The position numbers and the translations under genes were made by a program. Of a DNA stretch of 39,038 nucleotides, positions 1 to 39,038 are shown one piece after another. The DNA lies in IMG/VR virus record IMGVR_UViG_3300027566_000158, positions 1-39,038 of that record; one strand, 5' to 3'. The notes beneath the pieces are model-generated. The model was not told where the DNA came from and did not search any database. It was given only the letters and a program-made list of their open reading frames with translations. The stretch is from a virus (lineage: Duplodnaviria > Caudoviricetes). Positions within the stretch are counted from its first letter, which is position 1. Each line of letters begins with the position of its first letter.

Positions 1-1619
1 TATTTTTTTTTAGAACTTCCCCATAATGTTATATCAACATCTCCAGTAGAGCTATCCCAGGTTATTCTATCAACCAACACTGATATAAGATATTTTTTCA
101 TATCAACCGAAGCATCATCTATAGTATTATAAAAGGTATTTAAGTTATTAACTATTAGATCTAAATCTAGGTCTAGTTCAACTATTTTTGCTTTGTTTGA
201 GCTAAGCAATTCTATTTTAGATTTTATATCATTAATTTCTTTTTCACGTTTTTCAATTTCAGCTATTATATACTTCCCAGCAGTAGAACTTGGGTTTTCT
301 GATAGTTGCTTTACTAAAGTTCTTATAGCATCTTCATTAGCAGATAAAGAACTATTTAATAACTCCAATTCACTGGATGAATTATCTGCAGCAGCTATTT
401 GTTTTTTAACATTCTTTAATTCATTAAGTAATAGTCCATTATCTTTGGTAACTTTTTTGAGCTTATCTATAACAATTGGTTCAATCTCATCAGTTCGAAT
501 ATTTGAATTATCACACCTAGTTCCTTTGGAATCAATTTTCATTGAGCAGCCATAGTAAAATCTTCGTTGGCCATCTTTATCAGTTGATCCATGTAATACG
601 GTCATAGGAGATCCACATTTACCGCATCTTATTAATCCAGTTAAAAGAGCATTATGAGTTTTACCAAGCCTAGGAGCTTTACTTTTATTAGTTTTTAAAG
701 TATCCTGAATTTTCAACCATGCATTAGCATCAATTATACCTTCATGTTTAGCTATAGCTGCAACCCATTCTTCAGTATCCCTATATTGTTTTTTACCTTT
801 CTTTTTATTATAAGTAAGTATTCCATGCTTACTATCAGGAGTACCAACACAAGTAATATCTTTATCTCTAAGGAACTCAAATACTTTATCATTTGCTCTA
901 ACGTAAGTAGAACTTTGAAGCAAATCAGAAACAGATCTAACATTCCAATCAGCTCCAAGTTTAGTTTTAAAATTGTTTTCTAATAAGTACTGGTTAACTT
1001 GCCTTAACGATTTTAACTCTAGGTATTTTTCATAAATTAGTTTTACTAGCTTTAGCTCATTATCTACTGGAGACAACTTATACATAACTCTTTCTTTATA
1101 TTCATGGTCCATGAATATGATTTTTTCACTTTCAAAACCTAAGGGAGTTTGTCCTCCAAGCCATCTTCCAGACTTAGCAAGTTCAAGCATGTTGTCTCTA
1201 ACTCTTTCTGCGATAGTTTCACGTTCAAGCTGGGCGAAAACAGATGCTATATATACCATTGCCTTACCCATTGGAGTGCTAGTATCAAATTGTTCTTTAA
1301 TACTCACAAAAGAAATATTATTATCCTGTAAAAGCTCAAGAGTAGAGGAGAAATCGGCTACATTACGACTTATTCTATCTAATCTATAGCAAATAAGTAC
1401 ATCAAATTTATTATTTTTAGCATCTTTAACAAGTTCCTGGAATTTAGGTCTATTAGTGTTCCCACCACTAAATCCTTCGTCTTCATATACAAGGAATTCT
1501 GTAATGTTTTTATCTCTCAATTGGTTTTGAGCATAGTCTTTACACATTTGAACTTGGTTCTCTATACTTTCACCTTTACCGGTGAATTTAGATTTTCTAG
1601 AATAAATTGCTGCTTTCAT
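1..1619 (-). CDS. Large serine recombinase (phage integrase), ~539 aa; probable stop codon straddles the window edge
   Basis: Missing from the ORF track. Manual translation from ATG 1619: MKAAIYSRKSKFTGKGESIENQ...YEDEGFSGGNTNRP...YRLDRISRN...FDTSTPMGKAM...FAQLERETIAER; zinc-ribbon CGKC later; ends ...LWGSSKKK then TA| at 2-1; RBS AGAAAGGA upstream. Confidence 0.95.
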   Translation of the reverse strand, partial: MKAAIYSRKSKFTGKGESIENQVQMCKDYAQNQLRDKNITEFLVYEDEGFSGGNTNRPKFQELVKDAKNNKFDVLICYRLDRISRNVADFSSTLELLQDNNISFVSIKEQFDTSTPMGKAMVYIASVFAQLERETIAERVRDNMLELAKSGRWLGGQTPLGFESEKIIFMDHEYKERVMYKLSPVDNELKLVKLIYEKYLELKSLRQVNQYLLENNFKTKLGADWNVRSVSDLLQSSTYVRANDKVFEFLRDKDITCVGTPDSKHGILTYNKKKGKKQYRDTEEWVAAIAKHEGIIDANAWLKIQDTLKTNKSKAPRLGKTHNALLTGLIRCGKCGSPMTVLHGSTDKDGQRRFYYGCSMKIDSKGTRCDNSNIRTDEIEPIVIDKLKKVTKDNGLLLNELKNVKKQIAAADNSSSELELLNSSLSANEDAIRTLVKQLSENPSSTAGKYIIAEIEKREKEINDIKSKIELLSSNKAKIVELDLDLDLIVNNLNTFYNTIDDASVDMKKYLISVLVDRITWDSSTGDVDITLWGSSKKK

Positions 1620-1635
1620 TATTAACATCCTTTCT

Positions 1636-1670
1636 AAAAAATAAGACCGAACTATAATAGTTCAGCCTAT
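1636..1670 (-). terminator. Terminator-like hairpin immediately upstream of the integrase RBS
   Basis: Minus strand ATAGGCTGAACTAT-T-ATAGTTCGGTCTTAT followed by TTTTT. Confidence 0.6.
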
Positions 1671-1782
1671 CTAATAAGTTTAAGTATAGCGATATAAGAA
1701 ATATAAATCCATATCTAATGTTATACTATTATTTTAAAAATTAATCTATTATGAATGATTTACCATGTAGTAAGTAAATATA

Positions 1783-1822
1783 AATAAAAACCCACTACAA
1801 GTATTACTTACTAATGGGCTTT
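1783..1822 (-). terminator. Rho-independent terminator after the radical SAM gene
   Basis: Minus strand GCCCATTAGTAAGT-AAT-ACTTGTAGTGGGT followed by TTTTATTT. Confidence 0.6.
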
Positions 1823-1873
1823 GGAAACAATAGAACTAATATAAAAAGCATTTGTAAAAATATGATTTTATAT

Positions 1874-2632
1874 TTATGAAATTGTACCGTTTTTAATATG
1901 ATAATCAATTTTATTTGTTGTACAAAACTCAATAACTTGATTACTTAATAAATTATAATATTCTTTATGATTCTTATATTTTGTAACTAAAGGATTATAA
2001 TTCATTCTGCCAAATATAATTTTATCAACAAATTTTATAGAGTCTAATAAAGTAATTAAATCTTGCTCAACAATATTCGGTGTTGGATATGGCTCAATAC
2101 TAACCCAGGTTTTAAATCCTTTATCATGAAGATATTTTAAGCTTTCAATTCTATCAGAAATTGGTGATGAATAGGGTTCAAATTTGTTTCTAAATTGCTC
2201 ATTAAGTGAGACTAAAGTTATGCCATATTCATTTTCTTTTGATAAATATGCAAGCTCTCTTGGAAGAAATCCTTTTGTAAGAGCAGTACATTTTATATTA
2301 TTAGAATTAAGGATTTTTATTAATTCAATACTCATGCTTGTTATTTCGGAATAACCATACATGAAAGGATCCGTAGTAAAACATAAATGAACAGAGTCTA
2401 TTTTATTCTTATATTTAGGAATTTCTTTAATAAGTAACTCTTTTGCGTTAATAACTAATTTGGGATTACACCAATCCTCGTAACTTTTTGCACGTCCAAA
2501 TCTTTTAGCCATCATATAAGCATAGCATGGGTAGGTACATCCGTGTGAACATCCTTGAACGTGGTTTATAGTGTAATCTCCATATTCAACATCTGTCTTA
2601 TATAGTAAACTTTTTCTTTGAATATATTCCAT
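1874..2632 (-). CDS. Radical SAM protein, spore-photoproduct-lyase-like (SplB/COG1533-type), 252 aa
   Basis: TINHVQGCSHGCTYPCYA cluster motif (CX3CX3C), TTDPF, LTK, SIEP motifs typical of SPL-like proteins; ATG 2632 has RBS GGAAAAGAGGG, so it is preferred over the track's 2671 start. Confidence 0.85.
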   Translation of the reverse strand: MEYIQRKSLLYKTDVEYGDYTINHVQGCSHGCTYPCYAYMMAKRFGRAKSYEDWCNPKLVINAKELLIKEIPKYKNKIDSVHLCFTTDPFMYGYSEITSMSIELIKILNSNNIKCTALTKGFLPRELAYLSKENEYGITLVSLNEQFRNKFEPYSSPISDRIESLKYLHDKGFKTWVSIEPYPTPNIVEQDLITLLDSIKFVDKIIFGRMNYNPLVTKYKNHKEYYNLLSNQVIEFCTTNKIDYHIKNGTIS

Positions 2633-2659
2633 AAATTTTCCCTCTTTTCCTTTGTCTAT

Positions 2660-2688
2660 ATTATATATCAAACAGATGTTCTGGTCAA
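2660..2688 (-). promoter_or_regulatory. Sigma-A promoter of the radical SAM gene with a LexA (Cheo/SOS) box in the spacer
   Basis: Minus strand TTGACC (2688-2683), 17 nt, TATAAT (2665-2660); spacer contains GAAC-ATCT-GTTT (2681-2670), matching Firmicute LexA consensus GAAC-N4-GTTY. Confidence 0.8.
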
Positions 2689-2695
2689 TTTAGTA

Positions 2696-3532
2696 TTATT
2701 TTTTACATATAAGATCTTTTCCAATTAAATGATGAGCTATATTATTTCCAAGTTTAATTGCTTTTTTATCCGGATTGGACATTGCAAAATAAAATAAAAA
2801 CAGTGGGGCATTATTACTATTTCTTAAACATAAAGGACATGTTACAGAAGGATATAGAGTTTTTAATCGCTCCCTAAAATAACAGCAAATTTCTTTTTCA
2901 TTAACACGTTTTACAGCAGTATTTCCATCAATATTATCTAAAAAATTAAACTGAGGATCTTTTTTATATAAAGCTTCCTCCCAATTTGTCTCTCCAAACA
3001 ACCTGTCTAAACTCTTCTTATTTGTATCTAAAATATTCCCTTTATTAGGCATATACCTTGCAGCGTAGGAAATAGGGTATAGACACCAAACATCTATTGC
3101 TTTAGTACTAGCTATTTTTGAGTGTGTAGAAAAATCAAATTCAAAACTGAATGGATCTATAAAAGCCAAAGCTCTGTAAAACGTCCAGTTATATTTTTTT
3201 ACTATCTTATTAATTTCTAAATTGCAATCCCCATTAATTATGGTAATTTTCTTATTAGGATATAGTTTTTTTAATTCTTGTAACTCGTTACACTTTTCTT
3301 CGTCATATTCAATAAATATATATTCATCAAATCTATCAATCTGTAAGGCAATCTTAGCTGAGCCATCCACAAATCCAGCCTTTGTATCACATCGACCGGT
3401 TCCTGCGAAAGCATCAATATAAATAAATTTATATTTTAATTTTTTTAAGGCAGTTGCATATGCTTTTAAGTAGTTTTCTATAACAGTAAGTTTTATTAAT
3501 GTCCATGCACCTCCAAATTTTTGTTTTGACAT
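2696..3532 (-). CDS. tcmP: Three-Cys-motif partner protein TcmP family (SAM-dependent methyltransferase fold)
   Basis: FGGAWTLIKL..YLKAY, YIDAFAGTG (motif I), GS..AL, FIE, GDCN, AFIDPF, C-terminal N..N.PLF.FYF; ATG 3532 with RBS AGAGGTG. Confidence 0.85.
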   Translation of the reverse strand: MSKQKFGGAWTLIKLTVIENYLKAYATALKKLKYKFIYIDAFAGTGRCDTKAGFVDGSAKIALQIDRFDEYIFIEYDEEKCNELQELKKLYPNKKITIINGDCNLEINKIVKKYNWTFYRALAFIDPFSFEFDFSTHSKIASTKAIDVWCLYPISYAARYMPNKGNILDTNKKSLDRLFGETNWEEALYKKDPQFNFLDNIDGNTAVKRVNEKEICCYFRERLKTLYPSVTCPLCLRNSNNAPLFLFYFAMSNPDKKAIKLGNNIAHHLIGKDLICKK

Positions 3533-3701
3533 AATTATCACCTCTATTTAAAGAATAATACTTATATGTTTCAAATGAATGTTTAAGGGTTGGTGCTCAA
3601 AGGCTCTCGAAATAGTCGTTATTTTATAATTCGACACAATGAAACAAAATACAACAAAATACTTTATTGGAATATTTTTCTCCGACTAGTTTAAAAAATA
3701 C

Positions 3702-4139
3702 TCAAATTATTTTTAATTTGAGTTTAAGTAGATCTATTGGAAGATTTTCCGCAGCAGCAACTTGATCTAAAGTTAGGTTTTGATACTTTTGCAATACTGC
3801 GTTATTAATAAGTAACTCAGCGGCAAATGTATTAGCTTCTATTTCATATCTGCTCTTTATAAAATGAGTGTTGCTTTCAAGAAATAAGATATTTAGCTTT
3901 GTGTGTAGGATAGCATGTCCTAATTCATGAGCACAAACAATCTTTTGTTCATGTTCTGATAAACTATTGTTGATATACATAATCTTATTTCTCTGAAAGT
4001 ACTGATAGAAACCTCTAACGCTAGGATCTAATTCTTTTAATATTACTGTACAATGTAAACAATCTGCTAATTCAATAGGGTCATTAGTTTTATATTTTTT
4101 TATTAGTTTGGACACTATTTTTTCTATACTTTTGTTCAA
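3702..4139 (-). CDS. ImmA/IrrE family metallopeptidase (anti-repressor protease)
   Basis: CAHELGH and EIEANTFAAELL motifs; directly downstream of the repressor. Confidence 0.92.
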   Translation of the reverse strand: MNKSIEKIVSKLIKKYKTNDPIELADCLHCTVILKELDPSVRGFYQYFQRNKIMYINNSLSEHEQKIVCAHELGHAILHTKLNILFLESNTHFIKSRYEIEANTFAAELLINNAVLQKYQNLTLDQVAAAENLPIDLLKLKLKII

Positions 4140-4182
4140 ATATATTACCTCCAGGTAACGACTATTAACCCATATAATTAAT

Positions 4183-4650
4183 TTATTTATCTTTCTTATT
4201 ATATTTCTTAGGAGTATATTTTTCTTTATTCTTTTGTTTTGCTAGTGCCATGCCCATTTCCATAGCTTGAAGTATACTCTCTATAGCTTCAGGGGTAGCT
4301 GGTTCTCCATCGAACATTAAACCTTCTGAATTTTCTAGTTGTTCTTTAGTTTGTTTTAATATCTTAGAAATGTCTTTTTCATCTTTTTTAGTGAGTTTAG
4401 TTTCTTCATTTAATTTGTTATCTATATAACCAGACAATTTCATTAAGTACTCATAAGATGTCTTATAAGCATTACTAATTAATTGTAGTGTTTCTGGAGT
4501 AGGCTTAATAGGTGCATTATTTCTAGGATCAAATCCTTTTTCTAATGTACTTAAATATGAGTGGCTAATGCCTATAGACTTAGCTGCATCTCTTAAGCTT
4601 AATTTTAATTCAGTTCTTTTACTTATTAGAAAAGTACTTAAATCTTCCAT
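4183..4650 (-). CDS. XRE-family HTH phage repressor (ImmR/CI-like)
   Basis: LSLRDAAKSIGISHSYLSTLEKG HTH; C-terminal LMFDGEP...KYTPKKY tail; divergent from cro. Confidence 0.9.
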   Translation of the reverse strand: MEDLSTFLISKRTELKLSLRDAAKSIGISHSYLSTLEKGFDPRNNAPIKPTPETLQLISNAYKTSYEYLMKLSGYIDNKLNEETKLTKKDEKDISKILKQTKEQLENSEGLMFDGEPATPEAIESILQAMEMGMALAKQKNKEKYTPKKYNKKDK

Positions 4651-4672
4651 TTAAAAACCACCTCACTAATAT

Positions 4673-4792
4673 TGTAATGCAAACATTACAAAAATAAAAA
4701 TAAAATTTATAAATATTATGTATTACTTGCTTGACAATGTGTAATACTAGTATTACAATAAATACATAAGGAGGTGTAATACATGACGAACA
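4673..4792. promoter_or_regulatory. Lysis/lysogeny switch: 18-bp palindromic operators and the rightward promoter
   Basis: TGTAATGCAAACATTACA 4673-4690, TGTATTACTTGCTTGACA 4719-4736, TGTAATACTAGTATTACA 4740-4757 (perfect), TGTAATACATGACGAACA 4775-4792; + strand TTGACA 4731-4736, 17 nt, TACAAT 4754-4759. Confidence 0.85.
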
Positions 4793-5004
4793 CTGTAAGA
4801 AAGTTAAGAACTCAACTTAATCTAACCCAAGAAGAATTAGCTGAAAAACTAAACGTAGCACGACCAACAATTTCAAATATAGAAAGAGGTGTCTATACGC
4901 CTAATGGAAACTTAATGATACGTATAGCTAATTTCTTTGGAATACCAGCAGAACAAATTTTTTTTGAAGATGGTGTAATGCAAGAAGAACAAAAGGTTGT
5001 ATAA
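4783..5004 (+). CDS. Cro-like XRE HTH regulator
   Basis: LTQEELAEKLNVARPTISNIERG; RBS AAGGAGGT; first gene of the early operon. Confidence 0.9.
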   Translation: MTNTVRKLRTQLNLTQEELAEKLNVARPTISNIERGVYTPNGNLMIRIANFFGIPAEQIFFEDGVMQEEQKVV

Positions 5005-5113
5005 CTATAGTTTGTACAGTCCTTTAAAAATTAAATTAGGGAAACAGAGGATGGAAAATAGTACGGACTTTGTGAGAAAAGGGTAGATGGGGCTAAGAAT
5101 TGGAGGTAAATAA

Positions 5114-5254
5114 ATGTTTGAAGAAATGAATCAATTCAGATGCCCAAGTTGTAACAAATTATTATTCTTATACAGACTGAAAGGTACCTTAAAAATTGAA
5201 GTTAGATGTACTAGGTGCAACAAGTTAGCAATTTTAGAATTAGAAAACATGTAA
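5114..5254 (+). CDS. Com-family (Mu Com-like) zinc-ribbon regulator, 46 aa
   Basis: Manual translation MFEEMNQFRCPSCNKLLFLYRLKGTLKIEVRCTRCNKLAILELENM; RBS GGAGGT; RCxxCNKLL...IE.xCxRC pattern. Confidence 0.75.
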   Translation: MFEEMNQFRCPSCNKLLFLYRLKGTLKIEVRCTRCNKLAILELENM

Positions 5255-5328
5255 GGAGTTATTTCACCATTTAAAGCTATTAATCATATTCTAGATAATA
5301 AGGACTAATTGGATTGGAGGAGTAGAAC

Positions 5329-5493
5329 TTGGCTAAGCAAAATAAAATCAGAAATGTTATAGTACATTTTCCAACGGAAGAAAATGAAGAAGAGTTCCAA
5401 AGAAGAGCAGCCAAAGCAACAGCTGAAGTTCTATGTAAAAAGTATCCTCTACAAATGATAGATAAAATTATTGAACGCTTAGAAAGGAGATAG
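5329..5493 (+). CDS. Small hypothetical protein, 54 aa
   Basis: TTG start after GGAGG; MAKQNKIRNVIVHFPTEENEEEFQRRAAKATAEVLCKKYPLQMIDKIIERLERR. Confidence 0.7.
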   Translation: MAKQNKIRNVIVHFPTEENEEEFQRRAAKATAEVLCKKYPLQMIDKIIERLERR

Positions 5494-5495
5494 AT

Positions 5496-5729
5496 ATGCT
5501 GATTGCTGAAAATGTAAAAGGCTTTGAAAAGCTAACTATTAACGCTGACATGTTTAGAAAATTTCTAAATAATTTCTATAATTCCTGGGGAGCTGAAGCT
5601 AGAGAGACAATTAAGCCAATTAGTGTTAAGTGTTGCAATGATAATTCAGGAAAATATCTACGATTTGATTATAAGATTTATGGCAAGAAAGAATGGTTAC
5701 ACGTTACAAGTCCAACTACGTGGTATTAA
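5496..5729 (+). CDS. Hypothetical phage protein
   Basis: ORF track; RBS AAAGGAG; operon position. Confidence 0.75.
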   Translation: MLIAENVKGFEKLTINADMFRKFLNNFYNSWGAEARETIKPISVKCCNDNSGKYLRFDYKIYGKKEWLHVTSPTTWY

Positions 5730-5852
5730 AAAGTATACACCTGAGAAAGAGGCTGAAAAGCCTTTTATAAAAAATTATTTTACTAAAAAAAGAAAATACT
5801 TACTCAATATATTCTATGCTGCATGAAATGAAATGATTACAAGGAGGTTCAA

Positions 5853-5969
5853 ATGAATATTAAAGTTTTTAAAAGCTATATGAGAGCTTGTGAAAGCATT
5901 GGAGTAAGACCAACTTGGGAAGGACTAAATAGATTTAAAAATAAATTTGAGGAGGAAAAAAGTGAGTAA
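5853..5969 (+). CDS. Small hypothetical protein, 38 aa
   Basis: RBS AAGGAGG; MNIKVFKSYMRACESIGVRPTWEGLNRFKNKFEEEKSE; overlaps start of next gene. Confidence 0.6.
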   Translation: MNIKVFKSYMRACESIGVRPTWEGLNRFKNKFEEEKSE

Positions 5970-7593
5970 AATTAAAGTTTTAAAAATTAATAACTTCCTT
6001 GGTGTTGATGAAATTGGATTAGAAGCATCAAAGATAAATATCATTAAAGGTCCAAAAGGAAGTGGAAAGAGCAGCATAATAGAGGCTATCGAAAAGACAT
6101 TTACAAATAAAAATAGACGTACTGAGATAGTTAAACATGGAGCAGAAGAAGCAACTTTGTATGTAGAGCTTGATGATGGATTAGAAATAGATAGAAGAAT
6201 AAGAACTGATAAGGCTGATTATCTAAAATGTAGAAAAGAGGATGTAGCAATTCCAAGTACAGAAAAATTTCTTAGAAGCCTTATAAATGGAGATATCTTT
6301 AGACCTGTTGATTGGGTAAACATGGGGATAAAAGAACAAACAAAATCAATTTTAAGTATGTTGGAGATAGGCTGGTCAATGGAAGATATAGAAGCATGGT
6401 TTGGGGAAACTCCTTCTAATATCGATTTTAATCAGCATATTCTCCAAATACTCAAAGCTATAGAACTAAAGTACTACAATGATAGGCAAGAAGTCAATAG
6501 AGAGATAAATGAGCTAAAGACACAAATTAAGGTTATTCTAGATGAACTCCCAGCAGAATATGATGGCGAGATTTGGAGAGATAAGAAAGTCCAGGAATAT
6601 TATAACAAAGTTGCAGAAGCTCAAAAGATTAATCATTGGATTGAAGAGGCTAAAGCATTACAGTCTAATTTTGAAGATAAAGTCAACTCTATAAAAGCTA
6701 ATGCAGAAAGTGAAAAGTCTAGGATTCAAATGAAGTATAAAGACCAAAGACAAGATATTAAGGACATTATAGAACTTTCCAAAAATAAAATAGAGAAAGC
6801 TAAAGAGTTTATAAATAATTCTCAAGAAAAGGTTCAGCTAGAACATCAAAAGTTAGATGCACAATTAGAAAATGAGTACCAAGCATTATTAGAAAAGTAC
6901 AGAGAATTAAAAGATAAAAAAGAGAAAGAAGTTATGGCAGAAGCAGATAATCAGAAAGATCTAATTCACATTCAAGAAAATAAGATAACACAAAAGAATG
7001 AAGAGTTAAATTCACTTGATAATCTTGAAAAACAGGAACTGAAAGCAGTAGATGAAAAAACTGTCTCTGAAATTGAAAAAGAAGAGATTAGAGTAGGAAA
7101 AGCTGCTAATTATCTTAAGGAAAATGAAGTAACTGATATTGAGCCACTCCAAAATGAAGCTGATAAAGTTGCTGAAATGCAAAGTTACCTTAGACAGTGG
7201 GATATGATGCTTAATATTCGTGATGGAAAACTAGCTGAAAAGGAACGATATTCAGAATTACTTACTGCACGAATTGATAAAGCAAGAGTTCTTCCAGGAG
7301 AACTTCTTAAAACTGCGAAGATGCCTGTTGAAGGTATATCAGTTGATGAAAATGGCTTAATTAGAATTAACAGTACCCTTATAGATGGCTTAAGTGATGG
7401 AGAAAAACTTGAACTTGCTATGAGAATTGCTAGAGCTCAAGCTGGTGAATTAAAAGTTATTTGTATAGATCGTTTCGAAAGCCTAAATCCAGCAGCACAG
7501 AAAAAACTTATAGATGAAATGTCTAAGGATGATTATCAGTATTTTGTTACTAACACAATGTCAGATGAATTTGAAATTGAAAAAATAGGGTAA
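5962..7593 (+). CDS. SMC/Rad50-like coiled-coil ABC ATPase (phage recombination module)
   Basis: Walker A GPKGSGKSS, long coiled coil, signature LSDGE, Walker B ICIDRFE; GTG 5962 after GAGGAGG. Confidence 0.88.
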   Translation: MSKIKVLKINNFLGVDEIGLEASKINIIKGPKGSGKSSIIEAIEKTFTNKNRRTEIVKHGAEEATLYVELDDGLEIDRRIRTDKADYLKCRKEDVAIPSTEKFLRSLINGDIFRPVDWVNMGIKEQTKSILSMLEIGWSMEDIEAWFGETPSNIDFNQHILQILKAIELKYYNDRQEVNREINELKTQIKVILDELPAEYDGEIWRDKKVQEYYNKVAEAQKINHWIEEAKALQSNFEDKVNSIKANAESEKSRIQMKYKDQRQDIKDIIELSKNKIEKAKEFINNSQEKVQLEHQKLDAQLENEYQALLEKYRELKDKKEKEVMAEADNQKDLIHIQENKITQKNEELNSLDNLEKQELKAVDEKTVSEIEKEEIRVGKAANYLKENEVTDIEPLQNEADKVAEMQSYLRQWDMMLNIRDGKLAEKERYSELLTARIDKARVLPGELLKTAKMPVEGISVDENGLIRINSTLIDGLSDGEKLELAMRIARAQAGELKVICIDRFESLNPAAQKKLIDEMSKDDYQYFVTNTMSDEFEIEKIG

Positions 7594-7605
7594 GGGGTGA
7601 ATTAG

Positions 7606-8655
7606 ATGATAGGAATTATAGAAACTAGGGAACTTTTCAAAACAGCTAAAGTAGTCTTTGATTCAAGAGAAGATGATGAAGCTAGAAACAAGTGGTTAAG
7701 TCAAAGAGGAAATAGCATAGGCGGTTCAGAGATAGCAAAGATAGCAGGTTTCAGTAAGTACGGTTCAGCTCTTACAGTATTTAATGAGAAGTTAGGACTA
7801 AGTGAAAAGTTTAAAGGCAATATTCATACTCAGTTCGGGAACAGGATGGAGCCACTAATAAGGGAATGGGTCCAAGAAGATTTTGAAAAAGCGACAGGGA
7901 TTAAACTTGCTACATTTGAGTATCCATTTATGATGGTTCACAAAGATTATGAGTACCTAAGTGCTAATATTGATGGCTTGGCAAAATTAGACCAGGATTA
8001 TAGATATTATGAAAACCTAGATACTGGAGAGATCAAGTATATTCCCAAAGATGGACTTATAGGAATTGAAATCAAGACAGCTAGTGAGTTTCTAAAAAAG
8101 ATGTGGGCCGGTGAAGAGATTCCTGACGAATATTACTGTCAATGTCAATGGTATATGGGAATCACAGGGCTTAAATACTTCTTAATAGTCTATCTCTTAG
8201 GTAAAGAAGTTAAGTGGAAACTAGTACCTAGAAATGAAGATGACATTAAAGCTTTATTTGAAATAGGCATTAACTTTTGGAACAATCATATTTTAACAAA
8301 AGTAGCTCCAACTCCTATAGGCCTTGAATGTGAAACTAAAGAAATACTTTTTAAACAAGCTCTAGATAATGATATTGAGGTTACAATTCAAGATAATAAG
8401 TTAGCTAAGTATAAAGACATTGATGAAAAAATAAAGGCTCTAGAAAAGGATAAAGAGCAATTAAAGCAACTTATCTACTTAGACCTGGGAGATAGTAAAA
8501 AAGGTTCAGATGGATTATATAAGATAAGCAGATTTGAAGTTAAAAGAGATAAACTAGACACCAAAACTCTTAAAGAAAAGTACCCAGTAACTTATAAAGC
8601 AATACTTGAAGGCCAAACAGAATTTGTAAATATGAGAATAACTAAGTGTAAATAG
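7606..8655 (+). CDS. YqaJ/lambda-exonuclease family 5'-3' exonuclease
   Basis: WLSQR..SIGGSE, FGNRMEP, SANIDG, IEIKT, YYCQCQWYM. Confidence 0.92.
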   Translation: MIGIIETRELFKTAKVVFDSREDDEARNKWLSQRGNSIGGSEIAKIAGFSKYGSALTVFNEKLGLSEKFKGNIHTQFGNRMEPLIREWVQEDFEKATGIKLATFEYPFMMVHKDYEYLSANIDGLAKLDQDYRYYENLDTGEIKYIPKDGLIGIEIKTASEFLKKMWAGEEIPDEYYCQCQWYMGITGLKYFLIVYLLGKEVKWKLVPRNEDDIKALFEIGINFWNNHILTKVAPTPIGLECETKEILFKQALDNDIEVTIQDNKLAKYKDIDEKIKALEKDKEQLKQLIYLDLGDSKKGSDGLYKISRFEVKRDKLDTKTLKEKYPVTYKAILEGQTEFVNMRITKCK

Positions 8656-8667
8656 GAGGAATACTAG

Positions 8668-9510
8668 ATGGCTAATGTAAACGGAGGATTAGTAAGTCAA
8701 AGTCAACAAAAGCAACCAGCACCAGTGATGAATGTAAAAAGACTATTAAATGATGTGAACTATAAGAAAAGATTTGAAGATATACTCGGAAAAAAGGCAG
8801 CAGGGTTCATGAGTTCAGTTGTTAATTTAACTAATTCAGATACTAATTTAAGTAAATGTGAACCTAATTCAGTTATAGCCAGTGCAGTAGTTGCAGCAAC
8901 TTTAGATTTACCAATAGATAAAAACTTAGGCTTTGCATGGATAGTACCATATGGGAAAAGAGCACAGTTTCAAATGGGTTGGAGAGGATATGTTCAATTA
9001 GCACTTAGAACTGGTCAGTATAAGGCAATAAATGTAATTGAAATATACAAGGGGCAGTTAAAATCATGGAATCCTCTTACAGAAGAATTGCAATTTGATT
9101 TTGATGCTAAAGAAAATGATGATGTTGTAGGATATGCAGCTTTCTTTAAATTAGTAAACGGATTTGAGAAGGTAGTTTATTGGACTAAAGATCAGGTATT
9201 AAAGCATGCAAAAAGGTTTTCTAAAACATTCAGCAATGGGCCTTGGCAAAGTGACTTTGATGGTATGGCCAAGAAAACAGTATTAAAAAGCACCTTAGGC
9301 AAATGGGGAATTCTCTCTATAGAGATGCAAAAGGCTATTGAAACAGACCAGGCAGTAATAAAAGCAGATGTAGCCAATGGTTCTGAAATAGATAGTTCAA
9401 CAGTTGAGTATGTAGATAATCCAGATAATGCACATGATGTAAATTTTGAGACAGTAGATGGAGAGAAAAAAGAAGAAGATTATTCAGATACACCATTTGA
9501 TGAATCATAA
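8668..9510 (+). CDS. recT: RecT family single-strand annealing protein
   Basis: LGFAWIVPY, AQFQMGWRGYVQLALRTGQY, W..DFDGMAKKTVLK; follows YqaJ. Confidence 0.93.
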   Translation: MANVNGGLVSQSQQKQPAPVMNVKRLLNDVNYKKRFEDILGKKAAGFMSSVVNLTNSDTNLSKCEPNSVIASAVVAATLDLPIDKNLGFAWIVPYGKRAQFQMGWRGYVQLALRTGQYKAINVIEIYKGQLKSWNPLTEELQFDFDAKENDDVVGYAAFFKLVNGFEKVVYWTKDQVLKHAKRFSKTFSNGPWQSDFDGMAKKTVLKSTLGKWGILSIEMQKAIETDQAVIKADVANGSEIDSSTVEYVDNPDNAHDVNFETVDGEKKEEDYSDTPFDES

Positions 9511-9522
9511 GGAGATGAGCTA

Positions 9523-9675
9523 ATGCAAGGTCAGCAAACCATAGTGGACGCTTATATTTCAAGACTAAAACTTTTATTAGGAACAGCAAAGATTGATGGA
9601 GCATTTAGGACAGAAAAAGAGATTGAGAAAATGATAGAGGATGCAAAAAAATATAATACTATAATCCCATTTTAG
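9523..9675 (+). CDS. Small hypothetical protein, 50 aa
   Basis: RBS AAGGAG; MQGQQTIVDAYISRLKLLLGTAKIDGAFRTEKEIEKMIEDAKKYNTIIPF. Confidence 0.65.
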   Translation: MQGQQTIVDAYISRLKLLLGTAKIDGAFRTEKEIEKMIEDAKKYNTIIPF

Positions 9676-9682
9676 AAAGGAG

Positions 9683-10135
9683 GTGAGACTAGTGGCTGAC
9701 TTGCTAAAACAAGAAGAAGAGTTTATGAACATGTTAGGAAAAGCAGGTAAACCTTATGAGTATTTTGGGAATGGCTTAATTATAGTTGCAGATGGTCCAG
9801 TAATTAACATTAGACAATATCATTCAGAAGGATTTTGCTTAAGCTCTTGGGTAAACTCTAAGGACTTTATAAAGAAGATAGCAGGTTTATTAAGCGATGC
9901 AAATATATCGTTTGCAAGTTTAATTGAAGGGTTTAATGCTCAAATAAAGGCTATGAATGAAAACAATCTAAAGGTTTATGATGCAGATAATCCTGAATAT
10001 TTTATAACTGGAGTTGAGTATAGCCAGGATGATGACAAATTGATTTTTAAAACAGATGAAGATCCTAATGAGTTCAATAGACTTGAAGAGCTTAGAGAAA
10101 AGCAGAATGAGTCCTCGCCAAAGAACTCATTCTAG
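9683..10135 (+). CDS. Hypothetical protein (start possibly GTG 9692)
   Basis: ORF track; AAAGGAGGTG RBS better spaced for 9692. Confidence 0.75.
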   Translation: MRLVADLLKQEEEFMNMLGKAGKPYEYFGNGLIIVADGPVINIRQYHSEGFCLSSWVNSKDFIKKIAGLLSDANISFASLIEGFNAQIKAMNENNLKVYDADNPEYFITGVEYSQDDDKLIFKTDEDPNEFNRLEELREKQNESSPKNSF

Positions 10136-10199
10136 AAATTAGTTAAGTATTAAATTGTACCGATGGGTACTCGCTAAAGTGCCCATCACCATTATATCA
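10095..10199 (-). ncRNA. Candidate counter-transcribed small RNA / twin-hairpin element
   Basis: Two stems with loops CGCCAA (10116-10121) and CGCTAA (10172-10177); minus-strand TGATATAAT at 10199-10191; short U-tract after the second minus-strand stem. Confidence 0.4.
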
Positions 10200-10292
10200 C
10201 GGAGTATAAAACATGATACAAGCTTATTCTATATTCCACCATTATTTATTATATGCATAAAATAGAATTTTATACTAAGGGAGATGGGATGA

Positions 10293-10574
10293 ATGGAGTT
10301 AAATCAAGTAAAGACACAAGTTGAATACACTCTAAATAATTATCCTGCAACAAGAAATGACGATAAACTTTTGCAAGTTACAATATTAAAAAAATTTTAT
10401 GGAGTTAAATCCATTGATGACATATTAAAACCTAAAGTTCCTTCGCTTGAAAGTATTAGAAGGTGTAGACAAAAGCTTCAGAGCGAAGGCAAATATAAAA
10501 GTTCAATTAATACAAAAGAAGCAAGGCAGATGCAACAAGAGACATATAGACAGTTTGCTGCATCTAAAGAATAG
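10293..10574 (+). CDS. Hypothetical phage protein (small, possibly DNA-binding)
   Basis: ORF track; YPATRNDDKLL...SLESIRRCRQKLQ; RBS AAGGGAG. Confidence 0.75.
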   Translation: MELNQVKTQVEYTLNNYPATRNDDKLLQVTILKKFYGVKSIDDILKPKVPSLESIRRCRQKLQSEGKYKSSINTKEARQMQQETYRQFAASKE

Positions 10575-10577
10575 GAG

Positions 10578-11393
10578 TTGAAGCCTATGGCTATTTTTAG
10601 AGTAGAAAAAAATAAGGATTATTCAACCATTCACAATGGATTTTTAAAGGACAATAGATTAAGTCTTAAAGCTAAGGGACTCCTGGCATATTTCTTAAGT
10701 AGACCGGATGATTGGGATTTTTACAGTAATGAAATCCTAAAGCACTGCAAGGATGGTAAGGACAGTTTAGGGTCTGCCATAAAGGAATTAGAGATTGCTG
10801 GTTATATACAACGAGATTTTAAAAGAAATACCGGTGGAAAGTTTTCAGGAGGTTATGACTATGTAGTTTATGAAATTCCGAATCCACCAAAAGAGGAAAA
10901 TCCGATATCGGAAAAACCGAAACCGGAGAACCCGAATTCGGAAAATCCGCCCCTACTAAATACTGAATCTGGACTAAGTACTGAATCCTTACCAAGTATT
11001 AAATTAAGTAGTAGTAGTAAGGAGCTATCCAATAAAGAAGTATATAACTGTTATGAACAATCCGGATTTGGATTGCTCAATGCAACCCTCATTGAAATGA
11101 TAGATATTGATGTGCAGATGTTCGGCAAGGAATGGGTTATAGATGCAATGAAAGAAGCAGTAAAGCAAAACAGATATAAGCTCAATTATGTAGAGGGCAT
11201 CTTAAGAAATTGGAAGGCTGACGGAAGAAATCCAAAACAGAAGAAGGAGGATAAAGCCAGTGGAGGCAATAGGAGAGCTGATAAAAAAGGCGGTACCTCA
11301 GGACCAAGCAAAGAAACTGAAAGACTTGAAGAATATGCAAGGCAGCAAGGAATCGATATCGACAACCTTAAGGATATTGAATGCGACTTCTAA
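10578..11393 (+). CDS. Phage replication initiator (N-terminal wHTH, C-terminal DnaD domain)
   Basis: LSLKAKGLLAYFLSRPDDWDF; LNYVEGILRNW DnaD motif; internal iterons; start may be ATG 10587. Confidence 0.88.
   Translation: MKPMAIFRVEKNKDYSTIHNGFLKDNRLSLKAKGLLAYFLSRPDDWDFYSNEILKHCKDGKDSLGSAIKELEIAGYIQRDFKRNTGGKFSGGYDYVVYEIPNPPKEENPISEKPKPENPNSENPPLLNTESGLSTESLPSIKLSSSSKELSNKEVYNCYEQSGFGLLNATLIEMIDIDVQMFGKEWVIDAMKEAVKQNRYKLNYVEGILRNWKADGRNPKQKKEDKASGGNRRADKKGGTSGPSKETERLEEYARQQGIDIDNLKDIECDF
10895..11008 (+). repeat. Iteron-like tandem repeats (putative phage origin) inside the initiator gene
   Basis: Four 15-bp units GGAAAATCCGATATC / GGAAAAACCGAAACC / GGAGAACCCGAATTC / GGAAAATCCGCCCCT (10895-10954), then three 18-bp units ACTAAATACTGAATCTGG / ACTAAGTACTGAATCCTT / ACCAAGTATTAAATTAAG. 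Confidence 0.8.
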
Positions 11394-12129
11394 TTGTCCT
11401 TATGGTACATGTGATGGATCCGGAATAAGCTTCATAGACAATAATGGAGAAAGCTATGGAAAGTATTGCAAGTGCAGAGAAGAAATGTTGATGCAAAAGA
11501 GGCTAAATTTCGCAAATATACCTGAAGAATTTAAAGAACTTACTATAAAAAGTTTTAGAACAGATTGCTATAAAACAGAGCTATCAAGAGTAGGAGCTTT
11601 AAGGGCAAAGAAGGCAGCAGCTAATTTTGTAAAAGAGTTTAATAGCTTTCAGGAAATTGGCAAAGGATTATATTTTTATAGCTATGTGAAAGGTTCAGGC
11701 AAGACTAGGTTAGCGGCAAGTATAGGGAATGCTTTGCTAAATGTTCATAAGGTTCCAGTAAAATTTGTTAATACAAGCGATTTACTTGGAGAAATAAAAA
11801 AAACTTGGAATAAGAATTCTCAATTTACTCAGTCGGAGCTTATAGAAGCCATAAATAATGTTGAAGTTTTGATTTTAGATGATTTAGGAGCTGAAACACC
11901 TAAGGATTGGGTAAGTGAGGTAGTGTATTCCATTATGGATCACAGAATGATTAAGAAGAAAGTTACAATATTTACTTCAAATATGAAAGTAGAAGAGCTG
12001 GAGCATGAGGACAGGATTAAAAATCGAATCGAAAAAATGGCAGTACCTATATATCTTCCAGACGAGTCCATAAGAAGTGAAATTGCAAAACAAGAGAATG
12101 AAGAATTAACCAAAATATTATTTAGTTAG
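11260..12129 (+). CDS. DnaC/IstB-like AAA+ helicase loader
   Basis: CxxxxCxGxG..CKC zinc module, KGSGKT Walker A, LILDDLGAE Walker B, IFTSN; GTG after AAGGAGG. Confidence 0.9.
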   Translation: MEAIGELIKKAVPQDQAKKLKDLKNMQGSKESISTTLRILNATSNCPYGTCDGSGISFIDNNGESYGKYCKCREEMLMQKRLNFANIPEEFKELTIKSFRTDCYKTELSRVGALRAKKAAANFVKEFNSFQEIGKGLYFYSYVKGSGKTRLAASIGNALLNVHKVPVKFVNTSDLLGEIKKTWNKNSQFTQSELIEAINNVEVLILDDLGAETPKDWVSEVVYSIMDHRMIKKKVTIFTSNMKVEELEHEDRIKNRIEKMAVPIYLPDESIRSEIAKQENEELTKILFS

Positions 12130-12140
12130 GAGTATGAAGT

Positions 12141-12728
12141 ATGAAGGATAAAATAATAAGTTTGCTTAGCTCTATTAAAGTAGATGGTAAGGATAAATTA
12201 ATAGATTTTTTAGTAACTAGTGATTATTTTACAGCACCTGCAAGCACTAAATATCATGGAAATTTTATAGGTGGATTAGCAGAGCATAGTTACAATGTAT
12301 ACATTCTTTTTAAAGAAAAAAATGAGAGATTCAATCTAGGTTTACCGGAGGACACGATTATTATTACAGCCTTGTGCCATGACATATGCAAGGTTAATTT
12401 CTATAAAAGAGGCATAAAGAACATTAAACAAGGTAAAAAAATTAATTACAGAGGTCAGGAAGTTGATAATTGGGTTGAGAAAGAAGTTTGGGAAGTAGAT
12501 GATATTTACCCAATAGGGCATGCAGAAAAAAGCATCATCATTCTTCAAAGGTTTATAGATCTGAGCCAAGAAGAAATATTGCTTATCAGATGGCACATGG
12601 GTGGATTTGAGAATAAGGACAACTCAATGCATATGTATAAGGCCTATGATATATTGCCAGCCTGTGTTGCACTTCATACAGCAGATATCGAAAGCAGCTA
12701 TTTACTTGAAAAGAAGATGGAGGTGTAG
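12141..12728 (+). CDS. HD-domain phosphohydrolase
   Basis: APASTKYH..GGLAEHS, ALCHDICK, GH, IRWHMG, LHTAD. Confidence 0.9.
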   Translation: MKDKIISLLSSIKVDGKDKLIDFLVTSDYFTAPASTKYHGNFIGGLAEHSYNVYILFKEKNERFNLGLPEDTIIITALCHDICKVNFYKRGIKNIKQGKKINYRGQEVDNWVEKEVWEVDDIYPIGHAEKSIIILQRFIDLSQEEILLIRWHMGGFENKDNSMHMYKAYDILPACVALHTADIESSYLLEKKMEV

Positions 12729-12731
12729 ATC

Positions 12732-13070
12732 ATGAACGGAACTTTAGAAGTAACAATACTTCAAATTGAAGAAAGTAAACTTAAGGCCATGGCTAAAGAG
12801 TTACAGGCGCCAAGCTTTGATCAGAAGATAACAGAAGAATTATATTCTCTAAGAGAGCAGAATGAAAAATTAAAAAAACAGTTAGATATGGTAAAGCATG
12901 ATAGAGGAATATTAAAGAACGCAGTTGAGTCAGGTATATCTATAATAGTTTCTACATCATATCCATCAGTAAATGATGAAGGGAAAAGAATGCTTGATAA
13001 ATATAGGACAGAAATTGGTACAGTGTTAAAAATTTCAGACTTGGTTGAAACACTTATACGTGAAGATTAG
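12732..13070 (+). CDS. Hypothetical coiled-coil protein
   Basis: ORF track; RBS GGAGGTG. Confidence 0.75.
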   Translation: MNGTLEVTILQIEESKLKAMAKELQAPSFDQKITEELYSLREQNEKLKKQLDMVKHDRGILKNAVESGISIIVSTSYPSVNDEGKRMLDKYRTEIGTVLKISDLVETLIRED

Positions 13071-13084
13071 AGGAGTGAGCAACC

Positions 13085-13234
13085 ATAAATAGTGAGAAAG
13101 ATAAAAACAATATTCATGAGTTAGTAGAGCTCATACTAAAGCTCTGGGAAGAAGGTATGAGCCTACAAAAGGCAATAAAAAAAGTTAAGGGGGAAAATTA
13201 TGAAGTTAACAGTTGTTTTAGAAAAGAAATCTAG
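13085..13234 (+). CDS. Possible 49-aa protein with non-canonical ATA start
   Basis: AGGAG RBS 9 nt before ATA; open frame (M)NSEKDKNNIHELVELILKLWEEGMSLQKAIKKVKGENYEVNSCFRKEI fills an otherwise empty operon gap. Confidence 0.4.
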   Translation: MNSEKDKNNIHELVELILKLWEEGMSLQKAIKKVKGENYEVNSCFRKEI

Positions 13235-13754
13235 ATTCAATATAGAGTTGACAGAGTCAGAAGCTAAAAATATGTATAGAAAGATGGTTAATGTAATAGT
13301 TGATTCATTGAATATACACTCAGCAAAGGTAATTAATAAGTTAAAACTTAATGAGGAATATGAAGAAATTGATAAGACTGAGGGGAGTAAGAGAGAAGTT
13401 AATGCTAGTGAAGAGGTAATTTCAGAAGTTAAAGAGCCAAGAACAATTAACTATAAAAGGTTAATAATCGCAAAATGCCCAAGCTGTGGAGAGATAGCTA
13501 CACCAGTAGTAAATGTTAAAGACGGGGAGCTAATGGATAAAAGCAGGCCTTTAATATGTAAGCATTGTCAAGGAGAGCTACCAGCAGGGAAGTTAAAGCA
13601 GGCTAAATATCAATGCCCTAACTGTAATGCAGAAGCAGCGTTTTATACAATCAATGACTTAAAAGAAGTACAGTGCAAAGATTGCGGAAGCTTAATTGAT
13701 TTAGTATGGCATGAGAAAAAAGAAAGATATTTAAGTGCAAATTTAATTAAATAG
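13200..13754 (+). CDS. Multi-zinc-ribbon hypothetical protein
   Basis: Four CxxC pairs (CPSC, CKHC, CPNC, CKDC). Confidence 0.8.
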   Translation: MKLTVVLEKKSRFNIELTESEAKNMYRKMVNVIVDSLNIHSAKVINKLKLNEEYEEIDKTEGSKREVNASEEVISEVKEPRTINYKRLIIAKCPSCGEIATPVVNVKDGELMDKSRPLICKHCQGELPAGKLKQAKYQCPNCNAEAAFYTINDLKEVQCKDCGSLIDLVWHEKKERYLSANLIK

Positions 13755-13766
13755 GGGGAATTATAA

Positions 13767-14012
13767 ATGAAATCAACAGGTGTTGTTAGAAAGATAGATG
13801 ATTTAGGAAGAATAGTTATTCCAATAGAGCTTAGAAGGACTTTAAATCTGGATATAAAAGATCCAGTGGAGATTTATACAGAGGGTGAAATGATAATCCT
13901 TAAAAAATATCAGCCAGATTGCATATTCTGTGGCAATGCAGATAATATCCAGGTGATAAAAGGTAAAAATGTATGCAAGAAATGTCTACAAGAGCTTAAA
14001 GGTGACAAGTAG
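13767..14012 (+). CDS. AbrB/SpoVT-family transcription regulator
   Basis: MKSTGVVRKIDDLGRIVIPIELRRTL; C-terminal CIFC..CKKC. Confidence 0.93.
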   Translation: MKSTGVVRKIDDLGRIVIPIELRRTLNLDIKDPVEIYTEGEMIILKKYQPDCIFCGNADNIQVIKGKNVCKKCLQELKGDK

Positions 14013-14321
14013 ATGAAACTAATGATATTAAGCCATAATGATAAATTAAATCAAGATAACAATCTATGGAATTGGCAAGATATTGTTAAAAAACATAAGG
14101 AAGAAGCTGCAGAGCTGGTAGAGGCTATTAGAAAAGAAGATAAATATCAAATAGCTGAAGAGGTACTAGATGAAATTCAAGTATGTATAGGAATATTGGA
14201 CAAGCTTGAAAATGAAGGAATAGATATAGAGCAAATATTCCTAAAGCATAATAAAAAATTAGTAAACAGAGAATGGAAAGGTAAAGGAGTGGTGAATATC
14301 CTGTGGCAGAAGAGTGTGTAG
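14013..14321 (+). CDS. MazG-like all-alpha NTP pyrophosphatase
   Basis: KHKEEAAELVEA...IAEEVLDEIQV acidic motif. Confidence 0.65.
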   Translation: MKLMILSHNDKLNQDNNLWNWQDIVKKHKEEAAELVEAIRKEDKYQIAEEVLDEIQVCIGILDKLENEGIDIEQIFLKHNKKLVNREWKGKGVVNILWQKSV

Positions 14322-14686
14322 TCTGTGGAAGACCGTATAGTGAGGAGCACCATATAGTGTTTAGGGGGCAGGAAGAGGCTATGATAAACTGTCCTCTAAA
14401 CAAAATAAGGTTATGTTATGTGTGTCATAAAGGAAATGAAGGACCTCATTTAAATAGACAAGTAGATCTAAAATATAAAACTGAGCTTCAAGAAAAGTTG
14501 TACAACTTATTCTTAGATAAAGAATGTTACACAGAAGAAGAGGTAAAAACATTGCTGCAGATACCTAAAAAGCATTCAAGAAAATTACTTAAACCTTTAA
14601 GCATAGTAGTATTAGGTGATCTAGTTGGATACCGTAAAGATGACATAATAAAACAGGCTATGGGAGGTAAATTCTATGGCAAGTAA
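14303..14686 (+). CDS. HNH-like zinc-binding nuclease
   Basis: CVVCG..EEHHIVF..N.IRLCYVCH..GPH. Confidence 0.7.
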   Translation: MAEECVVCGRPYSEEHHIVFRGQEEAMINCPLNKIRLCYVCHKGNEGPHLNRQVDLKYKTELQEKLYNLFLDKECYTEEEVKTLLQIPKKHSRKLLKPLSIVVLGDLVGYRKDDIIKQAMGGKFYGK

Positions 14687-15209
14687 TCCAGGAAAGATTT
14701 TTGAAGCAGATATTATGAATAGCATCCCAGAAGAATTATTCAAGTACAAACTCAGGGATAGTGCTTCAGCATGGAATACTGGAGGAGATTTAACTACAAA
14801 GAGTAGATTTACAACAACAAATATTTGTGATATCCAGTGCCATGATGGTCAATGGTTACATCTCTGGGAATGTAAATCTCACAAAGGTAACAGTTTTCCT
14901 ACATCACCAAAATATAATTCTAACAATAAGCTAACGCATTACGGGATTATAAAAGTTAACCAGCTAAACGGATTGATGGAAGCATATCCTAAGAAAAATG
15001 TTGAAGCAGGATTTCTATTTAATTTTAGTGATAAAGAAAAAACTTATTTTGTAACAGTTACTGAAGTATATGCAGCTCTAGTAGAGGAATTTAAAAAATC
15101 TTTAAATCATGAATGGATTGAATTACATGGGATATTAATTCCTCAAAGTAAAAAGAAAAGAAGTAAAATTCATTACAACTATGAATTATCAGTTCTATTA
15201 AATAACTAG
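14676..15209 (+). CDS. recU: RecU-like Holliday junction resolvase (PD-(D/E)xK)
   Basis: NPGKIFE, CD, ECKS, QL..L, AGFLFNF motifs. Confidence 0.75.
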   Translation: MASNPGKIFEADIMNSIPEELFKYKLRDSASAWNTGGDLTTKSRFTTTNICDIQCHDGQWLHLWECKSHKGNSFPTSPKYNSNNKLTHYGIIKVNQLNGLMEAYPKKNVEAGFLFNFSDKEKTYFVTVTEVYAALVEEFKKSLNHEWIELHGILIPQSKKKRSKIHYNYELSVLLNN

Positions 15210-15223
15210 AGAGGAGAGTATAA

Positions 15224-15856
15224 ATGCCAAAAATAAGAATCATCAATGATAAAACTGGAGAATTTAAAGATATAGACTGCGTAGGTTATAACATTCAATA
15301 TGTTGAATCCAACGGGAATGGACAAGTTCAAAAGATAAGAGATTTAAATAATGGTAAGTGGGGCTATAAACATTGGATAAAGAATGAGTTTTATAGACCA
15401 ATAGCTCAAAAGATAAAGGACATATATAAAGAAAAAATACCAGGTTTTTCACTGATAAATCTAGATAAGATACTTTTCATCGAGGATATTGACTATGTTG
15501 GAGATGAAGTTAAACGTAATGATGATGTTATGTGGATTAAGAAAGTTCCAAAGATACTAACAGATTTCACAGGATATAAGTTCATTATAGAAAGTAGAGA
15601 GTTTTGGATGTCTAGAATATCTAATGAACAGGTAGTAGCTCATATTTACAGCTGCTTAAGGCAAATTGAAGATGGAGACAAGCTTATAGCTCCTGATCTA
15701 ATAGGTTGGAAAGAGGTTATAGGAACTTTAGGGTATGGATGGGAAACAACAATAAGCCCTATACCAGATTTATTAAAAGGATTTAATAGCGATGATTTCA
15801 AGATGCTAAAAAAAGCGGATAAGCAGATCAGAATGGATTTGAGTAACTCTAAATAG
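15224..15856 (+). CDS. Phage metallopeptidase-like protein, HExxH apparently degenerate
   Basis: W....NEQVVAHIYSCLRQI..G.KL..PD..W.EV...G resembles the phage metallopeptidase-like family. Confidence 0.55.
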   Translation: MPKIRIINDKTGEFKDIDCVGYNIQYVESNGNGQVQKIRDLNNGKWGYKHWIKNEFYRPIAQKIKDIYKEKIPGFSLINLDKILFIEDIDYVGDEVKRNDDVMWIKKVPKILTDFTGYKFIIESREFWMSRISNEQVVAHIYSCLRQIEDGDKLIAPDLIGWKEVIGTLGYGWETTISPIPDLLKGFNSDDFKMLKKADKQIRMDLSNSK

Positions 15857-15872
15857 TGCAAAAATAACTAGT

Positions 15873-15920
15873 TTTACAGGCTTGTAGACAACTTAAATGA
15901 AATGTGTACAAGTCTGTAAA
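15873..15920. repeat. Intergenic inverted repeat (14-bp arms, 20-nt loop)
   Basis: TTTACAGGCTTGTA ... TACAAGTCTGTAAA (13/14). Confidence 0.7.
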
Positions 15921-15942
15921 TTCAAAATAGAGGGGAAGCAAT

Positions 15943-16770
15943 ATGGCTAGGAGCAATATCAGAAAGGAAAAATGTATACCAATAGAGGGTCAATTGACAT
16001 TATGGGATATAGAAGTCACTGAGAAACCTAGTTCGTTCACAAAACCTGAGAAAAAAGAATCAGAATTAAACGATTCGTTCACAACTTTAACACCTGTAAT
16101 AATTAAAAAAGAAACTGAGAAACCTCAAAAATGTTTAGAATTAACGTCTGAGCAACAAGATTTCTTAGATAAAAATAAAATATTTGAAAATGAGAATTTA
16201 AATAGAGTTATTAAATATTGCGGTGGCGGAGTTGGAGTAGAGCTGCTACAGGAAAGTAATATTAATACTATCTATGTTAATAAAGAAGGCAAGCAAGAGT
16301 ACACATTCGATAAGAAAATACCTGTGTTGCCGATGGATAGGATTTTATATTACAAAACAGCAGTTACAGAATTTAATAGTAAGCAGCAAGAGAGGCTCAA
16401 GGATCTTCTTAGAGAAGTTCCAAACGGAAAAGTTATTAAGAGAAAGGGCGATGAAAATATCCTAGTAGATGTTCATGACATGGTTATAAGTATAAACCCA
16501 GAAGGATGGGTCTTAGAATTCAATGGCTGCAATGCAATATATACAGAGGATGAAGTTGAACATAAAGAACCGTTTGATCTTGAAACATTACAAGAAAGTG
16601 TAAAGATAGGTGATATTGTTGAGGCAAGTTATGGAGATAGGACAATAGCAGGTGAAATATTTAGTGTATATGGTCCTAGTAATGTAACGCTAAATATCAT
16701 ATTTGATAACGGGAAAAATCATACAGCCATATGTAGGAAATGTGTAAAGAGTTTAATTAAAAGTGCTTAA
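15943..16770 (+). CDS. Hypothetical phage protein
   Basis: ORF track; IEGQLTLWD motif; RBS GAGGGG. Confidence 0.8.
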   Translation: MARSNIRKEKCIPIEGQLTLWDIEVTEKPSSFTKPEKKESELNDSFTTLTPVIIKKETEKPQKCLELTSEQQDFLDKNKIFENENLNRVIKYCGGGVGVELLQESNINTIYVNKEGKQEYTFDKKIPVLPMDRILYYKTAVTEFNSKQQERLKDLLREVPNGKVIKRKGDENILVDVHDMVISINPEGWVLEFNGCNAIYTEDEVEHKEPFDLETLQESVKIGDIVEASYGDRTIAGEIFSVYGPSNVTLNIIFDNGKNHTAICRKCVKSLIKSA

Positions 16771-16779
16771 GGAGTTGAT

Positions 16780-17097
16780 ATGGTGATAGCTATGGAGAAA
16801 CCAGAGGATGTATACCTGGAAGATGTAAATAATTTTCTAGATATTTTGGCTAGGTTTAAGGATTTACAGGATAACGATTATAGTACAGCCTATAAACTCC
16901 ATAAGGATGCATTAGCACAATATGATAGATGGAGTAACGTTCTCTTTGAAGTAAGAAGAGAAGAAGTAGGTAAAAGGAAAGATCCACCATGGAAAGACAG
17001 AGTAGAAGATATAATGAGAATTTTAAACAATATATATACCAGCAGCAGAATGGTTTGGAATAAGTCAAAAGACGATTTAACAGAAGGTAAATATTGA
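16780..17097 (+). CDS. Hypothetical helical protein
   Basis: ORF track; RBS AAGGAG. Confidence 0.75.
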   Translation: MVIAMEKPEDVYLEDVNNFLDILARFKDLQDNDYSTAYKLHKDALAQYDRWSNVLFEVRREEVGKRKDPPWKDRVEDIMRILNNIYTSSRMVWNKSKDDLTEGKY

Positions 17098-17105
17098 GGT
17101 GTTTT

Positions 17106-17258
17106 ATGAAAATAATGATAATGAGCTGTAATAATAAAAACCTTTGGTATGCAAATAAGATAGGTAAGGTATACGAGGTTAAAAAAGTAAATAATTCAAA
17201 TTACTTAACCAAATATGGTGGTATTGATAAAGAGGATGCTGAAGTAATTGAGAAGTAG
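17106..17258 (+). CDS. Small hypothetical protein, 50 aa
   Basis: RBS GAGGTG; MKIMIMSCNNKNLWYANKIGKVYEVKKVNNSNYLTKYGGIDKEDAEVIEK. Confidence 0.7.
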   Translation: MKIMIMSCNNKNLWYANKIGKVYEVKKVNNSNYLTKYGGIDKEDAEVIEK

Positions 17259-17266
17259 GTGAAAAG

Positions 17267-17440
17267 ATGAGTCAAATAGATTATAAAGAAAAGACGAATT
17301 TTATGAACTATAGTGATGAATCTAGTGAAGATAAGCAAGAGAGGTTACGGTGTAATGTAGGTAGAGGAATAAACAATTGGGATTGTTATAAAGATTGTGC
17401 ATTTTGGGATGGTGAAAGATGTACAAATTTTGAGGATTAA
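17267..17440 (+). CDS. Small Cys-rich hypothetical protein, 57 aa
   Basis: RBS AGGTG; MSQIDYKEK...LRCNVGRGINNWDCYKDCAFWDGERCTNFED. Confidence 0.65.
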   Translation: MSQIDYKEKTNFMNYSDESSEDKQERLRCNVGRGINNWDCYKDCAFWDGERCTNFED

Positions 17441-17479
17441 AGTTGTTGGATAATTGTAGTATATTCCGAAGCAAAGGAA

Positions 17480-18520
17480 GTGATAAAAATTATAGGATTA
17501 ATTGATGTAGATGGTAAGCTGCCTAATTTAGCATTAATGAAAATAAGTACTTATTATAAGGGATTAGGTGAGGATGTAGAATTTGTTCAAGAGGATAGAG
17601 ATTATGAAAAAATATATGCAAGCTGCTTGTTTACATGGAATCGTAAGACTTGTATAGAGTTGCTTGAAAAGTATGGAGACAAGCTCGTATTAGGCGGTAC
17701 AGGATGGGATTTTATAGAGGCAAATGGAAAACTAGTAGAGGTTACTCATACAGAACTACCGGAAGAGATAGAAAATAGTAAGCCTGATTACTACCTTTAC
17801 ACTGTAGATATGATATATGAAAAAGCGTGTAAAGGAGGAATAGCCACAAAAGTTTCTAAGCTTAAAAAGGCTCAAACTATTGTAGATATGGGAATAGGAT
17901 TTACTTCAAGAGGTTGTGTAAATAACTGTCGGTTTTGTATAGTACCTAAAAAGGAAGGCAAGCTTCACAAAGTAGCTGGAATTAAAGATATCATCAACCC
18001 TAGATCAAATATAATCACACTATACAATAGCAACCTTCCGGCACAAGAGGATTGCATAGATATATTGCATGAAATAAGGGATAGAAAACTTAAGGTTGAT
18101 TTATCTCAAGGGATTGATGTTCGATTACTGACAGAAGAAAAAGCAAAAGCACTAAGTGAAGTAAATCACCTTAGGAGCTTGCACTACGCTTGGGACTTAA
18201 TGGAGAGTGAGTCTAAAGTTATTGAGGGGATTAAGTTACTTAAGAAATTTGTTAAACCATGGAAACATATGTGTTTCATATTAACTGGATTTAATACAAG
18301 CTTTGATGAAGATATGTACAGGATAAAAAAGCTTCAGGAGCTAGGTATAAAGCCATATGTAATGAAATATAATAAGCGGACTGATGATATTAGGCTTAAT
18401 CAATTGGCAGGATGGGTTAATAGTCGAAAGCATACTGTTTGCAGTTTTGAAGAATTTCAACCATGGATAAATGCACAGGTTAAATATAATCAGATAAGCA
18501 TGTTTAATGGGGTGAGATAA
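17480..18520 (+). CDS. Phage radical SAM protein
   Basis: FTSRGCVNNCRFCIVP (CX3CX2C); N-terminal IGLIDVDGKLPNLALMKIS and LGGTG; stop overlaps next start (TAATG). Confidence 0.88.
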   Translation: MIKIIGLIDVDGKLPNLALMKISTYYKGLGEDVEFVQEDRDYEKIYASCLFTWNRKTCIELLEKYGDKLVLGGTGWDFIEANGKLVEVTHTELPEEIENSKPDYYLYTVDMIYEKACKGGIATKVSKLKKAQTIVDMGIGFTSRGCVNNCRFCIVPKKEGKLHKVAGIKDIINPRSNIITLYNSNLPAQEDCIDILHEIRDRKLKVDLSQGIDVRLLTEEKAKALSEVNHLRSLHYAWDLMESESKVIEGIKLLKKFVKPWKHMCFILTGFNTSFDEDMYRIKKLQELGIKPYVMKYNKRTDDIRLNQLAGWVNSRKHTVCSFEEFQPWINAQVKYNQISMFNGVR

Positions 18521-20049
18521 TGAAACAAATAAGCCTACTAGATGAAATTATAGTGGACAACTTCGCTGGAGGTGGAGGAGCTTCCACAGGAATAGAGTTA
18601 GCAATAGGACATAGTGTAGAAATTGCAATTAATCACGATCCAGCAGCTATAGCAATGCATAAGGCGAATCATCCTCAGACAAAGCATTATTGTGAATCTG
18701 TTTGGGAAGTTGATCCAGTGAAGGCTGTAAGAGGTAGAAGAGTTGGTTTAGCTTGGTTTAGTCCAGATTGTAAGCATTTTTCAAAGGCAAAGGGAGGAAA
18801 ACCATGTGATAAAAAAATAAGAGGTTTAGCATGGATTGTACTAAAATGGGCTGCTCTAGTTAGGCCACGGGTGATTATGCTTGAAAATGTAGAGGAGTTT
18901 CAGACTTGGGGGCCTTTAAATAGAAGAAAACATCCTATAAAAAGCAAAAAAGGAGAAACTTATTGGAAATGGCGAAGGCAACTTGAAGCTTTAGGATATG
19001 TAGTTGATACAAGAGAACTGATTGCAGCAGATTATGGAGCACCAACAAAGAGAAAGCGTTTTTTCATGGTTGCGAGATGTGATGATCAACCTATTGTATG
19101 GCCTAAAAAAACTCATGGATACAGAAATAGCGGAGAAGTCAAAGATGGAATACTAAAACCTTATGTTCCGGCAGCTGAGATTATTGATTGGAGTATTCCT
19201 TGTAAAAGCATATTTGGTAGAAAGAAGCCACTTGCGGAAAACACTATGAAACGTATAGCAAAAGGCATACAAAAGTTTGTAGTTGAAAGTCCTGAGCCGT
19301 TTATAATGCAGATTGGTCAAACTGGATTCACGAAAGATAGGAATAAATCAATTCATGAACCATTAACAACAATAGTAAGTAAAGCTGAGCATTGTTTAGT
19401 AACTCCATACCTAATGGTGAATACGACTGGTCATTCCGGTGGAACAGTAGAAGAACCAGTTCATACAATTACAACAGGTGGCCATCATACTTTAATTACT
19501 CCATATTTGATTCAATATCATTCAGAAACTACTAAAGAAGGAGTTAGAGGACAGTCTATTAAAGAACCAATCATGACATTAGATAGCTCACCTAGATATG
19601 GATTAGTAAGTGCTTTTATTATACAAATGAATAAAAATATGATAGGAACTGATATGAAAGAACCTATTAATACCATTGTTGCAGGACCAGGACATATAGG
19701 CGAAGTAAGAGCTTTCTTAATTAAATATTATGGAAAAGGAGTAGGACAGGACATAAACGAGCCATTGGGCACAATAGTTAGTAAAGATAGATTTGGACTA
19801 GTTACAATTTATGGCCAAGACTATCAAATAGTTGATATAGGTATGAGAATGCTAGAACCGCATGAGTTATTTGCAGCACAAGGATTTCCAGAGAATTATA
19901 TTATCGACAAAGATTATACTGGAAGGAAGTATCCAAAGACAAAACAAGTTGCAAGATGTGGAAATGCGGTACCTCCTCCATTTGCAGAAGCCTTAGTGAG
20001 AGCTAATTTACCTGAGTTGTGTGAAAATAAATTAAAAGAAGTTATTTAA
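18520..20049 (+). CDS. DNA (cytosine-5) methyltransferase
   Basis: DNFAGGGG motif I, SPDC catalytic motif, LENV, RKRFF, AQGFP, CGNAV. Confidence 0.95.
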   Translation: MKQISLLDEIIVDNFAGGGGASTGIELAIGHSVEIAINHDPAAIAMHKANHPQTKHYCESVWEVDPVKAVRGRRVGLAWFSPDCKHFSKAKGGKPCDKKIRGLAWIVLKWAALVRPRVIMLENVEEFQTWGPLNRRKHPIKSKKGETYWKWRRQLEALGYVVDTRELIAADYGAPTKRKRFFMVARCDDQPIVWPKKTHGYRNSGEVKDGILKPYVPAAEIIDWSIPCKSIFGRKKPLAENTMKRIAKGIQKFVVESPEPFIMQIGQTGFTKDRNKSIHEPLTTIVSKAEHCLVTPYLMVNTTGHSGGTVEEPVHTITTGGHHTLITPYLIQYHSETTKEGVRGQSIKEPIMTLDSSPRYGLVSAFIIQMNKNMIGTDMKEPINTIVAGPGHIGEVRAFLIKYYGKGVGQDINEPLGTIVSKDRFGLVTIYGQDYQIVDIGMRMLEPHELFAAQGFPENYIIDKDYTGRKYPKTKQVARCGNAVPPPFAEALVRANLPELCENKLKEVI

Positions 20050-20078
20050 ATGGATCATGAATCAAAGGAAGTGAGTTA

Positions 20079-20291
20079 ATGCAAGAAACTATCTACAATA
20101 CGAAAGATGGTAAGAAAATAAAAACATGTAGTTGTGGAGCATTGGAAGGCAAGACGACGATATTAAATAATTTCGCACACATCGGTATTAATACAAAGTT
20201 TCGAGATAATGGAGTTTTTAAGGACAACAAGTCTTGTTACGTAGAAAATAATTTTTGTCCTCAGTGTGGGAAAAAGTATGAGGTAAGATGA
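20079..20291 (+). CDS. Small Cys-containing hypothetical protein
   Basis: ORF track; C-terminal NFCPQCGKK. Confidence 0.7.
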   Translation: MQETIYNTKDGKKIKTCSCGALEGKTTILNNFAHIGINTKFRDNGVFKDNKSCYVENNFCPQCGKKYEVR

Positions 20292-20315
20292 AATTAAGAC
20301 GAAGGAGGGAAACGG

Positions 20316-20741
20316 ATGAATAAAGTTGTTTTAGTTGGTAGGTTAACCAAAGACCCTGATTTGAAGTTTACTCCAGGTAAAGGAACAGCTGTTGCAACTT
20401 TTACTTTAGCGGTAAATAGAAGATTTAAAAGACCAGGTCAACCAGAAGCAGACTTTATACCTGTAGTTGTTTGGGGAAAACAAGCAGAAAACACAGCAAC
20501 ATATGTGGGAAAAGGGAGAATGGTTGGCATAAGTGGAGCTATACAAACAAGATCATATGATGCTAAAGATGGTACCAAAAGATATGTAACAGAGGTTGTC
20601 GCTGAAGAAGTTCAATTTTTGGAGTCGAAGAGTTCAAGCAGTGGACAAGGATCAATTAATCAATATAATAACTATCCAAGTAACTTTGAAGTATCTGATG
20701 ATGATATAACACCAATTGATGATGGAGACATACCATTTTAA
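20316..20741 (+). CDS. ssb: Single-stranded DNA-binding protein
   Basis: [14 protein letters not shown]..., acidic tail DDGDIPF. Confidence 0.97.
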
Positions 20742-20834
20742 AGAAAATAACTAAGAATAATCATAGATTTGAGTGTTTTCATAACTTGATATTATCAAAT
20801 GATAGTCAATTAATAATATGTGGAGGTGTAATTA

Positions 20835-20975
20835 ATGGTCCTACTCTTTGGAATTGTAGCTGCAATTATAGTAACTTCAGTAATAACCATAGCATTAGTA
20901 GCTATAGCAGGAACAGCAGATGACAAGAATGAATTAACAAGACCGGATTTAATAGATATAGATGAAAAAAGATAA
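20835..20975 (+). CDS. Small single-pass membrane protein, 46 aa
   Basis: RBS GGAGGTG; MVLLFGIVAAIIVTSVITIALVAIAGTADDKNELTRPDLIDIDEKR. Confidence 0.7.
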   Translation: MVLLFGIVAAIIVTSVITIALVAIAGTADDKNELTRPDLIDIDEKR

Positions 20976-21027
20976 GGTTATATTCATGCACTGTAAGTGA
21001 ATTCAAATATAGTAGGGAGGGATTTAA

Positions 21028-21480
21028 ATGGATTATATCAAGGAAGCTGAAAATCGCTTAAGAAATTACAATGACCTAGTAGATTCAGTAGATAATCTAA
21101 AACAAGAATTATATGAGCTAAATGCAGAGTTAACAAATGTAAAAGATATTAACTATTCAGGAATGCCACATGGTTCTGGAGGATTACTTCCTGATGACAG
21201 ATTAGTAAATAAACTGTATAGAAAGCAAAAGGCAATAGAAGAGCTTAAGAAAACCTTAAAAGCAATAAAAAGAATGGACAATGTACTTAAAAACCTGTCA
21301 AATGGGGAAGGTAATGAAAAACATGAGAAAGTATTAAGACTATTTTATATTGAAGGTGCAAGAGGACATGCTTTAGAAGAGGCATTAGATTGTTCTGAAA
21401 GACATTGCTACAGGCTTAAAGGTATAGCAATAAGAAGATTAGCTGTTCAGTTATTTGGAATAAAAGGACTAGGAGAATAG
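21028..21480 (+). CDS. ArpU/RinA-like late transcription activator
   Basis: INYSGMPHG, coiled coil, C-terminal sigma-region-4-like HTH (LRLFYIEG..LDCSERHCYRLK..AIRRLA); position before packaging genes. Confidence 0.85.
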   Translation: MDYIKEAENRLRNYNDLVDSVDNLKQELYELNAELTNVKDINYSGMPHGSGGLLPDDRLVNKLYRKQKAIEELKKTLKAIKRMDNVLKNLSNGEGNEKHEKVLRLFYIEGARGHALEEALDCSERHCYRLKGIAIRRLAVQLFGIKGLGE

Positions 21481-21594
21481 AAGTCATGTGGACAAATAAT
21501 GAAATTCCTAAGCAAATTTCATTATTTGACTAAGTAGTCTTAAAAAATAAAGTATTAAAAATGATCTTTGAAAATTGAATAGTGCGGTATATTA

Positions 21595-21623
21595 TTCCCT
21601 TTGTTTATAAATAATGATATAAT
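21595..21623 (+). promoter_or_regulatory. Extended -10 promoter of the membrane-protein moron
   Basis: TGATATAAT at 21615-21623; weak -35 TTCCCT at 17 nt. Confidence 0.55.
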
Positions 21624-21683
21624 TAGTATAGTTATACAGAAGTGAATACAAAATAAATACTAATTGCAGGGAGTTGTAATGGA

Positions 21684-22430
21684 ATGAGTTTACTTATTTC
21701 TAGATATAGTGATTTATCTGATGGAATTATTTCAGCAGCAAAAGCATTAAACAGGAAACCAAAAGAAAGAAAGATAATTTTCATAACATCTGGTATTTGT
21801 GTATTAGCGTCTAGTTTAGGGATAGTCATTGTTGATAAATATTTTAACAACGACCAGACTGTTATAGGATTATTGATTATTTTTCTATTGATTGTTAGTA
21901 TTACTTTTATGAGTTCTTTTATATCTTACTTTGTTAACGACAATAGCAGAACGCTTTCTGATCATTTAGAGAAATTAGCTCAAGAGAGAGATGAATTGAA
22001 TGATAAAATAAAAAAAGAAAATAATGTATTAGATGTTATAAAAGTCAACTTAAATCAATTAGATGAATATTATGCACTAAACAAGGTACAAGCTAGAAGA
22101 AGCTATTCGTTTAGTATAACTATGATTATTATAGGATTTATTGTATTAATTTCAGCAATTGTTTTATTGATATCTGGGAAAATAGCAATAAACATTACTA
22201 TAATTATAAGCTTATCGGGATTAATTTCGGAATTTATTGGTGCTACATCATTGATGCTTTATAAGGAGAGTACAAAACAAATACAAGTATTCTTTAATAA
22301 GCTTTCATACTTACAACATATTATGCTTGCGGTTGAATTAGCTGAAAAGGTTAATGCTGATAAAAGGGAAGAGCAAATCTCAATTATTATATCATCACTT
22401 ATAAAAAGTAATGAAAATATTTCAAATTAG
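21684..22430 (+). CDS. Multi-pass membrane protein with TRADD-N-associated-like 2TM C-terminal domain (moron)
   Basis: Two N-terminal TM segments, coiled coil, then EYYALNKVQARRSYSFS-TM-TM-SGLISEFIGAT..LYK....F; own promoter and terminator; very AT-rich. Confidence 0.7.
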   Translation: MSLLISRYSDLSDGIISAAKALNRKPKERKIIFITSGICVLASSLGIVIVDKYFNNDQTVIGLLIIFLLIVSITFMSSFISYFVNDNSRTLSDHLEKLAQERDELNDKIKKENNVLDVIKVNLNQLDEYYALNKVQARRSYSFSITMIIIGFIVLISAIVLLISGKIAINITIIISLSGLISEFIGATSLMLYKESTKQIQVFFNKLSYLQHIMLAVELAEKVNADKREEQISIIISSLIKSNENISN

Positions 22431-22468
22431 TGTCACAAAGCACAATTAAATCAAAAATACTTAAATTT

Positions 22469-22508
22469 AATACCGTACTATTCAGTTTGAATACTACGGT
22501 ATTTTTAT
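22469..22508 (+). terminator. Rho-independent terminator of the moron
   Basis: AATACCGTACTATTCA-GTT-TGAATACTACGGTATT followed by TTTAT. Confidence 0.8.
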
Positions 22509-22607
22509 ATGCAAAATAAGTATTTGAAATTATATAAAATAACACGATTATAATTTTTTACTTGGGTTTAATAGTTAAGTCGTAAAATAAATGGAAGGTG
22601 AAATTCA

Positions 22608-22910
22608 ATGATACATGATAAACCAATTTGTTTAAACTGCAATTACAGTAAAATAGACAGTTATAGCCTTAGACTTAGGCATTGTAAGAAGTGTAATAAT
22701 TACGGAGAAAAAACACTTAAAGCAGATATTAGTGTGAGACAAAAACCTGTGTCAGTAGTAATAGAATGTCCTCATTGTGATGAAGAAATTGAAATAGATT
22801 ATCAAGATTTCATAAATCAATTAGGGGAGCCTTGCGATTGGAGTTATTCAAAAATAGCTTGTCCAAGATGCGATAAAGAGATTGAAATTGATAATGTTGA
22901 GTGGGATTAA
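22608..22910 (+). CDS. Cys-rich zinc-ribbon hypothetical protein
   Basis: CLNC, CKKC, CPHC, CPRC. Confidence 0.75.
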   Translation: MIHDKPICLNCNYSKIDSYSLRLRHCKKCNNYGEKTLKADISVRQKPVSVVIECPHCDEEIEIDYQDFINQLGEPCDWSYSKIACPRCDKEIEIDNVEWD

Positions 22911-22956
22911 CTTTTATTTTAAAGTATCAATCTAAACATTAGAAAGGAGAATTAAA

Positions 22957-23178
22957 ATGCCCATAGACAAATTTATAGTTATAAAAAGAGAAGATGCAGA
23001 TAGATATTTACCTAACCATGATAAAATTGATTTAAGTCACATACTCAGACAAATAAGAAATGGTAGAGACAAAGACGGTAAGCCAAGTGATAACTTCTAT
23101 GCTGTTATAAACACAGATGAGCCTTATTTTGAAGAGATAAAAAGTATTTTGAAAAAGCATGGACATTGGGAAGATTAA
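22957..23178 (+). CDS. Hypothetical phage protein
   Basis: ORF track; RBS AAAGGAG; YAVINTDEPY motif. Confidence 0.8.
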   Translation: MPIDKFIVIKREDADRYLPNHDKIDLSHILRQIRNGRDKDGKPSDNFYAVINTDEPYFEEIKSILKKHGHWED

Positions 23179-23199
23179 TTCACAATACGACGGAATACC

Positions 23200-23245
23200 A
23201 TGTCAGTTATATGTCAAAGACTTTCTGGAAAATCTGTTATATAAT
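23200..23245 (+). promoter_or_regulatory. Putative activator-dependent late promoter
   Basis: ATGTCA direct repeat at 23200 and 23211 (11-nt period), no consensus -35, TATAAT at 23240-23245; upstream of packaging operon. Confidence 0.55.
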
Positions 23246-23269
23246 TATAATAACCGAATAGAGTTCCGA

Positions 23270-23301
23270 GGGACATCAGTTTAAATACTGGTGTCTTTTC
23301 T
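23270..23301 (+). terminator. Terminator-like hairpin in the late leader
   Basis: GGGACATCAGT-TTAAAT-ACTGGTGTCTT followed by TTCTATTTT. Confidence 0.6.
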
Positions 23302-23328
23302 ATTTTCAGAGAGGGGAGTGATAATAGA

Positions 23329-23532
23329 ATGAAGATTGGTGAAATTCTTAGGGCTAATCAACCGGATATATATACAAAACTAAATAAAAAGCCTAGAAGT
23401 AAAAAAGGAAGGAGGGGCAATCATTCAAAGAATAAAGAACCCTCCTTCTCTGATTTTAAACATATGATGAAGCATGATAGTTATAGTAGAGGTCCAGGAG
23501 GATCAATACGACAAAAGACATGGAGTGATTAG
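23329..23532 (+). CDS. Small basic hypothetical protein
   Basis: ORF track; MKHDSYSRGPGGSIRQ; RBS GGGGAGTG. Confidence 0.7.
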   Translation: MKIGEILRANQPDIYTKLNKKPRSKKGRRGNHSKNKEPSFSDFKHMMKHDSYSRGPGGSIRQKTWSD

Positions 23533-23533
23533 T

Positions 23534-24766
23534 ATGCAGTTAATAAATGTAATTTTACAAGAGATAAAACCTTATGAAAATAATCCAAGGAATAATGATG
23601 CTGCAGTAGATAAGGTTGTAGAGAGTATAAAAGAATTTGGTTTTAGAATCCCTATAATTGTGGACAAAGATAATATAATAATTGCTGGTCATACAAGATA
23701 TAAGGCTGCCAAGATATTGGGACTTAATGAGGTACCTGTTATTAAGTCAGAAGATTTGTCTCCAGAACAGGTGAGAGCATTTAGGATAATGGATAATAAG
23801 GCTTCTGAAATTGCAACATGGGATTATGAAGCTTTGCTTCAGGAGATGGAAAAACTAAAAATCTCAGATTATAACTTAGAGTTTACAGGTTTTGAGTTAA
23901 ATGAAATAGAAAGTATGATGGATAAATATAGTCCTAAAGAGATTACCATGGATGAAAGCTTTAATCTTGAAGAGCAACTTGAATTCATAGAGGAACCTAA
24001 GACAAAGAAAGGTGATTTGTGGTTACTAGGAAACCATAGACTATTATGTGGGGATAGTACTATAAAAGAAGATATAGAAAAGTTAATGAACGGACAGAAG
24101 GCTAAAATGGTATTTACAGATCCACCGTATAATGTTGCTTATGAAGGTAGCACAGAAGATAAGTTAACAATTCAAAATGATAATATGAGCCAAGAAGACT
24201 TTTATAACTTTCTGCTTAAAGTATTTTCGAATTATTTTGAACTTATGGAAGAAGGTGCTCCAATATATGTTTGTCATGCAGATAGTGAAGGAGAGAATTT
24301 TAGAAGAGCATACAGAGAGGCAGGGTTGAAGCTTGCAGAATGTATTATCTGGGTAAAAAATACCTTTGTTATAGGAAGACAAGATTATCATTGGAGGCAT
24401 GAACCTATTCTCTATGGGTGGAAAGAAGGTAAGGCCCATTACTTCGTAGATGATAGGACACAAGATACCGTATGGGAAATACCAAAACCAAATAGAAATG
24501 GAGAACATCCTACTATGAAACCATTAACTCTATGCGTTAAAGCTATAAAGAATAGCTGTAAGCCTAAGGAATTAGTGGTCGATTTATTTGGTGGAAGTGG
24601 CTCAACCTTAATTGCATCAACTGAGACAGAAAGAACATGCTATACCATGGAAATTGATGAAAAGTATTGTGATGTTATAGTCTTAAGATACATAAATCAA
24701 TATGGTCTTGAAAATGTTTATCTGGTAAGGGATGGAGTAAAGATTCATTATAGCAAAGTAAGCTAA
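23534..24766 (+). CDS. ParB-N domain fused DNA amino-methyltransferase (N6A/N4C)
   Basis: PYENNPR..IAGHTR ParB/Srx domain; TDPPY, HPTMKP, DLFGGSGST; ATG 23534 after GGAGTG. Confidence 0.92.
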   Translation: MQLINVILQEIKPYENNPRNNDAAVDKVVESIKEFGFRIPIIVDKDNIIIAGHTRYKAAKILGLNEVPVIKSEDLSPEQVRAFRIMDNKASEIATWDYEALLQEMEKLKISDYNLEFTGFELNEIESMMDKYSPKEITMDESFNLEEQLEFIEEPKTKKGDLWLLGNHRLLCGDSTIKEDIEKLMNGQKAKMVFTDPPYNVAYEGSTEDKLTIQNDNMSQEDFYNFLLKVFSNYFELMEEGAPIYVCHADSEGENFRRAYREAGLKLAECIIWVKNTFVIGRQDYHWRHEPILYGWKEGKAHYFVDDRTQDTVWEIPKPNRNGEHPTMKPLTLCVKAIKNSCKPKELVVDLFGGSGSTLIASTETERTCYTMEIDEKYCDVIVLRYINQYGLENVYLVRDGVKIHYSKVS

Positions 24767-24819
24767 ATCATTTCATATTCATTTTGTATCGATAGGTGCA
24801 GTGCTTATGAGGTGATGAT

Positions 24820-25095
24820 ATGGAGAAAAGAACAAAGGTTAATGAACTATTAGACAAAATCAAATCAGAAGGAAATGACATAAATTTAAAGGTTGAGGAA
24901 GCCCTTTTAAAAGTAGCTTTAGGATATGAATATGAAGAAACTGAAATCATAGCGAGCAAAGATGGAAAGACATCGAGAGTTAGAAAAGTTAAAAAGGTAG
25001 TTCCTCCAGATACGACTGCTATAATATTTTGGTTAAAAACTAGAAACCCAAGTAAATGGAGGCCTAGAGTTATTAATGATGATGAAATTTTATAA
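24820..25095 (+). CDS. Terminase-small-subunit-like short protein
   Basis: VEEALLKVALGYEYEE...PPDTTAIIFWLKTR.P.KWR. Confidence 0.7.
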   Translation: MEKRTKVNELLDKIKSEGNDINLKVEEALLKVALGYEYEETEIIASKDGKTSRVRKVKKVVPPDTTAIIFWLKTRNPSKWRPRVINDDEIL

Positions 25096-25131
25096 ATTAA
25101 ATTTTCAAGCGAGGTGAGGTGACTATGTAAA

Positions 25132-25992
25132 ATGGCTAAGCAGAGGAGTCCTGATAGTGTAAAAGCTGAACAGCTATATTTAGAAAGTGAAGGTAAATTA
25201 GAGTTAGTTGAGATAGCCAAACAACTAGAAGTGTCTCCAGGTACTGTTCGTTCATGGAAAAATCGTTATAACTGGAGTGGCAAATTACATGGAGAAAACA
25301 ATGCAACGTTGCAAAAGAAAAATACTAAAAATAAACGCAACGTTGCAAAAGGTAAAAATAAATTAAAAGTTGATGATAATAATGATTCGTCAATAAACAG
25401 TAATGAACAAACTATCACCTGCAATACCAACATAAAAAGAAGAGGAGCACCTAAAGGCAATAGGAACGCATTAGGTAATAGAGGAGGATTAGGTGGCCCA
25501 CCAAGGAATAAAAAAGCAGAGAAACATGGCTTCTTTTCAAAATATCTTCCTGAAGAAACTTTAGAAATTGTTGATGAGATTAAACAAATGGACTATTTAG
25601 ATATACTTTGGGAGAATATCACAATTCACTATGCTGGAATAATAAGAGCTCAGAGAATCATGTTTGTTAAGAACCAGGAGGATTTGACTAGAGTATTGAA
25701 GAAGCAAAAGGAAACTTCAGGAGTAACAACAGATAGCTGGGAAAAGGAATACGAGTTGCAGTTTGCTTGGGATAAGCAGGCAACATTCCTTAATGCACAA
25801 AGTAGGGCTATGTCAGAATTAAGAAATCTTATAAAACAGTACGATGAGATGCTGCATAATAATTGGGAAGTAGCTACTGAGGAACAGAAATTACGGATTG
25901 AAAAGCTTAAGGTTGATATTGAAAAAGTTGGTGGACAGGATAAAATTGATAAACCAATAGAAATAATTATAAAGAGAAAGGGTGAGGGGTAA
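25132..25992 (+). CDS. Terminase small subunit (PBSX-like)
   Basis: N-terminal HTH ([22 protein letters not shown]), [19 protein letters not shown]; coupled to terminase large subunit. Confidence 0.88.
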
Positions 25993-27338
25993 TGCCTATT
26001 GAAAAGGAAGTAAACCCTCATTTTGAAGATTTTTTATTCGATTGGAACTATAAGACTTATCTTTTAGTCGGTGGATATGGATCATCAAAGAGTTACCATG
26101 TAGCATTAAAAATAATCTTAAAGCTTTTAGAAGAAAAAAGAACCGCATTAGTGGTCAGAGAAGTTTATGATACCATTAGAGATTCATGTTATTCATTATT
26201 CGAAGAGATAGTAACTGAAATGGGACTTGATGATAAGATTAAATTTAAAATCTCTCCAATGCAAATCAAGTTTCCTAATGGGTCTAAGATAATATTTAAA
26301 GGTATGGATAAACCTACTAAATTAAAGTCTATAAATGGAGTAACTATAGTATGGATTGAAGAATGTTCAGAGGTAAAGTATGCAGGTTATAAAGAATTAT
26401 TAGGTAGATTAAGACATCCAACATTACCTTTATACTTTATTTTATCTACAAATCCTGTAGCACAAAGCAACTGGACATTTAAGCACTTCTTTAAAGATTC
26501 TAAGAAGAAAATCTTAATTTTAGACGATGAAGATTTATACAAAAATAGAATAGTAATAAAAAATAATACTTATTATCATCACTCTACTGCTGATGATAAT
26601 TTATTTTTGCCTATTAGCTATACTGAACAGCTTGATGAACTTCAAACATATGATCCTGATTTATATAGAATAGCTAGAAGAGGTAGATTTGGCATAAATG
26701 GTAAAAGAGTATTACCTCAGTTTGAAGTGAAACCACATTTCGAAGTACTAGAGGCTATGCAAAAAACAAAGGTGCTAATTTATAGAGCAGGCTTTGACTT
26801 TGGATTTGAAACTTCATACAATGCCTTAATAAGAGTTGCTATAGATGATATTGAAAAGATTCTCTTTATCTATTGGGAATATTATAAAAATCAAATGACT
26901 GATGACAAGACTGCTATAGAAATTGCAGAATTTAAGAATACTCAGGAACTAATAAGAGCGGATAGTGCTGAGCCTAAAACAATAAAATATTATAGGCAAG
27001 AGGGATTCAACATAGTAGGAGCTAAGAAATTCCAAGGGTCAAGGCTTCAAAACACTAAGAAAGTTAAGAGATTTAAAAAAATCATATGTTCTTCAAACTG
27101 TATAAATACTGTAGATGAATTAAAAGATTTAACATATGCAGTAGATAAAAATGGAGAAATAATAGAGGATGAATTCAATATAGATCCTCATACATTTAGT
27201 GCTATTTGGTACGCACTTGATGGTTATGAAGTAGCTGACATAAAAGAAAAGAAATATGATGAAGAAGTCTATAGTAAAGGTAAAGGCGTTATTAAAGCAA
27301 GTAATGATCCTTATAAGAGAGGAGGTACAGTTTTCTAG
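25992..27338 (+). CDS. Terminase large subunit, PBSX family
   Basis: VGGYGSSKS Walker A, VWIEE Walker B, STNP, DFGF, ADSAEP. Confidence 0.95.
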
Positions 27339-28861
27339 TGGAAAGCAGTGAACAAATGCAAATTAGATCAATAAGGGACACTTTATTAAAGTTACCGGAT
27401 AATGAAATGAGGGAAAGACGTAAAGTATTAAGAGATTATATATTTTACAAAGGCAAGTCAGATGATTTAGAAGCAGCTAAAAATAACCTTGTTTTATATG
27501 GGCAAAACTGGCCAGTAAATGACAATGTTGATTATAAGCCTACACAAGATATCAGAAATAAGGTCAAGCCACTTCTTAAGAAACAAGCAAGATGGATGTT
27601 TGGAAAGGAGCCTACTCTGGTATTTAAACCAGATGACTTTAATAATAAAGATAAATGTGAAAAGCTTAGAAAGTTCATTGATGATATCTTTGAAAACAAT
27701 AATTTTTGGAATAATACTAGAAAAGCTTTTTTAGAATCAACAGTTAAGAAGAGAGTACTTCTTAGAGTTGAAGCTAATCCTGGACAGCCATTAGTAATTA
27801 AGTATGAAACTATAGAAAACTTTTATTATAAAGAAAAGAATGGTGTTCTACTAAAAGTTGTGTTCTTTGAAGATGATGAGCTTAATGTGTATAAAGAAAC
27901 TGATGCCGAAAAGATTTACTATCTTCATACTTATTATTACAAAGTTGATGAAAAGTCTAGGGAAAAACAAGCATGGTATAAGAAAGATACTTATAAAAAT
28001 ACTGATTTACAGGAAGACCTGACAATAGATATAGATACAGGGTTTTCTGCTATACCATGTTGGCTGATTAAGAATGGTGGAGAACTTAATGATTCTTTCG
28101 GTGAAAGTGATGTTAATGAATTAGAAGATGCCCAAAACCAATACAACAGAAGAATATCAGACTTTGCTGATGCATTAAGATTTCAATTATTTGGTGCTGA
28201 AGTTGTAATTGATGGGGATGAAGATGATGTAAATAAGTTCACTATAGCTCCTAATGCACTTCATGCAGTAAGGACTAGAGGTGAACTTGCAGACAGTGGT
28301 AAGCAAGCTACAGTTCAAAGGTTAGAGTACAATATAGGCAATTCAACCGCTATGGAATCTTATCTAGACAGAGCAGAAAGTGATATGAATTTTGCTTTAG
28401 ACATGCCCAAATTAAAGGATTTAAACAATATACCAAGTGCTAAAGCCATGATCTATTTGTATAATGATCTAATTGCAAGATGTGAAGAAAAGTGGAATGA
28501 TTGGGAAAGGCCTTTATTAGGACTAATTAAATTTATTATTGAAGTAGCTCCAGTATGTTATAAAGGTAAATTTAATTCTGAGTGGTTAAGCTTAAAATAT
28601 ACAACGATTTTTAAACATAATTATCCGTTACCATCTGATGATGATGAAAAGAAGAAAACTGCTATATCAGAAGTTCAAGCTGATGTAAGGTCAAGAAAAT
28701 CGTACATTAAAGAGTTTAGTGATGAGGAAGATGATCAAAAGGCCTTTGATGAAATACTTGAAGAAAAGTCTCAGATTACTAATGCGGAAACAGATCAGAT
28801 GACAAAAGCTATGAATACAGAATTAAATAATATAGAAAAAAACTCTGCTGAGGTAGGATAA
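27338..28861 (+). CDS. Portal protein (SPP1 gp6-like)
   Basis: 507 aa after terminase; FGESD...Q..YN...SD motif. Confidence 0.88.
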   Translation: MESSEQMQIRSIRDTLLKLPDNEMRERRKVLRDYIFYKGKSDDLEAAKNNLVLYGQNWPVNDNVDYKPTQDIRNKVKPLLKKQARWMFGKEPTLVFKPDDFNNKDKCEKLRKFIDDIFENNNFWNNTRKAFLESTVKKRVLLRVEANPGQPLVIKYETIENFYYKEKNGVLLKVVFFEDDELNVYKETDAEKIYYLHTYYYKVDEKSREKQAWYKKDTYKNTDLQEDLTIDIDTGFSAIPCWLIKNGGELNDSFGESDVNELEDAQNQYNRRISDFADALRFQLFGAEVVIDGDEDDVNKFTIAPNALHAVRTRGELADSGKQATVQRLEYNIGNSTAMESYLDRAESDMNFALDMPKLKDLNNIPSAKAMIYLYNDLIARCEEKWNDWERPLLGLIKFIIEVAPVCYKGKFNSEWLSLKYTTIFKHNYPLPSDDDEKKKTAISEVQADVRSRKSYIKEFSDEEDDQKAFDEILEEKSQITNAETDQMTKAMNTELNNIEKNSAEVG

Positions 28862-30519
28862 TGAGCATTTATGAACAGGAAGTTTTGAAAGGTAGAAAGA
28901 AATTTTTGAAGCTTAATTTAACTCAGGAAAAAGAACTTTTAAAGCTATATAAAGAGTTAGCTAATCAATTAGGTGGTGAAATAGCTACTTCCAGAACGAC
29001 CTCACAAGATTCCTACTTAAGAAAATTAAATGAAATAGTGCAGGCTAATATTACGCAATTAAATTCTAAGTTAAGTAATATGATGAAATCTAATATAGAA
29101 ACTAGCTCACAGATTGCAAGTACTACTGAAAGTGTATATTACCAATCAATCACTAATGATGCCACTGTACTGGCTATGTTTAAATCAATGCCTATAAATA
29201 ACTCTAGGAAAATAGTAAGTAAACTAATTCAAGGTAATTATTATAAAGATGGTAAAACTTTAGATCAGAGGCTTTGGAACATTACTCAAAAGAATAAGAA
29301 TGATATCAATACTCTTATTAAGATTAATGTACTTAAAGGTGCCAATGCTAGAGAGCTAGCGAAACAGGTAGACAAATATGTTAATCCAACCAAGGTATTA
29401 AAGGCTCATGCTTTAGAAGATGGTATGAGTGCAAATGTAGCCTATCAAGCACAAAGATTAGCTAGAACTTCAATAACTCATGCTTTTTCAGAAACAACAA
29501 TAGAAAATGCAAAAACTAATCCATTTAATAAAGGTATTAAGTGGAATTTAAGTGCTAGCCATTTTGCTAGGATGCATGGCAAGAGAGATATATGTGATGA
29601 TTATAATGGCAGAGTATTTAAGCCTAATGAAGTTCCATTGCAACATCCAAATTGTCTTTGTTATTTAACTGAAGAAAACACAGATATAAATCAAGCGATT
29701 AAAGAACTTAAAGCATGGACTAGAGGTGAGAAGAATCCTAGATTAGATAAGTGGTATGAGAAAAATAAAAATGCTGAGAATCAATCTAATGTAATACCTA
29801 TTAAGAAAGAAACTAAATGGAGTGATGCTAAATCAAAAGATACTCAGTTTAAAGATAAGAAAGAGATAAAAAATCACCTTAAAGATAATTATAATATTAA
29901 GTTCTCAGACAGCACTAAATATCCTATTCATAAAGATATATTGCAGGATTCAGTTAACTGGTTAGATAAATTCCATAATTATTTTAAAGGATTTAAAGCA
30001 ATAGATCCGGTTGAATTGCCAGCAATAAAAGTGAAAGCAGGAATTAATCCTGTAGGATATTATGAATATTACCCTAGTAAGCCTCAAGCAGTAGAATTAG
30101 TTTTAAATGGTGCATATTTTACAGATATAGGGTATAATAATAGTTATATAAAACAATGTATTGAAAGCAAATGGACAGTAGCAAATGCTAAATCATATAA
30201 AACATTTGTACATGAATATGGACATCATGTAGCAGATTCTTTAAAATGGCTTGATAAAGGAACTAATCCTGTTAATCAGAATTGGTGTAAGGACTTTATC
30301 AATGATGTAATAAAGGAGTATAATAGTAAATATAATACTAATATAAGCTTTAAAGATGTAGCAGAGCTTGTAAGCAGATATGGTGGTACGAAACCAGAAG
30401 AAGCTTTTGCAGAAACATTTGCAGAATACTTTGGTGGAGATAATCCTAGAGATTTTGCTAAGGTGTTTGGTGAAAGTGTGGAGAAGAAATTAAAAGAATA
30501 TATAAAAATGAAAGGATGA
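28861..30519 (+). CDS. MuF/gp7-type minor head protein with C-terminal zinc-metallopeptidase extension
   Basis: RLARTS..HA, DICD, HPNCLC in MuF part; HEYGH and EAFAE in C-terminal part. Confidence 0.85.
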   Translation: MSIYEQEVLKGRKKFLKLNLTQEKELLKLYKELANQLGGEIATSRTTSQDSYLRKLNEIVQANITQLNSKLSNMMKSNIETSSQIASTTESVYYQSITNDATVLAMFKSMPINNSRKIVSKLIQGNYYKDGKTLDQRLWNITQKNKNDINTLIKINVLKGANARELAKQVDKYVNPTKVLKAHALEDGMSANVAYQAQRLARTSITHAFSETTIENAKTNPFNKGIKWNLSASHFARMHGKRDICDDYNGRVFKPNEVPLQHPNCLCYLTEENTDINQAIKELKAWTRGEKNPRLDKWYEKNKNAENQSNVIPIKKETKWSDAKSKDTQFKDKKEIKNHLKDNYNIKFSDSTKYPIHKDILQDSVNWLDKFHNYFKGFKAIDPVELPAIKVKAGINPVGYYEYYPSKPQAVELVLNGAYFTDIGYNNSYIKQCIESKWTVANAKSYKTFVHEYGHHVADSLKWLDKGTNPVNQNWCKDFINDVIKEYNSKYNTNISFKDVAELVSRYGGTKPEEAFAETFAEYFGGDNPRDFAKVFGESVEKKLKEYIKMKG

Positions 30520-30524
30520 TAGCT

Positions 30525-30668
30525 ATGGAGCAACTGGAACCCAAATTTATAGTTGAGGGATATGGATATTATACTGATGATGGACTGCAAATTAAAGATG
30601 ATGCACCTCAATGGGCCAAAGATGAATACAAAGAATTTATGTCAGAGCCATATAAAATGAAAGAATAA
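30525..30668 (+). CDS. Small acidic protein, candidate immunity partner of the MuF extension, 47 aa
   Basis: RBS AAAGGA; MEQLEPKFIVEGYGYYTDDGLQIKDDAPQWAKDEYKEFMSEPYKMKE. Confidence 0.65.
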   Translation: MEQLEPKFIVEGYGYYTDDGLQIKDDAPQWAKDEYKEFMSEPYKMKE

Positions 30669-30705
30669 GAGCACTTACTAAGTAAAAATAGTAGGTGCTT
30701 TTATT
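30668..30705 (+). terminator. Rho-independent terminator
   Basis: AGAGCACTTACTA-8 nt-TAGTAGGTGCTTT then TATT. Confidence 0.75.
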
Positions 30706-30734
30706 ATGTCTAAAAATAAGGAGGAGAAATAACA

Positions 30735-31349
30735 ATGGCAAAACTAAAAGATATCATTGGGGAGGAATTATATAAACAGCTTCCAGCTGACAAACAAAAA
30801 GAATATGAAAATAAGGACTATGAGGATGTTTCTGGCGGAGCTTATGTTCCTAAAACTAAGTTTGAGCAAGTGAATGACCAGGTTAAAGAATATAAAAAGC
30901 AGGTAGGAGAGAGGGATACTCAGATTACTAAACTTAAAGAAGAATTTAAAGATACTGAAGGGTTAAAAGAAAAAGTAGAGAAGCTTGAATCAGATAATAA
31001 GACCCAAAAAGAAAGTTATGAGAAACAGTTGTCTGAGATATCTTTTAACAATGCCTTAGAAAAAGGATTGAGCAGCTTTAATGTTAAGGATAAAACTCTA
31101 ATTATGGCTTTATTAAATAAAGAAAATCTTAAAGTTGATGGAGATAACATCATAGGTCTTAAAGAGCAACTAGAGCCACTTCAAAAATCGCATGAATATC
31201 TATTTGAAAAAACACCGAATGGGACTGGTTCATTTAATACCGGTGGAAAAGGTGGAGAAGAGCAAACAAAAACAAATTTTGCAACAGAATTAGGTAAGCA
31301 AAGGGCAGAAGCTTTGAAAGCCAAGAGCTTAACTGATTTTGCTAAATAA
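30735..31349 (+). CDS. Capsid scaffolding protein
   Basis: Coiled coil, YVPKTKF, IIGL.EQL..L..SHEYLF; position. Confidence 0.85.
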   Translation: MAKLKDIIGEELYKQLPADKQKEYENKDYEDVSGGAYVPKTKFEQVNDQVKEYKKQVGERDTQITKLKEEFKDTEGLKEKVEKLESDNKTQKESYEKQLSEISFNNALEKGLSSFNVKDKTLIMALLNKENLKVDGDNIIGLKEQLEPLQKSHEYLFEKTPNGTGSFNTGGKGGEEQTKTNFATELGKQRAEALKAKSLTDFAK

Positions 31350-31376
31350 AAAAATGAGAATGAGGAGGAATGAACA

Positions 31377-31796
31377 ATGAGGCAGTCAAGTTATACAATT
31401 GGAGCAAGCCAAAAGAAGCTAAGATTAATTGCTGGAGATCATTTTATTAGTTTACCCCTAAAGGTAGTAAAAGCTAATGTGTTAAGTGCATTAGACGAAA
31501 ATGAAGTTCTAAAAGCTGGAACATTAATTACTAAGGATGGAAAAGCAGTTACAACAGTTGCTGCAGTTGAAGGGGTATCAGCGGCAACAACAGATGCATG
31601 GGGAGTTGTTTATCAAGATGTATCTTTTAAAGGATCAATGTCACCAGATGCAACTCCAAATAATGCTACAGAAGTAGTACCAGTGTTTGTGCATGGAGTT
31701 TTATATGAATCAGAAGTAAAATTTTCAGCTGATTCAGTGCTTGGTGGAAAAAATGCAGAAAAAGCAGCATTACATCAAATTATTTTTGGAGAATAG
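31377..31796 (+). CDS. Head decoration/auxiliary capsid protein
   Basis: LKAGT, GVVYQDV, VFVHG; between scaffold and capsid genes. Confidence 0.7.
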   Translation: MRQSSYTIGASQKKLRLIAGDHFISLPLKVVKANVLSALDENEVLKAGTLITKDGKAVTTVAAVEGVSAATTDAWGVVYQDVSFKGSMSPDATPNNATEVVPVFVHGVLYESEVKFSADSVLGGKNAEKAALHQIIFGE

Positions 31797-31810
31797 GGAG
31801 GAATTAAGAC

Positions 31811-32860
31811 ATGAATTTAAGTGATTATATTAACTCAAAAAACATTGCTCTTTATATTAAAGAGTTACCACAAGAATCTACGGTTGATAAAACACTGTTT
31901 CCAGATAAAAAGGTTACTGGAACAAAATTGGAAATGGCTAAGGGCGCTAAAAAGAAATCAGTTGCTTTAAGAATGAGCACTTTTGATGCAGCTACAAAGA
32001 TGAGAGCATTAAGTGCAGATTTAACAGTAAAATCCACTGAAATTCCTTTCTTTAAAGAAGGTATGGGTATTGATGAAACTACCAGAAGAGATTTACAAAA
32101 TGCAATTGGTGCTAATAATGAAAACTTTGTAAATGCTTTACTAGGACAAGTTTTTGAAAATTATTCTACTCTAGTTGATGGCGCAAATATCATAGCCAAG
32201 AAAATGAGGGCAAGCGTAACTCAGAATGGATTATTAAACTTTACGTCCAAAGATGGTGATATTGTAGTAGATTATGGAGTGCCTGCAAATCACAGAGTAG
32301 TGTTAACTGTTGATGATAAGTGGACAAATCCTGCAGCTGATATAGTTGGAGATATTAGAGCATTTCAAAAGGCTATTACAGATGATAACTATGCTAAGCC
32401 AACAATACTGTTACTGACTGAAAAGACATTTGACAGTACATTTTTAATTAATACAGTAATCACAAATCATATTAAAAATAGTAACCTAAATACATCTTTG
32501 ATTTTATCCCAAGCAAATTATATACAGTTTGCTAAAGAAGTTTTAGGGCTAACAGTAATTTTCTTGGAAGATACTACTTATATTCCAGCAGAAGGTGCAG
32601 AACCAATTCCATATTATGCGGATGGTAAAATCACTCTTATGAGTGGCTCAACTCTTGGAAACACAGTTTACGGAACAACACCTGAGGAGTTTGATAAACA
32701 GAGTGGATCAAGTAAACTGGACACTTATATTGTAGGTAAAGGAACTGCAGTTACAACTATGGTTAAAGAAGATCCAGTAACAGTAGATACTAAGGTATCA
32801 GTGATGCCTATAGTTAGCTTTGATAGGGCAGATGAAGTATTCTTTGCAACTGTATATTAA
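31811..32860 (+). CDS. Major capsid protein (lambda E-like)
   Basis: 349 aa, LFP, PFFKE, VDYG, W.....D..DI; position. Confidence 0.88.
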   Translation: MNLSDYINSKNIALYIKELPQESTVDKTLFPDKKVTGTKLEMAKGAKKKSVALRMSTFDAATKMRALSADLTVKSTEIPFFKEGMGIDETTRRDLQNAIGANNENFVNALLGQVFENYSTLVDGANIIAKKMRASVTQNGLLNFTSKDGDIVVDYGVPANHRVVLTVDDKWTNPAADIVGDIRAFQKAITDDNYAKPTILLLTEKTFDSTFLINTVITNHIKNSNLNTSLILSQANYIQFAKEVLGLTVIFLEDTTYIPAEGAEPIPYYADGKITLMSGSTLGNTVYGTTPEEFDKQSGSSKLDTYIVGKGTAVTTMVKEDPVTVDTKVSVMPIVSFDRADEVFFATVY

Positions 32861-32863
32861 TTT

Positions 32864-32894
32864 AGAGTAGTTTAAATAGCTACTCTTTTATTTT
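32864..32894 (+). terminator. Terminator after major capsid gene
   Basis: AGAGTAGTT-TAAAT-AGCTACTCT then TTTATTTT. Confidence 0.75.
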
Positions 32895-32917
32895 GATTAA
32901 GGAAGGATGGGAAAAAC

Positions 32918-33148
32918 ATGGCTAAAAAATCAGATACAAATACTTTAGAAAAGACATTTAATGCAGTAGCAAAACAATTTATTAAATATGATGGAGAACA
33001 TTTAAAGGCTGGAGATAAATTTCAAGTTAAAGAATCAGATGTAGAAGAATTAAGTAAATATGCTGAAATAGAAATTCCAAAAGAAGAAACACCAGTTAAT
33101 CCATCAAACGGACAAAGCGGTCAAGTAGGAGAAAATGGAGGTCAATAG
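32918..33148 (+). CDS. Small virion-associated hypothetical protein
   Basis: ORF track; IKYDGEHLKAGDKFQV. Confidence 0.7.
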   Translation: MAKKSDTNTLEKTFNAVAKQFIKYDGEHLKAGDKFQVKESDVEELSKYAEIEIPKEETPVNPSNGQSGQVGENGGQ

Positions 33149-33149
33149 T

Positions 33150-33461
33150 ATGGACCCAATAGAACAATTGAAACTTAATCTACAAGAAACAGAATATCCT
33201 TATTTTAATGATGTTGATCTACAAAACTTACTTTTAGTTAATGGAAATAGCGTTGCTAAAGCTAGTTGGAGAGGTTGTTTACTTAAAGCAGCTTCAGATG
33301 ATCAAGTCAAGGTAGGTCCTATAGAGGTTAAATCTAGCAATAAAGAGTATTGGAATAACTTAGCAGCTATATATAAAGCTGACTATCTACAAGAAGTTGC
33401 AGCATTAAACCCAACAACAGCTGGATATAAAACTTCCATGTCAAGAGCTGATGAAGTATGA
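33150..33461 (+). CDS. Head-tail connector/adaptor protein
   Basis: ATG 33150 after GGAGG; position after capsid. Confidence 0.7.
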   Translation: MDPIEQLKLNLQETEYPYFNDVDLQNLLLVNGNSVAKASWRGCLLKAASDDQVKVGPIEVKSSNKEYWNNLAAIYKADYLQEVAALNPTTAGYKTSMSRADEV

Positions 33462-33844
33462 GTAAGCTAAAAGCAATAAAAATAATCAAGGCAATAAATA
33501 AGGGTATAGCATTAAATCCAACTGAAATAACATTTACTCAAACAACAAAAAGAGAAGTAGATGGAGCTTTTGAAGAGGATACTGTTCTAAAAATTATCAC
33601 TGTATTAATTTATATTGATGATAGCAGTAATTCCATTAATGTAAATTCAGAAAACAAGGGAACTTCTTATACTAGTAGGAGATATAAGATGGTTGCAAAT
33701 AAGGATGCAGGATTAGATGCCACACCAAAAGAAAATATTGAGTTTACAAGCAATGGAGATAAATTCGAGATAAAAGCAGTATATCCACAAATTATAGAAG
33801 ATACTTTATGTGGGTATATGTGTGATTTAGAAAGGATCGATTAG
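33458..33844 (+). CDS. Head-closure/stopper-like neck protein
   Basis: Position, size, ATGA overlap. Confidence 0.6.
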   Translation: MSKLKAIKIIKAINKGIALNPTEITFTQTTKREVDGAFEEDTVLKIITVLIYIDDSSNSINVNSENKGTSYTSRRYKMVANKDAGLDATPKENIEFTSNGDKFEIKAVYPQIIEDTLCGYMCDLERID

Positions 33845-33845
33845 T

Positions 33846-34250
33846 ATGTCCTTTGAAGTTATTGATTATATCACAAGAAAAAAGATTGGTATGCTGGCAC
33901 TCTGTAATTTATTTGCAAGTAATTTAGAAAGGGATGCTAAAAGAAATGCTACTTGGACAGATAGAACATCAAATGCAAGACAAGGTTTAGAAGGTGGATG
34001 TGAAGCTGGTAGCAGCAATTACTCTATTTATATTGCTCATGGTGTTGACTATGGAGAAATATTAGAAGAAGGCTCAAAACCACATATTATAATGCCTAAA
34101 AATAAAAAGGCCTTGTACTGGAGAGGCGCTACACACCCAGTTAAAAAAGTAAATCATCCTGGGACAGAGGGCAAACCTATTATAGAACCAACACTACAAG
34201 CTAATAAAGAAATAATTAAAAATGCTGTAATTGATTATTGGAGTGATTAA
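33846..34250 (+). CDS. HK97 gp10-like neck protein
   Basis: WTDRTSNAR, HGVDYG..LE, PH.I.PK.KKAL.W, VNHPGT. Confidence 0.8.
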   Translation: MSFEVIDYITRKKIGMLALCNLFASNLERDAKRNATWTDRTSNARQGLEGGCEAGSSNYSIYIAHGVDYGEILEEGSKPHIIMPKNKKALYWRGATHPVKKVNHPGTEGKPIIEPTLQANKEIIKNAVIDYWSD

Positions 34251-34252
34251 AG

Positions 34253-35074
34253 ATGAGAGCAGGAATAAGGCAACATTTAATAGATACAGTATCAGAGCTT
34301 AAAAATTGCTATGAACCTACAGTACCTACTAAAGATACGCTTAAACCTTATGCTATAGTATTACAGGGTTCTGATGATGACAATGGAGAAGTAGTTGGAT
34401 TTAAAAGAACTATAGAGATATGGCTGTACGAAAAGAGGACTACTTTTAAGAACTTAGATTCCTTAGCTCAAAAGGCTATTTCTGCGTTAAATATGCAACC
34501 TATTAGTGATATTATTACAAACGAAACATTTACTTGTATTTATGATGGAGCAATAGGACAAGATGTTATAGACGAAGAATGGGATGCCATAGCTAGAGGA
34601 TTGAGGTTTACTGTAATAGCATTAAATGAAGAAGATGAAGTTAATATTGATCCTTGGCTTGATGCTTTAAGCACATACACACAAGGACTAATTGATATTA
34701 CTGTTTACCTGAATAATTGGAAAAAGAATTTTCAAGTACCTTCAATATTATGGAGAGTACAGAGCCAAAGTAAGGAAAGAGAGAATAGTGCTTTAATCAA
34801 AGAAAGTAAGACTATTGTAGGCCATGTTGCTAGTAACAATAAAAATGAAATTAATATGCTACTAGATAATATAGAAGATAGGCTTATTATGGATTTAAAG
34901 ATACCTTTAGATTTAGTTAATAAGCGCTATCTAACTGTAGAAAGTGTTAGTGAGGATAGGGAAGCTGATATGCTTAGCAAAGGACAATTAACAGTAAAAT
35001 TATCTAGAAGAAAAATGATACAAGATACTGCACCTACTATAGATAAAATTTATAGTAGAGGGAATATAGAATAG
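34253..35074 (+). CDS. Tail terminator/completion-like protein
   Basis: Position before sheath; duplicated ~130-aa architecture suggested. Confidence 0.6.
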   Translation: MRAGIRQHLIDTVSELKNCYEPTVPTKDTLKPYAIVLQGSDDDNGEVVGFKRTIEIWLYEKRTTFKNLDSLAQKAISALNMQPISDIITNETFTCIYDGAIGQDVIDEEWDAIARGLRFTVIALNEEDEVNIDPWLDALSTYTQGLIDITVYLNNWKKNFQVPSILWRVQSQSKERENSALIKESKTIVGHVASNNKNEINMLLDNIEDRLIMDLKIPLDLVNKRYLTVESVSEDREADMLSKGQLTVKLSRRKMIQDTAPTIDKIYSRGNIE

Positions 35075-35084
35075 GAGGATTAGC

Positions 35085-35273
35085 ATGGATAAAGAAGCAA
35101 TAACTCAGGAAGAGTTATATCCAGTTAAAGATCTAATAAATAATTGTGAAGCACTAACAGGCTATAAGAAAGAAATAGCAGTTGGTGCTTTATTTGATTG
35201 TGAGAAAAAAGAACTAACAAAAGAAGAATTTAAAGATAAAATTAAAGTCTTTTTGAAAAGGAAGGTGAAGTAA
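35085..35273 (+). CDS. Small pre-sheath protein
   Basis: ORF track; GALF....E.TK.E..I..FLKRKVK; RBS AGGAGG. Confidence 0.7.
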   Translation: MDKEAITQEELYPVKDLINNCEALTGYKKEIAVGALFDCEKKELTKEEFKDKIKVFLKRKVK

Positions 35274-35276
35274 TCC

Positions 35277-36701
35277 ATGGCAAGCGGATATTGGAGTGAG
35301 ACAGATAAACCAACTAGACCGGGTTTCTATAACAGATTTAAAGCAGCGGCCTTATCAAGAATACAAGCTGGGAAACGTGGAATAGTTACGATGCCTGTAA
35401 AAGCAAATTGGGGTCCAGTTAAAACAGTAGTTTCAATAACTTCTGAAAAAGATTTAGGTATTAAATTCGGAAGTGATACTAACTTTACAGCTTATAAACT
35501 TGGAAGGTTAGCACTATTAGGTCAACCTAAAGAACTCTTATTATACAGACTTGCAGATGGTACTGAGGCTGTAGCTACTATTACATTAAAAGATACAACT
35601 GCGACACCTGTAAATGTATTAAAACTTGATACTAAGTATCCAACAACAAGAGAGTTTAATGTTACAGTTAGGAGCAACATTGTTGATGGAACTAAAAAGG
35701 ATATTGTTCTATTTGAAGGTACAACTCAAGTATATGTATTTTCTGCATTAACAGGAACAATGGATCAAATAGTTGCTGCAATAAATGATAATCAAGAGAA
35801 TTTATGGCTAAATGCAACTAAAATAGCAGCTGGAAATGGAACTCTAGCAAATGTTAGTAATCAGCCTTTAACAGGTGGAAATAACGGTGCAGCATCAGTT
35901 ACAAATCAAAATTATATTGAGGCCATGGCAGCTTTTGAAAGCGTAAAATTTAATGGTTTTAGCTTAGACGGCATTACAGATCCATCTCTGCATACAAGTG
36001 TTAAATCTTGGGTAGAGAGAAATAGGCTAAATGGTAAGAAGATAAAAGCTTATCTAGGTGGTACCTCAGAAGAAACTATAGTTCAAGCAAATGATAAATC
36101 AAAGTCATTCAATTATGAAGGCATTCACTATGCTGGAGCAGTAGGAGGAGTATTAGACGGAATTGAATATACTCCATCAGAAACAGCTTGCTATATAGCA
36201 GCTTTAGGCGAAGGACAAGACTTAAAGGAAAGCTTATGTAATGCTAAAACAGTATTCCAGAATGTAACTAAGAATCTAACTGATGAGGAAATAAAAAGTG
36301 CATTAGCTGCTGGAACTATGGTTCTTAGATATGATGATGGAGCAGTTGTTATTGAAGATGATGTAAATACTCTTAAAATCTATGGAACAGATCAAGATGA
36401 AACATGGGGATACTTAAGGGCTATTAAGTTCATGGATGCAGTTGATGAAGATACTAGTTCTACAGGAAATGGTCAGTATGTAGGAAAAGTTACAAATGGA
36501 AGAACCGGTCAATTAGCATTACTATCAGCTTTAAAACAATATTTTGAAACCCTTGAAGCTGCAGGGCTAATAGAAGATTTTACAGTTGAAACAGATAAGG
36601 AGCTACAATCTAATGCTAAAAATGATGAGTTCTATTGGAGATGGAGTGCTCAATACATCAATGTTATGAAGAAGATACTTGGAACAGGATATATAAGATA
36701 G
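35277..36701 (+). CDS. Contractile tail sheath protein (XkdK-like)
   Basis: RPGFY, ANWGP, LTGG..G, IEDDVNTL, YVGKV.N. Confidence 0.92.
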   Translation: MASGYWSETDKPTRPGFYNRFKAAALSRIQAGKRGIVTMPVKANWGPVKTVVSITSEKDLGIKFGSDTNFTAYKLGRLALLGQPKELLLYRLADGTEAVATITLKDTTATPVNVLKLDTKYPTTREFNVTVRSNIVDGTKKDIVLFEGTTQVYVFSALTGTMDQIVAAINDNQENLWLNATKIAAGNGTLANVSNQPLTGGNNGAASVTNQNYIEAMAAFESVKFNGFSLDGITDPSLHTSVKSWVERNRLNGKKIKAYLGGTSEETIVQANDKSKSFNYEGIHYAGAVGGVLDGIEYTPSETACYIAALGEGQDLKESLCNAKTVFQNVTKNLTDEEIKSALAAGTMVLRYDDGAVVIEDDVNTLKIYGTDQDETWGYLRAIKFMDAVDEDTSSTGNGQYVGKVTNGRTGQLALLSALKQYFETLEAAGLIEDFTVETDKELQSNAKNDEFYWRWSAQYINVMKKILGTGYIR

Positions 36702-36711
36702 GAGGGATAGT

Positions 36712-37122
36712 ATGTCTTTAGATGCTTCAAGAACTATACATGGTTCTAGTGGAAAAATATTAGTAGATGGTCAATGGCAGACAAATTTAACTGAATGCAC
36801 TGCTGATGTTGAACTTGATAAAAAAGAATTAAATTTACTTGGAGATGATTGGACTAGATACAAAAAGGGTAATAAAAAGGGTACAGGTTCAATGAGTGGA
36901 TATAAAATTTCCTCTGCTATGATTGAAAGAGGATTTGGTAGATTTGAGATAATAACAGCTTTAGAAGATCCTGAAGCTTATGGATTTGAAAGAATAAGGC
37001 TTAAAAATTGTATGGCAGATAAATTGCAACTTGTTAATTTAAAAGCTAATGAATTAGTAGAAGAGGAAACACCGTTTACTTTCGAAGGCTATGAATTGTT
37101 AGATAAAATTGAAATTCAATAA
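36712..37122 (+). CDS. Tail tube protein (XkdM-like)
   Basis: G.GSM..YK, LEDPEAYG.ERI.L, EEETPFTF. Confidence 0.9.
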   Translation: MSLDASRTIHGSSGKILVDGQWQTNLTECTADVELDKKELNLLGDDWTRYKKGNKKGTGSMSGYKISSAMIERGFGRFEIITALEDPEAYGFERIRLKNCMADKLQLVNLKANELVEEETPFTFEGYELLDKIEIQ

Positions 37123-37140
37123 TTTTAGGAGGGTATCATT

Positions 37141-37584
37141 ATGGCAGATAATAAAAAAATAACTGATGAAGAAATACTAAACATGACCGAGGAGCAAATC
37201 ATTGAAAAACTCATGGAGCCTACAAAAGTACCACAGGCTACATACTTTATTGACAGAGTTGGAATTCCGGTAACACTTAAAGGATTAAGTGAAAGGGAAA
37301 TAAATAGAATTAGAAAAGAGTGCACCTATACCAGAAAAGAAAGAGGCAAGAGAATTGAAAAGCTGGATGATGAAGAATTTAATGCAGCACTAATTGAATC
37401 AGCTACTGTTACTCCTAATTGGAATAATGAAAAGTTGCTTGATTCATTAAAAGCTTCAGATGGAAGACAATTTATAAGAAAAAAGTTCCTTGCTGGAGAG
37501 ACTTCTTCAATGGCAGATAGGATACTTGAATTAAGTGGTTTTGATAATGAATTAGAGGAGATTGAAGATATAAAAAACTCATAA
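37141..37584 (+). CDS. Tail assembly chaperone (XkdN-like)
   Basis: FLAGE...ILELSGF...IKNS; between tube and tape measure. Confidence 0.85.
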   Translation: MADNKKITDEEILNMTEEQIIEKLMEPTKVPQATYFIDRVGIPVTLKGLSEREINRIRKECTYTRKERGKRIEKLDDEEFNAALIESATVTPNWNNEKLLDSLKASDGRQFIRKKFLAGETSSMADRILELSGFDNELEEIEDIKNS

Positions 37585-37757
37585 CTCGGGGTGGTAAGAT
37601 TTGTGCTTTATATAATTTGTTTGTAAAGCATGATATGGACCCCGATTTTATTATGTCGAGAAGTGATATGGCGAGGAAATTACTCTTCGCCTTTTCTGAT
37701 TATGAGATACAAGAAGAAAATAAAGAAAGAGAAAAAGCTAGTGTCCCGAAGGGGTGA
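37572..37757 (+). other. Programmed -1 frameshift extension of the tail chaperone (G/GT type)
   Basis: Slippery A-AAA-AAC at 37572-37578 just before the TAA; -1 frame open (LITRGGKICALYNLFVKHDMDPDF...EIQEENKEREKASVPKG) to TGA 37755-37757. Confidence 0.8.
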
Positions 37758-37762
37758 TTTGA

Positions 37763-39038
37763 TTGGCTGCAAGAGAAATATATCGATTAGATATAAATAT
37801 AGGTGTAACAGGTGATAATACATCACGAAGGCAATTAAGTGCTTTAGAAAGATATACACAACAAACCGAACGAAGAATGAATAGATTAAATAGAATACAG
37901 GCTAGTCCATCAGTAAGGTTAAATGATAGAATGACTAGGCCACTAAATACTATAGAATCTAGAATTAATAGTTTTAGCAAAACTGCAATTAAAAAATTAG
38001 CTGCCGTTGCAACTGCTGGTACTCTTATATTAGGAGGACTTGGTATTGGTTCAACAATAAACACATTCATGGATTTTGAAGCTAAGATGTCTAATGTTGC
38101 TGCTATTTCAGAAGCTACACAAAGTGAAGTAAAATTACTTACAGATCAAGCTAAGGAATTAGGAGCGAGTACCGCTTTTAGTGCTTCACAAGCAGCAGAT
38201 GGTATGGCTAACTTAGCATCCGCAGGATTTTCAGTAAAAGAAACGATATCGGCAATGCCAGGTATGCTGAATTTAGCAGCAGCAGGGGCTGTAGATATTG
38301 CAACAGCTTCAGATATAGCAGCATCCACATTACGTGGATTTGGGCTTGAAGCAAAACAAGCGACACATGTAGCTGATGTTTTAGCAAAGACAGCAAGTGC
38401 AACTAACGCAGGTATAACTGATACTGGTGAAGCTATGAAATATATTGCTCCGGTTGCGAATGCTATGGGTATATCATTAGAGGAAGTTAGTGCTTCCATA
38501 GGACTAATGGCCAATGCTGGAATAAAAGGAGGGCAGTCTGGAACTACATTAAGATCAGCTTTAAGTAGACTCGCTAGTCCTTCAAAAGAGGCTTCTAATT
38601 TAATGAATAAGCTTGGCTTTGCAGCATTTGATAGTAAAGGTAAAATGCTATCCTTGAGTAAAATAGTACAAAACTTGCAAAATAGTACGAAAAATCTAAC
38701 GGATGAGCAGAAACAAAATGCTATTGCTACTATCTTCGGACAGGAAGCTATGAGCGGAATGCTTAGCTTAATACAAGCAGGACCTCAAGAATTAAGTAAA
38801 CTGACGCAAAGTTTTATTACAGCTGATGGAGCTGCAGAGAAGATGGCTAAAACTCAGCAAGATAATCTTAAAGGTGCGTTAGATCAATTGAGCGGTGCAG
38901 TGGAAACATTGAAAATTAATGTTGGAGAAAAATTAGCACCGTATATAAAAGAATTTGCCAAGTGGCTAACAGATAAAATGCCTGAAATAGAAAATGGTGT
39001 CATGGGTGTAGTTGACAAAGTATCGGATTTGGCAGAAA
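37763..39038 (+). CDS. Tail tape measure protein (partial, runs off right edge)
   Basis: Manual translation from TTG 37763: MAAREIYRLDINIGV...FEAKMSNVAAIS...AKELGASTAFSASQAADGM..LASAGF...MANAGIKGGQSGTTLR; RBS AGGGGTG. Confidence 0.93.
   Translation, partial: MAAREIYRLDINIGVTGDNTSRRQLSALERYTQQTERRMNRLNRIQASPSVRLNDRMTRPLNTIESRINSFSKTAIKKLAAVATAGTLILGGLGIGSTINTFMDFEAKMSNVAAISEATQSEVKLLTDQAKELGASTAFSASQAADGMANLASAGFSVKETISAMPGMLNLAAAGAVDIATASDIAASTLRGFGLEAKQATHVADVLAKTASATNAGITDTGEAMKYIAPVANAMGISLEEVSASIGLMANAGIKGGQSGTTLRSALSRLASPSKEASNLMNKLGFAAFDSKGKMLSLSKIVQNLQNSTKNLTDEQKQNAIATIFGQEAMSGMLSLIQAGPQELSKLTQSFITADGAAEKMAKTQQDNLKGALDQLSGAVETLKINVGEKLAPYIKEFAKWLTDKMPEIENGVMGVVDKVSDLAE

Follow-up and report, generated by a model that had tools for sequence, protein, structure and literature searches.

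The window analysed here, the whole 39,038-nucleotide stretch of DNA, is the record of a temperate phage of clostridial type, and the best cultured-phage matches of its integrase are Clostridium and Terrisporobacter phages. The minus strand carries, in order, a repressor, immA, tcmP, a radical-SAM gene and the integrase, all co-oriented. The following features were assigned:

1-1619 (reaching the window edge), minus strand: large serine recombinase (integrase), context gene; PF00239, PF07508, PF13408
1644-1668, minus strand: another terminator-like hairpin, immediately ahead of the integrase gene, -12.1 kcal/mol
1740-3584, minus strand: extent of the exchangeable cassette, from contigs of two other studies (runs X2 and X6)
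1787-1822, minus strand: predicted intrinsic terminator closing the cassette, hairpin of -14.3 kcal/mol with a T-rich tail
1874-2632, minus strand: radical-SAM gene, intact ORF of 252 aa; PF04055, SPL/DUF5131 supergroup, C28-x3-C32-x3-C36
2660-2688, minus strand: predicted sigma-A promoter that would serve only the radical-SAM gene; -35 at 2683-2688, -10 at 2660-2665, 17-nt spacer
2670-2681, minus strand: predicted LexA (SOS) box, clostridial type (GAAC-N4-GTTT), within the spacer of that promoter
2696-3532, minus strand: tcmP, intact ORF of 278 aa, short form lacking the wHTH tail; TIGR04474, PDC-M41A
3702-4139, minus strand: immA (IrrE-like metallopeptidase), context gene; PF06114, E 6e-19
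4183-4650, minus strand: HTH repressor, context gene; PF01381

The initial annotation had described two genes between immA and the integrase, co-oriented with the repressor and closed by a terminator, and this layout was confirmed by the two intact ORFs and the two terminator-like hairpins that follow them. It had also called the genes AT-rich, which holds against the window (28.7% and 27.1% GC for the two genes, 32.3% for the window), but the difference is modest and equal to that of immA (28.5%) and the repressor (28.6%). In the contigs of runs X2 and X6, 1914 other letters replace the stretch between window positions 1739 and 3585, sister prophages have other DNA in the immA-integrase slot, and 41 related repressor/immA-integrase slots vary in gene content. 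The contig junctions and the varied genes of the related slots identify 1740-3584 as exchangeable cargo, in agreement with the earlier view of this immunity slot. In a near-identical copy on another contig (L181), tcmP shows a gap of one base, possibly an assembly artefact, which is absent from the run X1 contig. An alternative, longer TTG start for the radical-SAM gene at 2671 falls within the gene's own promoter.

Profile searching assigned the first gene product to TIGR04474 (183.8 bits, cut-off 53), and the PADLOC model PDC-M41A (PDLC04635) matched residues 2-271 (E 7e-74). The protein retains K14, D40-x-F-x-G-x-G46 and D126-P-F, and its structure model (pLDDT 93) has the class I SAM-methyltransferase fold, in accord with the initial family and fold assignment. 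The nearest solved folds are Trm1 (Z 15.1) and the RlmJ family (Z 15.0/14.6), which are tied, RlmJ ranking first by Foldseek. Both are RNA amino-methyltransferases. PDB sequence searches with both proteins of the pair and their profiles gave nothing significant, RlmJ appearing only at E of about 0.09. D40, G46, D126 and P127 are present in 133/133 TcmPs and K14 in 131/133, across 10 families sharing less than 33% identity. RlmJ (23S rRNA m6A2030) and Trm1 (tRNA m2,2G26) have the motif X Lys, motif I and the motif IV Asp-Pro in common with TcmP at 11-17% identity. TcmP carries D-P-Y/F rather than DPPY and, unlike RlmJ and Trm1, is mobile, hypervariable and always found beside a radical-SAM gene. 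Trm1 may have a DPFG motif, to which we give no weight as evidence here. The helix-1 lysine K18 and the motif IV aspartate D164 are essential in RlmJ, according to the available text of PMC3814359, which also compares the RlmJ active site with those of DNA m6A methyltransferases. By position, TcmP K14 would be the equivalent of RlmJ K18, and W149 was aligned with RlmJ W195. Taken with the model, these residues indicate that TcmP is probably active as an amino-group methyltransferase, and the RlmJ-like set K14/D126/W149 suggests m6A. An m6A mark of the RlmJ type in DNA is usually harmless. Long TcmP forms carry a PF22560 GMT-wHTH domain, over the cut-off in 2 of the 7 tested.

The product of the second gene matched PF04055 over the cut-off (47.8 bits) and DUF5131 (PF07505) under it (21.7 bits, cut-off 28.9), so that the TIGR04474 and PF07505 searches proposed at the outset recovered TcmP and left its partner below threshold. 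The enzyme was modelled with a pLDDT of 91 as a partial TIM barrel with a three-Cys 4Fe-4S motif. The top fold match was SPL (SplB, TIGR04070; PDB 4fhc; Z 18.9, rmsd 3.0, 232 aligned residues), with the next family at Z 15.3, whereas hhalign gave 96.7% (E 5e-10) against DUF5131 and 55.8% against four clostridial SPLs, a thin template. SPL, MJ0683-like proteins and DUF5131 belong to one megacluster, as given in the available part of PMC9477430. The PADLOC PDC-M41 B model matched only residues 12-90 of the enzyme (23.6 bits), and the score on the B models was about 24 bits, compared with about 365 bits for a true DUF5131. The cluster motif CX3CX3C is invariant in 133 relatives, the canonical spacing being CX3CX2C.

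Comparison with the SPL reference features, as far as PMC3467042 describes them in its available text, revealed 13-14% identity and several losses. The fold alignment begins at SPL residue 63, the SPL N-terminal domain being missing, and the lesion-flipping beta-hairpin is also missing, the model having no strands at 208-242 and being about 29 residues shorter there. In low-identity profile alignments the H-donor position C140/C141 corresponds to F85 of the enzyme, next to a 98% conserved C84, and no Cys was found at the position equivalent to the N-terminal cysteine of the examined clostridial SPLs. The Tyr after the third Cys is retained (Y37). From its sequence and model the enzyme is best described as a stripped sister of DUF5131 rather than an SPL. 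Given these losses relative to SPL, the enzyme may need a partner for substrate presentation. The initial claim of an SPL-like partner in place of DUF5131 therefore stands for the fold, but the profile lies nearer to DUF5131, the SPL repair features are missing, and the enzyme is the usual partner of TcmP in Clostridia rather than a departure from the rule.

The linkage of the two genes was examined in both directions. In the window the radical-SAM gene lies 63 nt downstream of tcmP, as anticipated for a family defined by an adjoining three-Cys partner, here of the CX3CX3C type. Among 100 enzyme-centred loci, which include 4 duplicates, tcmP was directly upstream in 96, beyond an inserted integrase in 2 and at a contig edge in 2, demonstrating that the two genes are conserved neighbours elsewhere, the point for which a neighbourhood survey had been suggested. 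Conversely, 160 TcmP-centred loci, many of them near-identical, contained DUF5131 (94), the window enzyme's family (60), another radical-SAM protein (2) or a contig-end cut (4), and TcmP without a radical-SAM neighbour was seen in 0/156 evaluable loci. The enzyme occurred in 8/300 evenly sampled Clostridia genomes, two of which were seed genomes, and TcmP in 13/301, genome G101 having been left out of the enzyme scoring. The 14 TcmP matches in this sample comprised 9 with the enzyme's family, 3 with DUF5131, 1 with another radical-SAM protein and 1 at a contig end; the window enzyme's family is the commonest TcmP partner in the sampled Clostridia. On chromosomes the enzyme was never found alone (8/8 genomes, 98/98 evaluable loci), which we counted against a writer/eraser function. 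Translational coupling or a gap of at most 25 nt was found in 67/93 loci.

The two partners diverge at very different rates, with a median identity of 65% among the enzymes and 19% among their TcmPs. Enzymes at least 80% identical were accompanied by TcmPs less than 30% identical in 59/563 locus pairs, and TcmP pairs only 12-20% identical sit beside enzymes that are 96-98% identical. On the enzyme tree (101 rows) the TcmP family changes 43 times, compared with 53 when shuffled. The nearest gene on one side was a restriction-modification gene in 23/96 loci, counted by hand over 87 proteins downstream and 88 upstream with no background control; among the same neighbours neither a conserved third gene nor a conserved nuclease was found. 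A broken tcmP beside an intact partner was seen in 6 events and the reverse in 1-2, a difference that is not significant (p 0.13-0.29); 15 TcmP and 7 partner 'broken' flags had been raised originally, most of which were query-end artefacts and were dropped. We also considered, and ruled out, a restriction-type arrangement in which the enzyme would act as nuclease: it persists where tcmP is broken or absent, and the specificity of unrelated TcmPs cannot reside in it.

The 63-nt intergenic gap contains the predicted sigma-A promoter, which with 11/12 consensus matches is the best of 20 candidates in 1500-4900 and had gone unnoticed in the initial annotation, as had the box. The LexA-type box inside its spacer follows the clostridial consensus (PMC4234289, from its available text) and overlaps the predicted promoter at repressing positions, a placement repeated in 9 related loci. 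The window holds 5 LexA-box matches against 1.44 expected, 5 being reached in 3/100 shuffles, and the single box alone is not significant. Across loci a box was present in 11/96 upstream windows compared with 22/5127 background windows, one of the 11, inside tcmP, being probably due to chance. The box precedes the enzyme gene in 10/26 loci with a gap of more than 25 nt and in 1/67 coupled loci; 8 of the 10 boxed loci are prophage repressor or integrase slots. It is a minority trait with about 4 origins on the tree, and no box preceded the enzyme gene in 29 held-out viral loci, only 3 of which have a gap of more than 25 nt. In 8 other loci the box lies before tcmP instead, with the whole operon behind it. 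Proteobacterial-type boxes precede convergent DUF5131 genes in 4/56 cases (56/4109 background windows), and a search upstream of DUF5131 in Gordonia phage Pytheas revealed no SOS box. SplB-like enzymes are members of the SOS regulon in the available portions of PMC8565304 and PMC3765255.

We asked whether such a promoter might serve mainly the integrase. This was ruled out by the hairpin-plus-T terminators that follow the enzyme gene in 6/10 boxed loci by script, with the same hairpin visible by eye in L022, and by two boxed loci in which the next gene is not an integrase. SOS-boxed genes do occur in this type of slot, 5/41 control prophage slots without the pair having a box before a small gene, which qualifies the rejection.

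In phages the enzyme does occur without TcmP. Four of the 29 held-out viral loci have the enzyme alone, with intact motifs, in early or replication modules, where its neighbours are replication, recombination and methylase genes; no TcmP was nearby, and a TIGR04474 profile search of the four records, two of them complete, gave no match. One orphan (L401) has 41% GC between flanks of 28%, is 82% identical to a TcmP-paired enzyme and looks like a recent capture. DUF5131 was detected in 181/50,697 cultured-phage records, compared with 2 and 14 for two TcmP queries (duplicates included), which were single-sequence queries that divergent TcmPs can escape. The TIGR04474 HMM matched 0/4 DUF5131-matching cultured-phage records checked, 3 of which have the DUF5131 motif, and did match the positive control. 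Dependence is one-way: TcmP had a radical-SAM neighbour in every evaluable locus, and the enzyme is sometimes alone in phages. The cultured Gordonia phage Pytheas carries TcmP and DUF5131 between its repressor and IrrE/integrase.

This type of pair is already catalogued as a PADLOC candidate. PDC-M41 and PDC-M30 (TcmP TIGR04474 with DUF5131 PF07505; 10.1101/2024.01.29.577857, a source whose main text, as available, does not contain these two names) have the same first gene, a partner from the same radical-SAM supergroup, mobile and restriction-island contexts as here, and, in Pytheas, the same repressor-IrrE-integrase slot. Their DUF5131 partner has CX6CX2C, whereas the window partner belongs to a sister family with CX3CX3C, and the internal LexA-boxed promoter also distinguishes the window pair. 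The A component of PDC-M41 was matched in the window and the B component, a full-length DUF5131, was not. PDC-M41/M30 are themselves predicted candidates only, and on sequence grounds the window pair is a variant of them. Literature searches, mostly of papers open without subscription, returned no study of the function of either TcmP or DUF5131 and no anti-phage assay of PDC-M41; TcmP is named only in tables of PMC12445080 and PMC12429752.

By analogy with DarTG, we favour the reading, at a probability of about 0.5, that the pair is a writer/eraser toxin-antitoxin defence. The proposed logic is the same as that of DarTG with the phage orphan AdfN, namely a DNA-marking writer, an enzymatic eraser and orphan erasers in phages, where DarG1-like orphans act against DarTG1 (10.1101/2024.07.11.602962, available text). 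The two systems have no homology, ADP-ribosylation and hydrolysis in DarTG being replaced here by predicted methyl and radical chemistry, and DarTG is a proven defence, whereas the window pair is a predicted one. Starting from the genes, folds, conserved catalytic motifs, linkage, partner swapping and promoter described above, TcmP would likely methylate the exocyclic amine of a purine in DNA, producing a harmful mark that would block replication of the phage and, unchecked, of the host. The radical-SAM enzyme would likely remove or neutralise this mark. Every step of the chemistry is put forward by analogy with the SPL supergroup: a 5'-deoxyadenosyl radical would abstract H from the N-methyl group, which would then be oxidised and lost as formaldehyde. 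No radical-SAM enzyme with such N-methyl-removal chemistry is known to us, and the searches revealed none.

In the lysogen, we infer that tcmP is transcribed with repressor-immA and that the enzyme is made by read-through, with its own LexA-boxed promoter adding to the supply under SOS-triggering DNA damage. SOS is also the time of induction of an ImmA-type prophage, at which the phage would keep its lytic replication safe, with feedback protection for the cell. Since an SOS-induced killing step would oppose an SOS-induced prophage, the enzyme should aid the phage at induction, by erasing the TcmP mark, by finishing a protective modification or by repairing damage. If it recognises the chemical mark and not the TcmP protein, as we propose, this would account both for the free mixing of unrelated TcmP families with at least three radical-SAM lineages and for phages lacking TcmP that keep the enzyme among their early genes. 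The one-way dependence, the orphan enzymes in phage early regions and the SOS box support the writer/eraser logic; the one-way dependence, together with orphan capture, free partner mixing and the missing nuclease, leads us to favour erasure over the other two kinds of help and over an RNA target. The invariant TcmP catalytic residues and the restriction-modification neighbours also fit this reading, and weighing against it are the RNA substrates of the nearest solved TcmP folds, the window TcmP's lack of a wHTH tail, the SPL features lost from the enzyme and the rarity of the SOS box.

The second of these, in which the two proteins act in sequence, we consider unlikely, yet it is the best surviving competitor. 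Here TcmP would methylate or flip a base at its own target, as an interchangeable specificity subunit, and the enzyme would elaborate the methyl group, giving either a larger modification or a methylene cross-link; this product would shield induced phage DNA from restriction, hence the SOS timing, or damage invading DNA. The close spacing or coupling of most loci and the boxes that precede whole operons are consistent with it. What keeps it alive is the missing SPL-type flipping hairpin, an active site that may be of the harmless m6A type, and the phage DNA methylases often found near orphan enzymes, which fit it as well. Nearly identical enzymes beside such divergent TcmPs, however, make a fixed protein interface unlikely, a protective mark would stand with no conserved nuclease to read it, a damaging step induced by SOS would hurt the prophage at induction, and orphan enzymes reside in phage genomes without TcmP.

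Repair of damage is improbable as the sole function. The enzyme would then directly reverse an environmental or host-made lesion in an SPL-like manner, useful at induction or infection, with TcmP as an accessory recognition factor and with no role in defence. The SPL fold match, the predicted LexA box at the enzyme promoter, the SOS regulation of SplB-like and COG1533 enzymes and the orphans within phage replication modules all point this way, but the pair is patchy and mobile, the TcmP catalytic residues are invariant while the remainder diversifies, restriction-island contexts recur, and the SPL repair residues are not conserved in the enzyme. Slightly less probable again is an RNA (tRNA or rRNA) or free-nucleotide target, with TcmP poisoning translation by amino-methylation and the enzyme reversing or extending the mark: the Trm1 and RlmJ folds, the window TcmP without a DNA-binding tail and a stripped enzyme core that could accept a small substrate suggest it, and the wHTH domains of long TcmPs, the SOS boxes, an SPL supergroup that works on DNA and the published comparison of the RlmJ active site with DNA m6A methyltransferases speak against it.

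The pair is widespread: the enzyme has over 7,900 relatives, and TcmP is present in the sampled Clostridia as counted above. The direction of the reaction is now testable, because in cultured temperate Gordonia phages TcmP is paired with DUF5131 in this slot, and orphan enzymes from phages are available. More tentatively than for the window pair itself, TcmP with its SPL-supergroup partners may constitute a widespread anti-phage toxin-antitoxin class, in which variable methyltransferases would write replication-blocking N-methyl marks and the radical-SAM proteins would be oxygen-independent demethylases, anaerobic counterparts of AlkB, LexA-switched in prophages; counter-defence would then be the role of stolen erasers, which would comprise orphan DUF5131 genes ('Gp37/Gp68') and members of the enzyme's family. 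If the writer/eraser reading is true, a function would be gained for two orphan families, TcmP and the DUF5131 proteins that are common in cultured phages, a new class of defence would combine methyl and radical chemistry, and a radical-SAM nucleic-acid demethylase would be joined by a set of methyltransferases of varied specificity.

The sister phage of locus L181 has an immunity module and cassette about 99% in common with those of the window phage, and its replication module begins with a different AAA gene (L181 1-272 versus window 5947-7593). In two loci (L033 4992-7893 and L084 5001-7873) the enzyme gene and tcmP point towards a tyrosine integrase gene that separates them, and in two more (L010 1946-4744 and L369, G283:C198:13836-16596) one radical-SAM gene is common to tandem TcmPs of two different families, an arrangement fitting one eraser or engine with several writers. 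Near-identical enzymes adjoin TcmPs of four families in an uncultured Bacilli/Mollicutes-like clade (L036, L040, L043, L048, L051, L052, L054, L056, L060, L061, L067, L071 and L073), where an extended -10 promoter precedes the enzyme gene and the LexA box is absent before it.

Orphan genes of the enzyme family, without TcmP, were located in phage early modules and are candidate counter-defence genes:
L401 2899-3750, orphan enzyme gene
L428 2965-3750, orphan enzyme gene
L445 728-1501, orphan enzyme gene
L447 2944-3786, orphan enzyme gene

The window carries a second radical-SAM gene (phrog_9298), unrelated to the cassette enzyme, that has 1 base in common with an overlapping C5 cytosine methylase gene (17480-20049, + strand). 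Both of these genes recur in L401, where the orphan CX3CX3C enzyme stands between them. Two further window genes are:
21684-22430, + strand, moron of low GC content whose product has a two-transmembrane CyanoTRADDas domain (PF20712, E 3e-15)
23474-24766, + strand, ParB-N fused N6/N4 DNA methylase, ahead of the terminase genes
Comparison of the moron with PHROG and PADLOC gave no match; it is a possible second defence gene.

Small genes preceded by an SOS box lie directly upstream of prophage integrases (L266 4750-4998, L267, L268 3827-4081, L350 6392-6625 and L352). Both clostridial cases scanned among them revealed an HTH, and these genes are possibly LexA-controlled antirepressors.

In the cultured temperate Gordonia phage Pytheas (OP434460.1; L453 2498-4367), convergent DUF5131 and TcmP genes occupy the repressor-IrrE-integrase slot, and the cultured-phage search also returned TcmP matches in several related Gordonia phages. 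The Pytheas DUF5131/TcmP pair is a test system already to hand.
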